Origin: an uncultured Armatimonadetes bacterium | GTDB taxonomy: Bacteria > Armatimonadota > Hebobacteria > Hebobacterales > Hebobacteraceae | Assembly: GCA_963716175.1 (NCBI GenBank) | Contig: OY970296.1 | Span: 3,712,001 to 3,776,000, forward strand | DNA length: 64,000 nucleotides | Direction of reading: 5' to 3' | Shown: positions 1-64,000 of the stretch, piece after piece | How positions within the stretch are numbered: the first letter of the stretch is position 1 | Layout: every line of letters begins with the position of its first letter | Notes under the pieces: generated by a model | Told to the model about the DNA's origin: nothing | The model's database searches: none | Seen by the model: the letters and a program-made list of their open reading frames with translations, nothing else | Made by a program: the position numbers and the translations under genes

Positions 1-897
1 CATGCGATCCGCCGGGATGGCCGAGCTGGAGATGACCTCGACCGGTGACCCCTCGACGAACTTGACGCTGGGCTTGAACTCCACCCCCTCCGGCGTGGTC
101 ACCACCACATCCACGGGCAGCATGAGCTTGGGCCCGGATTTCGCCGTCTGCTCCAGGATGCGCTTGGCGGTCTCGAAGTTCTCCTCATCCAGCACCGACT
201 TGCCGATCTCCTTGCCCTGGGCCTTGAGGAAGGTGTAGGCCATGCCCCCGCCGATGATCAGCGTGTCCACCCGTTTCATCAGGTTCTCGATCACCCCGAT
301 CTTGGCCTTGACTCCGCCCAGGATGGCGACAAAGGGCCGGTCCGGGCTCTCCAGCACCTTGCTCAACATCTCCACTTCCTTGCCCATCAGCAGCCCTGCC
401 ACCGCCGGCAGAAACTTGGCCATCACCGCGGTGGAGGCATGCGCCCGATGCGCGGCACCGAAGGCGTCGTTCACATACAGGTCGGCGAGGCGGGCGAGCT
501 GCTTGGCGAACCTCTCGTCGCCCTTCTCCTCCTCGGGGTGGAAGCGCAGGTTCTCCAGCATCACCACCTCACCCGGCTTCATCGCCTTCGCCGCCGCTTC
601 CACCTCCGGGCCCACGCAGTCCGAGAGCATCTTCACCGGCCGCCCGAGCAGCTCCGCCAGCCGCCTCGCCACCGGCGCCAGCGACAGGGCCGGGTCCTGC
701 TTCCCGTCGGGCCTTCCCAGGTGGGAGGCGACGATGAGGGCCCCGCCCCGGTCGAGCAAGTCCTTGAGCGTCGGCAGCGCGGCGCGGATGCGGGTGTCAT
801 CGGTGATCTGGTCGCCCTTCAGCGGCACGTTGAAATCCACGCGCACGAACACCCGCTTGCCCTTCGGGTCAATATCCCGGATGGTTTTCTTGTTCAT
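1..897 (-). CDS. pgk: Phosphoglycerate kinase (3' end runs off the window)
   Basis: Manual translation from ATG at 897: MNKKTIRDIDPKGKRVFVRVDFNVPL...DAFGAAHRAHAST...ILGGVKAKI...GGGMAYTF; directly downstream of gap. Confidence 0.97.
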   Translation of the reverse strand, partial: MNKKTIRDIDPKGKRVFVRVDFNVPLKGDQITDDTRIRAALPTLKDLLDRGGALIVASHLGRPDGKQDPALSLAPVARRLAELLGRPVKMLSDCVGPEVEAAAKAMKPGEVVMLENLRFHPEEEKGDERFAKQLARLADLYVNDAFGAAHRAHASTAVMAKFLPAVAGLLMGKEVEMLSKVLESPDRPFVAILGGVKAKIGVIENLMKRVDTLIIGGGMAYTFLKAQGKEIGKSVLDEENFETAKRILEQTAKSGPKLMLPVDVVVTTPEGVEFKPSVKFVEGSPVEVISSSAIPADRM

Positions 898-988
898 CCC
901 CATTCCCCCGTCCGCCCGTAGGGCAGGTCCGCCTTGGCCGCCGGCCGTGTGGCGGCGACCTGCCCCGGCGGGCATAGGTAGGCCCGCC

Positions 989-2014
989 CTACAGCTTCTT
1001 CGCGATCAGCTCCACCAGGTCAACCAGCCGGCACGAGTAGGCCCACTCGTTGTCATACCAGGACAGCACCTTCACCAGGTTGTCCCCGATCACGGTGGTC
1101 TCCCTGGCATCCACGATGGCGGAGGAGGTGCTACCCTTGACATCGCTGGACACGATAGGATCGCTGGTCACCTCCAGGATGCCCTTCATGGGGCCATTCG
1201 CCGCCGCGGTGAAGGCGCCGTTCACGGCCTCCGCGCTGGCGCTCTTCTCCAGCAAGCAGACCAAGTCAACCAGCGAGCCGGTGCCCACGGGCACCCGCAA
1301 GGACAACCCGTTCATCTTTCCCTTCAGCGGAGGCACCACCAGGTGAAGCGCCCTGGCCGCGCCGGTAGAGGTGGGGATGATGTTGAGGGCGGCCGCCCGC
1401 GCCCGGCGCAGGTCGCTCTTGTGCACGATGTCGAGCACCATCTGGTCATTGGTGTAGGCGTGCACCGTGGTCATCAGCCCCTTGATGATGCCGAAGCTGT
1501 CGTTCAGCACCTTGGCCACCGGGGCCAGGCAGTTGGTGGTGCAGGAGGCATTGGAGATCACCTTGTGCTTGGCCGGATCGAAGATCTGGTCGTTCACCCC
1601 CAGCACGATGGTGGGGTTCTCCGGGCCCGGTTCGCCCCTGAAAGGAGCGGAGACGATCACGTTCTTCGCGCCCGCGGTGAGATGAGCGGCCGCTTTGGCG
1701 GGGTCGGTGAAGACGCCGGTGGACTCGATCACGACGTCCACCCCGAGCGCCTTCCAGGGCAGCGCGGCCGGGTCTCTCTCGGCCGAGTCCTGGATGACTC
1801 TCCCGTCCACCACCAGCTTGCCGTCCTTGATCTCCACCGTCCCGGAGTAGCGGCCGAAGTTGGTGTCGTACTTGAGCAGATGGGCGTTGGTCTCCAGGGG
1901 TGCGATGTCGTTGATCGCCACCACCTCGAACGCCTTTGACTTCCGCTCCAGCATCGCCCGCATGGTGAGCCGCCCGATGCGGCCGAAGCCGTTAATCGCG
2001 ACTTTCAAGGCCAT
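989..2014 (-). CDS. gap: Type I glyceraldehyde-3-phosphate dehydrogenase
   Basis: MALKVAINGFGRIGR, catalytic ASCTTNCLAP, WYDNEWAYS; GAGGAGG RBS before ATG at 2014. Confidence 0.98.
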   Translation of the reverse strand: MALKVAINGFGRIGRLTMRAMLERKSKAFEVVAINDIAPLETNAHLLKYDTNFGRYSGTVEIKDGKLVVDGRVIQDSAERDPAALPWKALGVDVVIESTGVFTDPAKAAAHLTAGAKNVIVSAPFRGEPGPENPTIVLGVNDQIFDPAKHKVISNASCTTNCLAPVAKVLNDSFGIIKGLMTTVHAYTNDQMVLDIVHKSDLRRARAAALNIIPTSTGAARALHLVVPPLKGKMNGLSLRVPVGTGSLVDLVCLLEKSASAEAVNGAFTAAANGPMKGILEVTSDPIVSSDVKGSTSSAIVDARETTVIGDNLVKVLSWYDNEWAYSCRLVDLVELIAKKL

Positions 2015-2234
2015 GATGCCTCCTCCTCGGCGCGGGCCTTGCCCGCGCTTGCTGAACCTGAACTCACTCCAGGCGGGAGCCGCGCTCCCGCCTCGCATAG
2101 GCGCCTCAGGCGCCCACTGCCATGGTGATCGGTCCTGGCCCGATGGGGGAAACCGCGCAGGCAGGGCCGACAGTCCTGGCCGGAGGTTTCCCCACGAAAA
2201 AGCCCCTCGCCGCAGCTGGCTTCAGGGCCGCCGT

Positions 2235-2264
2235 ATTCTAGCCGAACTCGCCTGGGACTGTCAA
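2235..2264 (-). promoter_or_regulatory. Sigma70-type promoter for gap-pgk
   Basis: TTGACA-18 bp-TAGAAT on minus strand. Confidence 0.65.
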
Positions 2265-2311
2265 GAATCCGCGCCGGGCCACCGTCAGCAACCGCGAACA
2301 ATGTTGCAGCC

Positions 2312-2692
2312 TCAGCGGCTGCGCCGCCCCAGTTCGAACAACCCCGTCAAGATCGTGCTCAGCAAGCTCATCACCACCGCGCCCAGCGCGGCCGACCAGA
2401 ACCCACTCACCTCGAAGCCCCACTTCAGCGTGCCCACGAAGTAGAACACCAGCACGTTCACGAAGAGTGAGAGCGCGAAGGCCCATAGCCCGAAGGTGAG
2501 GCAGGACAGGGGCAGAGTGACGATCCTCAGGAGGAACAGAAAGGGCCTGGCGAGCATGTTGAGCAATCCCAGCGCCAGGGTCGCCGCCAGGATCTTGAAC
2601 ACACTGCCGGCCGGCCCCAGGCCAGGCAGGCCGATGTGAATGGTGATCAGCAGCGCCAGTGAGATCAGCAGCCAGCGCAGGATGAGCCGCAT
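2312..2692 (-). CDS. Phage holin family / YvlD-like 4-TM membrane protein
   Basis: MRLILRWLLISLALL...LGLLNMLARPFL...LTFGLWAFALSLFVN...GFEVSGFWSAALGAVVMSLLS typical of this family. Confidence 0.8.
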   Translation of the reverse strand: MRLILRWLLISLALLITIHIGLPGLGPAGSVFKILAATLALGLLNMLARPFLFLLRIVTLPLSCLTFGLWAFALSLFVNVLVFYFVGTLKWGFEVSGFWSAALGAVVMSLLSTILTGLFELGRRSR

Positions 2693-2775
2693 GGGACCCT
2701 GACTTCTGCTGGCAGAGGGCACTCTCCTGCCGGGAAGCGACAACGGCGGGCATCCCCCACCGGCGGATACCCGCC

Positions 2776-3291
2776 TTACAGGGCCACGCGGCCACCGTCG
2801 ACCCGCACCCCCTCCAGCTCCAGCAGTCTCCGCTTCATGGGCAGGCCCCCGCCGAAGCCTGTAAGGCTGCCGTCTGACCCTACGACACGGTGGCATGGTA
2901 TCACCAGCCCAATCGGATTGTGGGCCATCGCCTGCCCGGCGGCGCGGGCGCCTCTGGGATTGCCGGCGCGAGCCGCCAGCCACGCATAGCTGCGCACCTC
3001 TCCGTAGGGAATCTCCCGCGCCGCAAGCATCGCCCGGCGGTAGAAGCGCGGCTGGCCAGACAGATCAACGCGATAGGGCTCGAAGTCCACCATCTCGCCA
3101 ACGAAGTAACGTCGAACATCGTGGGCCAGCGCGGTCAATAGCTCATCTCCCTCCCCTGGCCTGTCATGAGCAGCGGCCTCCCGCACTGCCTCCGAGTTCG
3201 CCCGCCTGGACGGCGAGCAAGCCGTAAGCTTGCCCTCGCGAGAGGCGGCGCAGATCCATCCCATAGAGGTGCGAAACAGCATGAACGCCAT
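2776..3291 (-). CDS. ogt: Methylated-DNA--protein-cysteine methyltransferase
   Basis: IPYGEVRSY, ARAAGQAMAHNP, active site IPCHRVV, GFGGGLPMKRRLL. Confidence 0.93.
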   Translation of the reverse strand: MAFMLFRTSMGWICAASREGKLTACSPSRRANSEAVREAAAHDRPGEGDELLTALAHDVRRYFVGEMVDFEPYRVDLSGQPRFYRRAMLAAREIPYGEVRSYAWLAARAGNPRGARAAGQAMAHNPIGLVIPCHRVVGSDGSLTGFGGGLPMKRRLLELEGVRVDGGRVAL

Positions 3292-3356
3292 GATCGCGAG
3301 CTCCTGTAGGGCGGGTATGTCCCCGAGCGCAGCAAGGGGCATGCCCGCCGCCCTGA

Positions 3357-4373
3357 CTAATACCCGTCGCGATGCCACATCACCGGGATGGGGGACCGGA
3401 AGAGGTGCTCGATCGCATCATCCTGGTCCCGAAAGCCGGCCCGCCGAATCCATTCACCATTCGGGACCAGCACCATCAGCCCCGGGCCGACCTCGACCTG
3501 CACCGGAACCCGCTGGCGCTCCAGCAGGTTGAGCACCGGGGCATCGCCTCCCATCTGCAAGATCGCTCGGCCCCCGCCGCTTTTCAGGAACTGCTGGGCC
3601 GCCTCCCGCAGTAAGGTGACAGCCCCCTGCTCGTGACGGCGGAGATGCGCCAGCTCGGTCACCGAGAGGTGCCTCTGCTCTGGGGGACTATGGGCGGCCA
3701 GGTAGGCCACACGCTGGCCGTTCACCACTCCCACCAGCCCGCAGGCATCAAGCTGGGCAGAGAACCCATAGGGGAACGTGCCCCGGCGCGGCCAGGTTTC
3801 CCAGGAGCGCAGATCGCGCACCTGCATCCCGGTGCGGCCCTGGCTGTACTGATGGTAAATGGCGGCGAGCGCGGGCCAGTCCCGGTTGTAGTCGAGTTTC
3901 TCGATAGTGCAGGGAGCTTCGATCTCCAACCGCGCCAGCGCGCTGGCCGGACATTCGAAGCCGTCCACCTTGGGCACTTCGCGGAATCCGAAGCGAGCAA
4001 AGAAGCCGGGGACGCGGGTGGTGAGCATCGCCAGCTCGTAGCCGCGCTGGCGTATCAGGCGGAGCAGATCCTGGATCACCCGGGTGCCGAAGCCGCGGCG
4101 TTGGTAGAAGGGATGGGTGGCCACCGCGGTGATGCCAGCGACTATGACTATCTGGTTACCCACATAGACCGCGCGATGGAGCGCCACCGCCTCGGCCACG
4201 ATGACGCCATCGAGCAGGCCCACCCGCACCCGGTCGGGGTGGAAATAGGGATCGTTGACCAGGGAGTTGCGGACGATGGTGAGGCTGTGCTCGTCCACCC
4301 CAAAGGCGGCCTGGAAACAGGACAGGAACCCGTCCAGCTCGCCTTTCTGCAGCCCTCGGACTTGGAATGCCAT
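3357..4373 (-). CDS. GNAT family (Eis-like) N-acetyltransferase
   Basis: AGITAVATHPFYQRRGFG acetyl-CoA motif, FFARFGF; two-lobed length of 338 aa. Confidence 0.8.
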   Translation of the reverse strand: MAFQVRGLQKGELDGFLSCFQAAFGVDEHSLTIVRNSLVNDPYFHPDRVRVGLLDGVIVAEAVALHRAVYVGNQIVIVAGITAVATHPFYQRRGFGTRVIQDLLRLIRQRGYELAMLTTRVPGFFARFGFREVPKVDGFECPASALARLEIEAPCTIEKLDYNRDWPALAAIYHQYSQGRTGMQVRDLRSWETWPRRGTFPYGFSAQLDACGLVGVVNGQRVAYLAAHSPPEQRHLSVTELAHLRRHEQGAVTLLREAAQQFLKSGGGRAILQMGGDAPVLNLLERQRVPVQVEVGPGLMVLVPNGEWIRRAGFRDQDDAIEHLFRSPIPVMWHRDGY

Positions 4374-4376
4374 GGC

Positions 4377-6266
4377 TCAGGAAGGAGTGGCGGCGCCCAG
4401 CGCCTCGACGATCTGCCGGGCGAGCCAATCGCTGCAGCCGGCCACGGAGGCGATCTCCTCCACCGACGCCTGGCGCAGCTTCTTCAGGCTGTGGAAGTGG
4501 CCGAGCAGCCTTTGCTTTCGCTTCTCCCCCACCCCCGGGATCGCGTCCAGCATGCTCTCCCGCGCGCCCTGCGCGCGCAAGGTGCGATGATAGGAGATGG
4601 CAAACCGGTGCGCCTCGTCCCGCACTCGCTGGAGCAGATGGAGCGCCCGCGAGTGCTCCGGCAGCGAGATCGGCGCCGCCCGACGCGGCAAGTACACCTG
4701 CTCGTGTTCCTTCGCCAGCCCGGCCGCGGGCAGACGAAGCTGCAGCGAGTCCATCGCCTGCAGCGCCATGCCGAGCTGCCCCGCTCCACCATCCACCAGG
4801 ATGAGGTCCGGTAGGTGGGCGAACTTGACATTGCCGGACACGGCCGCCTTCAGCCGTCGGGATAGCACTTCGTGCATCATGGCGTAATCGTTCGGTTTAC
4901 CCGCCGGCCGTGTGGCGGGCCCACCTTCGTCCAACGTAATCCGAAATCGCCGGTAGTCGCTGCGCTTGGGCTGACCCTCCTCGAACACGATCATGGAGCC
5001 AACCGCAAGCTTGCCCTGGAGGTTGGAGATATCGAAAGCCTCGATCCGGCGTGGAGCAACCGGCAGCATCAGCACTTTCTGCAGATCGGCCACCGCTTCC
5101 TGCCCGCGGCGCTGCTCTGCGCTCTCCCGCTCCAACACTGCGCGGAGGTGGTAGTCGGCATTCTCCATCGCCATCTCCACCAGCTTCCGGCCCTTGCCGC
5201 GCCTGGGCACCTCCAGCTTCACCGCTCGTCCCCGGCGCCTCTGCAACAGCTCGTGCAGCGAGGCCGCGTCCTCGATCGCAAGCGGCAGCAGCACCCGCTG
5301 CGGCGCCGCCGCCGATTGCTGGTAGTGCTGCTTGGCGAACTCGTTCAGCGCCTCCGCCGCCGGCACCCCCGAGACCCCGGTCAGCATGAAGTTGTCCTGG
5401 CCCGTGATGCGGCCTCCGCGCACCTGGAGCACGGCCATGCAGCCGGTATCCTCCTGGAGGGCATAGCCGAAGACGTCCACGTCCTCCCTCTTGCCCAGCA
5501 CCGCGTGCTGCTCGGCCAGGGTGCGCTCGATGGCACCAATCTGATCGCGGATGCGGGCCGCCTGCTCGAACCGCAGGCCGGCCGAGGCCGCCGCCATGTC
5601 CTGGCGAAGCTGCTCCAGCACGAACTCCTGCTTGCCCTCGAGGAAATCACAGACTTGCCTCACCGCCTTCTGGTATTCCTCCGCGGTCACCGCCCCCGCA
5701 CACGGCCCCAGGCACCGGTGCATGTAGTAGTCCAGGCAGGGCCGGCGCAGTCGCAGCCCAGGCTTCCAGGCGCAGCCGCCCCGGCGCTTCGCCGAAAACA
5801 CCAGCCGCTGGCAGATGCCAAACACGCGCCGCACCAGGCGGATCGTCCCCCACATCGCCCGGGTGGAGGGATAGGGCCCGAAGTAGCGGGCGCCGTCGTC
5901 GGCAATCGCCCGCTGGCGCACTACGCACAGCGCCGGGAACTGCTCCCTGAGGTCAATCCTGATGTACTGATAGCTCTTGTCATCGCGGTTGCGGACATTA
6001 TACCGGGGGCGATACTTCTGGATCAGGTTGAACTCCAGCACCACCGCGTCCAGCTCGGAATCGGCGACCACGAAGTCCAGATCGTGAACTCGCTCCACCA
6101 GAGACTGGGTGCGCGGGTGCAGATCGGCGCTGGCTTGAAAGTAAGACCGCACCCGGTTGCGAAGGGAGCCGGCCTTGCCCACGTAGATGACGTCACCCAC
6201 CACATCCTTGAACAGATACACACCGGGCGTGGTGGGGAGCTGATCGAGCTTGTCTTGCAGGGTCAC
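4377..6266 (-). CDS. uvrC: Excinuclease ABC subunit C
   Basis: GIY-YIG PGVYLF...IYVGKA, Cys-rich region, RIEAFDISN, DLILVDGG, RDEAHRFA, C-terminal HhH. Confidence 0.98.
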   Translation of the reverse strand: MTLQDKLDQLPTTPGVYLFKDVVGDVIYVGKAGSLRNRVRSYFQASADLHPRTQSLVERVHDLDFVVADSELDAVVLEFNLIQKYRPRYNVRNRDDKSYQYIRIDLREQFPALCVVRQRAIADDGARYFGPYPSTRAMWGTIRLVRRVFGICQRLVFSAKRRGGCAWKPGLRLRRPCLDYYMHRCLGPCAGAVTAEEYQKAVRQVCDFLEGKQEFVLEQLRQDMAAASAGLRFEQAARIRDQIGAIERTLAEQHAVLGKREDVDVFGYALQEDTGCMAVLQVRGGRITGQDNFMLTGVSGVPAAEALNEFAKQHYQQSAAAPQRVLLPLAIEDAASLHELLQRRRGRAVKLEVPRRGKGRKLVEMAMENADYHLRAVLERESAEQRRGQEAVADLQKVLMLPVAPRRIEAFDISNLQGKLAVGSMIVFEEGQPKRSDYRRFRITLDEGGPATRPAGKPNDYAMMHEVLSRRLKAAVSGNVKFAHLPDLILVDGGAGQLGMALQAMDSLQLRLPAAGLAKEHEQVYLPRRAAPISLPEHSRALHLLQRVRDEAHRFAISYHRTLRAQGARESMLDAIPGVGEKRKQRLLGHFHSLKKLRQASVEEIASVAGCSDWLARQIVEALGAATPS

Positions 6267-6284
6267 GGGGAGATCACCACTTCG

Positions 6285-6313
6285 ATACTACCCGGAGGGA
6301 AGAGGGGTGTCAA
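6285..6313 (-). promoter_or_regulatory. Sigma70-type promoter for uvrC
   Basis: TTGACA-17 bp-TAGTAT on minus strand ending 19 bp upstream of the GTG start. Confidence 0.65.
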
Positions 6314-6333
6314 CGCGGGGGCGGGCCATCTTA

Positions 6334-6362
6334 GCCACCGATGAACGCAGATGAACGCCGAT
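6334..6362 (+). repeat. Decamer-period repeat (ATGAACGCAG-type), dispersed family
   Basis: GCCACCGATGAACGCAGATGAACGCCGAT; related copies at 26147-26179 (+), 27304-27331 (-), 49981-50007 (-). Confidence 0.75.
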
Positions 6363-6458
6363 AACCAGTAGCCCACCCCTGCGGCTTTGCGCAGGGGTGG
6401 GGCAGTTGAAACGCGTAGGGCAGGAGCTTCTCTCCTGCCATGAATCCAAGCCCGATGG

Positions 6459-7355
6459 TCACACGGAGGGCAGCCCCATTCCTGCCTCCGCCGACTTGGC
6501 GACAAGATAGGAAACGAAGGCGGAGCAAGCGACTAACATGTACTGGGCCTCTGCCCGACCAACCCTATCCTCATCCAGCATCTTGTGGCGCACGCCGTCC
6601 TCGTCGCTTGTATAGGCATAGAGCAGATCGAAAGCCCTCTTGAGAGCCCCGTGCATCTCGACCTTTGAGCGTTGCTCTATGGCACGAAGCGCCTTTGCGA
6701 GATCAGCCTTGGGCTCGCCGGCGATGATGCACGCGAGGGATTCGACCGCGCTGATGGATTCCTTGAGCGAGTTCCGGTAGTCGGGGTCCGGGCGCTGTGC
6801 GTAGAACTGCAACGCCTGCGCGAGGTGACTCCGCACACCGGCGAGCGGTTTGGCATCCGCCACCGCCGTCTCGATTGCGGCTATTTCGTCTTCCGACGTG
6901 ATCTCGGCGATGCGACAGCCCACAAGACGCCAAGCACATTGCTCCTTGGCCATTGCTCCATTGCAGTGCTGCGCGAAGTCGCCAACGGGATCTGCGTCAG
7001 GTTCGAAGTCGTTGTATTCTTTGAAGTTTTCCGCGACAAACTCCAAGAAGTCGTAGACCTCGTACCACTGGCAGTGGTGGAAGTATTTGCGTATCCCCTG
7101 GCACACGGAATAGACACTCTCGTGCTCTATGGTATCCCAAGTATACTTGAAGTAGTCTGTCCATAGCAGGTAGATAATGTGACGGGCGGGGTCATCCGCA
7201 TCTGCCACATGATCGGCAGCTTGCCCCCGCTCTAGTCGATCGCAGAAGTGAATATCCACCCCATTCCAGAGGCGATTCCGCAGAGAGGCGTCCATCGAGT
7301 CCTTCTGGATGGCATTCCTGACCTGCTTGTAACCGTGCTTCTCTGAGAATCGCAT
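6459..7355 (-). CDS. AbiJ-NTD4 domain protein (predicted abortive-infection/HEPN-like)
   Basis: MRFSEKHGY...MDASLRNRLWN, WYEVYDFLEF, PDYRNSLKESISAVES, LYAYTSDEDGVRH characteristic of AbiJ-NTD4 proteins; visibly lower GC than flanks. Confidence 0.8.
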   Translation of the reverse strand: MRFSEKHGYKQVRNAIQKDSMDASLRNRLWNGVDIHFCDRLERGQAADHVADADDPARHIIYLLWTDYFKYTWDTIEHESVYSVCQGIRKYFHHCQWYEVYDFLEFVAENFKEYNDFEPDADPVGDFAQHCNGAMAKEQCAWRLVGCRIAEITSEDEIAAIETAVADAKPLAGVRSHLAQALQFYAQRPDPDYRNSLKESISAVESLACIIAGEPKADLAKALRAIEQRSKVEMHGALKRAFDLLYAYTSDEDGVRHKMLDEDRVGRAEAQYMLVACSAFVSYLVAKSAEAGMGLPSV

Positions 7356-7437
7356 CGCTATGTCCTCGCTCCCGATCTATCTCACAGCCCAGTCATCCGG
7401 CGCGTAGGTAGGGGCCGAAGGTGCGTTGGCATCCTCT

Positions 7438-7836
7438 TCATACCGCACAACACTTCAGTCCGGCGCACTCTTGAATGAGGTCGAAATCGCGATCCTTGTG
7501 CAAGAGGGTGAGATCGTTCTCCAGACAGATGGCGGCGATAATGCAGTCCACCGTTTTTCTGACCGTCTTCCCCCTCTTTCGGCAGTCCCGATGAATCTGG
7601 GCCGCCTGGAGGTAGGTCTGGACACCTTTCGGCCGGTAGATGGCAAACTCGAGGAGATACTCCTTCATCATCCGGAAAGCCCGGTCATCCTGGATGCCCT
7701 GGAGAACCTCTGTCAGGATAATCTCGGTGATCGCGAGGTCGTGCTCCTCCTCAATGAGCCTGTGCAAGGCGCGGCGATGGGCTGAATTCACGCCCCTCAG
7801 AAAGTCTATCCAGACGCTCGTGTCTACCAGGATCAT
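7438..7836 (-). CDS. vapC: VapC PIN-domain toxin
   Basis: MILVDTSVWIDF, ILTEVLQG, TVDCIIAA, LLHKDRDF: all PIN acidic residues present. Confidence 0.93.
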   Translation of the reverse strand: MILVDTSVWIDFLRGVNSAHRRALHRLIEEEHDLAITEIILTEVLQGIQDDRAFRMMKEYLLEFAIYRPKGVQTYLQAAQIHRDCRKRGKTVRKTVDCIIAAICLENDLTLLHKDRDFDLIQECAGLKCCAV

Positions 7837-8033
7837 GCCCGGCTTTTCCTCATCTCCTGGAGAGTGCCGGCCCACTCCACCTTTCCCTCGAAATCCAGGA
7901 GCTTCTTCCTCTTCAGCTTGCGTACTAGCTCTTCGAGGGCGTAATTCACCACCTCCTTCTTGGTCCTCTTACGGGTGAGCCTCATGGCCTCACCCACCAG
8001 CTTCTCGTCAAGCTCGATGTTTGTCCTCAACAT
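7833..8033 (-). CDS. vapB: VapB antitoxin
   Basis: MLRTNIELDEKLVGEAMRLT...TKKEVVNYALEEL; ATGA overlap with vapC; AGGAGG RBS. Confidence 0.92.
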   Translation of the reverse strand: MLRTNIELDEKLVGEAMRLTRKRTKKEVVNYALEELVRKLKRKKLLDFEGKVEWAGTLQEMRKSRA

Positions 8034-8048
8034 AGGAACGCCCTCCTG

Positions 8049-8078
8049 ATACACACAGCATAACCGATTCCTGTGTAT
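8049..8078. promoter_or_regulatory. Putative VapB operator (inverted repeat)
   Basis: ACACAG-12 bp-CTGTGT inverted repeat immediately upstream of vapB RBS. Confidence 0.4.
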
Positions 8079-8106
8079 GAAGTAAACAGCTTATTATGGC
8101 TGCAGC

Positions 8107-9725
8107 CTACCGCCTCCGGTACCCTACCTTGCCTCCCACGATTACCATCTCCACCCGCGGTTTCATGAGCCGGGATGGGCGCACTCGCGACAGGTCCTCA
8201 GAGAGCACCACGATATCGGCCAGGTATCCGGGCGCCAGCTTCCCCTTGAAAGCTCCCTCGCCAGTGGCTTTGGCGGGGGCCACAGTGTAGGCCCGTAGGG
8301 CGGCCATCGTGCTGACGCCTTCCTCGCGGCGGTACCAGCCCTTCGCAGGGCGCCCGTCCCGCGTCTGCCGGCGGACCGCGGCGTAGATGCCCCACATGGG
8401 ATCGGCCGTCTCCACCGGCGCGTCCGAGCCAAACACCACGCTGGCGCCCGCCTTCATCAGGCTGCGGATGGGATAGGCCCATCGGCTGCGCGGGCCCCAA
8501 TAGCGCTCGGCCGAGTCAATGTCGCCCAGAATGTGGCAGGGCTGCATGGAGGCCACCACCCCCAGGCGCGGAACCGCGGCAGGTCCTGCGGGCGCACCAG
8601 TTGCGCGTGCTCGATGCGGTGGGGCAGGGCAGGCCGTGGCATGCCCTCCTGACCCGTCGCCTGCTCCAGTGCCTCCAGCGCCTCCGCGTTCGCCCGATCG
8701 CCGATGGCGTGCACCGCGCAGGCCAGCCCCGCCTCCGACGCCCGTCGCACCAGGTCGCGGAGGTCTCCGCCGTACAGCACCGGCACTCCATAGGCCGAGC
8801 CGATCTCATAGGGCTGGAAGAGCCAGGCCGTCTGGCTGCCCAGGGTGCCATCCACCAGCAGCTTCACCCCGCCGATACGCAGCCATTCGTCGCCGATACC
8901 GCTGCGCACCCCGGCCCCGATCAAGGCGTCCAGCGTCGCCGCCGGGCGGTATAGCGTCACCCGCAGCGGAAGCTGCCCCTTCTCCCTCAAGGCCTGCAGC
9001 TCGCCCAGGGTTTCGGTCTCGGCCATGGCGTGCACGGACGTGACTCCCTGTCGCACCAGCGCACGCAGTCCGGCCAGCAGTTCGTCTCGCCCTCCGCCCC
9101 GGTCGTCGAAGGCGCGGCAGCTATAGACCAGGGCCGCCGCCTTCTCCTGGAGAACCCCGGTGGGCTCGCCCGCAGCATCCCGTAGGATGACCCCGCCCGC
9201 AGGCGCCGTGGTATCTCGGCCGATGCCGCAGATCCGCAAGGCGGCTGAGTTGACCCAGACCGAGTGGCCATCCCGGGAATGCAGCAGCACCGGATGATGC
9301 GGCGCGGCTTGGTCCAGGTCGCGCCGATCTGGGAACTCATCTCCCCAGCGGTTCTTGTCGAACCCGCCGCCGGTGATCCACTGGCCCGCGGGCACCCGCC
9401 GGGCTCGCGCCGCCACCTGGCGCAGCGCCGCCGCCAAGGTACGCGCGCGCTCCAGGTTCACCCGGGAGAGCATGCCGCCGAGAGCGCGCAGGTGAACGTG
9501 GCTGTCGGTGAACCCTGGCAGGGCCAGGCGACCGCCGAGATCCACTATCGCGGTCCGCGGTCCCCGCAGGGCCGCCAGCTCTCGCTCGCCGCCGACCGCG
9601 AGCACCCGGTCGCCGCGCACAGCCACTGCCGCAACCGCGTCACCCGCCATGGTGAGCACGCGGCCGTTCACCAGCATCACGTCGGCGGTCACGGGCTTCA
9701 TCCGAGGAGCCATCTGGCTGCGCAT
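8107..9725 (-). CDS. Amidohydrolase (YtcJ-like, Amidohydro_3), apparent frameshift near 8565
   Basis: LPGFTDSHVH, HAIGDRAN, HRIEHAQ then second frame VASMQPCH...FGSDAPV...GKLAPGYLADIVVL. Confidence 0.88.
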
Positions 9726-9812
9726 GATCCTCCTCCGCGGCCTCTCGCGAGGCGACATCCCCCGATGCCCCGGACACGGGGTGAAGCGGGGTCAGGACAC
9801 CCCGCCCTCCAG

Positions 9813-12740
9813 CTACAGCACCGCCGCCGCGCGCCGGCCGCGCGGTCGCGTTGTGGGCATCTGCACGCCGCGGGTGCGGGCCCGCTGGCGAGCGAGGATT
9901 CGCCGTAACACCTGCCCAGTGTACGACTCTTCGACTTCCGTGACCTGCTCCGGCAAGCCCTCGGACACGATATAGCCGCCCTCGTCTCCGCCCTCGGGCC
10001 CGAGATCGATAATGTAGTCGGCGCACTTGATCACTTCCGGATTGTGCTCGATCACCAGCACGGTGTTGCCGGCCGCAGTGAGCCGCCGCAGCACCTCCAG
10101 CAGCTTCTGGATGTCGGCGAAATGCAGCCCCGTGGTGGGCTCATCCAGCAGATAGAGAGTGCGGCCGGTATCGCGCCGGGACAGCTCCGCGGCCAGCTTC
10201 ACCCGCTGCGCCTCACCTCCGGAAAGGGTGGTGGCAGGCTGGCCCAGCTGAATGTAGTTCAGCCCGACATCGTTGATGGTCTGGAGCTTGTTGGCGATGG
10301 CGGGGATGTTGCGGAAGAAATCCAGCGCCTCCTCCACCGTCATGCGCAGCACATCGGCGATGGAACGCCCCTTGTAAGCCACCTCCAGAGTCTCCCGGTT
10401 GTAGCGGGCGCCGCGGCACACCTCGCAAGACACGTAGACGTCGGGAAGGAACTGCATCTCGATGCGGATGATGCCATCCCCCTTGCAGGCCTCGCAGCGG
10501 CCGCCTCGCACGTTGAACGAGAATCGGCCGGGCTTATAGCCGCGCATGCGCGCCTCCGGGGTCTGCGCGAACAGCTCCCGGATCCTGTTGAACACCCCGG
10601 TATAGGTGGCGGGGTTCGAGCGCGGCGTGCGCCCGATGGGCGACTGGTCAATGTCAATCACCTTGTCCAGGTAATGCTCCATGCGCTCCGGCGCCGGCTT
10701 CCGTCCCATGGTGATGAGGATGTCGTCGTGTGCACCCCACACCGTGCGGGCGCCGTGCAGCCGGTTCGCCAGCCGCCGGTAGAGAATGTCCTCCATGAGC
10801 GTGGACTTGCCGGAGCCGGAGACGCCGGTGAGGCAGGTGAACACCCCCAGTGGGATGGAGACATTGATGTTCTTGAGGTTGTGGTGGCGGGCGCCCTTGA
10901 TGGTGAGAAAGGAGCCATTGCTGCGCTTGCGCTCGGGGACGGGGATGGCGCGCCGGCCGGACAGGTAATCCCCGGTGATGGAGCGAGGCGAGGCGATCAC
11001 ATCCTCCAGGCTGCCGGAGACCACGATCTCGCCGCCGTGCTCGCCTGCTCCCGGCCCTATGTCAATGATCCAGTCCGCGGTGCGGATGGTCTCCTCGTCG
11101 TGCTCCACCACGATCATGGTGTTGCCGAGATCGCGCAGGCTCTGCAAAGTGCTGAGCAGCCGCCGGTTGTCGCGCTGGTGGAGCCCGACGCTAGGCTCAT
11201 CCAGAATGTAGACCACTCCCACCAGTCCGGAGCCGATCTGCGTGGCCAGCCGGATGCGCTGTGCCTCCCCCCCGGCGAGCGTCGCCGCCGGCCGGTCCAG
11301 GGTGAGGTAGTCGAGGCCGACGTTGAGCAGGAAGCCCAGCCGGGTCCTGATCTCCTTCAGCACTTGCCGCGCGATCTGCTGCTGCTTCGGTGTCAGATCG
11401 AGATGCTCGAAGAAGGCCATCGCCCGGCGGATGGAGAGGGCGCTCACTTGCGCGATGTTCCGGTCGCCGACCGTCACCGCCAGGCTTTCCGGCTTCAGGC
11501 GCTGCCCCTTGCAGGCCGGGCAGGGCTTGACCGCGGTGAAGGCATCGAGGTAGTCGCGGGCGCTCTGCGACTCACCCTCCTCGTATTGCTGCTGCAGGTA
11601 GTAGAGGATGCCGCGGAAGCGGGTGTCGTAGACCCGCAGCCGCCCGCCCCGCCCCCGGAAGCGCACTCGCACCGGCTCATCGGAGCCGTGCAGCAGGATG
11701 TCCAGCTTGCCCTTGGGCAGCTTCTCCACCGGGGTGTCGAGGTCAATGCCGAAGTGCTCGCAGACGGCTCGCAGCAGCGCCCTATGGTACTGGGAGCTGA
11801 GGCTGCGCCAGGGCAGCAGCGCGCCCTGGCTGATGCTCAGCCGGGGATCGGGGATGAGCAGAGCTTCGTCCAGCTCGTTGCTGATGCCCAACCCCATGCA
11901 CTCGGGGCAAGCACCATAGGGGGTGTTGAAGGAGAACATGCGGGGCTGGAGTTCCTCGAAGCTGCGCTGGCAGTAGAGGCAGGCGAAGTGCTCGCTGAAC
12001 TGCATCTCCTCCCCGTCCACCACCTGCACCAGGGCCACCCCACTGCCGACGCGCAGCGCCAGCTCCATGGAGTCGGCCAGCCGCTTGCGCGCGGCGGGCC
12101 GCACCACGATCCGGTCCACCACCACGTCAATGCTGTGCTGCTTGTAGCGCGCCAGCCGCAGCTCCCCGGCCTCGGACAGCTCCACCACGTTCCCGTCCAC
12201 CCGCACTCGCGCGAATCCCTGCCGCCGGATGTCCTCGAAGATCTGCCGATACTCGCCCTTGCGCCCCTTCACCACTGGCCCCAGGATCAGCACCCGCGTC
12301 CCCTCCGGGAGCTGCAGCACCTGGTCCACGATCTGCTCGCTGGTCTGCTGCACGATGGGCCGGCCGCACTGGGGGCAGTGCGGCAGCCCGATGCGCGCCC
12401 AGAGCAGACGCATGTGGTCATAGATCTCCGTCACCGTCGCCACCGTGGACCGGGGGTTGCGAGTGGCGGATTTCTGGTCAATCGAAACCGCGGGGGAAAG
12501 CCCGTCAATGAAGTCCACGTCCGGCTTGTCCATCTCGCCCAGAAACTGGCGGGCGTAGGCGGAGAGGGACTCGACGTAGCGCCGCTGCCCCTCCGCGTAG
12601 ATGGTATCGAAGGCGAGCGAGGACTTGCCCGAGCCAGAGAGGCCGGTGATCACCACCAGCTTGTCCCGGGGGATCTCGACCGTGATGTTCTTCAGATTGT
12701 GTTGCCGCGCGCCGCGGACAACGATCTTATCAGTGGGCAT
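9813..12740 (-). CDS. uvrA: Excinuclease ABC subunit A
   Basis: [23 protein letters not shown], two ABC cassettes, zinc fingers. Confidence 0.99.
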
Positions 12741-12881
12741 ATGGAAGCCCTACCTTCGACTCCACGAGGGAAATCCCTGGCTGAGTCCTGCCCCACAACC
12801 ACCTTCGGCACGTTCGCCGGGCAGTTCCGCAACCTGCCCGCGGGCGGCGGGCATGCAGACTACGACATGCCCGCCCTACAG

Positions 12882-14906
12882 CTAGCGCCGCCGCCGTTTC
12901 CCGCGCCCCATCCGCCGCGGCCCGCCCACGGGCCTGGCGGCCGCCACTTGTCCCCCCAGGGCACGGATGCGGTCGCGCAGTTGCGCCGCCTCCTCAAACC
13001 GCAGTTCCTGCGCGGCCAGCCGCATATCGTGCTCCAGCTCGGCCAGCAGGTTAGGCAACTGCTCCTCGGGCGGCCCCTCCCCCGCGCTGTAGATCGCCGA
13101 CTCCTCCGCCACTTGCTCCACCAGCAGATCGCGGATCGCCTTCCGCACCGACTCCGGCTTGATGCCATGCTCCTGGTTGTACTGAACCTGTTTCACCCGG
13201 CGCCGGTTAGTCTCCTCAATGGCGCGCCGCATGGAATCGGTGACCTGGTCCGCATACATGATCACCTGGCCGGAGACGTGGCGGGCGGCCCGCCCGATGG
13301 TCTGGATCAGCGAAACCTCGGAGCGCAAGAACCCCTCCTTGTCCGCGTCCAGGATCGCCACCAGGCTCACCTCCGGGAGGTCCAGCCCCTCCCGCAGCAG
13401 GTTGATCCCCACCACCACATCGTACACCCCCAGGCGCAGGTCGCGCAGGATCTCGCTCCGCACCAGGGTCTGGATCTCGGAGTGCAGGTAATGCACCTTG
13501 ATGTCCACATCCGCCAGGTACTCGGCCAGGTCCTCCGCCATCTTCTTGGTCAGCGTGGTCACCAGCACTCGCTCGCCCCGCGAGACCCGGGCCTGAATCT
13601 CCCCGATCAGATCGTCAACCTGGCCTTTGATCGGGCGCACGATCAAGTCCGGGTCCACCAGGCCAGTGGGTCGGACGATCTGCTCGACCACTTGCTGGGA
13701 GACCCTCAGCTCATAAGGGCCGGGGGTGGCGGAAGTGAAGATCACCTGGTCCACCCGCTGCTCCCATTCCTCGAACGTCAGGGGGCGGTTGTCGAAGGCG
13801 GAGGGCAGGCGGAAGCCGTACTGGACCAGGCTCTCCTTACGGGAGCGGTCGGCGGAATGCTGGCCCGCAATCTGGGGGACGGTCTGGTGGCTCTCATCCA
13901 CCACCAGCAGGAAGTCCTCCGGGAAGTAATCGAGCAGCGTATAGGGAGGCTGGCCAGGGGCGCGGCCATCGAAATGCCGGGCGTAGTTCTCGATCCCCTG
14001 GCAGTAGCCGATCTCCCGGATCATCTCCATGTCATAGCGCGTGCGCTGCTCCAGCCGCTGCGCCTCCAGCAGCAGGCCCCGGTCCCGGAAGTACCGCAGC
14101 CGCTCCTCCAGCTCCTCCTCGATGGAGGCGAGCGCTCGCTCCTGCTGCTCGACGCCGGACATGTAGTGGGTGGCGGGGAAGATCATGGCTGCCTCCCGCT
14201 CCCCCACCACCTCTCCTGTCACCGGGTCAACCGCCATGATCCGCTCCACCTCGTCGCCAAACAGCTCGACCCGGGTGATGCGATCTTCGTCCACCGGGTA
14301 GATCTCCAGCACATCGCCTCTCACCCGGAAGGTGCCCCGACCCAGAGCCATGTCGTTGCGTTTGAACTGCATATCTACCAGCCGCCGCAGCAGCCGGTCG
14401 CGATCGTAGCTCTTGTCCTTCTCCACCTGGAAGGTGAAGCGCTGGTACTCCTCAGGCGATCCCAGCGCGTAGATGCAGGAGACGCTCGCCACCACGATCA
14501 CATCCCGCCGCTCGAACAGGGCCTGGGTGGCGAAGTGGCGCAGCCGGTCTATCTCCTCATTGATGGAGGAGTCCTTTTCGATATAGGTATCGGTCTGCGG
14601 GAGATAGGCCTCCGGCTGGTAGTAGTCGTAGTAGCTCACGAAGTAGGCGGCTGCGTTCTTGGGGAAGAACTCGCGGAACTCCCCACAGAGCTGCGCGGCC
14701 AGCGTCTTGTTGTGTGCGATCACCAGCGTGGGCCGCTGCACCTGGGCGACCACGTGGGCGATGCTGAAGGTCTTGCCGGACCCGGTCACGCCCAGCAGGG
14801 TCTGTCGCTTGAGGCCGCTGGCTACCCCTTCGGCCAGCCGGGCGATGGCCTCCGGTTGGTCACCCTTGGGCTTGAGATCGGAAATCAGCTCGAACTGCTG
14901 AGGCAC
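12882..14906 (-). CDS. uvrB: Excinuclease ABC subunit B
   Basis: [37 protein letters not shown]-terminal UVR domain. Confidence 0.99.
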
Positions 14907-14940
14907 TTCTGGCTCCCCAGGTGATTATAGCACAGACGGC

Positions 14941-14967
14941 TGTAGGGCGGGCATACCCATGCCCGCC
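14941..14967 (+). repeat. GTAG-class REP-like element (representative of >=10 copies)
   Basis: TGTAGGGCGGGCAT-loop-ATGCCCGCC; related copies at ~966-992, 2744-2780, 3305-3350, 12845-12880, 25829-25865, 27264-27295, 38728-38750, 45034-45061, 59801-59830. Confidence 0.8.
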
Positions 14968-15047
14968 TGACAGGGGAAAGCAGAAGTGGCGGGGATAGGA
15001 ATCCCCACCCTACAGCACTTGAAGGAGGAGGGCTCAGGGAACGCGCG

Positions 15048-17130
15048 TCAGAAAGCCCGCGCACCCAATTCCAGCCAGATGTGGCGCCCGCCCGAGTAGG
15101 TGTACCCGTAGCCGAAGGGGCTGAGCCAGGAGCCGCCGCCGTACTCACCCACCCCTTGCGGGGAATAGCAGAGAGCGGCGCGATAGCGGCCCAGCACCCG
15201 CCCCAGGGAGAGCCGCGTGCTGGCCGCGCGGTAGCTGTCGAGCCGAGAGAAGACATGGCTCAGCTCCAGGTTCCAGAGCGATCGACCCAACTGGTCCTTG
15301 CCGAACGGCAGACGCTGCTGCACGAAGAGCGAGCCGAAGCGCCGATGGCCGCCCGGATCCTGGGAGAGATTCGCTCGCACCGCTGCCCCCTTGACTCGGG
15401 TCACACCGGTGAAGCTGAGCAGTTGCCGGCTCGACTGGAACAGCGACGTCTGCCCCGCGGGGCCGCCGGAGGAGTAGGTGTAACCCGCGGTGACGAAGCT
15501 GCTGGGCCCAAAGCGCCGATCCAGCGAGACCCGGCCGTCCAGCAGGCCGCCCGCACCGCCGCCCAGCTCCCAGGCGTACCCGGTGGTCATGCCTGCCGTC
15601 AACCGCAGGTTCCGGCCCAGGTCCTTGCTCGGGAGGCTGACGTTCACATCCACCCCGGGCGAGGTGGTAGTGCGGTTCTGCTGCGCGATCTGCAGCGGCT
15701 CGCCGGTCTCGGGGTCGAGCACCACCGCCGCCACGTCCGTGTGCAGCCGGGACTGCCGCAGGTGCACCGCCGGTGTCACCGACACCGCCTGCTTGGTGGT
15801 GAGCCCGGACCAGCGGTACTCCAGGTCGCCCAGAGACTGCTCGGACGCGGCGTAGTCGCTGCGAGAAACCACCAGGGAGAGCTGGCCCCCGGACAGGGGG
15901 CGGAACAGGCTGATGCTGCTGGAGCGCAGACGCGAGCTCTCATTCCCGAAACGCACCGCGCTCGGCATCCAGGCTCATGGTGAGTCCCCCTCCGAACTGC
16001 TGCCGGTGCTCCCACCTCAGGCCCCGGTCGGGGCGGAACAAGTCGTCCAGTTGAAGGGCTCCCTCGCTGCGCCCCTCCTGCATGTACTCCTCCCGCAGGC
16101 CCAGCAGCCATCCCAGCCCGGCCTCGCCCACGGCCAGCCCTCGGTTGCGGGTGAGGTGGAGCGACCCGATGTGGTGGGCGCTAGCGCGGTAGTACATGGG
16201 GAAATCCATGCTCACACCCGAGGCTGAGCTGAATCCGAGCGCCTGCCCGAAGACCGCTCCTCCGGAACCCGGCTCCACCACGTGCCGGCGCAGAGCCATC
16301 ACCCGGGTGTCACCAACATAGAAAGCAGCATGATCCAGGATCACCTTCTCGCCGGGGCTGATGACGGCGCGCCGCGCCTTGACCCAGGTCCGGGTCTCAT
16401 CCGTCCGCAGCGGCTCCCAGAGCACGCTGTCTTCTGACTTGTCGCGCCGGGTTTCGAGCTTGCTTCCCTCCACCAGCAATCGCTCTGCCGGCTCGGCGAT
16501 GCGCAGCAACCGACCCCGCAGCGACACCAGCTCATAGCGCAGGGCGTCGGCATGGAGAGTGCGACCACCTGACTGCAGCGCCACATTCCCCTGAGCGCAC
16601 ACCAGGTTGGCGCCGAGATCGTACTGGATCCCGTCCGCCCGAATCTCCATCCCCCGGTATTCGAGGCGGGCCTGCCAGGTGGCGACGAAGACCTGCTTGT
16701 CCGCGCTGTAGGCGACCTCATCCGCCTCCAGCTCGATCACATGGGAGCCGGGCGACCCGCTGCCCGGCTCCGCCAAAAACTCCACCTGAATGCTCTGGCG
16801 AGCCGGCCCCACCATCGCCGAGACCATCGCCCGTCCCGCCACATTGGAGGCGGTAAGCGTGGTCTGCGCCAGGCCCCCGATGGTCTGCACGGGAGAGACC
16901 ACCTGGCCCAAAGTCGCGACGAAGTACACCATGGTGCCATCGGGCGCGGGCCGGCCCAGAGCATCCAGCACCTCCACCAGGAGCACCAGCGAACTCTTGC
17001 CGTCAGCCGGGGCGCGGTCGGGGTCGGCGCGCAGGCGCAAGCTGAACCCAACCGCAGCCTGCGCCACGCTGGTCGCGAGCGCGAGCACCAAGACGAGCGA
17101 GAGGAAGCAGGCTGTGCGCGGCCTTGGCAT
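15048..17130 (-). CDS. Secreted Ig-like (invasin/Big_1) + LptD/OstA-like outer-membrane protein, apparent frameshift near 15962
   Basis: Signal peptide, ADGKSSLVLLVEVLDALGRPAPDGTMV (Big_1-like), IRADGIQYDL/LHADALRYEL beta-jellyroll motifs, alternating beta-strands, C-terminal Phe (LELGARAF). Confidence 0.6.
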
Positions 17131-17195
17131 GTAGGTTGGTGGCCTGGCCTCGGCAGGGCGGGGCCCTTGCGGGCCCCGCCGGTGATCAAGGGATG

Positions 17196-19199
17196 CTATC
17201 TGGCCTGAAGGACCCGGTCGCCAGTCACTCTGTCCGGTCTACGCGAGTCCCGGGGCCGGCCCAGCGTGCCCCGCCTCAGCAGCTCGCGGCGGCGCTGCAG
17301 CTCGGAGACGCTGGTGGTGGCAGTGCCCACTGTGAACTTGAGGGCCGGGTAGGACCAGATATAACCGTAGTCATTGGTCAAGGTCGGCGGCCAGGGGCGC
17401 GGGACGTAGCTATCGAACCGGTTGCGCACTCCCACTCGCCACCAGAAGATGTTGCCAGAGCCTGGCAGGTTCTTGAAGTCGTTCACGACGGCCGAGGTGG
17501 TCGTCGGCCCCGGAAACACGCCAGGCACTGACTTCACATAGACCTTGTCGGGCGGGAAGTTGTCGTTGGGGTCTCTAGCGATCTGGACCACCGCCTCGTC
17601 CGCGCCGTTCGGCGAGTAGAAGCTGAAGCTGGCGCTGGTGCCGCTCGCCGTGCCCACCAGGTTGAACGGCGGGTTGACCGCGGTGAGGCGATTGGTGAAC
17701 GAGGAAAGCTCTGCGCCGCGCACGAACGCCCACAGGAAGACTGCAGTGGAGGTGAGGCGCTGCTCGACCAGGATAGGCCGTATCCGATAGACGTAGGCCT
17801 GGCCGGGCGCCGGGCCGGCCTGCTCGAAGCTGAAGGAGACGGAGGTGTCGGCGTAAGTGATGACCTGGGCGGGGCGAGAGGTGACGATGGTGCGCGAGTC
17901 GGTGCCGACAAGAGTGATCCCTGTCGTCTGATCAACCGTCCCCGTCACCACACGCTGCGTGAAAGTGGGCCTGGGCAGATCGAAGGTATAGTTCTCTCCC
18001 TCCCCCGAGACCGGTATCACCTCCATCAGGGCCTGGTCGCGCCAGATCTCATATCCCCAGATGCGGTTCTTCTCGCTTCCGTTGAACGGAATCCAGGTGA
18101 TGAGGCTGGCGGCCCGGGTGATCTTCAGGTCGGGGTCGAAGATAGGAAGAGAAATGGCCTGCGGCTGCAAGGTCGCCAGGCCATTGGACAGATTGGAGGC
18201 GATGAAAGCGGGAGCGGCGAAGCCGCCCTCCTCCATCTGCCGGGAAGTGGCCCCCAGGTCAGCGATGCCAAACAGGGCGGCAGCGGCCAGCAGCATGTTT
18301 GTCATGTTCTGCCTTTTCCGCTGGATCTTCGCGGGAGAGGGAGCGGCCACCCCGGCCGGGAGCCGGTAGATGGCGCGCAGCTGGTCTCCCGTGCGCAGCG
18401 GCGGCCCCTGCACCACCTTGGCATAGGAGCCGATCGGGTTCGCCTCTGTCACCTCCGCCAGCCCGATCCGCAGGCCGTTGCGGATCGCCACCATGTCCAT
18501 CCCGTTCTCCACCCCGGCCCGGCCGCCCACGTTCAGGAACACGGTGGAGTCGCGGGCCCACAGCACCATCGCGGTCACGGTGGGGCGCGTCCTCATGTGC
18601 TGCACTACGTCGAAGGCCGCCTGCTGCAAGGCCTTGGTGATGAGAGTGTCGTCGCTGGCCTCGGTGGAGGGGGGACCTTGCACCTTGATCAAGGCTCCGT
18701 TCACCGCGGTCTGCGCCATGCGGTCGAAAAGCAGCACCGCCAGCACCACCTCGCCGGCCCGTCCTTCCGGGGTGGACACGACGCGCACGCTCCGCACCTG
18801 GCCGGTGACCACCATGTTCACCTCTAACTCAGAAGCCAGCCGCACCAGCTCGGCGTCGCTGAGGGGCGGCTTGTACCCCAGGTCGCGCAGCCACAGCTCG
18901 ACATCGGACTTGGGGAGAATGTCCAGCAGCAAGCGGTCGCGCAGCTCGGTGGCCACCGCGTCGCTCGCCTCCTGCCCGAAGGTCTCCGTCCGGTAGCCGC
19001 TGCTGTTCTCGAAGGGCACCACCGCCACCGACTGAGCGGCGCCGCCGCGGGTGGCAACGGAGGGGGTGCCATAGCGGCCGCCGGTGGCAACCTGGGCTTG
19101 TGCCGGCGGCGCGGCCAGACCGATGGCTGCCACTGACCAGAGGAACGCCGCCGCGAGCATGACGCCTAGCGCCACCCGCCCCTGTGAAAACGTGCGCAT
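17196..19199 (-). CDS. Secreted protein with CsgG/FlgT-like N-terminal domains and beta-sandwich C-terminus
   Basis: Signal peptide (AQA), VAVVPFENSSG...ASDAVATEL, VFLNVGGRAGVENG (FlgT_C-like), YVYRIRP FN3-like strand. Confidence 0.55.
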   Translation of the reverse strand: MRTFSQGRVALGVMLAAAFLWSVAAIGLAAPPAQAQVATGGRYGTPSVATRGGAAQSVAVVPFENSSGYRTETFGQEASDAVATELRDRLLLDILPKSDVELWLRDLGYKPPLSDAELVRLASELEVNMVVTGQVRSVRVVSTPEGRAGEVVLAVLLFDRMAQTAVNGALIKVQGPPSTEASDDTLITKALQQAAFDVVQHMRTRPTVTAMVLWARDSTVFLNVGGRAGVENGMDMVAIRNGLRIGLAEVTEANPIGSYAKVVQGPPLRTGDQLRAIYRLPAGVAAPSPAKIQRKRQNMTNMLLAAAALFGIADLGATSRQMEEGGFAAPAFIASNLSNGLATLQPQAISLPIFDPDLKITRAASLITWIPFNGSEKNRIWGYEIWRDQALMEVIPVSGEGENYTFDLPRPTFTQRVVTGTVDQTTGITLVGTDSRTIVTSRPAQVITYADTSVSFSFEQAGPAPGQAYVYRIRPILVEQRLTSTAVFLWAFVRGAELSSFTNRLTAVNPPFNLVGTASGTSASFSFYSPNGADEAVVQIARDPNDNFPPDKVYVKSVPGVFPGPTTTSAVVNDFKNLPGSGNIFWWRVGVRNRFDSYVPRPWPPTLTNDYGYIWSYPALKFTVGTATTSVSELQRRRELLRRGTLGRPRDSRRPDRVTGDRVLQAR

Positions 19200-19412
19200 G
19201 ATGGGTCGTCTCCTTGCTTCTCGCAGTGTTACCGGAGGGCCAGCCCAGACCCTCCCCGCCGGGCGAGGGCAACCACTAGGCCCTCCCTCGCGGTCACTGT
19301 CACGTGGTGTGGCACTAGCCGCGGGCCACACTAGCCACGTGGGTGCGAACTCCAACCCTCGCCCAGCAACCCCCAGCCCATTGGCGGTACGACCCCCCGC
19401 GCTCAGCGACGG

Positions 19413-19442
19413 ATTCTACCACACCCCTCGACCCCTTGTAAA
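19413..19442 (-). promoter_or_regulatory. Sigma70-type promoter for the secreted protein operon
   Basis: TTTACA-18 bp-TAGAAT with TG at extended -10 position. Confidence 0.5.
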
Positions 19443-19588
19443 GCAGAACCTGGGTCGCCTCTCACAGTGGAAGACGACCTGCGTGGGGCGGCTGCCGCAG
19501 CCGGCTCATTCCTCTCCGTTCCCCCCATCTGCCTCACCACGAAGCCTGGCCAGCTTCTCCCAGCCGCCTGACGGATTAGACGCGGCGC

Positions 19589-20194
19589 TCAGCGATTGAG
19601 TTCCAGCCAGATCCGCTCGAGTTCCCGCAGAGCCGCCTCCCTCCCGGCAGTGGTGTCCACCACCCAGTCGGCCCGCTTCACCTGCTCGCCTGGCGACAAC
19701 TGCGCCGCCATCCGCCGCCTCACCTCCGACTCGCTCGAGCCATCCCGGGCCATCACCCGCCGAACCCGCTCCTCCTCGTTGGCCACCATCACCAGCAGAC
19801 GGTCAACCGGTTTCCGGCCGCCGGCCTCCAGCAGCAGCGGTGCCACCACGCAGGCCACCGCGGTCCCCCCCTCTCTCGCCAGCTCCTGGAGACGCCGTTG
19901 GATCTCGGCCATGATGGGGGGATGCGTCAGAGCATTCAGTCTGGCTACCGCCTGGGGATCGCCGAACACCAGATCGGAGAGCTTGCGCCGGTCCAGGCTT
20001 CCGTCCGGCCGCAGCACTTCGTGCCCGAAGGCCGCCGCCACCTCCCGGAGAACCGCGGAGCCTGGCCCCATCAGCTCTCGCGCCACCGCGTCGGCATCGA
20101 GAATGGACGCCCCCCGGCTCCGGAAGAATTCGCTGGCCAGTGATTTCCCGCTACCGATGCCACCGGTAATGCCCAGCACCAGCATCGGAGCCAT
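19589..20194 (-). CDS. coaE: Dephospho-CoA kinase
   Basis: LGITGGIGSGKS, LDADAVARE, LNALTHP, PLLLE. Confidence 0.96.
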   Translation of the reverse strand: MAPMLVLGITGGIGSGKSLASEFFRSRGASILDADAVARELMGPGSAVLREVAAAFGHEVLRPDGSLDRRKLSDLVFGDPQAVARLNALTHPPIMAEIQRRLQELAREGGTAVACVVAPLLLEAGGRKPVDRLLVMVANEEERVRRVMARDGSSESEVRRRMAAQLSPGEQVKRADWVVDTTAGREAALRELERIWLELNR

Positions 20195-20222
20195 TGCGGC
20201 GGCGCTCCCCGGCCCCCGCCGC

Positions 20223-21641
20223 CTACTCCTCTGTCTCCCAGGCCGGCGCGGGCGGCTCGGCGTGCTCCCGCTCTTCCTCGGGAACCGCCTCTGCTCCCGG
20301 CGGCTCTTCCTGCCCGGCGGCCTCGCCCACTACCTCCGGCTGAACGGGCTGGCCTTCCCCCTCCTCTTCAGGCTGATCGCCCTGCTCGCCGGCAGCCGCC
20401 TGGGCCACGACCTGCGTCCCCGAGAGCATATCACCCACCAGGTCGCCGATGGTGACCCGGCTGCTCTCCTGCTGCCGCTGCATGTACTCTCGCAGCTCGC
20501 GCCGCTCCTGCGCTTGCTGCACCTGGCGCAGGCTCAGGGTCATGCGCCTCTCCGCAGGCCGGATGCTGACGATCTTCGCCTGCACCGTGTCTCCGGCCGA
20601 CAGCGTATCCTGTGCCCGCTGGCCCCGGTTCCCTGGCATCTCGGCATTGGGGATGATGGCCTCAATGCCGGTCTCGAGCCGGATGAACGCGCCGAACGGC
20701 ACCACTCTGGTCACGGTCCCGGTGACGATCTGGTTCACCCGGAACTGGTCCCTCGCCTGCTCCCACGGGTCGGGAAGGATCTGCTTCAAACCCAGCGAGA
20801 TCCGATTCTGCTCCCGGTCATAGCGCAGCACCATCACGTCAATCTTATCGCCGACCTTCACCACATCGCTCGGGTGGTTGATCCGCGTCCACGACATCTC
20901 GGTGACGTGGAGCAGGCCATCCACCCCGCCAATATCCACGAAGGCTCCATAGTCCGCAATGCGGCGGACGATGCCCTTATAGACCTTGTTCTCCTCCAGG
21001 CCGCCCAGCGTCTGCTCGCGGCGCTTGCGCCGCTCCTGTTCCACCGCCTCTTTCTGGGAGACCACCACGCGCTTGCGCCCTCGATCCACCTCGACGATCT
21101 TCACCCTCACTGATTGACCCACGAACCGGTCCAGCGCGTGCACGTTGCGGGTGCGCACATGGGAGGCGGGCAGGAAGCCCCTCATTCCCAGGTCCACCAC
21201 CAGGCCGCCCTTGACCCGATCCGTCACCATCGCGCTTAGCACATCGCCCCGCTCGTGAGCCGTGGTCAGCCGCTGCCAGACGCGCTCGTAGTCCGCCTTC
21301 TTCTTCGAGAGCACGGGACTGCCCTCATCATCCTCCGGCCGCACCACGTAGACCGATACCCGATCACCGACCCCCAGCGGCTTGCCTTCCTCGGTGGTGC
21401 CGCCGGAGAGCTCCTCGGCCGAGATATGGCCCTCGGACTTGGTGCCCACATCCACCAGCGCGCCGTGCTCGTCAATGTGGACGATGAGCCCGTCCACGAT
21501 CTGGCCGCTAGTCAGCGCGTTGACCTGCGACTCCATGTCCCCAGGTCCCTCTTCCGCGAGGGAGGCCGCTTCCGATGGGCCTGCCTCCTGGGCTTTCCTC
21601 TCCAACTCCTCGCCCTGCACCTCATGCTCTTGGTCGTTCAT
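20223..21641 (-). CDS. rpsA: 30S ribosomal protein S1 (four S1 domains, acidic tail)
   Basis: VDVGTKSEG, RVKGGLVVDLGMRGFLPASH, YGAFVDIGGVDGLLHVTEMSW, FGAFIRL. Confidence 0.93.
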   Translation of the reverse strand: MNDQEHEVQGEELERKAQEAGPSEAASLAEEGPGDMESQVNALTSGQIVDGLIVHIDEHGALVDVGTKSEGHISAEELSGGTTEEGKPLGVGDRVSVYVVRPEDDEGSPVLSKKKADYERVWQRLTTAHERGDVLSAMVTDRVKGGLVVDLGMRGFLPASHVRTRNVHALDRFVGQSVRVKIVEVDRGRKRVVVSQKEAVEQERRKRREQTLGGLEENKVYKGIVRRIADYGAFVDIGGVDGLLHVTEMSWTRINHPSDVVKVGDKIDVMVLRYDREQNRISLGLKQILPDPWEQARDQFRVNQIVTGTVTRVVPFGAFIRLETGIEAIIPNAEMPGNRGQRAQDTLSAGDTVQAKIVSIRPAERRMTLSLRQVQQAQERRELREYMQRQQESSRVTIGDLVGDMLSGTQVVAQAAAGEQGDQPEEEGEGQPVQPEVVGEAAGQEEPPGAEAVPEEEREHAEPPAPAWETEE

Positions 21642-21936
21642 GCATCACCTAACCTTCCTCACCAGGTGGGCTGCACACCGGCAGCTGGAAGGAAGCTGAC
21701 GCCGCCACGGTCACCTCGCCAACCCAGCGGCCGCTTCTGCTGCTCTGTGGTGCAGCACGCGAAAGGGGCGGCACTTGCTGACCGCCCCCTCTTCCGAAAG
21801 TTCCGAGGCCCATGCGGGAGTGGCCCCTGACCGATGCTGGCGAGAGCCTCGGGATCGCTGCGGCTGCCGGCTCTCGCCTGCTTCCTCATCCCTTCTGACG
21901 ACTTCGACAGCTAGCCCTCCGGCTCCTTCCACCCCC

Positions 21937-24612
21937 TCACACCTCTCCCGGCGCCACCGGCGTCATCTCCAGCCAGTTGGGCCCCGCCTTGGTGTCCACC
22001 TTCAGCGGCACCCGCAGCTCATAGGCGCCCGACATGCACCGCGTCACCAGGCGCGCGGTCTGGGCCAGCTCAGCTTCCGGGACCTCCAGCAGCAGCTCGT
22101 CGTGCACCTGTAGGATCATCCTCCCGGTCAGCCGCTGCCGTGGCAGTTCGCCGTGCACCCGCAGCATCGCCAGCTTGATGATGTCGGCCGCCGTTCCCTG
22201 CATCGGGGTGTTGATCGCCATCCGCTCCGCCGCCGCGCGCAGCGCAGGGGCCCGCGCCCTCAGCTCCGGCAGGGGCCGGCGGCGCCCGAACAGGGTTCGC
22301 ACATAGCCCGCCTCCCGGGCTTGCTGGGGCATACTCTCGACGTAGGCCCGCACCTTCGGGAAACGGCCGAAGTAGCGGCTCACATAACGGCTCGCCTCCT
22401 CCATCGAGATCCCCATTTCCCGCGCCAGGCGAAACTCGCTGATCCCATAGGGTATGCCGAAGTTCACCATCTTCGCGAATGCTCGCATCTGCGGGGTGAC
22501 CTGGCCGTGGCCCACCCCGAAGATCTCCATTGCCGCGGCATGATGCAGGTCCTCGTCCCGCCGGAAAATCTCGATCAGGTTCTGGTCTTCGGTGATGTGC
22601 GCCAGGATGCGAAGCTCGATCTGGGAGTAGTCCGCGGACAGCAGCAAGTGGCCCTCCCGTCCCGGGATGAAGGCCCGCCTGATCTCGCTGCCCAACTCGG
22701 TCCGGATAGGGATGTTCTGCAGGTTGGGGTCACTGCTGCTCAGCCGGCCCGTGGCCGTCACCGCCTGGTTGAGCGAGGTGTGCAGCCGCCCCGTCTCCGG
22801 GTCGATCAGCCGCGGCAGAGCGTCCACGTAGGTAGACTTGAGCTTCGTGACCTCCCGGTATTCCAGGATCCTGGTCACGATCTCGTGCTCGCTCAACCCG
22901 GCCAGCACGTCCGCATCCGTCGAGTACCCGGTCTTCGTGCGCTTGCTCTTGTCGGGCGGCAGCTTCAGCTTCTCGAACAGAATCTGCCTGAGCTGCTTGG
23001 GGGAGCCGATGGTGAACTCCTCACCCGCGAGCGCGAAAATGTCCCGCTCCAGTTCTCCCACCCGCTGCCCCAGCCGCGCCGACAGCGCCTGCAGCGCGGA
23101 CACGTCAATCGCCACCCCGGCGCGCTCCATCTCCACCAGCACCGGGATCAAGGGCATCTCCAGCTCCCGGAACAGCTTCCCCAGTTCCAGCTCCTCTAGC
23201 TCCTGCGCCAACCGCTGCCGTAGGGCCCCCACCTGTCGTACCGCCCTCGCCGCCACCCCGGGCGCGGCCCAATCGCCCAGCGCCAGTTCGGCCCTGCTCT
23301 CGCCTTGCAGATGGTCATAGACCGCGGAGTCCAGATCGTGCTTGCGCGCCGGGTTCACCAGATAGGAAGCGATCATGGTGTCGAAGGCCAGCCCCTGGAG
23401 CGAGATCCCCCGCCGGAAGAGAAGCAGGGCCAGGCGCTTCAGGTCGTGGCCGATCTTGGCCACCTGAGGCGACTCCAGCGCCGGCTTCAGGGGAGTCAGC
23501 AAGGAGCGCAGGTTCCCGGCCTCCGCCAGCACAACGGCCGGGGGCGGCCGGCCCGCTTGCCCTTCTCAGCAGAGCCCCCGGCCAGGCAGAGTCCGACCAT
23601 TTCAGCGCGGAGAGGAGGGGAGAGGGCGGCGAGAGGGTAGACGATCAGCTCCCGCGCTTCGGCCAGTTGCTTCGCCAGCTTCCCCACGTCCGGCGGCTGC
23701 TGTACCAGCAAGTGCTCATCGCTCACCTCCGCCGGCTGGGATTCCAGCCGCGACAGCAGACTGCGGAAATCCAGCCGCCGGAACAGCTCCCCCAGCCGTG
23801 CCCCATCCGGAGGCCGGACTCGCAGCGCCGCAGGATCCAGGTCGAGGGGCAGATCGCGCACGATCACCGCCAGCTCCCTCGATCTTCGCGCCAGGTCGGC
23901 GTAGGCCTCCAGCGCCTGCGCGATGCGAGCGGGCGTGACCTCGCCGCGATGGGCGATCACACTCTCCAATGACCCGTAGCGCGCCACCAGGGCCGAGGCC
24001 GTCTTATCCCCAATGCCGGGCACCCCGGGGATGTTGTCACTGGTGTCCCCGCGCAGGGCACGGAAATCCGGCAGCTGCTCTGGCGCGAAGCCGTAGCGCT
24101 CTCGCACCGCCGCCGGATCGTAGACCGTAGTCTCGGTGATGCCACGGCGGGTGACCATCACCGATACCCGATCCGAGACCAGTTGCAGCTCATCCAGGTC
24201 ACCCGTCACCACCAGCACCCGGCAGCCGGACTGCTCCCCCTCCCGCGCCAGGGTGCCGATGACGTCATCGGCCTCGTAGCCCTCTGCGGTGTAGATGGGG
24301 ATGTGCATCGCCTCCAGGATTTCGCCGCGCCATCTCGATCTGCGGGCCCAGCTCGTCCGGCATCTGCTGGCGGGTGGCCTTGTAGTCCGGATAGCGGCGG
24401 TGGCGAAAGGTGGGCGTGGGGAGGTCAAAGGCCACCGCGATCATATCGGGCTGCTCTTCATCGAGAATCTTGAAGAGCATGGCGGTGAAGCCATAGGCCG
24501 CGTTCGTCACCTCTCCCTTGGCGTTGGTGAGGGGAGGAAGCGCGAAGAAGGCCCGATAGAGCAGGCTGTGGCCGTCTATCAGTACCAGCTTTGGTGCGGT
24601 GGACTCGGTCAC
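21937..24612 (-). CDS. polA: DNA polymerase I, two apparent frameshifts (~24325 and ~23540)
   Basis: LIDGHSLLYRAFFA, GYEADDVIGT, GDTSDNIPGVPGIG, TATGRLSSSDPNLQNIP, DYSQIELR, LQVHDEL spread across three frames. Confidence 0.95.
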
Positions 24613-25796
24613 ATCTCTCCTGGCTCTGCTCTCCGCGCCAGCGCGCCCTGCGCCAGGCGAGCGGCGAACTCGTCATAGAGCAAGCCGCCACTCACCGTCA
24701 CCTGGCTGCGGCTGGAGCCACCGCTGCCCAGCAGCCAGCGCAGCAGCCCGGGAGGCGCGTATTCCTTGGTCCTCGGTATGCCGGTGATGCCCGCCAACCG
24801 CCCCGCTGCAGCCAGCGCTTCCTGCATGCCGCCCAGCTCATCTACCAGCTTGTTCTGCTTCGCCTGGGCGCCGCTGTAGATGCGGCCGTCGGCCAGCTTG
24901 CGCACTCCCGCCTCGGTCAGCCCGTGGTCCTTCCGGCCCTCGGCCACCGCCTTGATGAACTGGTCGTGGGTCTCGCGCAGCAGCTTCTCCACCAGGGCGC
25001 GCACGTCCGGGCTGATAGGCCCGAAAGGAGAGAGCATGTCCTTGAACTTGCCCGCCTTCAACACCTCCGCCTTGATCCCCAGCTTCTTGAACAGCCCGGA
25101 GATGTCCTCGTGCATCGAGATCACGCCGATGCTGCCGGTGATGGTGGCGGGATTGGCCCAGATCTCCTGCGCCGGGGCCGATATGTAGTACCCGCCAGAG
25201 GCGGCGACATCGGCCATGGACACCACCACGAGTTTGTGGTGCTGCTGCGCCATCTGGACCGCGTGATAGATCTCCTGAGAGGCGGCGGCCGAGCCGCCCG
25301 GGCTGTTGACCCGCAGCAGGATCCCCTTCACATCATCATCTTCGATCGCGCGCTCGATCTGCTGCACCACGTCATCCGATCCAGTGGAGGCGCCGCCCAG
25401 AGGAGAGAAGCCGGACTGCCCGGCGACGATCGCCCCATCCACGCGAATCAGCGCGATCCGGTTCCCGCCGACGCTGATACCGCGCATCGCGCCTGTGGCG
25501 CTGAACACCCCCGAGAGCGCGACCGCAATCACGATCACGATCACGACCAGGCACCCGGCCAGGCCGCACCCGCATCCCCATCGCCAGAAAGACCCGCGCC
25601 GCCGCGGCGGGGGTGGGGCCTGCAGCAACGGAGGGGTTGGCGGGGGCGGGGGCGCTGGGGGAGGCGGTGGTGGGGTAGGAGGCGGCGCCGCCTGTTGGAC
25701 AGGAGTCTGCTCCTGCCCCCGAGCTTCTTCTGTATGTTGGGCGGAAGCTTGCTCCTGCCCTTCCCTCTGCTCCCCCGATGGCTGTTCAGGACTCAC
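24609..25796 (-). CDS. sppA: Signal peptide peptidase SppA (S49) with Pro/Gln-rich N-terminus
   Basis: LRVNSPGGS, AASGGYYIS, TITGSIGV, KAGKFKD, DGRIYSG. Confidence 0.93.
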   Translation of the reverse strand: MSPEQPSGEQREGQEQASAQHTEEARGQEQTPVQQAAPPPTPPPPPPAPPPPPTPPLLQAPPPPRRRGSFWRWGCGCGLAGCLVVIVIVIAVALSGVFSATGAMRGISVGGNRIALIRVDGAIVAGQSGFSPLGGASTGSDDVVQQIERAIEDDDVKGILLRVNSPGGSAAASQEIYHAVQMAQQHHKLVVVSMADVAASGGYYISAPAQEIWANPATITGSIGVISMHEDISGLFKKLGIKAEVLKAGKFKDMLSPFGPISPDVRALVEKLLRETHDQFIKAVAEGRKDHGLTEAGVRKLADGRIYSGAQAKQNKLVDELGGMQEALAAAGRLAGITGIPRTKEYAPPGLLRWLLGSGGSSRSQVTVSGGLLYDEFAARLAQGALARRAEPGEM

Positions 25797-25973
25797 TTTC
25801 CTCTCCTATCGGATCCGTCATGGCCGTCTGTAGGGCGGGTATCCGCCCCAGGCGGATGCCCGCCGGCCGTCGTCTCTCCCTCTGCGTCATCTGCGCAATG
25901 GCTAAGCCGCCCGCAGGCGGCCGCCATGGCGGCAGGCGAAGCCTGCCTAGCCATCTGCGGATCGCCGTTCACC

Positions 25974-26003
25974 TTGACACTGCTAATCGCGGCAGACTAT
26001 ACT
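25974..26003 (+). promoter_or_regulatory. Sigma70-type promoter for tRNA-Leu
   Basis: TTGACA-18 bp-TATACT. Confidence 0.65.
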
Positions 26004-26049
26004 CGGCTACAATACAAGGGCAGGAGGCAAGCTCCTGCCCTACTCAGGG

Positions 26050-26132
26050 GCCGGTGTGGCGGAATGGCAGACGCGCCTGACTCAAAATCAGGTGGGGGCA
26101 ACCCCGTGGGGGTTCGACTCCCTCCACCGGCA
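26050..26132 (+). tRNA. tRNA-Leu (anticodon CAA), CCA not encoded
   Basis: GCCGGTG/CACCGGC acceptor stem, D-loop GGAATGGCAGAC, anticodon arm CCTGA-CTCAAAA-TCAGG, long variable arm, T-loop GTTCGACTC. Confidence 0.97.
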
Positions 26133-26244
26133 CGACAAGCGGTTCAGCCGCCGATAGACGCAGATCAACGCAGATGAACTACGGTAGCACCGGCTCCCAG
26201 CCGGTGACGTCCCCCCCAGACTCCGCTGCTAGCCCCGGACCCTT

Positions 26245-26280
26245 TTCGTTGCTTCGGTAGCTCTACTGCCGAAGCCCCCT
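26245..26280 (+). repeat. 36-bp direct repeat copy 1 (hairpin-containing)
   Basis: TTCGTTGCTTCGGTAGCTCTACTGCCGAAGCCCCCT; second copy at 27166-27201 with one mismatch. Confidence 0.9.
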
Positions 26281-26560
26281 GCCGGCACCCCTTGATGTCA
26301 TTCTGAGCAGGGCGAAGAATCCCGCCGTTCCGCACCCGGGCAAGAGACTCGTCGCCAGACCTGCTCCCCCGACCTAGCCATACCCCGGCCCGCCGAAGGC
26401 GGGCCTAGGGGCTCCTGCCCTACGTGCCTACCGTTGCTGACCGGGGGACGGGCTCGCTCGCCTCCGGTGAGTTCCTATCGGCGGTGCGGGGAGCGCAGGA
26501 GAGGAAGAGGATGCGGTGAAGTGAGGGTGTGCGTGAATCGGTAGCGAGGAGGCGAGGGAG

Positions 26561-27067
26561 ATGAGCGACCAAGCAGACGCGCCGGAGGTGGTGCGGGCGC
26601 AGCGGTTCGTGTTGGTGGACGCGGCAGGCGCGCAGCGCGCCGCGCTGGCGCTGGGACCCGACGGCAGCCCGATCCTGTCGCTCTTCGACGAGAAGGGCAA
26701 GGCGCGCGCCATGCTGGGCCTGCCTACCGACGGCAGCCCGTCCCTGTCGCTCTTCGACGGGAAGGGCGTGCCGCGCGCCGCGCTGGCGCTGGGAGCCGAC
26801 GACAGCCCGATGCTGTCGCTCTTCGACGGGAAGGGCGGGCTGCGCGCCTCGCTGGCGCTGGGAGCCGACGACAGCCCGATCCTGTCGCTCCACGACGGGA
26901 AGGGCGAGGCGCGCGCCTCGCTGGCGCTGCCTGCCGACGGCAGCCCGAAGCTGGTGCTCTTCGACGAGAAGGGGGAGGGGCGCGCCGTGCTGTCGGTGGT
27001 TCCCGACGGCCGCCCGGGCCTGGCGCTGTACGACGAGAAGGGCGAGGCTTTCTGGCGAGCGCCGTAG
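26561..27067 (+). CDS. Hypothetical protein with six 23-aa tandem beta-strand repeats
   Basis: RAxLxLxxDGSPxLSLFDxKGxx x6 (69-bp units 26636-27049); GAGGGAG RBS before ATG. Confidence 0.8.
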   Translation: MSDQADAPEVVRAQRFVLVDAAGAQRAALALGPDGSPILSLFDEKGKARAMLGLPTDGSPSLSLFDGKGVPRAALALGADDSPMLSLFDGKGGLRASLALGADDSPILSLHDGKGEARASLALPADGSPKLVLFDEKGEGRAVLSVVPDGRPGLALYDEKGEAFWRAP

Positions 27068-27165
27068 TTTCGGCCGGGATGGGATGGGGCGCGGGCGGTC
27101 GGCACAGAAGGGGCGGCGCGACAAAGGGGCGACGGGCGTAAGCAAGAGCAAGTGGGCGGCTGTGA

Positions 27166-27201
27166 TTCGTTGCTTCGGTAGTTCTACTGCCGAAGCCCCC
27201 T
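27166..27201 (+). repeat. 36-bp direct repeat copy 2
   Basis: TTCGTTGCTTCGGTAGTTCTACTGCCGAAGCCCCCT. Confidence 0.9.
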
Positions 27202-27347
27202 TGGGCCCCCTCCTCCGCCATGGCTCACATCGAAATCCCATCCCAGCTATCGCATGAGTGCTGCGGCGGGCATGCGAAGACATGCCCGCCCTACAGTCCT
27301 TCCATCCGTGTTCATCGGCGCCCATCTGCGGACAGGCCGTTCGCCGT

Positions 27348-28331
27348 TCACCCCTCCACAAACTGCCCCATCCCCCGCAGCTTCCGATACCGCGCTTCGA
27401 CCAGATCGTCTAGCGGGATTCCACCCAATCGCGCCAGGCTCCGCGTGATGGCTTCCTTCACCAGCCGCGCCGCCTCCAGCGGGTCCTTGTGCGCGCCGCC
27501 CAGGGGCTCGGGCACGATCTCGTCAATCACGCCGAGGGCGAGGGTCTGCTTGGCCGAGATCCGCAGGGCCTCCGCGGCCTCCGGGCCCCGGCTGGGATCG
27601 CGCCCGAACGCGTCCAGGATCACCGCGCACGATTCCGGCGGGATGACGGAATAGATGGCGTGCTCCAGCATCATCACATGGTCGCCCACCGCGATCCCGA
27701 TCGCCCCTCCGCTGCCGCCCTCTCCGATCACCATCACCACGATCGGTGTCCGCAGCAGTGACATCAGCGCCAGATTCTCGGCGATGGCGTTGGCGATGCC
27801 CCGCTCCTCCGCCTCCAGCCGCGATTCCGCGGCCGGAGTATCCACGAAGCTGATTACCGGCATCCGCAGCTTCTCCGCCAACCGCATCACCCGCGCCGCC
27901 TTGCGATAGCCCTCGGGGCGCGCGCTGCCGAAGTTGCGGAACTGCCTCTCCTTCACCTCCCGCCCCTTCTGATGGCCGATCACGGCCACCCGCAGGCCCT
28001 CCAGTGAGGCCAACCCCGCCACCATGGCAGGGTCGTCGCCGAAGCGCCGATCCCCGTGCAGCTCCACGAAGTCCTCGAACACCGCGCCCACATAGTCCAG
28101 CGTGTAGGGCCGGTCCACATGGCGAGCCAGCAGCACGTTATCCCATGCCGTCAGCATAGTGAACACCTCGCGGGTGACTTGCTCCTGCCTCCGGCGCAGC
28201 TCGTCCACCTGCTGCCTCAGCCGCGCCCGCCGCTCCTCGCTGATGCCGCGCGCGGTCAGCAGCCGCTCCAGCTTCTGAATATCCCCCTCCAGCTCGCGCA
28301 GCTGGCGATCGAAGCTGGGCCACCTACTCAT
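27348..28331 (-). CDS. accA: Acetyl-CoA carboxylase carboxyltransferase alpha
   Basis: ARHVDRPYTLDY, ELHGDRRFGDD, PEGYRKA, IGEGGSGGA. Confidence 0.97.
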   Translation of the reverse strand: MSRWPSFDRQLRELEGDIQKLERLLTARGISEERRARLRQQVDELRRRQEQVTREVFTMLTAWDNVLLARHVDRPYTLDYVGAVFEDFVELHGDRRFGDDPAMVAGLASLEGLRVAVIGHQKGREVKERQFRNFGSARPEGYRKAARVMRLAEKLRMPVISFVDTPAAESRLEAEERGIANAIAENLALMSLLRTPIVVMVIGEGGSGGAIGIAVGDHVMMLEHAIYSVIPPESCAVILDAFGRDPSRGPEAAEALRISAKQTLALGVIDEIVPEPLGGAHKDPLEAARLVKEAITRSLARLGGIPLDDLVEARYRKLRGMGQFVEG

Positions 28332-29190
28332 CCGGGGTCTCCTGACCTGGCAGGCTGGGAGCCTGCGCTACCGGGCCGGACAGCAGGCGGAGCAGGCGGA
28401 CCAGCAGTGGCCGCACCTCTCTGCGTGTCACCACCAGGTCAAGCATCCCGTGCTGGTGCTGGAACTCGGCGGTATGGCTCCCCAGGGGCAGCTTGATCCT
28501 GAAAGCCTGCTCGATCACCCGGGGGCCGGCGAATCCAATCAACGCTTCCCGCTCGGCGATGGCGACGTCTCCCAGGGAGGCGAAGCTGGCGAACACCCCG
28601 GCGGTGAGCGGATCGGTGCCCACGGTGATGAACGGAACCCGCGCCTGCCCCAGCCGGGCCACCATCGCCGCGGTCTTGGCCATCTGCATCAGGGAGACGA
28701 TCCCCTCCTGCATCCGCGCCCCACCCGAGCAGAGGAACCCCAGCAATGGGGATTGGCGCTCGACCGCTCGCTCGGTGGCGCGGGCGAACTTCTCCCCCAG
28801 CACCGCACCCATGCTACCGCCCATGAAGTTGAAGTCCATCACCAACAGCACCACCGGCAAGCCCTCGATGGTGCACTCTCCCCACACCATGGAGTCGGCC
28901 AACCCAGTGCGGCCCTCGGAGTCAGAGAGCTTCTCCCGGTAGCCGGGGAAGCGCAGGGGGTCGCTCGACCGCAGCCCCTGGTCCTGCTCCCGAAAGGAGC
29001 CGCTGTCGGCGGTGATGGCAATCCTCTCCCGTGCGCTCAGCCGGCGGTGATGCCCGCAGTGGCGGCAGACGTACAGCTCCTCCTCCAGCTCCCGCTGGTA
29101 GAGCATCTCTCCGCACTTGGGGCACTTGCTCCACAGGCCCGCCGGCACGCCCTCGACGTTCTCCCGGCTGCTAGCCTCTTGTTCGCTCAA
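28324..29190 (-). CDS. accD: Acetyl-CoA carboxylase carboxyltransferase beta
   Basis: GLWSKCPKC zinc ribbon, FMGGSMG, SGGARMQEG, IGFAGPRVIEQ. Confidence 0.97.
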   Translation of the reverse strand: MSEQEASSRENVEGVPAGLWSKCPKCGEMLYQRELEEELYVCRHCGHHRRLSARERIAITADSGSFREQDQGLRSSDPLRFPGYREKLSDSEGRTGLADSMVWGECTIEGLPVVLLVMDFNFMGGSMGAVLGEKFARATERAVERQSPLLGFLCSGGARMQEGIVSLMQMAKTAAMVARLGQARVPFITVGTDPLTAGVFASFASLGDVAIAEREALIGFAGPRVIEQAFRIKLPLGSHTAEFQHQHGMLDLVVTRREVRPLLVRLLRLLSGPVAQAPSLPGQETPDE

Positions 29191-29368
29191 GAACCGCCTC
29201 CATTCGTCCCAATCCCACTTGCAGGGCGCGGTTTCCCGATGGCCAGGCCCTCCGGGCCTAGGGACATCCCGGCCTCCGCAGGCCTAGAAACCGCGCCTGG
29301 CGGCATCGGGAGACGCCGCCCTTCAGGCGCAAAAGGTGGCCTCGCTGGTGTCGGAGAACCTCGCGCTC

Positions 29369-30436
29369 ATGGACATCGGCGAGATCAGGAAAGACATTGA
29401 CGACCTGGACAACGCCCTGCTGGACCTGCTCAACCGCCGGGCCGAGCAGGTGCTCGCCATCGGCCGGTGCAAGGAGCACAACGGCGCGCTGGTGTTCGAC
29501 CCGGCGCGGGAACGACAGATCCTGGATCGCCTCGCCGGCCGCAGCCGGGGGCCGCTTTCGTCGCAGGCCCTCGCAGAGATCTTCGGCGCCATCTTCGCGG
29601 TCCACCGCCTGCTGGAGAAACGGCTCACCGTGGTCTATTTCGGCGGGGCCGGCTCCTTCAGCCACATCGCGGCCCGGCGCAAGTTCGGCGATGCTGCCGA
29701 CCTGGGGCCGGCCGACGCCACGGCCGACCTCTTTCAGGCAGTGGAGAAGAAGGAGGCGGACCTGGGCGTGGTTCCCATCGAGAACACCACCGCCGGGGTG
29801 GTGCCTCTCACCCTGGACGCGCTGGCGGAGTCCAAGCTCAGCATCTGCGCCGAGATCTACGTGGATATCGAGCACTCTCTGCTCTCCCACTGCCGGGAGC
29901 TAGAAGATATCAAGCGCGTCTACTCTCACCCCCAACCCCTGGCGCAGTGTCGCATCTGGCTCCGCTCTCATCTGCCTCGGGTGGAGGTGGTCTCGGTGGG
30001 CAGCACTGCCCGCGCCGCCGAACTCGCCGCGGCCGAGCCCGACTCGGCTGCCATCGGCCCGGCACTGGCAGCGGAACTGCACCAGATCCCCGTGCTCCGC
30101 GCTCAGATCCATGACCAGGCCGACAACCGCACTCGTTTCTTCGTGGTGGGCCAGGCCCCGGCCCTTCCCAGCGGCCGGGATAAGACTTCCCTCCTGTTCT
30201 CGGTGCCGCATCAGGCCGGCGCCCTCCACCGCGCCCTGGGCGTGTTCAGCAGCCATCACATCAACATGACCTTCATCCAGTCTCATCCCACCAAGCGGAC
30301 GCCATGGGAGTACATGTTCTTTGTGGATGTGCAGGGCCACGCCGATCAGCCGCCCCTCGCCCAGGCGCTGGCCGAGCTGCGGGAGCAGACCTCGCTGCTG
30401 CGCGTGCTCGGCTCCTATCCCGAGGAGTTCCCTTAG
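29369..30436 (+). CDS. pheA: Bifunctional chorismate mutase / prephenate dehydratase
   Basis: IRKDIDDLD..LLNRRA (AroQ), VVPIENTTAG, SHPQPLAQC, NRTRF, ACT domain, VLGSYP. Confidence 0.95.
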   Translation: MDIGEIRKDIDDLDNALLDLLNRRAEQVLAIGRCKEHNGALVFDPARERQILDRLAGRSRGPLSSQALAEIFGAIFAVHRLLEKRLTVVYFGGAGSFSHIAARRKFGDAADLGPADATADLFQAVEKKEADLGVVPIENTTAGVVPLTLDALAESKLSICAEIYVDIEHSLLSHCRELEDIKRVYSHPQPLAQCRIWLRSHLPRVEVVSVGSTARAAELAAAEPDSAAIGPALAAELHQIPVLRAQIHDQADNRTRFFVVGQAPALPSGRDKTSLLFSVPHQAGALHRALGVFSSHHINMTFIQSHPTKRTPWEYMFFVDVQGHADQPPLAQALAELREQTSLLRVLGSYPEEFP

Positions 30437-30472
30437 TAGGAACCTTGTAGGACGCGGTTTCCGGACCGCGCC

Positions 30473-31129
30473 TCACGATCCCGCGGGACGACGCGAGCCT
30501 TTCCCTCGCCGGCCGGAGCCCGACTTGTCCGCCGTAGCTCCAGCGGAGGCGGACTTGTCCCCAGTGGCTCTAGCGGAGGCGGACTTGTCCCCAGTGGCTC
30601 TAGCGGAGGCGGACTTGTCCCCAGTGGCTCTAGCGGAGGCGGACTTGTCCCCAGTAGCTTCAGCGGAGGGGGATTCCGGCTCGCTCTCCGCTTCTCCTGC
30701 CGGCCAGGCGAAGGCGCGAGGCAGCAGCTCGCTCAGCTCGAACTCCCGGCGGAGATCGCCCCGGCCCACGGAGAGAATGGGGAGTTGAGCGCAGAACTCG
30801 GCCAGCGCCTGGCGGCAGGCCCCGCACGGAGAAAGGGGCCCGGCATCCGGGGTGTAGATGACCAGGCCGTCGAGTTCCGCGTTCCCCTCCGCCACCGCCC
30901 GGAATAGCGCCGCCCGCTCCGCGCAGATGGTCAGGCCGAACGAGGAGTTCTCGACATTGCACCCGGCGAAGATCCGCCCTCGCCGCCCCCGCAGCGCTGC
31001 TCCCACCCTGAGATGCGAGTAGGGCGCGTAGGCCTGCTGGCTCACCTCCCGCGCCGCCGCCAACAGTTCCTCCCACTCCCCGGGCGCGAGCCCGCGGGAG
31101 CTACCGGTCGGCCGCCTCTGGCTTCTCAT
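30473..31129 (-). CDS. cdd: Cytidine deaminase with repeat-derived C-terminal extension
   Basis: AYAPYS, GCNVEN, ICAERAAL, SPCGACRQ, LSELLPRAF. Confidence 0.93.
   Translation of the reverse strand: MRSQRRPTGSSRGLAPGEWEELLAAAREVSQQAYAPYSHLRVGAALRGRRGRIFAGCNVENSSFGLTICAERAALFRAVAEGNAELDGLVIYTPDAGPLSPCGACRQALAEFCAQLPILSVGRGDLRREFELSELLPRAFAWPAGEAESEPESPSAEATGDKSASARATGDKSASARATGDKSASARATGDKSASAGATADKSGSGRRGKGSRRPAGS
30522..30671. repeat. Five tandem copies of a 30-bp palindromic unit within cdd 3' end
   Basis: GACTTGTCC(G/C)C(C/A)GT(A/G)GCT(C/T)(C/T)AGCGGAGG(C/G)G x5; three central copies identical. Confidence 0.95.
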
Positions 31130-32451
31130 CCTCCTCTTCCTCCGGGCTGCGCACCACCCGCACGCGCAGAATGCGATTCTCCGAAACCGCCTCCACCGTG
31201 AACTCCAGGTTCCGCCAGCTCACCTTCTCGCCCACCACCGGAAGTCGGCCCAGCTGCTCGAGGATGAACCCGCCCACGCTGTCGAAATCACCCTCCGGGA
31301 GGGCCACGCCCAGCCGGTCATCAATCTCATCTGTGCTCACCCGAGCATCCACGATCAGCGTATCCTCGGAGACCACGCGCACCGGCTCCGCCTCCACGTC
31401 GTACTCGTCCCGCAGCTCGCCGAAGATCTCCTCCAGCAGGTCCTCGATGGTGACCAGCCCGGCCGTCCCGCCGTACTCGTCAATCACGATCGCCATGTGG
31501 AGGCGGCCGCGCTGCATCAGGCGCAGCACTTCACTCACCTTCTTGCTCTCCGGCACCACCGGCACCGGCTTGCGCGCGATCTCGGCCGCGGTGAGGCCCG
31601 CGCCGTCGCTCTCCAGCGCCACCACGATGTCCTTCGCATAGACGATGCCGATGATGTGGTCCACGTCCTTCTCGTAGACCGGCAAGCGGGAGTAGCCGCT
31701 CTCCGCGCTCACCCGCGCCGCCTCCAGCAGTGTCGCCTTCGCCGGCAGGCAAGCTATGTCGGTGCGCGGTGTCATCACCTCTCGCGCCACCATGTCGGCG
31801 AACTCGATCACGCCGCGGATCATCTCCTTCTCTTCCTCTTCGATCCCCCCCTCGGCCTCCCCCACCGAGACCAGGGCCATCATCTCCTCGTCGGAGTAGC
31901 TCGGCTTGGCCGCCGTCACTTCCCCTCCGAACACCGGAGTCACCAGATACCTGATCAGCCACAGCGCCACCAGATAGAGCACATGGCCGAAGGGCCGGAG
32001 CAGGCTGTGGATGAAGCTGAGCAGGGGTGCCGCGGCCAGGCCCACTGGCTCCGCTCGCCGCATGGCATAGGTCTTCGGCGTAAGCTCACACAGCACCAGT
32101 ATCACCAGGATCATGCCGAGCGCGCTCGAGCGGCACCCAACGCTGGCTGCCTCCGGAGAGGCGAATGGTGAGTTCCGTGGTGTAGGCCGAGGCCACGATC
32201 ACGGAGGCGTTGATCAGGAGTACCAACGAGCTGAGCACCTCTTGCCTGTGCTCCAGCAACCTCTCCAGCCAGCCTGACCCGCGCCGCTTCTCGCTTGCCA
32301 ATTGCCGCGCCCGGCTCAGCTCCACACGCACGAGCGCGGCCTCCGAGAGCGAGCAGAAGGCGAGCAGTAGCAAGCAGACCGCGATCGCTGCCACCTGCCA
32401 GATGTAGGGGCGGAGCGCAAGCAGGAAGGAAGCTAAGCTGGGATCAGCCAT
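31101..32451 (-). CDS. Hemolysin family (CNNM/DUF21-CBS-CorC) protein, apparent frameshift near 32127
   Basis: FCSLSEAAL, ELTPK, AREVMTPR, GYSRLPVY, VIDEYGGTAGLVTIEDLLEEIFG, CorC_HlyC tail. Confidence 0.9.
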
Positions 32452-32481
32452 GGCTGGGCCCACTCTCTCCGGCGCGGGGCC

Positions 32482-33761
32482 TCATTCGCCCCCGCCTTGG
32501 CGCGGCTCTTTGCCGGCCTCGCCAGCCTGCGGCTTCCGCACCGCCAGCACGCGGAGATGCGGTAGCCCTGCCGTTCGTCCACGATCAGCCGCACTCCGTG
32601 CAGGTCGAGGGCCTGGCCCACCCTTGGAACCACTCCCAGGCGGCTGTACAGCAAACCCGCCAGGGAATCGTAGTCACCCTCTGGCAGCGGGAGGCCGAGG
32701 GCAGCCGAGGCCTCGCTGATGCTCATGCGGCCATCCAGGGCGATGGTTCCTCCCTCCAAGCGCTGCACCAGAGGCCGCACCACGTCATACTCGTCGTAGA
32801 TGTCCCCTACCACCTCCTCCAGCAGATCCTCCAGTGTCACCAGGCCCGCGGTCCCGCCGTATTCGTCCACCACGATGGCGAAGGTGCGGCGGTTGCGCCG
32901 GAAATCCGTCATCAGGTCACTCAGCCGCCTGGTCTCCGGCACGCGCAAGGCCGGCCTCATCACCTCGGTAACGGACACCTCCCCTCCCCCGGTAGCCAGC
33001 AGGGGAAGCACGTCCTTCACATACACCACGCCGACGATGTCATCGAGGTCCTGGCGGTACGCCGGCAGGCGGGAGATGCGGTGCTCCGTCGCCAGTTTCC
33101 CCGCCTCCCTGGCGGTGCCAGTCTCCGGGATCGCCACCATGGCGGTGCGCGGCACCATCACCTCTCGCGCGGCCTTATCGCCGAACTCGAAGATGTGGTG
33201 GATCATGGCCTTTTCCTCTTCCTCCAGGGCCCCGGCCTCGGCCTGCAGATCCACGATGGCGCGAATCTCCTGCTCGGTAACGGGCTCCTCCGGCCTGGGT
33301 CGGCCGCCCAGCAGCCAGACCAGGCCTTCGGCCATGAGGCCCATCGCCCGAGTCGGCACCCAAAGCAGCCCGGAGGCAATCCAGATCGGCACTACTGTGG
33401 CCCGCGCCACCCGCTCCACATTCGCCACCGCATAGCTGATAGGCACCGCCTCCGCGAACACCATCACCAGCATCACCACGGCCAGAATCGCCACCCACAC
33501 TGGCAGGCCGTGGGTGACCGCCAGGTCGGCGGCCATCGCCTCGGAGCTGTAGTTCAGGGCAGTGATCAGCACCAGCATGGTGCCCAACGTCACTGTCGGG
33601 CGAGAGAGGAGCCGCTCGGTCAGGGCCCCGGTCAGCCCGGTGGAGAGACGGCGGGCCCGGTGCCGGCCCAGCGCCAGCAGGCTGATCTCGGCGGCTGAGA
33701 ACAGCCCGGCGACCAGCAACAGCACCAGGATGACAAGAGCTATCAGCAGGTCGTTAGGCAT
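32482..33761 (-). CDS. Second hemolysin family (CNNM-CBS-CorC) paralog; probable frameshift near 32552 (true end RISRVLAVRK...GGE* at 32482)
   Basis: GLFSAAEISL, AREVMVPR, VVDEYGGTAGLVTLEDLLEEVVG; adding one C restores the canonical RIxRV C-terminal strand and removes overlap with the next gene. Confidence 0.88.
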
Positions 33762-33815
33762 GGGCCCTGTCGGCTCCCCGCGATAGCTGTCTCACCTGTC
33801 CGACCCTGTTGCCAT

Positions 33816-34529
33816 TCACCACCCTGCGCGCATCGCCAGCGCGCCGTAGAGCGCGAACCCGACCACCAGCGCCACTGCTGCGCCGATGAGCACTTCTCTC
33901 ACGGTATGAATGCCAGCATCCACCCGGCTCTGCGCCACCAGCACCGCCAGCGCAAATGCCAGGAAGCGCTCGATCACGCCCGGAGTGAGAAACCAGATGC
34001 TGACGAAGCAGAAGAAAGCCACCGCGCTGTGGGCGCTGATCACTCCACCCCGGGTCAGACTACCTCGCCCGCCCCAGAGCTTGGCGACGATCACCGCCAC
34101 CACCACCGTCACCACTCCCACCAGCAGGACATGCAGTGGATGGGGCCGCGGCCGCCCCACTCCTCGCAGCGCCTCCAGGGCCTCTGCGTTCAAGAAGACG
34201 CCGAGCACGATCAGCACCCCCATGACGATCGCCACCAACACCCCGGCGCCGCCCACGTCCTTGGCGATCTTGGCCAGGGGATGATACTCGGGGCTGACCA
34301 GATCCACCACAGTCTCGATGGCGCTGTTGATCACCTCGGCCAGCACCACCAGGGCGATCGCCAGGCAGAGCAGCAGCAGCTCCACCCGGCTCACCCGCAC
34401 CACCGCACTGGCCAGCAGCACCAGGGCGCCGATGAGGAGAAGCACGCGCACGTGCCAGTCTTTGTGCAGCACGTGCACCAGCCCCTCCACCGCATACCTC
34501 GTGCTTTCCAGCAGGTGGCGAGGCCTCAT
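33816..34529 (-). CDS. dgkA: Diacylglycerol/undecaprenol kinase fused to PAP2 phosphatase domain
   Basis: EVINSAIETVVDL, AKIAKDVGGAGV, then SAHSAVAF and QSRVDAGIH PAP2 motifs. Confidence 0.9.
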   Translation of the reverse strand: MRPRHLLESTRYAVEGLVHVLHKDWHVRVLLLIGALVLLASAVVRVSRVELLLLCLAIALVVLAEVINSAIETVVDLVSPEYHPLAKIAKDVGGAGVLVAIVMGVLIVLGVFLNAEALEALRGVGRPRPHPLHVLLVGVVTVVVAVIVAKLWGGRGSLTRGGVISAHSAVAFFCFVSIWFLTPGVIERFLAFALAVLVAQSRVDAGIHTVREVLIGAAVALVVGFALYGALAMRAGW

Positions 34530-35098
34530 CTGGTCGTCCGGGAGGGCGGATCGGTGACCTCTCCGCTCTTCTGGCTGCGGGAAGCCGGCGCCAGGTCGCA
34601 GGCCAACGCGGGATCTATCTCCCTCAGCAACGCCTCCGCGTGGCCCATCATCTGGCGCCGCTGCCCCAGGGTTCGGTCCTTCCATCCGGTGAGATGGAGG
34701 ATCCCGTGAATCAGCAGCAGCGCCAGCTCCGCCCTCACCGGGTGGCCCATGGCCCGTGCCTGCCGCTCCGCCGTTTCCACCGAGATCGCTACATCCCCCA
34801 GCAATGGGACGGGCCCGCCCCGGCCCGCTGGCCGCGCTACCGCGGGCACATGCCTCCCCGCCGACTGGGGGAACGCCAGCACATCCGTCGCCGCGTCCCG
34901 GCCCTTGTACCTCCGATTCAGATCCCGAATCCATTTGTCATCACCAATCGCCACACTCAGCTCGGCACCCGGCTCGCACCCCTCGGCCACCATCACGGCC
35001 CGAGCAATGCGAAGCAGCCGCGCCCCAAGGCGGCGGGCAACCGACGTCCGCCTTTGGTTGACCCGGGTCCTCGCTCTGCCGACCAGGACCACCGCCAC
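34526..35098 (-). CDS. ybeY: rRNA maturation RNase YbeY
   Basis: LNRRYKGRDAATDVLAF, LGDVAIS, HGILHLTGWKD. Confidence 0.92.
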   Translation of the reverse strand: MAVVLVGRARTRVNQRRTSVARRLGARLLRIARAVMVAEGCEPGAELSVAIGDDKWIRDLNRRYKGRDAATDVLAFPQSAGRHVPAVARPAGRGGPVPLLGDVAISVETAERQARAMGHPVRAELALLLIHGILHLTGWKDRTLGQRRQMMGHAEALLREIDPALACDLAPASRSQKSGEVTDPPSRTTR

Positions 35099-35104
35099 CC
35101 GCGG

Positions 35105-37231
35105 TCACTTCCCAGGCCCTGCCGCGACTGGCTCCGGGTACTCGATCCGGCTGTGGCAGAGCAGTCCCGAGAGCATGCGCGCCATGGTGGCCTCCACTGC
35201 CGCCACATCCCGGAAGGTGAGTTCGCACTCTCCCAGTTGCCCGTCAACGACGCGGTCCCGGATCAGGTCGCGCACCAACTGCTGCACGCGCTGTGGGGTG
35301 GGATCGGGCAGCGCCTTCGCCGCCGCCTGCACCGAGTCGGCGAGCATCACCAGTGCCGCCTCTTTGCTCTGGGGCAAGGGGCCCGGGTAGCGGAACTGAT
35401 CCTCGGTCACGCCCTCCGGGCGTTCGCCGGTAAGGGCCTGCTGGTAGAAGAAGCTGACCAGGGTGGTCCCATGATGCTGGGAGACGATATCCACTATCTC
35501 CGGGGGCAGGCGATGCTGCCGCGCCAGCTCCACCCCATCCTTGACATGGGACAGGATAATCAACCCGGACAAGGAGGAGGAGAGCCGGTCGTGAACATTC
35601 GCCAGGCCCAGGATGCCCTGGTTCTCGACAAAGAAGGGGGGCCGCGCCAGCTTGCCGATATCGTGATAGAGCGCGCCCACCCGCGCCAGCAGGCCATCGG
35701 CGCCCGCTGCCTGGGCCCCGGCGTCGGCCAGGTCAGCCACCATCACCGAAGCGTAGTAGGTGCCTGGGGCCTCCGTCTGCAGGCGGCGGAGCAGCGGATG
35801 CTGCGGGTTGGACAGCTCGAGCAGGCCGAGGTGAGTCGTGATGCCGAATGCGCGCTGCAGCAGGACGATGCCTCCCAGACTCAGGGCAGCTACACCCGGG
35901 CTGTAGAGGATGCTGGCCAGTCCCGCCTCGTGCATTATCGCGACCCAAGGCCGACCCTGGAGCAGACCACCTGCAGAGACCAACACCAGGTTCGTCAAGG
36001 CCATGATGCTCACCATCCAGCGCAGCCGCGACACCGGCCATAGATGAGAGACATAGCTCAGCGCCACCACTGCACTGCCCAGGGACAGCACGGCCGCGAT
36101 GAGGCCGCCGTTTGTCATCAGGCCCACCAGGAAGCTCAGAGCCACCGCCAGCGCCAGCCCTACCTCTTGGGCCAGCAGGGTCGCTGCCAGCAGGGTGGCC
36201 GTCGGCACCATCAGCATCCAGGCATTAGGAAGGGAAAGCGCCAACAGGTTGGTGGTAAAGAGAGCGACCACTACCAGCAGCGAAAGCAGCAGCAGCTGCT
36301 TGGGCCGCTCGTAGACCCGCCCTGCCCACTGCCGGGTCTGGGCGCCCAGCACCAGCACGATCAGGGCCACGATCAGGCCGATGGCCAGGGACCGGCGGTA
36401 GCTCAGCCCCGGGCCCCGCAGCCCCACCGCGTCCAGCATCGCCAGATGCCGGCGGGTGACCCGCTCCCCGGGCGCCAGGATCACATGGTCGGCGGCGATG
36501 GTCCGCTCCACTTCCTGCACCCGCGCCCCGGCCTCCTTCCGCGCCGCGTTCGTCGCCTCCTCGTCATAGACCCGATTGGGCGCCACCTCCCGCACCACTA
36601 CCGCCGCGAGCAGAGCGGCCGCAGGCCCTTGCTCTGGCTGACGCGCCAACGCTGCCGCGGCCTCTCGCGCCGACCGCAGATCGGCCGTGCCCTCCCTGAT
36701 CTCCCGGGACATCACCTGCTGCAGGATTCCGCCCGCCCGCCGCCGCAGCGCCTCCAGTCTGTCCGGGGAGGCCTCCTCGGCCCAGGCCAGCGCGTCGGCG
36801 GGCAGGCCGGAGACCCGCGGCACAGAGCCCGGCAGGGCCGGCTTGGTGCTTGCGGCCACCAGCGCCTCGAAGACGCCGTCCACCCGCTGCTCAGCATCGG
36901 CGAGGGCGAAGGGCAGGGGAGCATACTGAGGCGACAGCGAGGCCCGCCGCTCGGCCTCCCGGCGCAGCCGCGCCGTCTCATCGGGGTCCACGTACTGGGC
37001 GGTGCGAGGCGCCCGGATCAGTGCCGGGCTGGGCTCCCCCGGGCGGAGCGACACCCGCCCTGGGAAGAGGTTATACCCGAGCAGGATCAGAGTCCCCGCG
37101 GCCCACGTGAACAGCCCGAGTGCAATGCGTGCCCACGTGACCAAGGCGGCGGGGCTGCGACGCCCGCCTCTCGCGGCGAGACTCCAACTCCGCCCGCCGT
37201 TGGCACGGCGGGCGCTGCGGGCGCGACTCAT
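35105..37231 (-). CDS. pgpH: 7TM-HD phosphohydrolase (PgpH/YqfF family, c-di-AMP phosphodiesterase-like)
   Basis: N-terminal TM, extracellular domain, multi-TM region, EAPGT, YHDIGK, FFVENQ, QHHGT, FRYPGP, MLADS; conserved phoH-pgpH-ybeY-dgkA synteny. Confidence 0.85.
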
Positions 37232-38237
37232 CTGGTCGGCGGCCCCTCAGCTCCGGAGCCTTCCCTTCTGCCGGAACGACCGGCCTCGTGCTGGTCGTAG
37301 GCCTGTATGATGCGCTGCACCAACTCGTGCCGCACTACATCCTGATCCGAGAAATAGACGAACGCGATCCCGGGGATGCCAGGCAGGATCTCGCGCACGT
37401 GGTTGAGGCCGGAGACTTGGCCCCGGGGGAGATCCGTCTGCGTGATGTCCCCGGTGACCACGGCCTTGGAGCCGAACCCGAGCCGGGTGAGGAACATCTT
37501 CATCTGCTCCGGCGTGGTGTTCTGGGCCTCGTCCAGGATGATGAAGGAGTCGTTCAGCGTCCGCCCTCGCATGAATGCCAGCGGCGCCACCTCGATCATG
37601 CCCCGCTCCACCATGCGCTGCGCCTTCTCGAGATCCATCATGTCATAGAGCGCGTCGAACAGAGGCCGCAGGTACGGGTCCACCTTGGCCGCGATATCCC
37701 CCGGGAGGAAGCCCAGCTTCTCTCCCGCCTCCAGCGCCGGACGGGTGAGCATCACCCGCGACGCGCGCCGGTCTCGCAGCGCGCTCACCGCCATCGCCAT
37801 TGCCAGATACGTCTTCCCGGTCCCGGCGGGGCCGATAGCGAAGGTCAGGTCGGCATGCGCCATCGCCTCTACATACCGCGCTGGGTCTGGGTGTGGGGCT
37901 TGATGGGCTTGCCGCGTTCGGTAACGAGCACCACATCCGAGAACAGCACCTCTTCCGCCTGCGCACGGCCGCTCCCCACCAAGCGGGCGGCGTATTCCAC
38001 CTCACCCGTGGTGATCGGATGCCCCATCTGAACCAGCTTGCGCAGCTCCCCCAGCAGCTCGGTCGCACGCGCCACCTGCTCCCGAGTGCCGCGCACTCGA
38101 ATCTCATTGCCACGGGCCCCGATGTGCGCGCCCAGCTCGCGCTCGATCAGGCGTAGGTTCTCGTCGTGGGTGCCCGCAAGCGCGACCGCCTCCTCGTTGT
38201 CCGCGAGGACCAGCTTGGTCTCCGAGGCCTGCTCCAT
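37228..38237 (-). CDS. phoH: PhoH family ATPase, apparent frameshift near 37878
   Basis: [57 protein letters not shown]. Confidence 0.94.
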
Positions 38238-38441
38238 CCCACCGGCGGGCCGAGCTCTGCTCGCGCCCGAAGGCGGCGAATGGCCTGATCTGGATTGGCG
38301 ATTAGAATCCGTGATTGGGTTCAGCCTCGTCAGCTGCTATGCGTGCGGAGGGACGGTGCTGCGGACGGCTCATGCGGCAGAGGCACTGCCGGTAGCTCAG
38401 GAATCCCCCCGAGGGCCCGCTCCGGGCGGGCCCGCCCTCAA

Positions 38442-38471
38442 GCAAAACAGAAGCCCGCCGGAGGCGGGCAT
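38442..38471 (-). terminator. Rho-independent terminator after rpsU
   Basis: Minus strand GCCCGCC-TCC-GGCGGGC followed by TTCTGTTTT. Confidence 0.6.
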
Positions 38472-38494
38472 CTGCTCCCGTCATCAGTTTTCGC

Positions 38495-38692
38495 TCACTC
38501 GCTGCTGCGGCGTCTTTCCGCTCGGCGGCTCCGCCTGATGGCGGCCGCCAGCAACCGGCGCCGTTTGTCGCTCGGTTTCTCGTAGCGCTCGTGGCGCTTC
38601 GCCGCCTCCAGCACGCCGTGCTGGTGCAGCTCTCGCTTGAAGCGCCTCAGCGCGCTATCTATCGACTCGTTGTCGCGAACTTCGACAGTCAA
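38495..38692 (-). CDS. rpsU: 30S ribosomal protein S21
   Basis: VEVRDNESIDSALRRFKR...YEKPS. Confidence 0.95.
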   Translation of the reverse strand: MTVEVRDNESIDSALRRFKRELHQHGVLEAAKRHERYEKPSDKRRRLLAAAIRRSRRAERRRSSE

Positions 38693-38824
38693 CGCTCTCC
38701 CCCCCTTCTCCTCTAATCAGACTGCAAGGGCGGGCACGGGGATGCCCGCCTTCCGTCACCGCGGACCGCTGGCGCTCCAGCACCCCACCCCCGGGCTGGA
38801 CCGCGCCGGCTCATGATCGCGCTG

Positions 38825-38854
38825 ATTATAGCAGGGGCCCCCGACCCTTGTCAA
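38825..38854 (-). promoter_or_regulatory. Consensus sigma70 promoter for rpsU
   Basis: TTGACA-18 bp-TATAAT with extended -10 TG. Confidence 0.75.
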
Positions 38855-38876
38855 ATCCGGGCGTGGGCCACCGTAT

Positions 38877-39221
38877 CTAGCCCGGCGGCCACCCCAGCCG
38901 GCGGCCCCCCAGGAGGTGGAAGTGCACGTGATCTACCGACTGCCCCGCCTCCGGGCCGCAGTTCGCCACCAGGCGGAATCCGGTTTCGGCGACCCCCTCC
39001 TCCTCGGCGATTTGTGCGGCTACCCGCACAAGATGGCCCAGGATCATCTCGTTCTCCGCCGATAGATCGCGCAATGATGAGATGTGGGATCGTGGGATTA
39101 TCAACAGGTGTGAAGGAGCCTGTGGATTCCGGTCGCGAAACGCCACAGCCGTGTCGTCGCTGTAGACCAACGGGGCCGGCACTTCACCAGATGCTATCCG
39201 GCAGAAAATGCAGTCTGGCAC
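38877..39221 (-). CDS. hinT: Histidine triad (HIT/Hint) nucleotide-binding protein
   Basis: DCIFCRI, AFRDRNPQAPSH, GQSVDHVHFHLLGGRRLGWPPG. Confidence 0.93.
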   Translation of the reverse strand: MPDCIFCRIASGEVPAPLVYSDDTAVAFRDRNPQAPSHLLIIPRSHISSLRDLSAENEMILGHLVRVAAQIAEEEGVAETGFRLVANCGPEAGQSVDHVHFHLLGGRRLGWPPG

Positions 39222-39247
39222 CACCGCCTCCTTGCCGGCCAGCAGCG

Positions 39248-40066
39248 TCACTCGAGCCGCAGCCGCAGCAGTTCCCGCGCATTCTCCCACGCAATCGCCT
39301 CTCTCTCCTGCTGGCTCAGGTCGAGTCGGCAGAGGCGATCCAGGTCTCTGCCCGGATGGCCCCAGGGGAAATCGGTGGCGAAAAGGATGCGCTGGGAGCC
39401 GTGCCGGCGGATCAGCGATACCATTGCTTCATCGCTCAGCTCACTCGGCGGGCAGTACGAGGTGTCGAAATAGATATCTCGCGCCAAGAGATGGTCTCTC
39501 ACCTGGTCCCACATCTGGTATCCGCCCAGGTGGGCCAGCACCAGGGTGAGCCGCGGGAAGGCCTCATGCAGCTGCGCCAGCGCCGCGGGCTGGGCATAGA
39601 CGCGCTCCAGAGGCGCGATCTCCTGACCGCTGTGAAACAGCACCACCAGCCGGCCCTGCGCCGCCTCGTAGGCCGGCCAGAGTCGCCGGTCATCAGGAGA
39701 GAACTGCTGGAAATTCGGCTGGCACTTGATCCCTTTGAGCCCCAACGCGATCACGCGCTCCACCTCGGCGCTGACATCCGGCAGGTCGGGATGGAGCGCA
39801 CCGAAGCAGATGATCCGCTGCGAGCTGTTCTCTGCCGCCCAATCGTTGATGGACCGCACCTGATCAGGCCGGGTGGCCACCGGCGCCACCACCGATGCCT
39901 CCACTCCAACCTCATCCATCACCCCGAGCAGCCCTGCGATGGTCGGCTCCGCCACCGGGTGCACCTGGTAGCTCTCGGTGAGTGAGGCCACCGCGCGGGC
40001 TGCTACCTTCTCCGGGAAGGCGTGAGTGTGGAAATCCACCACATGCCTGGGCCGACGGTCATTCAT
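39248..40066 (-). CDS. Amidohydrolase family protein (Amidohydro_2)
   Basis: DFHTHAFP, GLKGIK, FHSG, LAHLGG, YFDTS, ILFATDFPW. Confidence 0.85.
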   Translation of the reverse strand: MNDRRPRHVVDFHTHAFPEKVAARAVASLTESYQVHPVAEPTIAGLLGVMDEVGVEASVVAPVATRPDQVRSINDWAAENSSQRIICFGALHPDLPDVSAEVERVIALGLKGIKCQPNFQQFSPDDRRLWPAYEAAQGRLVVLFHSGQEIAPLERVYAQPAALAQLHEAFPRLTLVLAHLGGYQMWDQVRDHLLARDIYFDTSYCPPSELSDEAMVSLIRRHGSQRILFATDFPWGHPGRDLDRLCRLDLSQQEREAIAWENARELLRLRLE

Positions 40067-40874
40067 CGCCCTGCTCCTCGGGAAGCTGGAACAGACGGCG
40101 GGCATTCGCGTTCGCGGCCTCCACCAAGTCTGTGCTGCTCATCCCTCGCACCTCCGCCAGTCGCCGCGCGACCAGGGGCAGATTGGCCGGCTCATTGTCA
40201 GCTTTGCGCCGCGGCTCGGGCGCCAGGTAGGGGGCGTCGGTCTCCAGCAGCAGCCGGTCGAGCGGCACCCCGGCCGCGATCTCTCGCAGCTCGGCCGACC
40301 GCGGGTAGGTGATCACCCCGGTGAACCCCAGCGCCATTCCCAGGGCCAGCGCCGCCTCCGCCTGTTCGCGGGTCCCGTCGAAGCAGTGCCAGACGCCGGC
40401 CGGCGGCCGGCCGGCACGCTCCCGCAGTATGCTCAGGACAGCGTCCTGAGCCGCCCGACAGTGCACCACCAGAGGCAGAGCCACCTCCTCGGCCAGCGCC
40501 AGATGGCGCCGGAAGCTCTCCTCCTGGGTCGGCCGTGGTGAGAGATCGCGGTAGAAATCCAGGCCGGTCTCGCCGATCGCGACCACTCGTCGAGACCGGA
40601 CCAGCTTGCGCAGGCGCGCCATCGCCTGCGCGTCGCAGGTGCTGGCATCGTGGGGATGGATTCCCGCCGTCGCCCACAGCCCGCGATGCTCTTCGGCCAA
40701 CCTCACTGCCACCTCGCTGCTGGGCAGGTCGTAGCCAACCACGACCATCTCCGTGACGCCGACGGCGCGGGCGCGAGCGAGCACGGCCTCCAGATGACGG
40801 AGAAGCCGCGGGTGGTTGAGGTGAGTGTGGGTGTCTATGGCGCGCGTGCGGCGAATCGCCGCCTGACTGCTCAA
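40059..40874 (-). CDS. tatD: TatD family hydrolase
   Basis: DTHTHL, GIHPH, AIGETGLDF, VVHCR, LLETDAPYLAP, NEPA. Confidence 0.95.
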   Translation of the reverse strand: MSSQAAIRRTRAIDTHTHLNHPRLLRHLEAVLARARAVGVTEMVVVGYDLPSSEVAVRLAEEHRGLWATAGIHPHDASTCDAQAMARLRKLVRSRRVVAIGETGLDFYRDLSPRPTQEESFRRHLALAEEVALPLVVHCRAAQDAVLSILRERAGRPPAGVWHCFDGTREQAEAALALGMALGFTGVITYPRSAELREIAAGVPLDRLLLETDAPYLAPEPRRKADNEPANLPLVARRLAEVRGMSSTDLVEAANANARRLFQLPEEQGDE

Positions 40875-41365
40875 CCCCGGTCCGTTCTCGATGCCTGCTG
40901 CTCCGTCGCGACCTTCAAATCGAGCACCATTTTCATCCCATCGCGGCGCTGCCCGTAGTAATTGGGGATGAGACGCGCCCGTCGAAACCCAAAAGACTCG
41001 TAGAGTGACTGCGCCGCCCGGTTGTCTACGTTCACCTCCAGGTCGGCCTCGTCCACGTGGTGGGCCCGCAGATAGTCGAGGGAGTGCGCCACCAGCGCGC
41101 TCCCGACTCCGCTCCGCCGCCGGGCCGGATCCACCGCGATCGAGGTGATCCCACCTCTCTTGGTCCCGATCCAGCCCAGCCCCAGCCGCACCAGCGCGTA
41201 GCCAACCACGTGGCCCTGGTCATCCTCAGCCACGAACAGCCCCTTCCGGTCTCGGAACACGTGGGCCAGGAAGGTGCTGGCGCTGTAGCTGTCGGGCCCG
41301 AATGACACCCGCTCGATCTGCATCACCCGGGGAAGATCGCCCACTCTGAACCTGCGGATCAGCAC
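40871..41365 (-). CDS. rimI: RimI-like GNAT N-acetyltransferase
   Basis: SIAVDPARRRSGVG, LEVNVDNRAAQSLYESFGF, NYY. Confidence 0.75.
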   Translation of the reverse strand: MLIRRFRVGDLPRVMQIERVSFGPDSYSASTFLAHVFRDRKGLFVAEDDQGHVVGYALVRLGLGWIGTKRGGITSIAVDPARRRSGVGSALVAHSLDYLRAHHVDEADLEVNVDNRAAQSLYESFGFRRARLIPNYYGQRRDGMKMVLDLKVATEQQASRTDRG

Positions 41366-42153
41366 TGCTCGCCCACCTTCACGGCGACCACTTCGCCCGC
41401 CGAGACGCTGCGCGCCATACCCTCCCCCAGCAGCACCAGCGCGCCCTCTGCGTCAATCCCGCTCGCCCGCCCCCGCAGCTCCGCCGCGCCCACCACAACC
41501 GCCACGTCAACACCGCTCAGGGCATCCCGCTCCCGCCACCTCTCCACCAGGCCAGACCCGTCGCCCAGCACGAAGGGCCAGATCCGTTCGAGGTTCCCCA
41601 GCACCCGCGCCGCCATCGCCTCCAGCGGATGGTCGCGCCCGGTTGCGGCGCGCACTGAGGTGGCGCTGGAGCGCAAGGCCTGCGGCAGATCATCTAGAGA
41701 CACGTTGACATTCAGCCCCAGACTCAGCACCGCGGCCTCGACCTGGTCGCCGGCTACCTTTGTCTCAACCAGGACACCTCCGACCTTGCACCCGTCCAGC
41801 AGGATGTCATTGGGCCACTTCACCTTCGCCGGTGCGCCGCTCGCCTGCCAGACGGCCTCCGACGCGGCCAGGGCCATGGCCACGCCCAGCCGCCCCGCCT
41901 GCGTCACCGGGAGGTCCGGGTGACCGATCACCGACATCCACAGACCTCCCTCTGGCGAAGCCCACTCGCGCCCCAATCGGCCGCGAGCCCGGGTCTGCCG
42001 GTCGGCAATCACCAACGCGCCCTCTGGCGCTCCCACATGCAGCCACTGCCAGGCCACGTCAATGGTCGAACCGGTCTCGGCGAGCACGCGGCAAGCGCGG
42101 CCTAATCGGGTGGTCTGCAACTCCTGCAGGAATAGGTCAGCGGAGAAGCCCAC
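41359..42153 (-). CDS. birA: Biotin--[acetyl-CoA-carboxylase] ligase (no N-terminal HTH)
   Basis: QTRARGRLGREW, KWPNDI, KVGGVLVE, GLNVN. Confidence 0.92.
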   Translation of the reverse strand: MGFSADLFLQELQTTRLGRACRVLAETGSTIDVAWQWLHVGAPEGALVIADRQTRARGRLGREWASPEGGLWMSVIGHPDLPVTQAGRLGVAMALAASEAVWQASGAPAKVKWPNDILLDGCKVGGVLVETKVAGDQVEAAVLSLGLNVNVSLDDLPQALRSSATSVRAATGRDHPLEAMAARVLGNLERIWPFVLGDGSGLVERWRERDALSGVDVAVVVGAAELRGRASGIDAEGALVLLGEGMARSVSAGEVVAVKVGEQC

Positions 42154-42159
42154 TCCAGT

Positions 42160-43014
42160 TCATCCAGGGATGATCTCGAGCGCGAAATCCAGGGCCTTGG
42201 GCGAATGGGTTAGCTCGCCCACGGAGATGTAGCCCACGCCGCACTCGGCGTAGCTTCGCACCGTCTCCAGAGTGATGCCCCCGGAAACCTCGGTCTCGGC
42301 GCGGCCGGCGATGAAGCGAACTGCCTGGCGCACCTGCTCGAGGTTCATGTTGTCGAGCATGATCACATCCGTCCCCGCCGCGATCGCCTCCTCCACCTGC
42401 TCCCTACTCTGCGCCTCCACCTCCACCCGGAGCAGGTGATGGGCCTGACGGCGAACCCGCTCCACCGCGCTCCGGATGCCACCCGCGGCGCGAATGTGAT
42501 TGTCCTTGATCAGGATGCCGTCGAACAGCCCGGTGCGGTGGTTGCAGCCACCCGCGACGCGGACCGCGTACTTGTCCAGGAGGCGCAGACCCGGCGCGGT
42601 CTTGCGGGTGTCGCAGATGCGTGCCTTGGTCCCTTTCACCGCCTCCAGATACTGCGCGGTGAGGGTCGCGATCCCAGACAGACGCTGGACGAAATTGAGA
42701 GCGGTCCGCTCCCCGCTGAGGATCGCCCTGGACTCGCCGGCCAGGCGGGCCACCTCCCTCCCGGGGCCAACTCCATCGCCTTCCTGACAGGCCGGCTGGA
42801 AGTTGATCCCTGAATCCAGCCGGCGGAACACCGCTTCCGCCACCGGCAGGCCGGCCAGCACTCCCTCAGCTTTGGCGATGATCGCGGCCTGGGACCGCGC
42901 TCCTATCGGTATGGTGCTGCTGGTGGTGATGTCTCCCGGCCCCAGGTCCTCCGCCAGGGCGCGCGCCACGATGTCTTGCACAGCCTGCTCAGGGATCCCA
43001 AGGTCAGCGTTCAT
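42160..43014 (-). CDS. nadC: Nicotinate-nucleotide diphosphorylase (carboxylating)
   Basis: EDLGPGDITT, GERTALNF, DTRKTAPG, LIKDNH, MLDNM, SGGI. Confidence 0.96.
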   Translation of the reverse strand: MNADLGIPEQAVQDIVARALAEDLGPGDITTSSTIPIGARSQAAIIAKAEGVLAGLPVAEAVFRRLDSGINFQPACQEGDGVGPGREVARLAGESRAILSGERTALNFVQRLSGIATLTAQYLEAVKGTKARICDTRKTAPGLRLLDKYAVRVAGGCNHRTGLFDGILIKDNHIRAAGGIRSAVERVRRQAHHLLRVEVEAQSREQVEEAIAAGTDVIMLDNMNLEQVRQAVRFIAGRAETEVSGGITLETVRSYAECGVGYISVGELTHSPKALDFALEIIPG

Positions 43015-43940
43015 CACGTCAGCGCCAGCATTCGCTCTATTGCCCTTCTCGCCCCCACCGCCACCTGCTCCGGCACTTCGACCGGATACTTCATATCCTC
43101 CAGTGACCACAGCACCTTCTCGAGGGTGATGCGCTTCATGTTGGGGCAGGTGGCGAGGAAGCTGACCGGCAGGAAGGTCTTCTCCGGGTTCTCCAGCTTC
43201 AGCCGATGGATCAGGCCCAGCTCGGTGCCCACGATCACCTCTTGCGCCTTCGCCGACCGCGCCCACCGCATCATCTGCCCCGTGCTCAGCACCTCGTCCG
43301 CGAGATCAATCACATCGGGCGTGCACTCCGGGTGCACCACCACCACGGCCTGCGGATGCTGCTGTTTCAGCCGCTGGATGTCCTGCGCCAGAATGCGCTG
43401 GTGGGTGGGGCAGTGGCCTTCCCAGAGGATGACCTCCTTGTCGGTATGGCGCTGCACCCAGTGCCCGAGATTCCTATCGGGAAGAAACAGCACTCGCTCG
43501 TCCGGCAAGCTGTTCACGACGCTGATGGCATTGGCGGAAGTGCAGCAGATGTCGGCCTCCGCCTTCACCGCCGCGGTGGTGTTGACATAGGCCACCACCG
43601 GCACGCCTGGCAGCTCCGCCTTGCGCTTGCGCACCGCCTCCACCGGCGCCATGTCGCACATCGGGCAGCCGGCGCGGGGGTCGGGGATGAGCACGCTCCG
43701 CTGGGGGTTGAGGATCTTGGCGGTCTCGGCCATGAACATCACCCCGCAGAAGACGATCACCTCCGCCTCCACCGCGGTCGCCCGGCGGCTCAGCTCCAGC
43801 GAGTCGCCCACGAAATCCGCGATGTCCTGCACCTCGCCCAACTGGTAGTTGTGGGCGAGGATCACCGCCTTGCGCTGCTGCTTCAGGCGAGCGATGCGTT
43901 GCACCAGCTCGACGCGCGGATCAAGTGCAGTGGCAGTCAA
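43014..43940 (-). CDS. nadA: Quinolinate synthase
   Basis: ILAHNYQ, GDSLEL, FCGVMFMAE, AGCPM, YVNT, HPEC, CPNMK. Confidence 0.97.
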   Translation of the reverse strand: MTATALDPRVELVQRIARLKQQRKAVILAHNYQLGEVQDIADFVGDSLELSRRATAVEAEVIVFCGVMFMAETAKILNPQRSVLIPDPRAGCPMCDMAPVEAVRKRKAELPGVPVVAYVNTTAAVKAEADICCTSANAISVVNSLPDERVLFLPDRNLGHWVQRHTDKEVILWEGHCPTHQRILAQDIQRLKQQHPQAVVVVHPECTPDVIDLADEVLSTGQMMRWARSAKAQEVIVGTELGLIHRLKLENPEKTFLPVSFLATCPNMKRITLEKVLWSLEDMKYPVEVPEQVAVGARRAIERMLALT

Positions 43941-43957
43941 CTTCGGTTACCAAGGGA

Positions 43958-43986
43958 ATTATGACTTGCTCACTCGGCGATGTCAA
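43958..43986 (-). promoter_or_regulatory. Sigma70-type promoter for nadA operon
   Basis: TTGACA-17 bp-CATAAT on minus strand. Confidence 0.6.
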
Positions 43987-44003
43987 ACGACTCCGCGGCG
44001 TGG

Positions 44004-45017
44004 TCATCCTGACGGGGCCGCGATCTGCAGCACCGCGGCCCCACTGATCTCGTCGTGTTTGAGCCGGCGCAGGGCCTCGTTGGCTTCACCGAGGGCAAAG
44101 GACTGGGTGTGAGCGCGCAGGGGGATCTGCGCGGCCAGCCGCAGCAGCTCCCGACCGTCCTCGCGCGTGTTCGCGGTCACGCTGCGCAGCGTCCGCTCCT
44201 GGAACAGATGGCGCTCGTAGTCCAGCGCCGGAATCCCCGTGAGATAGATGCCCGCGATCGCCAGGGTGCCGCCCTTGTCGAGGGCCTCGAGCACTGGCGG
44301 AACCAGGTCTCCTACGGGCGCGAAGAGGATGGCGCTATCCAGCTTCACCGGTGGGCGGTCGCTGCCCCCGCCCACCCAGGTTGCCCCCATCTCTGTGGCC
44401 AGCGCTTGGTGCTTCACATCGCGGCTCGCCGCATACACCTCGCAGCCCCAATGGAGTGCGATCTGGATCACGATGTGCGCGGAGACGCCGAACCCATAGA
44501 GCCCGAGCCGCTGCCCTGGCTTCACCTCGCTCCGGCGCAGGGCGCGGTAGCCGATGATGCCCGCGCAGAGGAGAGGCGCGAGGGTGGCGGAGGAAAGCTC
44601 GGATGGCAGCGGGTAGGCGAAGTCCTCCCGCGCCAGCGTGAACTCGGCATAGCCGCCATCCACATCGTAGCCGGTGAACAGGGGCGAATCGCAGAGATTC
44701 TCCTGGCCTCGCCGGCAGTAGCGGCAGGTGCCATCGGTCTGATGCAGCCAGGCCACCCCGACCCAGTCACCGACCTTCAGGCGGGAGCAGCCTGAGCCCA
44801 AGTCCATCACGCGGCCAACAACCTCGTGACCCGGTATCACCGGCTGCTTGTGGGGCGGCAGCTCGCCTTCCACGATGTGCAGGTCAGTGCGGCAGACCCC
44901 ACAGAGTTCGATGCGAACCAATACCTGGCCGGGGCCGGGAGCAGGATCGGGAACCTCGCGCAGGACGAGCGGAGAGCTCTCGATCGGCCCCGGTTTCTCC
45001 AGCACCATAGCCTTCAT
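44004..45017 (-). CDS. Zinc-dependent alcohol dehydrogenase
   Basis: CGVCRTDLH, PGHEVVG, CRYC..ENLC, APLLCAG, GLYGFG. Confidence 0.93.
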   Translation of the reverse strand: MKAMVLEKPGPIESSPLVLREVPDPAPGPGQVLVRIELCGVCRTDLHIVEGELPPHKQPVIPGHEVVGRVMDLGSGCSRLKVGDWVGVAWLHQTDGTCRYCRRGQENLCDSPLFTGYDVDGGYAEFTLAREDFAYPLPSELSSATLAPLLCAGIIGYRALRRSEVKPGQRLGLYGFGVSAHIVIQIALHWGCEVYAASRDVKHQALATEMGATWVGGGSDRPPVKLDSAILFAPVGDLVPPVLEALDKGGTLAIAGIYLTGIPALDYERHLFQERTLRSVTANTREDGRELLRLAAQIPLRAHTQSFALGEANEALRRLKHDEISGAAVLQIAAPSG

Positions 45018-45056
45018 GGCGTGCCTCCCCAATCGGCGGGCGTGGGCATGGCCGCC

Positions 45057-45903
45057 CTACAGCACCACATTATCTATTAGGCGCGTGTTCCCCACAAACG
45101 CCGCCACCGCGAGCACCGCCGGCGCCTCCGCCCGCCCCACCACGGCCAGGCTCTCGGCGTCCCGCAGCTCGGCATACTGGAGCCGAACCAGTGGCTCGGC
45201 GGCGACGGTGTCCTTCACCGCGGACAACAGCGTCGCGCCGTCGCGCTCTCCCGCCTGCATTCGCCCTTTTGCTTCCGAGAGCGCCCGGTATAAGACCGCG
45301 GCGGCCTTCCTCTCCTGCGGAGACAGGTAGGCGTTGCGTGAGCTCATGGCGAGGCCGTCCGGCTCGCGCACCGTGGGCACAGGCACGATCGCGAGCGGGA
45401 GCCTGAGGTCGCGCACCATGCGCTTGATCACCTGCAACTGCTGATAGTCCTTCTCGCCGAAGTAGGCCCGGTCAGGCTGCACGATGTTGAACAGCCGCGC
45501 GCACACCGTCGTTACCCCGCGGAAGTGGCCCGGCCGGTGCGGGGCGCACATCCCCTCGACCAGGGTCCCCGTCACCTCGACGAAGGTAGCGTCACCCGCT
45601 GGGTAGATCTCTTCGACCGATGGCGCGAAACGCGAGCTTCACACCCAGCTCGCTCGCCTTCCGCACATCGCCATCGAGATCGCGGGGGTAGCGATCGAGA
45701 TCCTCGCCCGGCGGAAACTGGGTGGGGTTAACGAAGATGGTCACCACCACATAGCCGCACTCGTCCCGCGCCCGGCGCATCAGGCTCAGATGTCCCTCGT
45801 GAAGCGCGCCCATAGTGGGGACCAGACCGATAGACTGACCGGCGGCCCGGGCCTGCGCCACTCGCGCACGCACCTCTCCAATGATGGTTACGACTTCGGC
45901 CAC
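45057..45903 (-). CDS. panC: Pantoate--beta-alanine ligase, apparent frameshift near 45629
   Basis: [19 protein letters not shown]; removing one T gives [10 protein letters not shown]; [30 protein letters not shown]. Confidence 0.95.
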
Positions 45904-46059
45904 GCGTCTCTCCTCAGCAGTTCGTGGAGGAGCCCCTGCTACTCTGCGCAGCAGCTTCGCTACTCAGCACGAGTCAGCGGGCCCCTCGATTGTCGGCAGC
46001 AGGCAAGTTTACTCGCCTTTGGCGAGCTCCTGCCCAACAGGATAGCGCAGGCGCCGCAG

Positions 46060-47238
46060 CTACTTCAGATAAGCACCTATGCTGGCGAAGTAACCCCTCC
46101 AGAAGCTGATCACCACGATCGCGATCAGCAGAGCGACGATCAGGTAGAAGCCGGTGCCCACGACCACCGCGGTCTGCTTCCCGCCCACCTCTGTCTCAGA
46201 TTCATAGTACTCGGCGATCTTCTCCAGCACCCCCTCATAGGAGCCGGTTTGCTCGGCCGCCGCCAGCAGCTCTACCGCCAACGGCGGCACCGCCCGGCTC
46301 ATCGCCACCACCTCCAGCAGACTGCGGCCGGACAGCACCCCCTGCGCCTCCCGCACCAGACTCGCCTCCATCGCCTTGTTGCCGCTGGCCGCGGCCGCCG
46401 CCACCAGCGCCTGATGCACCGGCACTCCGGCGGTGGCCAGCATCTCCAGGGCCCGCGCCCAGCGGGCAGTGGCCATCCGGCGGGCAAGACTGCCAAACCA
46501 GGGGACATAGAGCTTGACCGCGTCGATCGCTTCTGAGATAGGGCCGACGGTCCTCAGTGCTCGCCACCCATACCAGAGCAGCGTGATGGCCACCAACAGT
46601 GGCAGGGAGCGAGTCAACACCAACACCAACCAGGCGCTGAGCCCGCCGAAGAAGAGCGTCTTCGCGGTTGGTATCAGGATCAGCGCAGCCAGCAGCAGCT
46701 TGGGGTAGAAGGTCTGCCAGCGGTAGCTCTGCTCGAGTTGGAAGATCCGGTCGTAGTACTTCGCCAGGCGATCCGCGGTCAGCTCGATCATCCCCGAGGC
46801 CTCCCCGGCCTCCACCACGGCAGCGCTAGTAGGGTTAAAGGCCGAAGGATAGCGGCCCAGCACGCTCGACATGGGCCGCCCGCGGGCGGCCTCCTCCGAC
46901 ATCTCCTGCGCCGCCCGCTTCAAGGTGGGATTGCTGGTCTGCTGAGACAGCACGCGCATCGCCTGGCTCAGGTTCATCCCGGTGGCGAGCAGCACTCTCA
47001 GGGAGGTGAAGAAGATGGCCAGCGGCTTGCTGTTGACCGGGTGGAAGATCGGCCCGAGCACGCTGCGGGCGAACTCTCGCCCTTCCCTGGCTCGGCTGGC
47101 CGCTACCGGCCGGATCGCCACCACGAAGTAGCCCCGCGCCTGCAGCGCCCGCGCCACGACCTGCGCGTTCTCGCCCTCGAGCGTTCCGGTCTCGGTCTGC
47201 CCGGTCGTCTGCCGGGCCTCATAGGAGAACGTCGGCAT
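46060..47238 (-). CDS. pilC: Type II secretion F / PilC platform protein
   Basis: MPTFSYEA, two T2SSF domains (EAGEASG, AAEQTG...LEKIAEYYE), TM segments. Confidence 0.85.
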   Translation of the reverse strand: MPTFSYEARQTTGQTETGTLEGENAQVVARALQARGYFVVAIRPVAASRAREGREFARSVLGPIFHPVNSKPLAIFFTSLRVLLATGMNLSQAMRVLSQQTSNPTLKRAAQEMSEEAARGRPMSSVLGRYPSAFNPTSAAVVEAGEASGMIELTADRLAKYYDRIFQLEQSYRWQTFYPKLLLAALILIPTAKTLFFGGLSAWLVLVLTRSLPLLVAITLLWYGWRALRTVGPISEAIDAVKLYVPWFGSLARRMATARWARALEMLATAGVPVHQALVAAAAASGNKAMEASLVREAQGVLSGRSLLEVVAMSRAVPPLAVELLAAAEQTGSYEGVLEKIAEYYESETEVGGKQTAVVVGTGFYLIVALLIAIVVISFWRGYFASIGAYLK

Positions 47239-47716
47239 CTACCTTCTGCTCTCTCCGCAATCGGGCTGCGATCTCCGCCGCCCGCTCGCCACCAGGCCCC
47301 CTGAGATCAGGGGCCAGCTCCGCCAGCGGAACCATCACGAACGCCCGCTGCCACATCTGGGGGTGAGGCAGCTCGAAGTCCTCGTCTTTCACCTGCTCGT
47401 CGCCCACCAGCAGGACATCAATGTCAATCTCCCGCGGCCCCCACTTCTCTCGCTTTATTCTCCCCAGTTGCGCCTCTATGCTCTTCACCAATCTGAGCAG
47501 TTCGCGCGCGGTCAGCTCTTCCGCGAGTTCCACCTCCACTACCAGGTTCAGGAAGCGCGGCTGCTCGGTGACGCCCACCGGGTCTGTCTGATAGACGCGT
47601 GAGGCGCGCACGAAGTTCACCCCCGGGGCGCTGCGAAGACGAGCCAGGGCATCGCGCAGGTATTGCAGGCGATCTCCCAGGTTGGACCCCAGACCCAGGA
47701 ACGCGCGCCGGCTCAT
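47219..47716 (-). CDS. folK: 2-amino-4-hydroxy-6-hydroxymethyldihydropteridine diphosphokinase
   Basis: FLGLGSNLGDR, FLNLV, WGPREIDIDVL, LPHP, RAFVMVPL. Confidence 0.96.
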   Translation of the reverse strand: MSRRAFLGLGSNLGDRLQYLRDALARLRSAPGVNFVRASRVYQTDPVGVTEQPRFLNLVVEVELAEELTARELLRLVKSIEAQLGRIKREKWGPREIDIDVLLVGDEQVKDEDFELPHPQMWQRAFVMVPLAELAPDLRGPGGERAAEIAARLRREQKVDADVLL

Positions 47717-47765
47717 CTCGTGTCCCGCCTCCCCACAGTTGGGCAGGGGCTTGCCCCTGCCACCG

Positions 47766-49010
47766 CTACTGCTCCCGCTGGTGCGCCCACTGGTGCTCGC
47801 TGCCGGCCGGCGGCTCGTGCTTCGCCCGCACGATAGCATCGGCCACCCGCGCCACCCGCGCCATCTCCTTCACATCGTGCACGCGCACGATGTCGGCCCC
47901 GGCTGCGATGGCCAGGGCCACGGTGGCCGCCGTGCCCTCCAGCCGCTGGTCGGCCGCCACATCGCCCAGCAGCCTCCCGATGGAGGACTTGCGCGAGGTG
48001 CCAATCATCACCGGGCACCCCAGGCAGCGGAACTCACGCAGCCGCCGCAGCAACTCCAGGTTGTGCTCCACTGTCTTGCCAAACCCGAAACCCGGGTCAA
48101 CCACGATCTGATCTCGCGTCAGGCCCGCGCCCTCCGCCCGCGCGATCCCCTCCTCCAGATAGTCGCTGATCTCACCGATCACATCCGCATACTGTGGGTT
48201 CCTCTGCATGTCCCGCGGTGTGCCCAGGATGTGCATCACCACCACGGCTGCGCCCGCCTCGGCTGCGACGGCGGCCATTTGCTCATCGTGATGCAGGCCG
48301 CTGATGTCGTTAACCAGCGCAGCTCCCCGTGCCAGCGCCTCCTTCGCTACCGCCGACTTGTAGGTATCTATGGAGACCAGCGCATCTGCCTCGGCCGCCA
48401 ATCTCTCGACCACTGGCAGCACCCGCGCCAGCTCCGCTTCCAGGCTCACCGGCTCGGCGCCGGGCCGCGTGGACTCCCCGCCCACATCCAGGATGTCCGC
48501 GCCATCCGCGACCATCTGCTTGCCGAGCCTGAGGGCAGCCTCCACATTGCCGTAAAGCCCATCGCCAGAGAAGGAATCGGGCGTGACATTGATGATCGCC
48601 ATGATCAGCGTCTTCGTGCCCAGCGCCAGCTCGCGCCGCCGGCAGCGCAGCACCCGATCCATCGGCTGCAGGAAGCCCTCCAGTGCGGCGCTCATCCGCC
48701 CTCCGGCCTCGCCGCCGATTTGGGAGGCGATGGCGGCCAGCCTCTGCGCCGGGGCCATCACCACCACGTCGGTTCGCTCCGGGTCCTGGCGCCCGGCGGG
48801 CCGCGCCAGCACCGCCAGCCCGGTGGCCTCTGCTGCGGCTCGCCGCAGCCCCTGCGCCTCTTCCAGGCCAAGCGGCCCCACCAGCATCGCCCGCGCCATC
48901 CCCCGGCCCACGATGGCGCGCACCGCCTCCGCATCCGCTCCTCGCGCGTACAGCTCGGCCACCACTTCGTCGGCCGCTACCGAATCCAACACCCGCGCTC
49001 TCAACTTCAC
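47766..49010 (-). CDS. folP: Dihydropteroate synthase with ~130-aa N-terminal extension
   Basis: IINVTPDSFS, DVGGESTRPG, SIDTYK, NDISG, DPGFGFGK, SRKS, VRVHDV. Confidence 0.95.
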   Translation of the reverse strand: MKLRARVLDSVAADEVVAELYARGADAEAVRAIVGRGMARAMLVGPLGLEEAQGLRRAAAEATGLAVLARPAGRQDPERTDVVVMAPAQRLAAIASQIGGEAGGRMSAALEGFLQPMDRVLRCRRRELALGTKTLIMAIINVTPDSFSGDGLYGNVEAALRLGKQMVADGADILDVGGESTRPGAEPVSLEAELARVLPVVERLAAEADALVSIDTYKSAVAKEALARGAALVNDISGLHHDEQMAAVAAEAGAAVVVMHILGTPRDMQRNPQYADVIGEISDYLEEGIARAEGAGLTRDQIVVDPGFGFGKTVEHNLELLRRLREFRCLGCPVMIGTSRKSSIGRLLGDVAADQRLEGTAATVALAIAAGADIVRVHDVKEMARVARVADAIVRAKHEPPAGSEHQWAHQREQ

Positions 49011-49018
49011 GCCCCTTC

Positions 49019-49969
49019 TCACCTTCGCTCCTTCGCGGTCACGCCTTCGGCCTGCCCGGTCAGGGTTTGCCCTCTCCTCCGGTGCCCATACCCCCAGGCC
49101 CACCACCTGGGTGGGCGCAGCTTGATCGTCACCGCGCCATCCCGATCCGTTCTCATCACCTTCGCTCCCACCCGCTTCAGTTCCGCCAGCATCTGCTCCG
49201 AGGGATGGCCGAACTGGTTGTTCGCGCCCACACTGATCACGGCCAGCTCCGGCCTCGCCGCGTCCAGGAATCGCGGGATCGCCGCCCCTTCCGATCCGTG
49301 GTGGGGCACTTTCAGCACCGTGCTGCGGACGCCCTCTCCTAGCCGCGCCATGCGTTCTGCGCCGGTGCGCTCGATGTCTGCCGCGAAGAGCACGCTCATC
49401 GGCCCATCGGTCAGCCGCATCACCACCGAGTTGTTGTTGGCATCGTTCCCGGTGTCACTCAGCCTCGGGTCCGGCGGATTCAGCACCTCGACGCGAATGC
49501 CGTCACCAAGGTTGAGCCACTGCCCCTCGGTGGCACGGCGCTGAGGGATTTTCCGTTTCTGGATCTCCTCCTCCAGGCGCTGGTAGCTCTGGCTCTTCGC
49601 ATCCAGCTCCGGGTCGAGGACCAGCTTCACCGGCACGGCCTCTACCACCGCGGGCAGCCCCCCGATGTGATCGTCATGGGGATGCGTGACCACGAGCACA
49701 TCTATCTGCTTCACCCGCCGCGCCAGCAGCGCAGGCACTACCACCTCCCGCCCCACATCATACCCGCTCGCCTCCTGCCCCGGCAGGCCGCCGCCGTCAA
49801 TCAGCATCGTCCTGCCGCTCGGAGCTTGCACCAGGATACTGTCCCCCTGCCCGACATCGAGCACGGTGATGGTCAGCCCACCTGCAACCTCCCCCCACGC
49901 CACCCACCAGACGGCGATGACCGCGACGAGGAGGAGCAAGAGCAGTAGTCGTTCGCGACGAATCGTCAT
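49019..49969 (-). CDS. ComEC/Rec2-type metallo-beta-lactamase domain protein (stand-alone, N-terminal TM)
   Basis: LDVGQGDS, THPHDDHIGG, NNNSVV, LKVPHHGS, SVGANNQFGHP, RTDRDG. Confidence 0.92.
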   Translation of the reverse strand: MTIRRERLLLLLLLVAVIAVWWVAWGEVAGGLTITVLDVGQGDSILVQAPSGRTMLIDGGGLPGQEASGYDVGREVVVPALLARRVKQIDVLVVTHPHDDHIGGLPAVVEAVPVKLVLDPELDAKSQSYQRLEEEIQKRKIPQRRATEGQWLNLGDGIRVEVLNPPDPRLSDTGNDANNNSVVMRLTDGPMSVLFAADIERTGAERMARLGEGVRSTVLKVPHHGSEGAAIPRFLDAARPELAVISVGANNQFGHPSEQMLAELKRVGAKVMRTDRDGAVTIKLRPPRWWAWGYGHRRRGQTLTGQAEGVTAKERR

Positions 49970-50001
49970 CTCATCACTCTATCGGCGTCTATCTGCGTTC
50001 A

Positions 50002-51661
50002 TCAGCGATTGCCTTGCTCCGGCTGGCTCCGTGCCTCCGCTCGCCTCCCCAACCACCACCCCAAGCCCACCAACCCCGCATACCATCCGATTATAGCAAC
50101 CCAGCTCGGTCTTGCCGTCTCCAGCGACGCGCCGGGGATGGCAGCCACCGCGCTGCTCACCCAGATCATCCACCGAGTAGCCAGGCCGGTAACCCAACCC
50201 GGGACAGCCGCCACCCAGGGTGCGACCACGCCCAGGGCGCAGGTCGCCATGCCCGCGGCCAGCACCACCCCGGCCAGCGGCACCGCCAGCAGGTTGGCGC
50301 CCAGCCCGCCAATGGGCGCCTGGCCGTAATGCCACACCAGGATGGGGAATGTCGCCAACTGGGCCGCGATCGTCCCTGACAGCCCCAGCAGCAGCCACCG
50401 CGGAGGTCCGGGCAGCAGGCGCTCGACCTTCGGGACCAGGAAGATCAGCGCCCACACCGCGACGAACGAAAGCTCAAACCCAGGCTGGAACAGCGCCTCC
50501 GGCTGCGCCGCCAGAACCCCCAGGCCCGCCACCGCCAAGAGCGTGTAGTGGTCAACGTTCAGCCCATGCGCTCGCGCCACCGCGGGCACGCGCCGCAACA
50601 CCAGGGCCGCGCCCACCATCACTCCCATGATCGCAGCCCGGGCCACGGCCTGACCGCCCTCGGTCAGCGCTGCGTAGTAGATCACCACGAGGACCGCGAT
50701 GGCCGCGGCGCTGATTCCCGGCCAGTGCCTCACCCGACCGCGGCCACTCAGGGGCCAGGCCATCTGGCGCTCGACGCGCGACCGCCGCCAGGCCGCGCCC
50801 AGCGCGCCCGGCAGGAACACGAACCCGAACAGCATCGAGACCATAGCGCCGGACACCACCAGCAGATGGATCGTCCCCGCGCGCCGGAAGTCATCGGAGA
50901 TCTCGCTCGGCGGCGGGGTGGCATGCACCCCGAAGATCACGCTCGACGCTACCACCGCGGTTTGCTCCCCGTAGGGTCCAGGAGATGAAGTGCTCCAACA
51001 GACTCAGGGCGCGACGCTGCGCGGCATAGGCGTGAGCCGACACCACCCCGAGACGACCAGGTCCGAGCGGTTGACCGAGGCTCTCAGTCCCCACGGTCAG
51101 CACCGCCGTTACGCCGAGGGAAGCGATGCGACTTGCCTCCGCGTGGCCCCCCGGATTGCGCTCCTCCCGAGGCGCGCGCAACCGTCCCGTCAGCCGCCAG
51201 CGCTGCCCTCGCTGTACCGTGTGCGAGGACCTAAACCGGACGTACACCTGGCCTCCGACCGGCTCGGCCCGCTCTTCCTCCTCATGCTCCTCGACTGCAA
51301 GCACGAACCGCCACCAGCCATCCGAGTACTGCGGCACACCGGCCACCGTACCCACGAGTGTTTGGCCGCCAGGTGGGAGCCGAGAGACATCGGTTCCAGC
51401 CTGCGCTCCCGCAAGCTGGTAGGCCCAGCCGCCGGCCAGCGCCGCCGCGGCCAGCACCACCACTCCCGCGAACACAGGCCGACGTCGCACACCCCAGGCC
51501 ACCGCGCCCAGGGAGGCAGCGATGCCCGCGCCCCATAGGCTCGGGCGTCCGTAACCGGCGGTAAGGGCGATGCCACCAGCGAAGCCCAGCGCAATGCACA
51601 CCAGCGGCCTGTCAGTCAGGTCCCGCATGCCAGCGCTGACCTTCTCCCGCGCCCAGGCCAT
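50002..51661 (-). CDS. comEC: ComEC competence protein (DUF4131 OB + Competence membrane domain), apparent frameshift near 50985
   Basis: RNPGG motif, FRRAGTIHLLVVSG, RAAIMG, GFELSF, NLLAVP. Confidence 0.88.
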
Positions 51662-51738
51662 CCCTCTGTCAACGCGGTCGGAGCGCCGGTGGGCCACCTC
51701 CTATCAGGGAACTCGCCCCCCTTTTGGCCTTATATAGC

Positions 51739-51796
51739 ATCACAGTGCACAAATGCCTGTGATACGTCTTGACATTAGCGCAAAATGTGGCACAAT
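51739..51796 (+). promoter_or_regulatory. Divergent promoter region with inverted repeat
   Basis: ATCACAG-11 bp-CTGTGAT (51739-51763) just upstream of TTGACA (51769-51774) and TG-n-CACAAT (51791-51796); AT-rich island. Confidence 0.55.
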
Positions 51797-51837
51797 ATGT
51801 ATTGGCTACTAATGACGCCAGGCACTGGAGGCCAGCG

Positions 51838-53355
51838 ATGACGAGGAAAAGGGCAGCTAGGGAAGAGACGAGCGAGGACATGGTCAGTCTGGACGAGGCG
51901 GCCGGCGTGCTCGGGGTGAGCCGGTCCACTCTTCAGCGGATGCTGAAGCAGGGCAACGTCCGCGGCTTCAAGGTGGGCCGCCAGTGGCGGTTTCGGCGCG
52001 GCGACCTGGACAAGTTCAGCCGCATGACGCACCCGTCGGCGGCCGCGGTGAACGTGACTGAGCTTGACAGCGCGTTCGCCGACTTCCAGGCGCAGCTGAA
52101 AGGGCCGTCCGAGTTCAAGTTCGATCCCTCCATCCCCGGCTACCCCGCCGCCGAGGAGGAGCAGGCGATTGAGCGGGCGATCAAGGCCATCCTCTTCGCG
52201 GCTGTGGCGGCCGGCGCGACTGATGTCCACATCGACGCCGAGCGCCGCGAGACCGTGGTCCGCCATCGCATAGATGGCGTGCTGCACGAGTTGATGCACA
52301 TTCCGGCCGCGGTCCACAAAGCTCTGGTAGCTGGGATCAAGGTTCATGCAGGCATACCGGTGGGTCAGCCACAGACCAACCAGGACGGGCGCTTCCGAGT
52401 GCGCTGTGACGGCAAGGAGTTCGATCTCCGCACCGCCACCATGCCGGCCATATTCGGGGAGACTGTGGTGATGAGACTTCTCGATCAGAAGGCCTATGTC
52501 CCCACCCTTGACGACCCTCACCTCGGCATGGCGGCGCGGGACCTGGAGCGGTTCAAGCGCGCCCTCGTCGCCCCCATGGGCCTGATCATCGTCTCAGGTC
52601 CCAGCGGCTGTGGGAAGACCACTCTGCTCTATGCCGGTTTGCAGCAAGTGATCGGCCCGGAGAAGAAGACCATGACGGTTGAGGACCCAGTGGAGCTCTC
52701 TTTTCACTGGGCCACTCAGGCCGCGGTGAATGTGAAAGCCGGCTTCACCTATGAGCACGCGGTCAGGGCGCTGATGCGACATGATCCGGATGTGGTTATG
52801 ATAGGGGAGCTGCGCACTCTCCCCGTGGCCGAGATGGCCTGCCAGATCGCTCTCACCGGCCACTTGGTGATGAGCGTGCTACACGCCTCCACCGCGGCGG
52901 GAGCGATTCAGCGGCTCCTCGAAATGGGTGTCGAGCCGTTCATCCTGTCGGAGAGTCTGCTCTGCGTAGTGTCCATGCGCCTTGCGCGAAGGGTCTGCCC
53001 GGAGTGCGCCCAGCCTGATCAGCCACCGTTCCACCTGCTCTCCCCGTTAGCCGAGCGCGCCCGCGCCGGGGGATATGAGCTGCCGGAGGCCCCGGAGTTC
53101 CTGAAGGGAGCGGGCTGTGAGCACTGCCGCGGCGGTGGCTACCGCAACCGCATGGGGCTTTACGAAGTAATGGAACACAGCCCGGAGATTGATCGCCTGA
53201 TCGTCTCCCGCGCCCCGGCCGAGGCGATTCGCGACGCGGCCGTCAAGACTGGCATGACTACCCTCACTGCCGACGGCTTACGCAAGGCCGCCGAGGGGAT
53301 CACCACGGTGGCGGAAGTGGCGCGGCTGCTTCCCCCTGGCCAGCCCGAGGCTTGA
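51838..53355 (+). CDS. Excisionase-like HTH (HTH_17) fused to GspE/PilB-family secretion ATPase
   Basis: VSLDEAAGVLGVSRSTLQRMLKQGNVRGFKVGRQWRF; ATDVHI, QDGRF, Walker A GPSGCGKTT, Asp box TVEDPVE, Walker B VVMIGE, His box TGHLVMSVLH, CPEC/CEHC; GGAGG RBS. Confidence 0.9.
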   Translation: MTRKRAAREETSEDMVSLDEAAGVLGVSRSTLQRMLKQGNVRGFKVGRQWRFRRGDLDKFSRMTHPSAAAVNVTELDSAFADFQAQLKGPSEFKFDPSIPGYPAAEEEQAIERAIKAILFAAVAAGATDVHIDAERRETVVRHRIDGVLHELMHIPAAVHKALVAGIKVHAGIPVGQPQTNQDGRFRVRCDGKEFDLRTATMPAIFGETVVMRLLDQKAYVPTLDDPHLGMAARDLERFKRALVAPMGLIIVSGPSGCGKTTLLYAGLQQVIGPEKKTMTVEDPVELSFHWATQAAVNVKAGFTYEHAVRALMRHDPDVVMIGELRTLPVAEMACQIALTGHLVMSVLHASTAAGAIQRLLEMGVEPFILSESLLCVVSMRLARRVCPECAQPDQPPFHLLSPLAERARAGGYELPEAPEFLKGAGCEHCRGGGYRNRMGLYEVMEHSPEIDRLIVSRAPAEAIRDAAVKTGMTTLTADGLRKAAEGITTVAEVARLLPPGQPEA

Positions 53356-53380
53356 CAACGAAGGAGGGCTGTGATAGCGT
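53352..53380 (+). promoter_or_regulatory. Sigma70-type promoter for the ABC transporter leader
   Basis: TTGACA-17 bp-TAGCGT with extended -10 TG, overlapping upstream stop codon. Confidence 0.55.
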
Positions 53381-53409
53381 CAATCTGGCTGACTAGCGAC
53401 AGAACTATA

Positions 53410-53617
53410 GCAGCACTGCAGGGCTAACGCGACCTCAGCCCGTGACGCGCCTGCTTCCGGCCATTCGGCAGTCTGAATGGCGCGAAGCGGGCGCGTTTCC
53501 CTCTCGTGCTGCGGAGCCCACGAGCACTGCTGAATCATAGCGGTGCAAGAACTCGGAGGTCGGGGGCTTCGTCTAACCTTCCAGAGCCAGGGCAGGACCC
53601 GACACGCTCGTGGAGAG
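53410..53617 (+). ncRNA. Candidate structured cis-regulatory RNA (unrecognised family)
   Basis: Multiple nested helices with G-U pairs and alternative pairings over the RBS (see findings). Confidence 0.45.
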
Positions 53618-53625
53618 CGCAGGCA

Positions 53626-55863
53626 TTGACCGCATCACCGACACTACCACCATCAGTGCAGCGCTTGATCGGGGAGAAGTCCCCGGGCGCTGAGGCACAG
53701 GTGACCACGCGGAGCGACCTGGCGCCGGACGGCAAGTTCGGCGAGCAGTGGCTCGCGCTCGCCGGCGATCGCGTGCTGGTCTGCGCGCCCGATGGCGTGG
53801 AGGCGACGCTGCTGGTGGAGCTGCCGCTGGCCGACATCAGCGAGGTGGAGATCGAGAACCTGGTGGGCGGCGCGGTGCTGCGTGCGGTGCTCAAAGACCA
53901 CAAGGTGGACCTGATCGCCTTCACCAACGCGCAGGCGGACGAGTTCGGCCGGGTGCGGTCTCAGCTCGACGCCGCGGCCAAGGGTAAGCCGATCCCGCAG
54001 CCGGAGGTCAAGCCCAAACGCTGCCCGACCTGCGGGCTGGTGCTGGGTGAGGATACCCGGGTCTGCCCTCGCTGCTCGCGCAGAGGGGCGACGCTACGCA
54101 GACTGCTGGGGTATGCGAGACCCTATCGCGGGAGGTTGATCCTGACCGGAGGCTTGATGCTGGCCGGCGCCGCGTTCGGGCTGCTGCCGCCGTATCTTAC
54201 GAAGCTGCTTGTGGATAGAGTGCTGGCCCCCAAGTCGCCGGCGGACCAGTTGTTCGCACGCCAGCACGGCATCAGCCTCTTGGGATGGCTGGTGCTGGCC
54301 CTGGCGGCGAGCAGCATCCTCAGCACCGTTCTCCAGGTGTGGCGCAACCGGCTCACCGGGTGGCTGGGCGGCAGGGTCAGCTTCGACATTCGCGCCACCC
54401 TCTACGAGAAGCTGCAGTGGCTGTCCCTGCGCTATTACGACCGCCACTCCACGGGCGCGATCATCTCCCGACTGACCCAGGATTCGGGCGGAGTTCAGGA
54501 TCTGCTGGCCTTCGGCTTGCCTTTCCTGGTGACAAACCTGATCACGATCGTCGGGGTGTCCGCGGTGATTTTCGTGAAGAACTGGCAGCTGGCGGCGCTT
54601 GCCATCGTCCCCGCGCTTCTGGTCAGCATGGGCACGCGCCCGCTGTGGGAGAAGATGCGGAAGGCCTTCCATGCGTTCTGGTATCGTTGGGGCCGGTACC
54701 ACAGCCTGGTGAACGATGCGCTCAACCGGGTCAAGATCATCAAGGCCTTCTCCCAGCAGCCCATGGAGCTGCAGCGCTACAGCATCCGCAACGCCGATCT
54801 GATGGGCGCGTCGGTGTACGCAGAGCAGACCTGGGGCACCATCTTCCCGCTGCTCTGGCTGCTGATCGGCAGCGGCTCGCTGCTGGTGTGGTACTTCGGG
54901 GGCATCATGACCGTCCACGGCACGCTCACCCTGGGCGACCTGATGATGTTCCTGGGATACCTGGGGATGCTCTACGGCCCCCTGAACTTCCTGACGAACG
55001 TGGTGCAGTGGGTGTCGCGCGCGCTGACTGCCGCGGACCGCATCTTCGAGGTGCTGGACGCCGAGTTCGAGAGCGAGAAAACCAAGGGCGAAGTCGTGCC
55101 CGACCGCATCCACGGCGCGGTGGAGTTCCGCAACGTCGTCTTCGGGTATGAGAAGCATCAGCCGGTGATCAAGGACGTGTCGTTCAAGACGGAGCCAGGG
55201 CACATGCTGGGCCTGGTCGGCAAGAGCGGCGTTGGCAAGAGCACTGTCATCAACTTGCTCTGCCGGTTCTACGACGTAGACGAGGGTGAGATCCTGGTTG
55301 ACGGCATCAACTTGCGCGACCTCTCTCTATGGGCCTACCGGGGCCGGTTGGGCGCCGTGCTCCAGGAGCCGTTCCTCATCGCCGGCACCATCGCCGAGAA
55401 CATCGCTTACGGCAAGCCGGAGGCCAGCTTCGAGGAGATCATGGCCGCCGCCAAGCTGGCGAATGCGCACGATTTCATCGTCAACAAGCCGGATGGCTAT
55501 GACGAGCAGGTCGGCGAGCACGGCCACCGGCTCTCGGCGGGAGAGAAGCAGCGCGTGTGCATCGCTCGCGCCATGCTCCACGACCCCGCTATTCTGATTC
55601 TTGATGAGGCCACTGCGAACGTGGATCTGGAGACGGAGGAGCAGATCCAGCAGGCGATCGCCCGCCTGGTAGAGGGTCGCACCACCTTCGCCATAGCTCA
55701 CCGCCTGTCCACCCTGCGCAACGCCGACAAGCTGATGGTGATGGAGGAAGGGAAGGTGGTGGAGTTCGGCACCCACCAGGAACTGGAGGAAAAGAAGGGC
55801 GTGTACTACAATCTCCTCGACCTCCACCGCAAGACCTCCATGATGGAGGCCGTAGATGGATAG
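53626..55863 (+). CDS. ABC transporter ATP-binding/permease with N-terminal extension and CxxC-CxxC ribbon
   Basis: TTG start after GGAGAG; CPTC...CPRC; ABC membrane domain; GKSGVGKST, LSAGEKQR, ILDEAT, IAHRLST. Confidence 0.92.
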   Translation: MTASPTLPPSVQRLIGEKSPGAEAQVTTRSDLAPDGKFGEQWLALAGDRVLVCAPDGVEATLLVELPLADISEVEIENLVGGAVLRAVLKDHKVDLIAFTNAQADEFGRVRSQLDAAAKGKPIPQPEVKPKRCPTCGLVLGEDTRVCPRCSRRGATLRRLLGYARPYRGRLILTGGLMLAGAAFGLLPPYLTKLLVDRVLAPKSPADQLFARQHGISLLGWLVLALAASSILSTVLQVWRNRLTGWLGGRVSFDIRATLYEKLQWLSLRYYDRHSTGAIISRLTQDSGGVQDLLAFGLPFLVTNLITIVGVSAVIFVKNWQLAALAIVPALLVSMGTRPLWEKMRKAFHAFWYRWGRYHSLVNDALNRVKIIKAFSQQPMELQRYSIRNADLMGASVYAEQTWGTIFPLLWLLIGSGSLLVWYFGGIMTVHGTLTLGDLMMFLGYLGMLYGPLNFLTNVVQWVSRALTAADRIFEVLDAEFESEKTKGEVVPDRIHGAVEFRNVVFGYEKHQPVIKDVSFKTEPGHMLGLVGKSGVGKSTVINLLCRFYDVDEGEILVDGINLRDLSLWAYRGRLGAVLQEPFLIAGTIAENIAYGKPEASFEEIMAAAKLANAHDFIVNKPDGYDEQVGEHGHRLSAGEKQRVCIARAMLHDPAILILDEATANVDLETEEQIQQAIARLVEGRTTFAIAHRLSTLRNADKLMVMEEGKVVEFGTHQELEEKKGVYYNLLDLHRKTSMMEAVDG

Positions 55864-55865
55864 AA

Positions 55866-55904
55866 GCTGTTTCATAACCTTCCCAGGGGAGGTTATGAAA
55901 CAGC
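55866..55904. repeat. Perfect 15-bp inverted repeat hairpin
   Basis: GCTGTTTCATAACCT-9 bp-AGGTTATGAAACAGC. Confidence 0.9.
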
Positions 55905-55980
55905 ACTGCACAACGTCAGGCCGTGGCCGGCGCATTTCATGCGAGGGCGTGGTGCGGCCAGCCAGCAGGTAGGCTATGAA

Positions 55981-56514
55981 ATGGGCTCTAGCCAGCAATC
56001 GCCGCCAACCAAAGAGCCGTCCACGCTTCGCTACCTCGACCCGGAGCAGGTGAAGGTATTCCGGGGCGAGGAGGGCGGGCTCTACGCCACCATTGCGGAC
56101 GAGTTCACGGTGCTCTCGCCCCGCTTCGTCCGCGCCCGCCCCTTGAGCGATCCCGACCGCTATCTGTCCATCCGAGGGCAGGAGCCCGGGGGCAAGGAGT
56201 TCGGGCTGCTTCCCCAGTGGCACCGCCTGGATGGGGAATCGCGCCGGCTGGTGCAGGCCGAACTGGAAAGGCGCTACCTCCATCCCACGGTGGGCCGCAT
56301 CCTATCCCTGAAGGACTACGCCGGTCTCCAGCTCTGCCTGCTGGAGACCGACCGAGGGGTGCGGGAGGTCACCTTTCGCGATGCCCGGGACAACGTGGTG
56401 TACCTGGGGGCCTCGCGAGTGCTGATCACCGATGCTGAGGGCAACCGCTACGACATTCCCGACATCACCGCCCTGGACCGCAAGAGCCGGGCCCTGCTGG
56501 CGCTCATCCTCTAG
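55981..56514 (+). CDS. DUF1854 domain protein
   Basis: VRARPLSDPDRYLSI, ELERRYLHP, ETDRG, ITDAEGNRYDIPD..LDRKSR; usual partner of this ABC family. Confidence 0.85.
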   Translation: MGSSQQSPPTKEPSTLRYLDPEQVKVFRGEEGGLYATIADEFTVLSPRFVRARPLSDPDRYLSIRGQEPGGKEFGLLPQWHRLDGESRRLVQAELERRYLHPTVGRILSLKDYAGLQLCLLETDRGVREVTFRDARDNVVYLGASRVLITDAEGNRYDIPDITALDRKSRALLALIL

Positions 56515-57536
56515 CCTCGCGCCAGGGCCTGATACCCCTCCTGCGCCTGCAGCACCTCGATGAAGGCGAGCATGTTCTCCAGGGGCACGTCGCCCTCCAC
56601 ATCATGCGCCGGCGCGAAGACGTATCCGCCCTCCCGGCCCAGGTCCAGCAGGTGCGCGGTGGCGGCTCTCACCTCCGCGACTGACCCGTAGGGGAGCGTC
56701 CTCTGGGTGGAGAGTCCGCCGTGAAATGCCAGCCGGCCCCGATACTGCCTGATCAGAGCATCCACGTCCATCACTTCGGGCTGGAACGGGTTGAAGCAGT
56801 TCAGGCCGATGGCAACCAGGTCGTCGAACAGCTCGTCCACATCCCCGCAGGAGTGGATCATCACGCGCTTGCCGGCCTCGCGCACGACACCGTACATCCG
56901 CTTGAGCGCGGGATAGATGAAGTCCCGCCAGATCGGCGCTCCCATCTGGAGACCACGCTGCTGGCCCCAGTCGTCCCCGAAGTAGATGGCGTCAATGTCG
57001 TGATCGAGCGCCGCCCGGAGGTGGGCGATATTGTAGTCGGCGATGGCGTTCAGCAGCTCGTGCACGAAACCGGGGTGGTCGTGGAAATCCATCAGCAAGC
57101 TTTCCATCCCGCGCAGCGTCCAGGCGCGCTCGTAGAGCGAGAACCCGATCGAGAACACGCGGAAGCGATCGGGATAGCGCGCGATCGAGTCGGGGATGGG
57201 GTCGAAGATGCGAGGGTCCCGTGGGTCCGGGAACCGATAGCCCTTCAGGGTCGGCTCTGGCAGCACGCGCCCCCTGACATTGCCGATGTCCTTGTCTATG
57301 CTTCTGTCCCAGATCACCCCGAAGGCGTCCTGCACCAGGTCGTCACCCAGATCGGTGAAGAAGCCGATGGGATTGCCCAGCTCCACGAAGTGGTTCTGAA
57401 GCGCGGGCTCGAGGTCGGCCTGGCCGAAGTGCTGCTCCAGCTTCTCCCGCGCCTCCTTGGTGAACCCAAGCTGCCAGGGCACATAGAGCGGCCGCTGCCA
57501 GCCCAGGGCCAGCTTCACCACCTCCCGCTTGGTCAT
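56511..57536 (-). CDS. Uroporphyrinogen decarboxylase family (MtaA/CmuA-like) protein
   Basis: LYERAWTLRGME, FGDDWGQQ, HSCG, FHGGLSTQ, GGYVFAPAH, VPLEN. Confidence 0.85.
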   Translation of the reverse strand: MTKREVVKLALGWQRPLYVPWQLGFTKEAREKLEQHFGQADLEPALQNHFVELGNPIGFFTDLGDDLVQDAFGVIWDRSIDKDIGNVRGRVLPEPTLKGYRFPDPRDPRIFDPIPDSIARYPDRFRVFSIGFSLYERAWTLRGMESLLMDFHDHPGFVHELLNAIADYNIAHLRAALDHDIDAIYFGDDWGQQRGLQMGAPIWRDFIYPALKRMYGVVREAGKRVMIHSCGDVDELFDDLVAIGLNCFNPFQPEVMDVDALIRQYRGRLAFHGGLSTQRTLPYGSVAEVRAATAHLLDLGREGGYVFAPAHDVEGDVPLENMLAFIEVLQAQEGYQALARG

Positions 57537-57549
57537 GGTGCCGTCTCCC

Positions 57550-58437
57550 TCACAGCAGCGCGGTGCTGAAGTACCTCTCGGCCCGATCCGGCAGCACGGT
57601 GGCGATCCTGCCCTTCACCGTCCTCGCGAGCTGGCGCGCCGCCCACACATTCGCTCCCGACGACGTTCCCACCAGGAGCCCATGGTCCCTCCCCAGGTCC
57701 CTTGCGGTCTGGATCGCGTCCTCGTCCGAGACCTCAATCACCTCGTCCACCAGCGACACGTCGAGCACAGCCGGGATGAATCCGTCCCCGATCCCCTGGA
57801 TCCGGTGCAGCCCAGGCTCGTGCCCCAGCAGGGCGGACACTCCCTTGGGCTCCACCGCGACGATCCTGACACCGACCTTGTGCTCTCTCAGAAAGGTGCC
57901 TACCCCTTGCAAGGTTCCGCCGCTCCCCACGCCGGCCACGAAGGCGGCGATGTCCCCGGTCATCTGGCGCCACAGCTCCCGCGCGGTGTCTTCATAGTGC
58001 ACCCGCGGGTTGTCGGGATTCTCGAACTGCTGGGGCACGTACACTCGTGGGTCCGCGGCGGCCATCTCGCGGACTCGCTGCACCGCGCCCGCGATTCCCT
58101 CCTGATCGGGTGTCAGGACCAGCTCTGCGCCCAGCGCGCGGATGATCTTCTTGCGCTCCTCGCTCATTCCCTCCGGCATCACGATCCGCACCCGGTAGCC
58201 CTTGCTCCGACCCACCAACGCCACGCCAATGCCGGTGTTCCCGGAGGTGGGCTCCACGATGACCGAGTCCGCGCTCAGCTTGCCGTCCCGCTCCGCGCCC
58301 TCGATCATGGCCAGCGCCACCCGGTCTTTGATGCTGCCGCCGGGGTTCAGGAACTCGGCCTTGGCGTAGATGCTCTCGCCCTTCAGGCGGATCAGTGGGG
58401 TGTTGCCAATCAGGTCCAGCACGCTCTCGGTCAGCAT
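57550..58437 (-). CDS. cysK: Cysteine synthase A
   Basis: IGNTPL, KAEFLNPGGSIKDR, EPTSGNTG, GVGSGGT, IQGIG, PDRAERYFST. Confidence 0.95.
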   Translation of the reverse strand: MLTESVLDLIGNTPLIRLKGESIYAKAEFLNPGGSIKDRVALAMIEGAERDGKLSADSVIVEPTSGNTGIGVALVGRSKGYRVRIVMPEGMSEERKKIIRALGAELVLTPDQEGIAGAVQRVREMAAADPRVYVPQQFENPDNPRVHYEDTARELWRQMTGDIAAFVAGVGSGGTLQGVGTFLREHKVGVRIVAVEPKGVSALLGHEPGLHRIQGIGDGFIPAVLDVSLVDEVIEVSDEDAIQTARDLGRDHGLLVGTSSGANVWAARQLARTVKGRIATVLPDRAERYFSTALL

Positions 58438-58520
58438 CTTGTCTTCCCTCTCGCGGAATCACAGTGTAGATTCGCACCCGCGGCCCCCCAACTCCTTCTC
58501 CCCAGCGAGCCGGCCGCGGC

Positions 58521-58549
58521 TTGACAGGCCCCGGCCCATGTTCTACCCT
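58521..58549 (+). promoter_or_regulatory. Sigma70-type promoter for xylose-isomerase-like gene
   Basis: TTGACA-17 bp-TACCCT; AGGAG RBS downstream. Confidence 0.55.
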
Positions 58550-58577
58550 TCTCGCAACCTAACCAGGAGATAGTGAG

Positions 58578-59717
58578 ATGCCAAAGGCAAGATCCCTTCA
58601 CAGCGTCTGCCGCTGGACCTTCAACCCGGGGAAGGGCGGATTCGTGCCGGCGGATATGCGGCCCGCGTGGGCGGCGGGGAAGCTCGACACGGTCGGCGCG
58701 ATTCAGTTGGTGCGCAAGAGGATTGCCCCCCGACTTCCCGACGAGGTCGAGCTCGGCCTGGAGATGCACTACGACAGCGAGGTGGATGAGAAAACCGCCC
58801 CGGCCGTGGCCGACGCGCTGGTGGAGGCCAGGATCAGCCTGGCCCTCAGCACTCCCGGCGCGCACAGCCACTGGGCCTATGGCGGCATCGCCTCCCTGGA
58901 CCCGAAGGAGCGCAAGGCGGCCGAGGAGTTCGGCCAGCGCACTGTGGACCTGACCTATGGACCGCTGAAGAAGGCCTGGAGCAAGGATCCCGCGAAAGCG
59001 CCCACCCTGGTGCTGTGGAACGGCTCCTTCGGCTATGACGTGGCCACGGTTGGCATCAAGCAGATGTACCAGAACCTGAAAGAGAGCGTGGCCGGGCTCT
59101 GCCAGTACGAAGAGAAGAAGGGCGGCGGCCTCTACATCGCCTTCGAGCCCAAACCGAATGAGGGCCACCCCGCCATGCTCATCCCCACGGTCGCCAGCGC
59201 CTTGCTCTTCTGGCGCAGGCTGGAGGAGGAGTTCGGCGTCACGCGCAAGCGCAAGGGCGTGAACAAGGAGTTCGGCCACTCCGAGATGATCGGCCTGGAC
59301 CACATCTATGATACCGTGGAGGAGATAGACAGCGGCGAGGTGGTCCACATGCACCTGAACAGCCAGGGCTACAACGACGGCATCATCCTGGGCGGGCCCG
59401 GCAAGTTCGACATTGATCACGGTTGCCGGGTGAATGGCATGAACATCGCCATCGCCGGCCTGATCGGGGATTGCGGCTTTGCTCGCTGGAAGGGCCACGA
59501 CATGCAGGCCCGGCCCTATGACAATGAAGAGCAGGGCATTGATCGCGTGATCCGCAGCATCCTGAGCTGGGAGGCCTGCGCCCGCGCCGCCGAGCAGCTC
59601 GATACCAAGCAGCTCATGCAGCACTTGACGAACCGGGAGACAGCCAAGGCCGAGGACATGATGCGGGCGGCGCTGGTGTTCGCGGAGCAGGAATTCGACC
59701 GGATGTACAAGAGCTGA
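58578..59717 (+). CDS. Divergent xylose isomerase-like TIM-barrel protein
   Basis: WTF, EMHYD, VLWNG, FEPKPNEG, VNKEFGHSEM, HMHLNSQ, KFDID, HDMQ resemble xylose isomerase metal/substrate motifs. Confidence 0.75.
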   Translation: MPKARSLHSVCRWTFNPGKGGFVPADMRPAWAAGKLDTVGAIQLVRKRIAPRLPDEVELGLEMHYDSEVDEKTAPAVADALVEARISLALSTPGAHSHWAYGGIASLDPKERKAAEEFGQRTVDLTYGPLKKAWSKDPAKAPTLVLWNGSFGYDVATVGIKQMYQNLKESVAGLCQYEEKKGGGLYIAFEPKPNEGHPAMLIPTVASALLFWRRLEEEFGVTRKRKGVNKEFGHSEMIGLDHIYDTVEEIDSGEVVHMHLNSQGYNDGIILGGPGKFDIDHGCRVNGMNIAIAGLIGDCGFARWKGHDMQARPYDNEEQGIDRVIRSILSWEACARAAEQLDTKQLMQHLTNRETAKAEDMMRAALVFAEQEFDRMYKS

Positions 59718-59738
59718 TGTCAGGGGGAGGGGGAAGAA

Positions 59739-59770
59739 TCGAAGGGGGAGGGTCCTCCCTCCCCCTTCGA
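59739..59770. terminator. Strong hairpin between convergent xylose-isomerase-like gene and dinB
   Basis: TCGAAGGGGGAGGG-TCCT-CCCTCCCCCTTCGA (14-bp stem); no clear U-tract. Confidence 0.5.
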
Positions 59771-59827
59771 ATGCACTGAACGTCCGGCCACCCTCCGCCA
59801 GTAGGGCAGGTCCGCGACCTGCCCGCC

Positions 59828-60985
59828 CTATGTCTTCGCCTCCCGCGCCCACCTCACCGCCCCCTCCCCATACCGCTTCCGCAGATACGATATCTGCCGT
59901 TCCAGCTCCGCCCGCCGCTGCACCCGGGGGTCGAAGAGAGAAAGCTGCTGGGGGCCGTGCGCCAGCCCCGAGCCGCGCACGCCCAGCAGCCGGATACCCT
60001 GGCGACCCCTATCTACCTCATCCAGCAAGCGGTAGGCGGTGCGCCGCAGCACCTCCGCCCGGTCGGTGGCCTCGCTCAAGGTGCTCTGACGGGTGATGGT
60101 CTTGAAGTCCCCGAACCGGACCTTGATGGCGATGGTCCGCGCCTGCAGCTCTTCGTCCCGCAGCCGCTTTGCCACCTCCCGGCTCAGCTCCGCCAGCGCT
60201 CGCCGCAGCTCCTTCAGGTCATATAGGTCCTTCGCAAACGTCTCCTCCGCGCTGACCGATTTGGTCTCGCGCTCGGTCTCGACAGGCCGGTCATCAACTC
60301 CGCGTGCCAGCTCGTGCACCACATCGGCCCACACCCCCAGCAGTCGCCGCAGCTGCGCGATCGGCGCTCGCCTAACTTGCCCGATGGTGTCGAGCCCGGC
60401 CGCCTGCAAGCGCTTCTCGGTCTTCGGCCCCACTCCCCACAGCTTCTGCACCGGCAATGGGGTTAGGAAGCCCTCCGCCTCCTCGGGACGGATCACCACC
60501 AAACCGTCGGGCTTGCGGAAATCGGAACCGAGTTTCGCCAGGTGCTTGTTCGGGCCCACTCCAACCGAGGCGGTCAGCCTCAGCTCCTCCCCTATCTCGC
60601 GCTTGATCTGCCGCGCCCGCGCCTCGGCCTGGGCGAAATCGGCGGCGCGATCGCTGATGTCGAGGAAGGCCTCGTCAATCGAGATCTGCTCGATGCGATC
60701 GGAGTGGCGCTCCAGGATCGCCATCACCTGGTGTGACACTTGCGCGTATTTGCGCATGTCCACCGGCAGAAACGCGGCCTCGGGGCAGAGCCTGACCGCC
60801 CGCGCCGCCGGCATGGCGGAATGCACCCCGAACTCCCTCGCCTCGTAGGAGGCGGCCGCCACGACCCCCCGCCCCTCGGGTGTCCCTCCCACGATCACCG
60901 GCCGCCCGCGCAGCTCCGGCCGATCGCGCTGCTCGATGGCGGCATAGAACGCGTCCATGTCAACATGCAGGATGATGCGCGGCAT
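59828..60985 (-). CDS. dinB: DNA polymerase IV
   Basis: HVDMDAFYA, ASYEAR, SIDEAFLD, KPDG, little-finger RLLGV, QLSLF clamp-binding motif. Confidence 0.97.
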   Translation of the reverse strand: MPRIILHVDMDAFYAAIEQRDRPELRGRPVIVGGTPEGRGVVAAASYEAREFGVHSAMPAARAVRLCPEAAFLPVDMRKYAQVSHQVMAILERHSDRIEQISIDEAFLDISDRAADFAQAEARARQIKREIGEELRLTASVGVGPNKHLAKLGSDFRKPDGLVVIRPEEAEGFLTPLPVQKLWGVGPKTEKRLQAAGLDTIGQVRRAPIAQLRRLLGVWADVVHELARGVDDRPVETERETKSVSAEETFAKDLYDLKELRRALAELSREVAKRLRDEELQARTIAIKVRFGDFKTITRQSTLSEATDRAEVLRRTAYRLLDEVDRGRQGIRLLGVRGSGLAHGPQQLSLFDPRVQRRAELERQISYLRKRYGEGAVRWAREAKT

Positions 60986-60995
60986 GGCGCTCCGC

Positions 60996-62545
60996 TCAGA
61001 GCCGTGCGTTGGTGCGCGAGCTCAGCGCCGCCAGCCAATCTCCCAGGTCGCGCTTGGTCAGCACATCGTCGGGCCGCGGCGGCCCCTCACAGGCCGCCGC
61101 CGCCAGCTCGCCGGCCTGGGCCGGGGTGTGGCCAGAGGCCACCAGGGCCCTGCGCAGCACCTCCGCCGCTTCCTCGCGGCTCACCAGGCGCCTGGGATCG
61201 AACAGCGGCTTGCCACCCAGGGAGCCGGTGCCCAAGATGACGCCGAGCCGGCGCAGGTTGGCGGCGTGGCGGCGAGCTTCCCCTGGCACGTCACCGCTTC
61301 CCAGGTCGGCGAATTCCTCTGCGCTGCCTTCAGCCGCCGAAGCGAAGAGCGTCCGTCCCACCGCCCGCGCCAGCTCCAGCCGCGTGACGAAGTCGGTCTC
61401 TGGCACACTGCGCGGGAAACTGAATGCGAACGCTTGCTGGAGCGCCTGGTTCTCGCCGATGTGCCCGCAGCCATAGCGGCAGTCGCACCGCGGAGGAGTA
61501 AGACCCGAGCTGGGCAGCTCGCGCAAGAGCTTCCGGTAGAGCTGGTAGCTGCGGCCCCGCCAGACCTGGGCGAATGAGCTTCCCGTCAGATCGCCCAGCC
61601 GGTTCTGGCAGGTGCAGCAGCCATGCACGATGCCCTGAACGTCCACCACCGAGAAGGTGTGGCCAATAAAGCAGGCCATCTCCTGATAGGGCCAGGCCTC
61701 GGCCGAGGGCTGCCCCCCTGACGGGATGCTATCGGTCCAGAGCTCCACCCCAACCTGCCGCGTCATCTCCGCGGCCCGCGCCAGGTCATCTCTGATCAGC
61801 GCCCACTCCTGCTCCTCCAGCGCCAGATCGCTGGAGTCGAACGGCACCGGCCGCATCCCCCCGATCACCACCCCATCCACGCCCGCCTCGATGGCATCCC
61901 TCACTAGCTCCAGGATTTCGGCCCGGTTGAGCTTGGTGAGCACCATACTCACCAACAGCTTGGGCCTGACCTTCCCTCGCTGCGCGAGCTGCTGGATCAC
62001 CCCAAGCAGCCGGGCGCGGTCCGCGGCCGGAGCCTGATGCACCCGGGCGTAGGTCTCGGCCCGGCCCGAGTCAATGGAGATGCTGAGCTGCCGCAGACCC
62101 ACGCCGCACAACCGGTCGAGCAGCTCTTCTCTCAGCGGCTGTCCGTTAGTCGTAACCTCACCCTGCATCCCCAGCGACCCGATCAGCTCGAGGATCTCCA
62201 TCGCCTGAGGATGGATCAGTGGCTCTCCCCTGCCCGCCAGCCACACCTCTTCCACGCCCAGGCCCGCCGCCTCGGTGAGCAACCGCTCGATCTGATCGAA
62301 CGGCATGTTCTGGGCCGGTGTCGGTCGGCTCAGCCGCGGGCTGTGGGCGGTGCACATCTGGCAGCGATGGCTGCACCCGGTCGTCGCCTCCAGCAGCACC
62401 CGCCGCGGGCCTCGCGTCGGCTCGCGCAAGTAGTACCTCTTCCGCGGGCAAGCTGGATGCTGCGCAGCAGGCCGGGAGACACCGCGCCGATCAGCTCCCG
62501 CGCCACCCTCTTGCCACGAGCTTCGAGCCACGATGGCAGGGTCAT
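60996..62545 (-). CDS. Radical SAM/SPASM-twitch protein with C-terminal SLH-like domain; apparent frameshift near 62444
   Basis: CSHRCQMC, GRGEPL, TTNG, ISIDS, CFIG...HGCC...LGDL..W..CDC..C; true start MTLPSW at 62545 overlaps upstream stop (ATGA). Confidence 0.85.
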
Positions 62546-63567
62546 CGCGTCACCCCGTCGCCATCTGGCTTCTCTGCGATCACGAAGCTGAAGTCGCTCT
62601 TCAACTGGCCGCTGTTGAGCACCTCGCGCTCCGCCGCGAAGAGCCGCTGCAGCCAGGCCCGGTGCTCGTCGTTCTCCGGGTCGAAGTTCTGCGTCAAGTC
62701 GTGCAGTAGCCAGTTCAGAAGCGGGCCGCCGTAGTCCGTGCGCTCGAGTGTGCTGAAGCACCGCTCCAGCGCCGGCAGGATCTGGTCCGAGTTGACCGCC
62801 TCGGAAGGGTCGGCTGCGATCACCTCCTCTATGGTAGGGGGAGTGAAACCGTCGCGGACCTCGCCAGAGGGCGTCCGACGCAGCTCCTCTGGCAGCCTCA
62901 TCAGCCACTCATTGATGAGACTCGCCTGCGCCCCGGGCATCTGAAAGCGCGCCGGGCCGACGTACTCGTTGACGACAAACACGCCCCCAGGCCGCAGCGC
63001 GCGCTTGACCTCTTGAACTAGGCGGAGCACGTGCTCCACGTGATGCAATGCCATCCAGGCGATCACGAGGTCGTAGGCATCAGGCGGAAGGCGTAGCGTT
63101 TCGACATCAGCCACACGATAACTGAGCCCAGATAACCCGGCCGACTCTGCCTCCCGTCGACAGACAGCGATCGCCTCGGGGGAGATGTCAATCCCCTCAC
63201 AAACGTGAGAGATTCCCAGCTTCACCAAGCGCCGCTCTACTGACCCATCCCCACAGCACAGGCTCAGCGCGGCCTGGCGGGGCAGGGGACGACACCGCTC
63301 CCGGAGATAGCTGTACCAATCCAGCCCGCCCAACTGCGGGAAGACGTACTCTCGGAGCACTTGCGCGGAACTCAACCACGCTCGTGCGTGCTCGCCCGCA
63401 GTCTGGCATACCGCGGCCTTTCCCCACACCGCAGCAACGTGCCTCTTCTGTCTGGACCTAGACGAGATGACGCCGGGCAACCGCCACCAGGCCGTTCGCA
63501 GCACGCGATAGGCTCGCACGAGGCCAGGCACGCGCTTCAGGCGAGCGACGACAGCAGAACGCAGCAT
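62542..63567 (-). CDS. Class I SAM-dependent methyltransferase
   Basis: ALSLCCGDG, GIDIS, YDLVIAWMALHH, LRPGGVFVVNEYVGP. Confidence 0.88.
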   Translation of the reverse strand: MLRSAVVARLKRVPGLVRAYRVLRTAWWRLPGVISSRSRQKRHVAAVWGKAAVCQTAGEHARAWLSSAQVLREYVFPQLGGLDWYSYLRERCRPLPRQAALSLCCGDGSVERRLVKLGISHVCEGIDISPEAIAVCRREAESAGLSGLSYRVADVETLRLPPDAYDLVIAWMALHHVEHVLRLVQEVKRALRPGGVFVVNEYVGPARFQMPGAQASLINEWLMRLPEELRRTPSGEVRDGFTPPTIEEVIAADPSEAVNSDQILPALERCFSTLERTDYGGPLLNWLLHDLTQNFDPENDEHRAWLQRLFAAEREVLNSGQLKSDFSFVIAEKPDGDGVTR

Positions 63568-63572
63568 CGCCG

Positions 63573-64000
63573 CTACTCCCCTCCTTCTGGCTCGCACAGC
63601 GGCGTTCGCGCCGGCTTCTGCGCGATCACGAAGCTGAAGTCACTCTTCAACTGGCCGCTGTTCAGCACCTCCCGCTCCGCCGCGAAGAGCCGCTGCAGCC
63701 AGGCCCGGTGCTCCTCGTTCTCCGGGTCGAAGTTCTGCATGATGCCGGAAAGGAGCCAGTGCAGCAGCACGCCGCCATAGTCTATCTGCTCGCGCACCAC
63801 GAAGCGGCGCCTGAGCAGCGGCAGAATCTGATCTGAGCAGATCGCCTCTGTCGGATCCCGCGCCATCAGCTCCGCGCCGGTGGGCGGGCGGAAGTGGCGG
63901 CGGACCTCTCCCGAGCCGGTCCTCTTCAGCTCATCGGGCAGTCTGCCCAGCCACTCGTTGATCAGGTCCACCTGTCGCTCCGGCATCCGGAAGCGCACCG
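63573..64000 (-). CDS. Class I SAM-dependent methyltransferase paralog (C-terminal part; 5' end outside window)
   Basis: RFRMP...INEWL...DPTEA..SDQIL...DYGG...NFDPENEEHRAWLQRLF homologous to 62542-63567. Confidence 0.85.
   Translation of the reverse strand, partial: VRFRMPERQVDLINEWLGRLPDELKRTGSGEVRRHFRPPTGAELMARDPTEAICSDQILPLLRRRFVVREQIDYGGVLLHWLLSGIMQNFDPENEEHRAWLQRLFAAEREVLNSGQLKSDFSFVIAQKPARTPLCEPEGGE

Follow-up and report, generated by a model that had tools for sequence, protein, structure and literature searches.

A stretch of 64,000 nucleotides from an Armatimonadota contig, referred to here as the window, raises the question of what a PilB/GspE-type ATPase with a DNA-binding-type head is doing opposite comEC. 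ATPases of the PilB/GspE type are textbook motors of membrane machines, with the N1 domain serving as the handle by which the motor is attached. The HTH-bearing ATPase also bears on the question, raised for phyla other than Firmicutes, of what handles DNA on the cytoplasmic side of ComEC. The initial annotation offered two readings of the protein, namely a DNA-coupled pilus motor for natural transformation or an ATPase repurposed as an oligomeric transcription regulator. The features to which we refer are as follows:

51838-53355, plus strand: codes for the PilB/GspE-type ATPase of clade A, 505 aa, HTH_17 + T2SSE (ORF call, Pfam, NCBIfam)
51883-52017, plus strand: excisionase/MerR-type winged HTH, residues 16-60 (Pfam, NCBIfam, AF2)
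52150-53325, plus strand: N2 + C-terminal ATPase core, PilB/GspE-type (profile, motifs, structure match)
51769-51796, plus strand: sigma-70-like promoter of the ATPase gene (TTGACA, 16 nt, TG-CACAAT)
51737-51763, no strand assigned: upstream element, candidate operator or UP element (partial conservation)
50002-51628, minus strand: comEC core (DUF4131 + Competence), the genome's only comEC
50891-51697, minus strand: DUF4131 ORF of comEC (Pfam)
50002-50955, minus strand: Competence ORF of comEC (Pfam)
49019-49969, minus strand: stand-alone metallo-beta-lactamase (MBL) gene, ComEC type, with its own membrane helix
47766-49106, minus strand: folP, between the MBL gene and pilC
47219-47839, minus strand: folK, between the MBL gene and pilC
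46060-47238, minus strand: orphan pilC with two T2SSF domains and three predicted membrane helices

The core of the protein is complete. The Pfam family T2SSE (PF00437) matched residues 105-496 with an E-value of 5e-104 and 348.2 bits, compared to a gathering score of 24.9, and the alignment spanned profile positions 2-370 of 370. Walker A (K260/T261), the Asp box (E282/D283/E286), Walker B (D316/D318/E324), the His box (H342/H349) and the tetracysteine zinc site (C387/C390/C427/C430) are all present in the window's own translation. Since every catalytic residue is kept, this ATPase and several of its orthologs may, judging from their sequences, have retained ATP hydrolysis. The AF2 model has a mean pLDDT of 87.5, and in a structure search its core matched solved PilF, PilB and GspE with TM scores of 0.85-0.90 on target. 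The protein's scores stay under the thresholds of the NCBIfam equivalog models for PilB (TIGR02538, 373.9 vs 675.65), GspE (TIGR02533, 387.9 vs 630.25), TfpB (NF053534, 344.2 vs 850) and ComGA (NF041000, 208.2 vs 300 bits, with an alignment covering residues 117-383). Five other PilB-type ATPases, each with an ordinary N-terminus, are encoded in the same genome, and 4 of the 5 adjoin a pilC of their own. Two PilB-type genes are unpaired, the HTH-bearing one in the window and one at 3.49 Mb; two pilC genes are likewise unpaired, that of the window and one at 1.80 Mb.

No N1, GSPII, MshEN or GSPE_N1E family was found in the protein by Pfam at E ≤ 0.01, and HTH_17 occupies that place. HTH_17 (PF12728) matched residues 16-60 (E 8e-13, 48.9 bits vs a cut-off of 27) and the NCBIfam excisionase-family domain TIGR01764 matched residues 17-60 (47.9 bits vs 28.8). 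Thus the architecture described in the initial annotation is upheld, including an HTH within residues 15-65, its fusion to a PilB/GspE core with both domains far above the Pfam cut-offs, the intact ATPase motifs and the missing N1/MshEN domain. A basic tail (MTRKRAAR) precedes the HTH, residues 1-65 have a net charge of +7, and the modeled topology is strand-helix-helix-strand-strand-helix. The nearest solved folds identified by Foldseek were RdfS, Pukovnik Xis, BldC, RacA and GlnR, with E-values for the first four between 3e-3 and 3e-2, values that are weak for a domain of this small size. RdfS was the best match both by sequence (E 0.009) and by structure (E 3e-3, probability 1.0). RacA, BldC and GlnR were solved with DNA, the excisionases RdfS and Xis standing alongside. 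Among the Foldseek rows are also the type IV secretion system protein TraN and structures whose titles name viral DNA-packaging motors. Residues S28, T31, R34, G47, Q49, W50, R51 and F52 are invariant across clades and, with the charge of residues 1-65, hint indirectly at DNA binding; these residues represent the general HTH_17 signature and are therefore uninformative with respect to sequence-specific reading of DNA.

The ATPase gene and comEC share a control region of ~209 bp (51629-51837). The ATG start codon at 51838 is preceded by GGAGG at 51827-51831, and one sigma-70-like promoter site was found compared to 0.3 expected, its hexamers being kept in 8 of 8 orthologous upstream regions. 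Among these same 8 regions, a GCAT..CA(A/C)AAT stretch at 51737-51763 is partly conserved. It is overlapped by a window-specific inverted repeat, ATCACAG-N11-CTGTGAT, that is at most a weak candidate because its arms vary in close relatives. The repeat lacks conservation, and the control region yielded no clear operator.

Facing the ATPase gene is a minus-strand run, comEC-MBL-folP-folK-pilC-panC. The pilC gene, part of this divergent operon, lies 4.6 kb from the ATPase start, and none of the genome's 71 prepilin N_methyl matches falls inside the 64-kb window, bearing out the earlier description of an orphan pilC at about that distance with no pilins nearby. The comEC gene and the separate MBL gene reported previously are likewise both present, but in the window a single additional base at 50981 puts the two parts of comEC in different frames. 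This base is absent from the contigs of 4 of 4 public runs, and without it comEC forms a 541-aa ORF compared to 539 aa in relatives. In every relative examined, the MBL gene has an ORF to itself. GC content is uniform over the region, and no integrase or recombinase family was seen among the scanned neighbors of the ATPase gene.

The head-to-head arrangement with comEC that was first noted in the window recurs in all 8 orthologous loci having upstream DNA (the window, G058, G169, G265, G083, G251, G115 and metagenome contig L145), spanning 5 genera and the one metagenome contig. The other flank of the ATPase gene varies, being an ABC transporter in the window, L144, L145 and G045, and a nitroreductase in G058. 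The comEC-MBL-folP-folK-pilC-panC run is kept in G058, G169, G265, L145 and G151, and wherever the flank is long enough to tell, in these five loci and the window, comEC is accompanied by pilC (6 of 6). G151, which belongs to the same family as the window's organism, carries the comEC-pilC run without the HTH-bearing ATPase gene, so that any control exerted by the ATPase is not obligatory. The comEC linkage is limited to one clade in one family; the neighborhood is conserved in the window's clade, but for 9 of 9 distant members, neither pilus genes nor comEC lie nearby.

In a tree built from the ATPase core alone, 151 of 151 HTH-bearing tips lie in one clade of 160, and on the strength of this phylogeny the fusion is shown to have arisen once. 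The view of the architecture as one of a kind fails because it is common and already labeled automatically in databases: the HTH_17 + T2SSE combination is confirmed, not as a single case but spread over many Armatimonadota families. That the fusion is undescribed still holds, insofar as we found no account of it in the literature searched, and the family is apparently unstudied and sizeable. In clade D, 9 of 9 loci have no T2SSF, pilin or comEC neighbor, the neighbors being GGDEF-EAL, TypA or two-component genes. In the sister clade of the window's group, clade B, the ATPase is paired at 9 of 9 loci with a 242-aa T2SSF-like (PilC-like) protein with no predicted membrane helix, and P0117 combines T2SSF-like, HTH and T2SSE parts in one protein, again with no membrane helix. 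In clade A, that of the window, only 38 of 83 proteins retain E at the position of the Walker B glutamate; the remaining 45 bear D (15), T (11), A (7), N (5) or others (7), and the comEC-linked ortholog in G058 is among those with N. At the same position, E occurs in 38 of 39 clade D proteins and in all 5 canonical PilBs of the window's genome.

We tentatively favor, ahead of the alternatives discussed below, the view that the protein is an oligomer that resides in the cytoplasm, binds DNA in a nucleotide-dependent manner and is tied to the ComEC/PilC module, most likely as its local regulator. In this protein, the excisionase/MerR-type winged HTH replaces N1, the domain that docks motors of this type to the pilus or secretion machine, and the ATPase would be a DNA-binding cytoplasmic assembly, probably a hexamer and dependent on nucleotide, instead of a conventional pilus extension motor. 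In the window's lineage it would most likely bind the region shared with comEC and set transcription of both the comEC/pilC operon and its own gene, with the ATP-bound state of the PilB-type core acting as the switch. Support comes from the strong HTH_17 and T2SSE matches with no N1 family found; from the excisionase fold of the HTH, with DNA binders nearest in structure and a charge of +7; from divergence from comEC in 8 of 8 loci, the classic geometry of a regulator; and from the conserved promoter and upstream element. It comes likewise from the five other, ordinary PilB-type ATPases of the genome and from the precedent of Myxococcus PilB, which, according to a section on further regulatory roles of PilB in a review (PMC11656802), takes part in exopolysaccharide regulation, an output altered by active-site mutations. 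A conventional pilus motor is disfavored because clade D is solitary, the clade B partner (like P0117) has no predicted membrane helix and clade A has often lost the Walker B glutamate. Family-wide evidence thus leans toward the second of the two original readings, a repurposed oligomeric regulator or cytoplasmic DNA binder, and away from the DNA-coupled pilus motor. Against a regulator, T2SSE-family ATPases are not known to serve as transcription factors, a motor core of 400 residues with a zinc site would make a heavy sensor, the window's ATPase and several orthologs keep every catalytic residue, no clear operator accompanies the unconserved inverted repeat, G151 does without the ATPase gene, and folP, folK and panC are odd targets for a competence regulator. 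Moreover, a motor reading fits as well given the orphan pilC in the facing operon and the T2SSF-type partners found in clade B and P0117.

The strongest alternative, which we consider possible although less probable, is that the protein is the assembly ATPase of a competence-type (pseudo)pilus, paired with the orphan PilC, and that its HTH serves either to autoregulate the gene or to hold DNA close to where uptake occurs. The complete PilB-type core and its structural match to PilF/PilB/GspE suit this role, as do the persistence of pilC with comEC in 6 of 6 loci, the T2SSF-type partners kept in the family and, by elimination, the two unpaired PilB-type and two unpaired pilC genes of the genome; ComGA of Firmicutes likewise has no N1. 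However, 45 of 83 clade A proteins, among them the G058 ortholog linked to comEC, no longer have the Walker B glutamate, there is no N1 domain for docking to a PilM/GspL-type stator, the window has no pilin gene, G151 carries pilC and comEC without the ATPase, and the ComGA, PilB and GspE scores fall short of equivalog level. It appears unlikely that the HTH is instead a protein- or ligand-binding adaptor with a general cytoplasmic role unrelated to DNA uptake, the comEC adjacency being a lineage-specific accident of gene order. The restriction of the comEC link to one clade of one family, its absence in 9 of 9 distant members, the empty site in G151 and the generic nature of the invariant HTH residues are consistent with an adaptor, but the adjacency is kept over 5 genera and a metagenome contig while the other flank varies, RacA, BldC and GlnR were solved with DNA, and the HTH and its tail are strongly basic. 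Still less probable is a DNA-handling motor of the uptake pathway, in which a PilB-type hexamer would sit on DNA via six HTH heads and pull or hand over incoming DNA at ComEC. ComFA fills that role in Firmicutes, and we know of no protein assigned to it in most other phyla. The position beside the genome's only comEC, the DNA-binding-type head on a hexameric ASCE ATPase and the occurrence of the same small HTH fold in DNA-moving machines (TraN and the packaging-motor entries) argue for such a motor; the frequent loss of the Walker B glutamate in clade A argues against it, and the presumed partner of PilB-type rings is PilC, not DNA. A broader version, which we regard as similarly improbable, is that a PilB-type branch left the membrane machine to form DNA-bound cytoplasmic rings, the clade A ring being the missing motor or hand-over device at ComEC and the sister clade with its soluble PilC-like "rotor" being a free-standing, membrane-less PilB-PilC engine on DNA.

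A part of a mobile element or defense island is by far the least probable of the explanations considered, although the excisionase-type HTH and the neighboring ABC ATPase match MADS defense models (PADLOC mad1 to the HTH, 28.4 bits; PADLOC mad3 to the downstream ABC protein, 100.8 bits; NCBIfam MAD1, 38.5 bits, below its cut-off of 80). These matches reach no further than the generic HTH and, in the next gene, the generic ABC ATPase region; the window's neighbors include no integrase, methyltransferase or further MADS component; synteny is chromosomal and stable across genera; and GC content is even. We rejected membership in a MADS system on the basis of the MAD1 score and the limited PADLOC matches, and a true excisionase (recombination directionality factor) on the basis of the stable chromosomal synteny and the lack of an integrase or recombinase among scanned neighbors, with no attachment site close by.

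Taken together, these findings describe a monophyletic PilB-type family that traded its N1 handle for a DNA-binding-type head. They suggest that the motor chassis is reusable away from the pilus, because N1 was swapped, the catalytic glutamate was often dropped and a PilC-like partner has no membrane segments. The window's clade, fixed to the only comEC operon, is a concrete candidate for the control or power of DNA uptake in the understudied Armatimonadota. We know of no T2SSE-family ATPase that acts as a transcription factor; if this one is a plain regulator, it would be the first, as far as is known and as far as the literature searched extends.

Compared to known systems, the ATPase resembles PilB/PilF/GspE (5oiu, 5tsh, 5it5, 1p9w and 4ksr) in its N2 and C-terminal core (37-39% identity) and in its Walker A, Asp box, Walker B, His box and four-Cys zinc site. 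Assembly ATPases bear a GSPII N1 domain, as stated in the PilB review (PMC11656802). Unlike PilB/GspE, the window's ATPase has HTH_17 in place of N1/GSPII/MshEN, appears to lie outside a pilus gene cluster, scores below the PilB, GspE and TfpB equivalog cut-offs and belongs to a clade often lacking the Walker B glutamate. ComGA, the competence pseudopilus ATPase of Firmicutes, is likewise PilB-type without N1 and is linked to DNA uptake; in contrast to the window's ATPase, it has no DNA-binding domain, and it is encoded in the comG operon with pilins. The 208.2 bits on NF041000, compared to 300, also set the two apart. Myxococcus xanthus PilB offers a case in which the active-site state of a PilB-type ATPase influences a process besides driving the pilus (PMC11656802, which also lists among its references a paper whose title presents PilB as a signaling protein), although that protein is still a pilus motor with N1 present and no DNA-binding domain. 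The bacterial enhancer-binding proteins NtrC and FleQ join an oligomeric ASCE ATPase to an HTH and couple nucleotide state to transcription (PMC10333796). Their likeness to the window's ATPase is a works-like analogy only, since they belong to the AAA+ sigma-54 activator family, which had no Pfam match in the window's ATPase, and carry the HTH at the C-terminus. Finally, the HTH shares its small winged fold with RdfS (8dgl), Pukovnik Xis (4j2n), BldC (6ama), RacA (5i44) and GlnR (4r4e), but whereas those proteins are small and stand-alone or differently fused, the HTH in the window heads a 400-residue motor-type ATPase.

Domain searches agree with the initial annotation, which had described an HTH joined to a complete pilus ATPase in a single ORF, without an N1/MshEN domain. 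Pfam placed HTH_17 at residues 16-60, within the proposed interval of 15-65 (E 8e-13, 48.9 bits against a cut-off of 27), and T2SSE at residues 105-496 (E 5e-104), and returned no N1/MshEN-type family at E <= 0.01. NCBIfam placed the excisionase-family domain TIGR01764, over cut-off, at residues 17-60, and on the remainder of the protein the GspE, PilB, TfpB and ComGA models scored 387.9, 373.9, 344.2 and 208.2 bits, each under its equivalog cut-off (630.25, 675.65, 850 and 300, respectively). The translation keeps Walker A (K260/T261), the Asp box (E282/D283/E286), Walker B (D316/D318/E324), the His box (H342/H349) and the four cysteines. The gene and its surroundings, in a window of ~67% G+C throughout, are as follows.

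Features of the HTH-ATPase locus (window coordinates)
46060-47238, minus strand: pilC
49019-49969, minus strand: ComEC-type MBL gene, separate
50002-50955, minus strand: comEC, Competence part (ORF and Pfam)
50891-51697, minus strand: comEC, DUF4131 part (ORF and Pfam)
51737-51754: upstream stretch GCAT..CA(A/C)AAT, partly conserved in eight orthologous regions
51739-51763: inverted repeat ATCACAG-N11-CTGTGAT, 7-bp arms
51769-51796, plus strand: sigma-70-like promoter TTGACA-16 nt-TG-CACAAT, 1 site against 0.3 expected
51827-51831, plus strand: candidate ribosome site GGAGG, ahead of ATG 51838
51838-53355, plus strand: HTH-ATPase gene (ORF, 505 aa)

Since ATG 51838 is preceded by GGAGG and the promoter-like site, and database relatives are equal in length to the window protein, it is likely the start codon. 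The -35 and extended -10 hexamers are common to the eight orthologous upstream regions. The inverted repeat was dropped as an operator because its arms vary in close relatives and are unconserved across the orthologous regions. P0005, which the database marks as the window's own protein, carries two substitutions relative to the window translation (406, E/D; 409, R/H); it is either a near-identical relative or the representative of a cluster.

AlphaFold2 modelled the HTH-ATPase, from an alignment of 55 sequences (A1), with a mean pLDDT of 87.5. The modelled core resembles Thermus PilF, Geobacter PilB and Vibrio GspE (TM 0.85-0.90 on target, 37-39% identity), while residues 15-62 were modelled as strand-helix-helix-strand-strand-helix. 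Modelled alone, the N-terminal domain reached pLDDT 78-88 in its core, and its closest solved folds were RdfS excisionase, Pukovnik Xis, BldC, RacA and GlnR, with E values of 3e-3 to 3e-2 at probability 1.0, weak as expected at ~50 residues. RacA, BldC and GlnR are structures solved with DNA, and by sequence, too, RdfS came out best among the solved structures (E 0.009). The net charge of residues 1-65 is +7. For residues 100-505 of the HTH-ATPase (core; alignment A1) paired with the first 180 residues of the window PilC (alignment A3), complex prediction scored 0.00 in both runs, with the controls not folded, and weighs neither way on binding.

The minus-strand genes run in the order comEC, MBL, folP, folK, pilC and panC, facing away from the HTH-ATPase. 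This comEC is the only Competence-domain gene in the genome; ComEA-like and DprA genes are present elsewhere in it. Its two ORFs lie in different frames and overlap. One base, at 50981, is missing from the contigs of 4/4 public metagenome runs (four studies), and without it comEC becomes a single 541-aa ORF beginning at ATG 51628, compared to 539 aa in relatives; we therefore rejected a true pseudogene as the default. Because the same +1 offset also splits panC (45575/45592) and a CNNM gene (32086-32463 / 31101-32114) in the window, single-base insertion errors in the assembly are the probable cause, although a strain-specific mutation in comEC is conceivable. The stand-alone MBL gene is real: all relatives examined encode it as an ORF of its own, in a different frame.

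We refer to the window's subgroup of the HTH_17+T2SSE family as clade A (83 sequences). Among the genomes searched, an N-terminal query found clade A only in the window's own taxonomic family, in 7/15 genomes plus one contig-edge fragment. The claimed divergence from comEC holds throughout, the clade A gene being head-to-head with comEC in 8/8 loci having upstream DNA (the window, relative genomes G058, G169, G265, G083, G251 and G115, and metagenome contig L145), and the full run through panC is kept in G058, G169, G265 and L145. Between MBL and the comEC core, three of these loci carry an extra gene of 286-352 aa (L044:12567-13625, L045:12597-13457 and L046:12751-13695); it starts with a zinc ribbon in L044 and is absent from the window and L145. 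In one further relative genome of the same taxonomic family, G151 (82% complete), the run is also present (L223, G151:C139, 7773-10297), but there a nitroreductase gene stands head-to-head with comEC in place of the HTH-ATPase, and the N-terminal query found no clade A gene in this genome. Going by G151, the HTH-ATPase is dispensable for the run.

The far flank of the clade A gene is variable. In the window (53506-56514) it holds a fused ABC transporter of 785 aa, whose N-terminal ~200 aa are unassigned, together with a DUF1854 gene. Both are shared with L145, and neither gene is found in G058 or G169; the ABC gene also lies 3' of the HTH-ATPase in L144 and G045, whose contigs end there. The match of PADLOC mad3 to the ABC ATPase part (100.8 bits) is probably generic.

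Linkage to comEC does not extend across the whole family. At the nine clade D loci examined we found no pilus or comEC neighbours, the neighbouring genes being GGDEF-EAL, TypA or two-component genes; thus the linkage noted by the initial annotation stands for clade A and is absent at these clade D loci. Clade B includes the second HTH_17+T2SSE copy of this genome (contig C1).

C1:1630292-1631788, minus strand: clade B gene
C1:1630292-1632529 (= L013:9292-11529), minus strand: clade B gene with its 242-aa T2SSF-like gene

The T2SSF-like gene directly precedes the clade B gene in 9/9 loci. Its product has no predicted membrane helices, compared to three in the window PilC, and an ESM Atlas look-up of this soluble protein returned only generic T2SSF clusters. 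The metagenome protein P0117 (800 aa, no predicted membrane helix) carries T2SSF-like, HTH_17 and T2SSE domains in one chain, in the gene order of the clade B pair, and so ties the ATPase, in Rosetta-stone fashion, to a PilC-like partner that is soluble.

The glutamate of the canonical VGEIRD motif (Walker B) is catalytic. We compared this and other conserved residues across the clades and the canonical PilBs of the genome.

Conserved residues by clade
Walker B glutamate: clade A, E 38/83 (D 15, T 11, A 7, N 5, 7 others); clade B, E 1/8 (D or A 7/8); clade D, E 38/39; canonical PilBs, E 5/5
Walker A lysine: clade A, K 82/83; clade B, R 6/8; clade D, K 39/39; canonical PilBs, K 5/5
Second His-box histidine: clade A, H 80/83; clade B, L 6/8; clade D, H 34/39; canonical PilBs, H 5/5

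The four cysteines are invariant in all sequences compared. Glutamate losses are dispersed across clade A and include the comEC-linked ortholog in G058, which has N; all of these residues are intact in the window's HTH-ATPase. Judged from these substitutions and the helix predictions, the clade B proteins resemble a PilB-PilC pair that is catalytically degenerate and membrane-free.

The fusion is not a one-off. A protein search yielded over 85 clusters with PF12728 and PF00437 (identity 51-89%), the few with source names being from Armatimonadota, and among 301 genomes of the phylum, matches covering the HTH (start within the first 14 residues) occurred in at least 10 families. A second group, at ~42% identity, combines Clp_N, HTH_17 and T2SSE in 633-659 aa; two Clp_N repeats precede HTH_17 and T2SSE at L047:8763-10730 and L048:9256-11166 and in ~20 clusters (P0093-P0118). 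Among the best 150 matches from a representative library (50% identity, 1.84 billion proteins), 31 start their alignment no later than profile position 16 and 19 pass a strict wing-motif test. Heading this search were tandem double ATPases (P0125-P0138), ~980-1050 aa long, in each of which T2SSE matches twice. When genome contigs were searched with a single protein query, most hits were ordinary PilB genes from other phyla and 1/80 loci (L064) covered the HTH; a metagenome-contig search with alignment A1 gave three HTH-bearing loci (L144, L145 and L146) among the 79 listed. The ESM Atlas contains HTH_17+T2SSE clusters in which Planctomycetota is the commonest known phylum, which is a lead only. 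The taxonomic range is thus based on the few source names, the phylum-level genome search and this lead.

In a tree of the core only (residues 105-500; 263 sequences, 103 of them without HTH), 151/151 motif-positive HTH tips fell within one clade of 160 (support 0.857), and the fusion therefore has one origin. Of the nine motif-negative tips in this clade, at least two (D_L058 and B_L056) bear the HTH by other searches; P0152 (409 aa) aligned from profile position 109 only.

The genome, a single 4.56-Mb contig, encodes seven PilB/GspE-type proteins, five with ordinary long N-termini and two with an HTH. Four of the five ordinary PilB genes adjoin a pilC of their own. Left unpaired are one PilB gene (3.49 Mb), one pilC (1.80 Mb) and, in the window, both pilC and the HTH-ATPase. 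The pilC of the comEC-folP-folK run is therefore an orphan, as claimed. The reported lack of pilins nearby was also confirmed, with 0/71 of the genome's N_methyl prepilin matches inside the window. These 71 matches, mostly heading open frames of ~330-400 aa, make a very large prepilin-like set for a genome of this size.

The anatomy of the HTH-ATPase is certain; its mechanism we infer. We tentatively favor a cytoplasmic oligomer whose DNA binding would depend on nucleotide and whose target would be the control region shared with the comEC/pilC operon. Divergent geometry and the missing docking domain argue for such a regulator-type role, as do the isolated position of distant family members, the sister clade's soluble PilC-like partner and the relaxed catalytic glutamate. 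The same protein might instead serve the orphan PilC as a true assembly ATPase, a less likely yet credible reading given that the window protein is catalytically complete and that the family still keeps T2SSF-type partners.

The other readings are each less likely than an assembly ATPase. An adaptor role unconnected with DNA uptake is improbable, and a DNA-handling motor at ComEC still more so. Since no integrase lies among the neighboring genes scanned and the defence-model matches are confined to the generic HTH and ABC ATPase parts, we rejected a mobile or defence element, which we consider very improbable. The nucleotide-dependent DNA-binding oligomer accordingly remains our preferred, if tentative, reading.

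Existing automatic database labels for these proteins are 'excisionase family DNA binding protein' and 'GspE/PulE family protein'. In the main texts of openly available papers, we found neither a description of an HTH-PilB/GspE fusion nor a functional study of the family. The parts of PMC4989314 and PMC10333796 consulted contain nothing bearing on the fusion, and the term 'DNA-binding' is absent from the main text of a 2024 PilB review, which gives N1 as the standard N-terminal domain (PMC11656802). In sum, the HTH-ATPase is genuine and conserved, a variant of a known ATPase family that has apparently gone undescribed.

What the first reader, a model, noticed from the sequence alone, without database searches (positions are those of the whole stretch)
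53387..53628. ~240-nt structured leader with switch-like alternative pairings over the RBS of an ABC transporter-DUF1854 operon (candidate novel riboswitch)
Seen: after a TTGACA-17-TAGCGT promoter: P1 GCAGCAC(53410-16)/GTGCTGC(53506-12) closes a junction with GGGCT/AGCCC (53421-41) and a 14-bp stem (53444-57/53484-97, two G-U) capped by GCCATTCGG/CTGAATGGC. A second domain CCACGAGC(53518-25)/GCTCGTGG(53606-13) encloses GCACTGCTG/TAGCGGTGC and GTCGGG/CCCGAC and buries the start of the GGAGAG RBS. Two competing pairings exist: CGACCTC in the first hairpin loop (53430-36) is complementary to GAGGTCG (53556-62), and CTCGTG (53503-08) can take CACGAG (53519-24), freeing the RBS. I could not match it by eye to SAM, TPP, FMN, B12, lysine, T-box, c-di-GMP, ydaO, ykkC, SRP, RNase P or tmRNA consensus. 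Inference: translational riboswitch/attenuator or an independent ncRNA.
Basis: partly seen in the sequence, partly recalled or inferred. Interest (0 to 1): 0.7.

Follow-up and report, generated by a model that had tools for sequence, protein, structure and literature searches.

The report
New riboswitch-like leader before resistance-type genes
The first 113 bases of this leader belong to a previously undescribed, multi-copy family of structured RNA leaders that sit right behind their own promoter and in front of drug-modifying-enzyme-like and exporter genes, and probably switch those genes on by blocking a built-in transcription terminator.

Summary
The finding is real, but it is smaller than described and its anatomy differs. 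Only window 53386-53498 is a conserved RNA element. It has 5 copies in this genome and occurs in 16 of 31 genomes of the class. A metagenome scan returned 80 loci and gave 80 more full-length copies. In all there are 120 unique sequences, and none matches an Rfam 15 family.

Conserved parts:
- a sigma-70 promoter at a fixed distance
- P1, GGCUGA(53387-92)/UCAGCC(53435-40)
- an A-rich junction
- invariant GCAGG..CGCG

GCAGG+CGCG can pair with CGCGCCUGC, the 5' half of that hairpin. This is an antiterminator or pseudoknot alternative.

So are the second domain and its "switch" pairings. The second domain folds no better than shuffles.

First downstream genes are GNAT and Eis-like acetyltransferases, methyltransferases, APH-like kinases, nucleotidyltransferases and ABC exporters.

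Best reading: a new transcription-attenuating, probably ligand-sensing ON-switch leader. The ligand is unknown.

The parts
53352..53357 (+). -35 box TTGACA. It overlaps the TGA stop (53353-55) of the upstream PilB-like ATPase gene.
   Evidence: Read. TTGAC is at the equivalent place in 121 of 121 unique copies.
53375..53380 (+). -10 box TAGCGT, 17-nt spacer. The predicted transcription start is at about 53386-53387.
   Evidence: Read. The -35/-10 pattern is present in 120 of 121 copies, and the -10-to-element distance is fixed in 109 of 120. The start site is inferred, not mapped.
53386..53498 (+). Conserved leader element, the full match to covariance model R1.
   Evidence: 108.4 bits, E = 2e-20. 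Fold z = -5.07. 5 copies in the genome.
53387..53392 (+). P1 5' strand GGCUGA, at the very 5' end of the transcript.
   Evidence: Pairs with 53435-40. 3 of 6 pairs change on both sides and 99.7% of cells are paired. Variants include GGCUGG/CCAGCC, GGUUGA/UCAACC and GGCCGA/UCGGCC.
53393..53409 (+). Conserved A-rich junction, CU-AGC-GACAGAAC-UAUA. Family consensus: CC-nnn-GAcAAAAC-n-AUA.
   Evidence: Alignments A3, A4 and A6. No pairing partner was found.
53410..53417 (+). Variable segment, the P2 site. Some relatives carry a hairpin insertion here.
   Evidence: L067, L068, L233 insertions.
53418..53431 (+). 5' strand of the alternative (antiterminator/pseudoknot) helix: GCAGG (53418-22), a 5-nt bulge GCUAA (53423-27), then CGCG (53428-31).
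   Evidence: This helix forms in the MFE of the nascent RNA 53386-53456. 99% of cells are paired. Compensatory variants are seen in L208, L210, L327, L056, L070 and L071.
53435..53440 (+). P1 3' strand UCAGCC.
53446..53454 (+). CGCGCCUGC, a shared strand. It pairs either with GCAGG..CGCG or with the 3' strand of P3.
   Evidence: It is nearly invariant, while its P3 partner varies: U-A 28, U-G 21, other 6; G-C 35, G-U 17, other 3.
53444..53497 (+). P3, a terminator-like hairpin. Basal 14 bp 53444-57/53484-97; 2x2 internal loop; apical 9 bp 53460-68/53473-81; loop 53469-72.
   Evidence: Covariation in 16 of 23 pairs and 12 of 23 pairs.
53496..53507 (+). U-rich tail UUUCCCUCUCGU (6 U in 12 nt).
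   Evidence: Family mean is 5.9 T per 12 nt, against 2.1 in random windows of the same loci. At least 5 T occur in 101 of 120 copies, against 4.6% of 5,991 random windows.
53499..53611 (+).
   Evidence: z = +0.19. It is absent from the paralogues and unlike the spacers of orthologous ABC leaders.
53612..53628 (+). Shine-Dalgarno GGAGAG (53612-17) and probable start codon TTG (53626-28) of the ABC gene.
   Evidence: alignment of homologue N-termini.
53626..55863 (+). ABC exporter gene: an N-terminal extension with no Pfam match, then ABC_membrane, then ABC_tran.
   Evidence: Pfam.
55939..56514 (+). DUF1854 gene, the usual partner of this type of ABC exporter.
   Evidence: Pfam. bioRxiv 10.1101/072470, passages read.

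Best explanation
Window 53386-53498 is one member of a previously undescribed family of promoter-proximal, cis-acting leader RNAs. The family controls read-through of a built-in intrinsic-terminator-like hairpin (P3 plus a U-rich tail).

Proposed sequence of events:
1. Transcription starts about 7 nt after the -10 box, so the RNA begins with the P1 strand GGCUGA.
2. As the RNA emerges, GGCUGA pairs with UCAGCC (P1).
3. The invariant GCAGG..CGCG segment, which lies inside P1, can pair with CGCGCCUGC just downstream of P1. Together with P1 this has the strand order of an H-type pseudoknot. The conserved A-rich junction (GAcAAAAC.AUA) is available to line a groove or a pocket.
4. CGCGCCUGC is also the 5' half of the much more stable P3 hairpin, so the two structures are mutually exclusive.
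5. By default P3 forms and transcription stops near 53498-53507.
6. An effector that stabilises the pseudoknot during transcription keeps CGCGCCUGC occupied. Polymerase then reads on through the 114-nt spacer into the ABC-DUF1854 operon. This is an ON switch.

The effector is most likely a small molecule. Because the family sits before acetyltransferase, methyltransferase, kinase, nucleotidyltransferase and exporter genes, it is plausibly a toxic or xenobiotic compound, or a signal of antibiotic stress.

What is shown: the family, the promoter, P1, P3, the U-rich tail and the coherence of the downstream genes.
What is partly shown: the alternative helix.
What is inferred: termination, the ON polarity and ligand binding.
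For: - Family. There are 5 full-length copies in the genome. Hits occur in 16 of 31 genomes of the class. The metagenome scan gave 80 full-length matches in 79 of 80 loci returned, making 120 unique sequences.
- Structure. P1, P3 and the alternative helix are supported as set out under the observation check and parts. G-U pairs are frequent, which fits only this strand.
- Alternative helix. It appears in the MFE of the nascent RNA. Changes on both strands are seen in L208 (GUAGG/CCUAC, where the same A is mismatched in P3), L210 (CAGCC/GGCUG), L327 (CGCC/GGCG), L056 and L070 (GCC/GGC) and L071 (UGCC/GGCA). Hairpin insertions fall exactly in its bulge (L206, L207, L245) and in the P2 site. The shared strand is nearly invariant while its P3 partner varies.
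- Terminator-like tail. See the U-rich tail under parts.
- Promoter at a fixed distance in 120 of 121 copies.
- Cis role. Every copy where sequence was available is followed by a co-oriented ORF.
  - 53 first downstream ORFs from genomes: Acetyltransf_9 11, ABC_membrane 10, methyltransferases 8, Acetyltransf_1 8, DUF4037 3, APH 2.
  - 64 independent ORFs from metagenomes: Acetyltransf_1 12, Acetyltransf_9 10, methyltransferases 9, ABC 6, APH 5, DUF4037 3.
  - Upstream neighbours are heterogeneous: 68 families among 103 ORFs, with no transcription-factor family in the top 25.
- Expression. An RNA-library contig that is 100% identical covers 53405-53555, that is, through P3 into the spacer. This is weak, because DNA carry-over is not excluded.
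- Strain variants fall at non-conserved positions. 53394 T>C restores the consensus CC.
Against: - No ligand, no binding data, and no mapped 5' or 3' ends.
- The alternative helix is almost invariant, so formal covariation is thin: 2 of 9 pairs change on both sides in alignment A6.
- Two copies break one of its pairs. In L233 (CCGGC) the change is compensated in P3 but not in the alternative helix. In L283 (CCUAC) it is mismatched in both.
- Copies such as L232 and L290 lack the CGCG 5' segment.
- The strict terminator scan calls nothing in the window. The window's tail has only UUU directly after the stem. About 19 of 120 copies have fewer than 5 T in 12.
- The family's sequence diversity is low (effective sequence number 1.7-2.4). 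Part of the conservation may therefore reflect recent common descent.
- The downstream enzymes use different cofactors and probably different substrates, which is unusual for a single-ligand riboswitch.
Confidence: 0.6

Rival explanations
1. The RNA family and the terminator/antiterminator are the same, but the effector is a macromolecule rather than a small molecule. It could be an RNA-binding antiterminator protein, a ribosomal subunit or protein, a tRNA, or RNA polymerase itself. In the last case it would resemble put- or EAR-type elements, which act just behind a promoter.
For: - The promoter-to-element distance is fixed in 109 of 120 copies. That is unusual for riboswitches and is reminiscent of elements that act on polymerase soon after initiation (from general knowledge).
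- The regulon is diverse in cofactors and substrates, which fits a general stress signal better than a single metabolite.
- The invariant GCAGGA contains an SD-like AGGA.
Against: - No recurrent regulator gene lies next to the copies: 103 upstream neighbours fall in 68 families, with no transcription-factor family in the top 25.
- The pseudoknot-like core, with many invariant unpaired bases and variable-length peripheral insertions, is the usual signature of ligand-binding aptamers (inference).
- There is no conserved start codon or uORF inside the element.
Confidence: 0.2
2. One reading: a roughly 240-nt two-domain translational riboswitch. Its second domain buries the GGAGAG RBS, and switching goes through CGACCTC/GAGGTCG and CTCGTG/CACGAG.
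For: - The complementarities exist in the sequence.
- The full-length MFE uses GCAGCAC/GUGCUGC and pairs part of the region before the RBS.
- One strain variant, 53609 C>T, would keep a G-U pair with 53522.
Against: - The second domain gives z = +0.19.
- It is absent from the 4 paralogues and unlike the spacers of the orthologous ABC leaders.
- The proposed P1 and the GGGCT/AGCCC hairpin are not conserved: 1 of 120 copies has the GCU needed.
- The conserved partner of AGCC is the 5' GGCUGA.
Confidence: 0.08
3. An independent, multi-copy small RNA of about 113 nt, with its own promoter and its own terminator, acting in trans. Its position upstream of genes would be incidental, or secondary to that role.
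For: - Complete promoter, structured RNA and terminator-like end.
- 2-12 matches per genome.
- Terminated riboswitch leaders are known to act in trans in other bacteria (general knowledge).
Against: - Every copy is co-oriented with, and 16-263 nt upstream of, an ORF.
- The downstream genes are functionally coherent in two independent sets, while the upstream genes are not.
- No second promoter for the downstream genes was noticed.
- An RNA-library contig reads through P3 (weak).
Confidence: 0.07
4. A DNA-level repeat, either a mobile promoter cassette or a protein operator, with no RNA-structural function.
For: GGCTGA...TCAGCC is an inverted repeat in DNA. The promoter always travels with the element.
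Against: - Compensatory changes keep base pairing rather than a half-site consensus.
- G-U pairs are abundant, and on the other strand they would be A-C mismatches.
- Insertions are hairpins placed at loop or bulge sites.
- There are no matches on plasmids or viral contigs.
Confidence: 0.03

Closest known systems
Pseudoknot-type ON riboswitches whose 3' pseudoknot strand overlaps a terminator (fluoride/crcB, ZTP/pfl, guanidine-III, preQ1 and SAM-II style H-type folds). Recalled from general knowledge.
   Same: - The strand order is P1-5', helixB-5', P1-3', helixB-3'.
- The shared strand is also the 5' half of a terminator-like hairpin.
- The downstream genes look like detoxification or export genes, which suits an ON switch.
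   Different: - No sequence or covariance-model similarity: no Rfam hit.
- The conserved nucleotides are different.
- The promoter distance is fixed.
- The ligand is unknown.
- The pseudoknot is inferred, not probed.
Guanidine-IV (mepA) riboswitch and its orphan variant Gd4v (PMC9788692; abstract and passages read).
   Same: - Terminator-embedded ON-type architecture with a pseudoknot.
- Association with GNAT acetyltransferases and exporters.
- For Gd4v the ligand is still unknown.
   Different: - Those motifs are two hairpins joined by a loop-loop pseudoknot. Here a 5'-terminal P1 encloses the 5' strand of the alternative helix.
- Those occur in Actinobacteria, Bacteroidetes and Firmicutes, and Gd4v is mainly from gut samples. 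This family comes from an uncultured diderm lineage in sediment and wetland metagenomes.
- Their commonest genes are sugE, mepA or an aminotransferase, none of which was seen here.
HMP-PP (thiS) riboswitch with a 'terminator-embedded aptamer' (PMC6478431; title and abstract seen in a search listing only).
   Same: Conserved, functionally constrained nucleotides lie inside the terminator stem itself.
   Different: The fold, genes and ligand logic are different, and that one is an OFF switch for a biosynthetic gene (recalled).
WhiB7 regulon of mycobacteria (PMC10727445; listing and abstract only) and leader-peptide attenuators of resistance genes (Dar et al. 2016 Term-seq; seen only as a reference entry).
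   Same: Both offer co-ordinated control of Eis-like acetyltransferases, methyltransferases, exporters and other drug-modifying-type genes. Relatives of this ABC operon also carry a short uORF, MMKLRTR*, after the element.
   Different: - WhiB7 is a protein activator, and no WhiB-family gene was found in this genome.
- The 113-nt element has no conserved uORF.
- Control here is by a cis RNA copied in front of each operon.
The proposed aminoglycoside-sensing leader RNA of aac/aad integron cassettes (Jia et al. 2013; recalled, not read here, and disputed in the literature).
   Same: A leader RNA in front of aminoglycoside-modifying-enzyme-type genes.
   Different: No sequence relation is known. 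That leader works on translation. Nothing here shows aminoglycoside binding.

Membership tests
Any described RNA family (Rfam 15, 4227 models, including the riboswitch classes, T-box, 6S, SRP, RNase P and tmRNA) | Covariance-model score at or above the family's gathering threshold | tested here: not met
   - Window at gathering threshold: only a tRNA at 26050-26132.
- 53250-53750 with permissive filters: best hits 9.5-14 bits, E = 2-9.1.
- 14 related loci: 0 hits.
Riboswitch (generic) | Conserved, covarying structure in the 5' UTR | tested here: met
   P1 has changes on both sides in 3 of 6 pairs and P3 in 16 of 23, with 0 of 500 shuffles reaching the observed score. The independent set gives 12 of 23 for P3. 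The alignments were fitted to P1+P3, which favours that structure.
Riboswitch (generic) | Association with a coherent set of downstream genes | tested here: met
   GNAT, Eis-like acetyltransferases, methyltransferases, APH, nucleotidyltransferases and ABC exporters, in two independent sets. Upstream genes are heterogeneous.
Riboswitch (generic) | Expression platform with mutually exclusive pairings | tested here: inconclusive
   The alternative helix is 99% paired but nearly invariant. Six divergent copies compensate and two copies carry a mismatch.
Riboswitch (generic) | Direct, selective binding of a small molecule | not testable with these tools
   Needs in-line probing, ITC or transcription assays.
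Intrinsic (Rho-independent) terminator | GC-rich hairpin directly followed by a U tract | tested here: inconclusive
   The strict scan finds 0 sites in 53000-54000, and the window's tail has 6 U in 12 nt. At family level the tail is strongly U-enriched.
Sigma-70 promoter | -35 and -10 hexamers 16-18 nt apart | tested here: met
   The window has TTGACA-17-TAGCGT. The scan tool rejects the weak -10 box, but the pattern is conserved at a fixed distance in 120 of 121 copies. The start site is not mapped.
Leader-peptide (ribosome-mediated) attenuator | Conserved short ORF with an SD inside the leader | tested here: not met
   No conserved start codon or ORF in the 113-nt element (alignment). A uORF exists only in the extra spacer of some relatives' ABC leaders.
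Guanidine-IV / Gd4v | Two hairpins joined by a loop-loop pseudoknot with the family's conserved nucleotides | tested here: not met
   No Rfam hit. That Rfam 15 holds a guanidine-IV model is recalled, not checked. The architecture described in PMC9788692 differs from P1 + junction + P3.
rRNA-site mimic (decoy of a drug-binding rRNA site) | Local similarity of the conserved core to the organism's own 16S rRNA | tested here: not met
   blastn-short against the genome's 16S gives only 7-11-nt chance matches, mostly in non-conserved positions of the element. 23S was not tested.

The most novel reading that the evidence does not exclude
The family is a new riboswitch class that directly senses an antibiotic-like or xenobiotic compound, or a metabolite that signals antibiotic stress. 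One cis-RNA copy sits in front of each operon. Together the copies co-ordinate an intrinsic 'resistome' in an uncultured diderm lineage that lacks WhiB: Eis-like and other GNAT acetyltransferases, APH-like kinases, nucleotidyltransferases, methyltransferases and ABC-DUF1854 exporters. This would be an RNA-only functional analogue of the WhiB7 regulon. It would also be a natural RNA sensor for a drug-like ligand, built as a 5'-terminal pseudoknot that competes with a terminator.
Probability: 0.25. Interest if true: 0.9.

Novelty: new variant of a known kind. Interest (0 to 1): 0.75.

Why it matters
- A new orphan class. If it is a riboswitch, this class has more than 100 unique representatives. 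The genes it controls point to a ligand outside central metabolism. Finding that ligand would say what these widespread, unannotated acetyltransferases, kinases, methyltransferases and ABC-DUF1854 exporters act on.
- An RNA-run resistome. It would also show that a whole resistance-like regulon can be run by copies of one cis-RNA instead of a protein regulator. Natural antibiotic- or xenobiotic-sensing riboswitches have long been sought, and the one published claim is disputed.
- An unusual architecture. The promoter sits at a fixed distance and P1 lies at the very 5' end, which may say something about co-transcriptional folding.
- Practical value. The covariance models built here annotate about 5 leaders per genome in this lineage. 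They also correct the anatomy that a reading of the single sequence suggested.

Tried and rejected
- Exact-pattern scan of genome contigs (CAGCCCN{3,4}CGCGCCTGC).
- Taxon. I tried to narrow it with marker families. DUF1501 was absent, WhiB absent and Omp85 present. That gives a diderm that is not an actinomycete and probably not a planctomycete. The phylum is still unknown. The protein-atlas taxa are only leads.
- rRNA-mimic idea. blastn-short of the element against the genome's own 16S gave only chance matches. 23S was not tested.
- A pairing partner for the variable triplet after GGCUGACC, and a consistent P2 hairpin. None was found by eye in alignments of 57 and 120 sequences. No formal mutual-information scan was run.
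- A correlation between ACGCG/ACGC-A and GACGCG/YGCGCG looked structural, but it is not absolute (for example L269 and L237). It is probably due to descent.
- NCBIfam on 10 regulon proteins: nothing reached a curated cut-off. The PDB sequence search linked only the Acetyltransf_9 protein to Eis, weakly (E = 3.9e-5). The nucleotidyltransferase and the APH-like protein had no PDB relative.
- Plasmid (PLSDB) and viral-contig searches for the element found nothing.
- Outside the class the element is sporadic: 2 of 41 and 1 of 31 genomes in two other classes.
- Literature. Four full-text searches and five papers examined by term search found no description of such a motif. Supplementary files, which hold most motif lists, could not be read.
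- Read laying. Contigs cannot show RNA ends. The parts of the leader without RNA cover are not evidence of anything.


Full report
WHAT WAS CHECKED FIRST

The region was read. Rfam 15 gives no family for the region. At gathering thresholds the window's only hit is a tRNA at 26050-26132. With permissive filters on 53250-53750 the best hits are 9.5-14 bits at E = 2-9.1.

Fold energies:
- The 254-nt leader folds with z = -2.5 on the + strand (3 of 200 shuffles fold as well).
- The - strand gives z = -0.78.
- 53386-53500 alone gives z = -5.07 (0 of 200).
- The 'second domain', 53499-53640, gives z = +0.19 (115 of 200).

THE DECISIVE OBSERVATION: A REPEATED, CONSERVED ELEMENT

A BLAST of the leader against the window's own genome (4.56 Mb, one contig) found three further copies of only the first ~110 nt. 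Aligned, all four share a TTGAC(A) -35 box, a -10-like box and the 5' sequence GGCTGAC. They also share a long stem whose apical part differs by compensatory changes.

Model R1 was built from 31 copies in related genomes. Results:

| Search | Result |
|---|---|
| Own genome | 5 full-length copies (98-108 bits) |
| Class | 16 of 31 genomes; families f1 11/14, f2 1/1, f5 2/2, f3 1/12, f4 0/1; up to 12 matches per genome |
| Even sample of the phylum | 10 of 151 genomes, 8 of them from the class |
| Two other classes (model R2) | 2 of 41 and 1 of 31 genomes |

A pattern that specifies only the 5' half was scanned over metagenome contigs. It found 114 stretches and 80 loci were returned. In 79 of those 80 loci the full element, including the unspecified 3' half, matched R1, giving 80 matches. 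Altogether there are 136 sequences, of which 120 are unique. None of 14 related loci has an Rfam hit. There are no matches on PLSDB plasmids or IMG/VR contigs.

ANATOMY OF THE FAMILY

Window coordinates are given in brackets.
1. Promoter: TTGACA (53352-57), 17 nt, TAGCGT (53375-80). The pattern holds in 120 of 121 unique copies. The spacer is 17 nt in 88 copies and 18 nt in 31. The -10 box ends 6 nt before the GG in 109 of 120. The RNA therefore very probably begins at 53386/53387, directly with P1.
2. P1: GGCUGA (53387-92) with UCAGCC (53435-40).
3. Conserved junction: CC-nnn-GAcAAAAC-n-AUA (53393-53409).
4. A variable stretch. In some copies it carries a hairpin insertion.
5. Invariant GCAGG (53418-22), a variable 3-5-nt bulge, then (A)CGCG (53428-31). 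In L206, L207 and L245 the bulge carries a hairpin.
6. After P1: CUUGA, then CGCGCCUGCUU, which opens P3. P3 runs 53444-97, with 14 basal bp, a small internal loop and 9 apical bp.
7. A U-rich tail.

COVARIATION

On the 56 genome copies:
- P1 is 99.7% paired, and 3 of 6 pairs change on both sides.
- P3 is 93% paired, and 16 of 23 pairs change on both sides.
- 0 of 500 column shuffles reach the observed score.
- Sliding the partner columns drops pairing from 94% to 36-49%.

On 68 distinct metagenome copies, P3 has changes on both sides in 12 of 23 pairs. P1 was fixed by the search pattern there and says nothing. These alignments were fitted to P1+P3, so they lean towards that structure. The first, MAFFT-only alignment gave the same picture. 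Divergent copies add P1 variants: GGCUGG/CCAGCC, GGUUGA/UCAACC and GGCCGA/UCGGCC.

THE SWITCH

GCAGG..CGCG is the near-copy of the 3' strand of P3 (GCAGGCGCG) and can pair with CGCGCCUGC. The minimum-free-energy fold of the nascent RNA 53386-53456 forms exactly this helix. In alignment A6 its 9 pairs are 99% paired, but only 2 show a change on both sides, because both strands are almost invariant.

Informative exceptions that support the helix:
- L208 has GUAGG with CCUAC. The same A is mismatched in P3.
- L210 has CAGCC with GGCUG.
- L327 has CGCC with GGCG.
- L056 and L070 have GCC with GGC.
- L071 has UGCC with GGCA.

Exceptions that count against it:
- L233 (CCGGC) is compensated in P3 only.
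- L283 (CCUAC) is mismatched in both structures.
- L232 and L290 lack the CGCG 5' segment.

A further argument is the asymmetry inside P3. The strand CCUGC is invariant, while its P3 partners vary and often wobble (U-A 28, U-G 21, other 6; G-C 35, G-U 17, other 3). This is expected if the strand has a second, stricter partner. With P1, the strand order is P1-5', B-5', P1-3', B-3', that of an H-type pseudoknot. This topology is inferred.

TERMINATOR-LIKE END

The 12 nt from the last pairs of P3 onward hold 5.9 T on average, against 2.1 in random 12-nt windows of the same loci. At least 5 T occur in 101 of 120 unique copies, against 4.6% of 5,991 random windows (first count). The window's tail is UUUCCCUCUCGU. 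The strict scan tool calls no terminator there.

GENES

The first co-oriented ORF starts 16-263 nt after the element.

Genome set: 57 copies. Three had no ORF in the sequence held, and one 76-aa ORF was dropped as spurious, leaving 53 scanned. Metagenome set: 80 copies. Six had no ORF, 68 ORFs were distinct and 64 were scanned; four near-duplicates were dropped.

| Pfam family | Genome set (of 53) | Metagenome set (of 64) |
|---|---|---|
| Acetyltransf_9 | 11 | 10 |
| Acetyltransf_1 | 8 | 12 |
| ABC_membrane | 10 | 6 |
| Methyltransferases | 8 | 9 |
| APH | 2 | 5 |
| DUF4037 | 3 | 3 |
| NTP_transf_2 | not in the shown tally | 2 |
| PPDK_N, nitroreductase, radical SAM | 1 each | nitroreductase 1 |

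The five copies in this genome precede:
- the ABC-DUF1854 operon (this window)
- a GNAT gene, followed by a methyltransferase gene
- an NTP_transf_2 protein
- an Acetyltransf_9 protein, whose only PDB sequence relative is Eis (E = 3.9e-5)
- a protein of 489 or more residues without a Pfam family

No NCBIfam model reaches its cut-off, so none of these is a named resistance gene. The resemblance is at the level of enzyme classes.

Upstream neighbours are heterogeneous: 103 ORFs fall in 68 families. The commonest are SIS (7) and T2SSE (4), and no transcription-factor family is among the 25 shown. DUF1854 proteins are thought to be subunits of such ABC exporters (bioRxiv 10.1101/072470, passages read).

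THE WINDOW'S OWN COPY

The ABC gene most likely starts at TTG 53626, 8 nt after GGAGAG. The conserved N-terminal motif of homologues (LPESVQRLIADK in L202 and L287) aligns with LPPSVQRLIGEK, seven codons later. A start at GTG 53506 would have no SD and would run through the U-rich tail.

The 114 nt between the element and the SD are not shared with the paralogues. They do not resemble the spacers of orthologous ABC leaders.

In several related genera the spacer instead holds a hairpin, an SD and a 7-codon uORF, followed by a long GC-rich stretch. The uORF reads MMKLRTR*, MMRLPTR*, MMKLCNR*, MMKLLTN* or MEKLRTF*. The K/R-L-R pattern recalls the arrest motif of macrolide-sensing leader peptides mentioned in PMC8632094 (passage read). 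This supports an antibiotic-related role for the operon in relatives, but it is not present in the window.

EXPRESSION AND POPULATION DATA

The stretch occurs in sediment, freshwater-sediment and wetland metagenomes, so the organism is uncultured. In one metatranscriptomic run, two 151-nt contigs match at 99-100% identity. One covers 53405-53555, through P3 into the spacer, and the other covers 53856-54006. This is compatible with read-through transcripts, but DNA carry-over cannot be excluded and contigs show no ends.

Strain variants in DNA contigs lie at non-conserved places: the -10/start linker, the bulge 53423-25 and the P3 loop 53470. 53394 T>C restores the family consensus. Many short foreign contigs pile up only on 53418-53464, and their loose ends read like other family members (table 7).

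The genome has an Omp85 gene and no WhiB or DUF1501 genes. Its phylum could not be named.

INTERPRETATION

The best-supported reading is a cis-acting transcription-attenuation leader of a new family.
- By default the very stable P3 plus U tail stops transcription.
- Stabilising the P1/GCAGG..CGCG pseudoknot keeps CGCGCCUGC away from its P3 partner and lets polymerase read on.

The many invariant unpaired bases and the peripheral variable insertions make a small-molecule ON riboswitch the most likely version. The lack of a linked regulator gene and the detoxification/export-like regulon point the same way.

The main rival is a macromolecular effector. The fixed promoter distance is unusual for riboswitches and could mean an interaction with the transcription complex.

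What is inferred rather than shown: termination, polarity and ligand.

PRIOR KNOWLEDGE

Full-text searches did not turn up this motif. The search topics were riboswitch candidates with GNAT or ABC genes, orphan riboswitches with acetyltransferase or aminoglycoside, and riboswitch candidates with intrinsic terminators. Term searches inside the large motif surveys also found nothing (PMC5737381, PMC8632094, PMC11109978, bioRxiv 10.64898/2026.10.21.760802). Their supplementary motif lists could not be read, so an unnamed listing there cannot be excluded.

The nearest published case in spirit is the Gd4v/guanidine-IV pair (PMC9788692). It is terminator-embedded, linked to GNAT genes and exporters, and the Gd4v ligand is unknown. 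Its architecture, phyla and main genes are different.

VERDICT

The element is best filed as a new family within a known kind: a terminator/antiterminator leader and riboswitch candidate.

Noticed in passing
L060:1616-1830, L063, L072, L065, L203, L069 (spacer between the element and the ABC gene in related genera): A conserved hairpin, an SD (GGGGGAGA) and a 7-codon uORF lie between the leader element and the orthologous ABC gene. A long GC-rich structure follows. The uORF reads MMKLRTR*, MMRLPTR*, MMKLCNR*, MMKLLTN* or MEKLRTF*. The K/R-L-R pattern resembles macrolide-arrest leader peptides. This looks like a second, ribosome-mediated attenuator in series. It is not present in the window.
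   Followed up: partly
window 53626-54150: The ABC exporter has an N-terminal extension of about 170 residues without a Pfam family. It holds a conserved SDLxPDGxFGEQWLALAGDRVLV block and a CxxC...CxxC motif (CPTCG...CPRCS) ahead of the membrane domain. The protein-atlas neighbours are unnamed hypothetical proteins.
   Followed up: partly
window 51769-53355: The upstream gene is a T2SSE (PilB/GspE-like) ATPase with an N-terminal HTH_17 domain. Its TGA stop lies inside the -35 box of the leader's promoter. T2SSE is the upstream neighbour in 4 of 103 loci, so this synteny is partly conserved.
   Followed up: no
G000:C1:2062715-2062825 (-) and 2069493-2069603 (+); L214:1254-1365 and 3372-3483: Copies of the leader sometimes lie a few kb apart: 6.7 kb in this genome, and 2 kb in a metagenome contig where each precedes a GNAT paralogue. 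This suggests small islands of regulated genes.
   Followed up: no
L038:1644-3110; L267:5973-7826; L270:451-2172: A recurrent regulon member of roughly 490-620 residues has no Pfam family. It follows the fifth copy in this genome and has homologues in metagenomes. Its function is unknown.
   Followed up: partly
L210:501-602 (G005:C79): A degenerate copy lacks P1 (no GGCUGA/UCAGCC). It keeps the promoter, an A-rich stretch, a compensated alternative helix (CAGCC..CGCG / CGCG GGCUG) and P3 plus a U tail. It precedes a TrmK-like methyltransferase-type ORF. This hints that the terminator/antiterminator pair is the minimal core.
   Followed up: partly
window 53380-53538 (-) and 53506-53625 (+): Open frames overlap the leader: a 52-aa ORF on the minus strand, and an in-frame 40-codon extension of the ABC ORF from GTG 53506. 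Neither has an SD or any conservation. Both are probably by-products of the high G+C content.
   Followed up: partly
window 56511-57536 (-) and 26050-26132 (+): A URO-D-family gene converges on the DUF1854 gene. A tRNA gene is the window's only Rfam hit.
   Followed up: no
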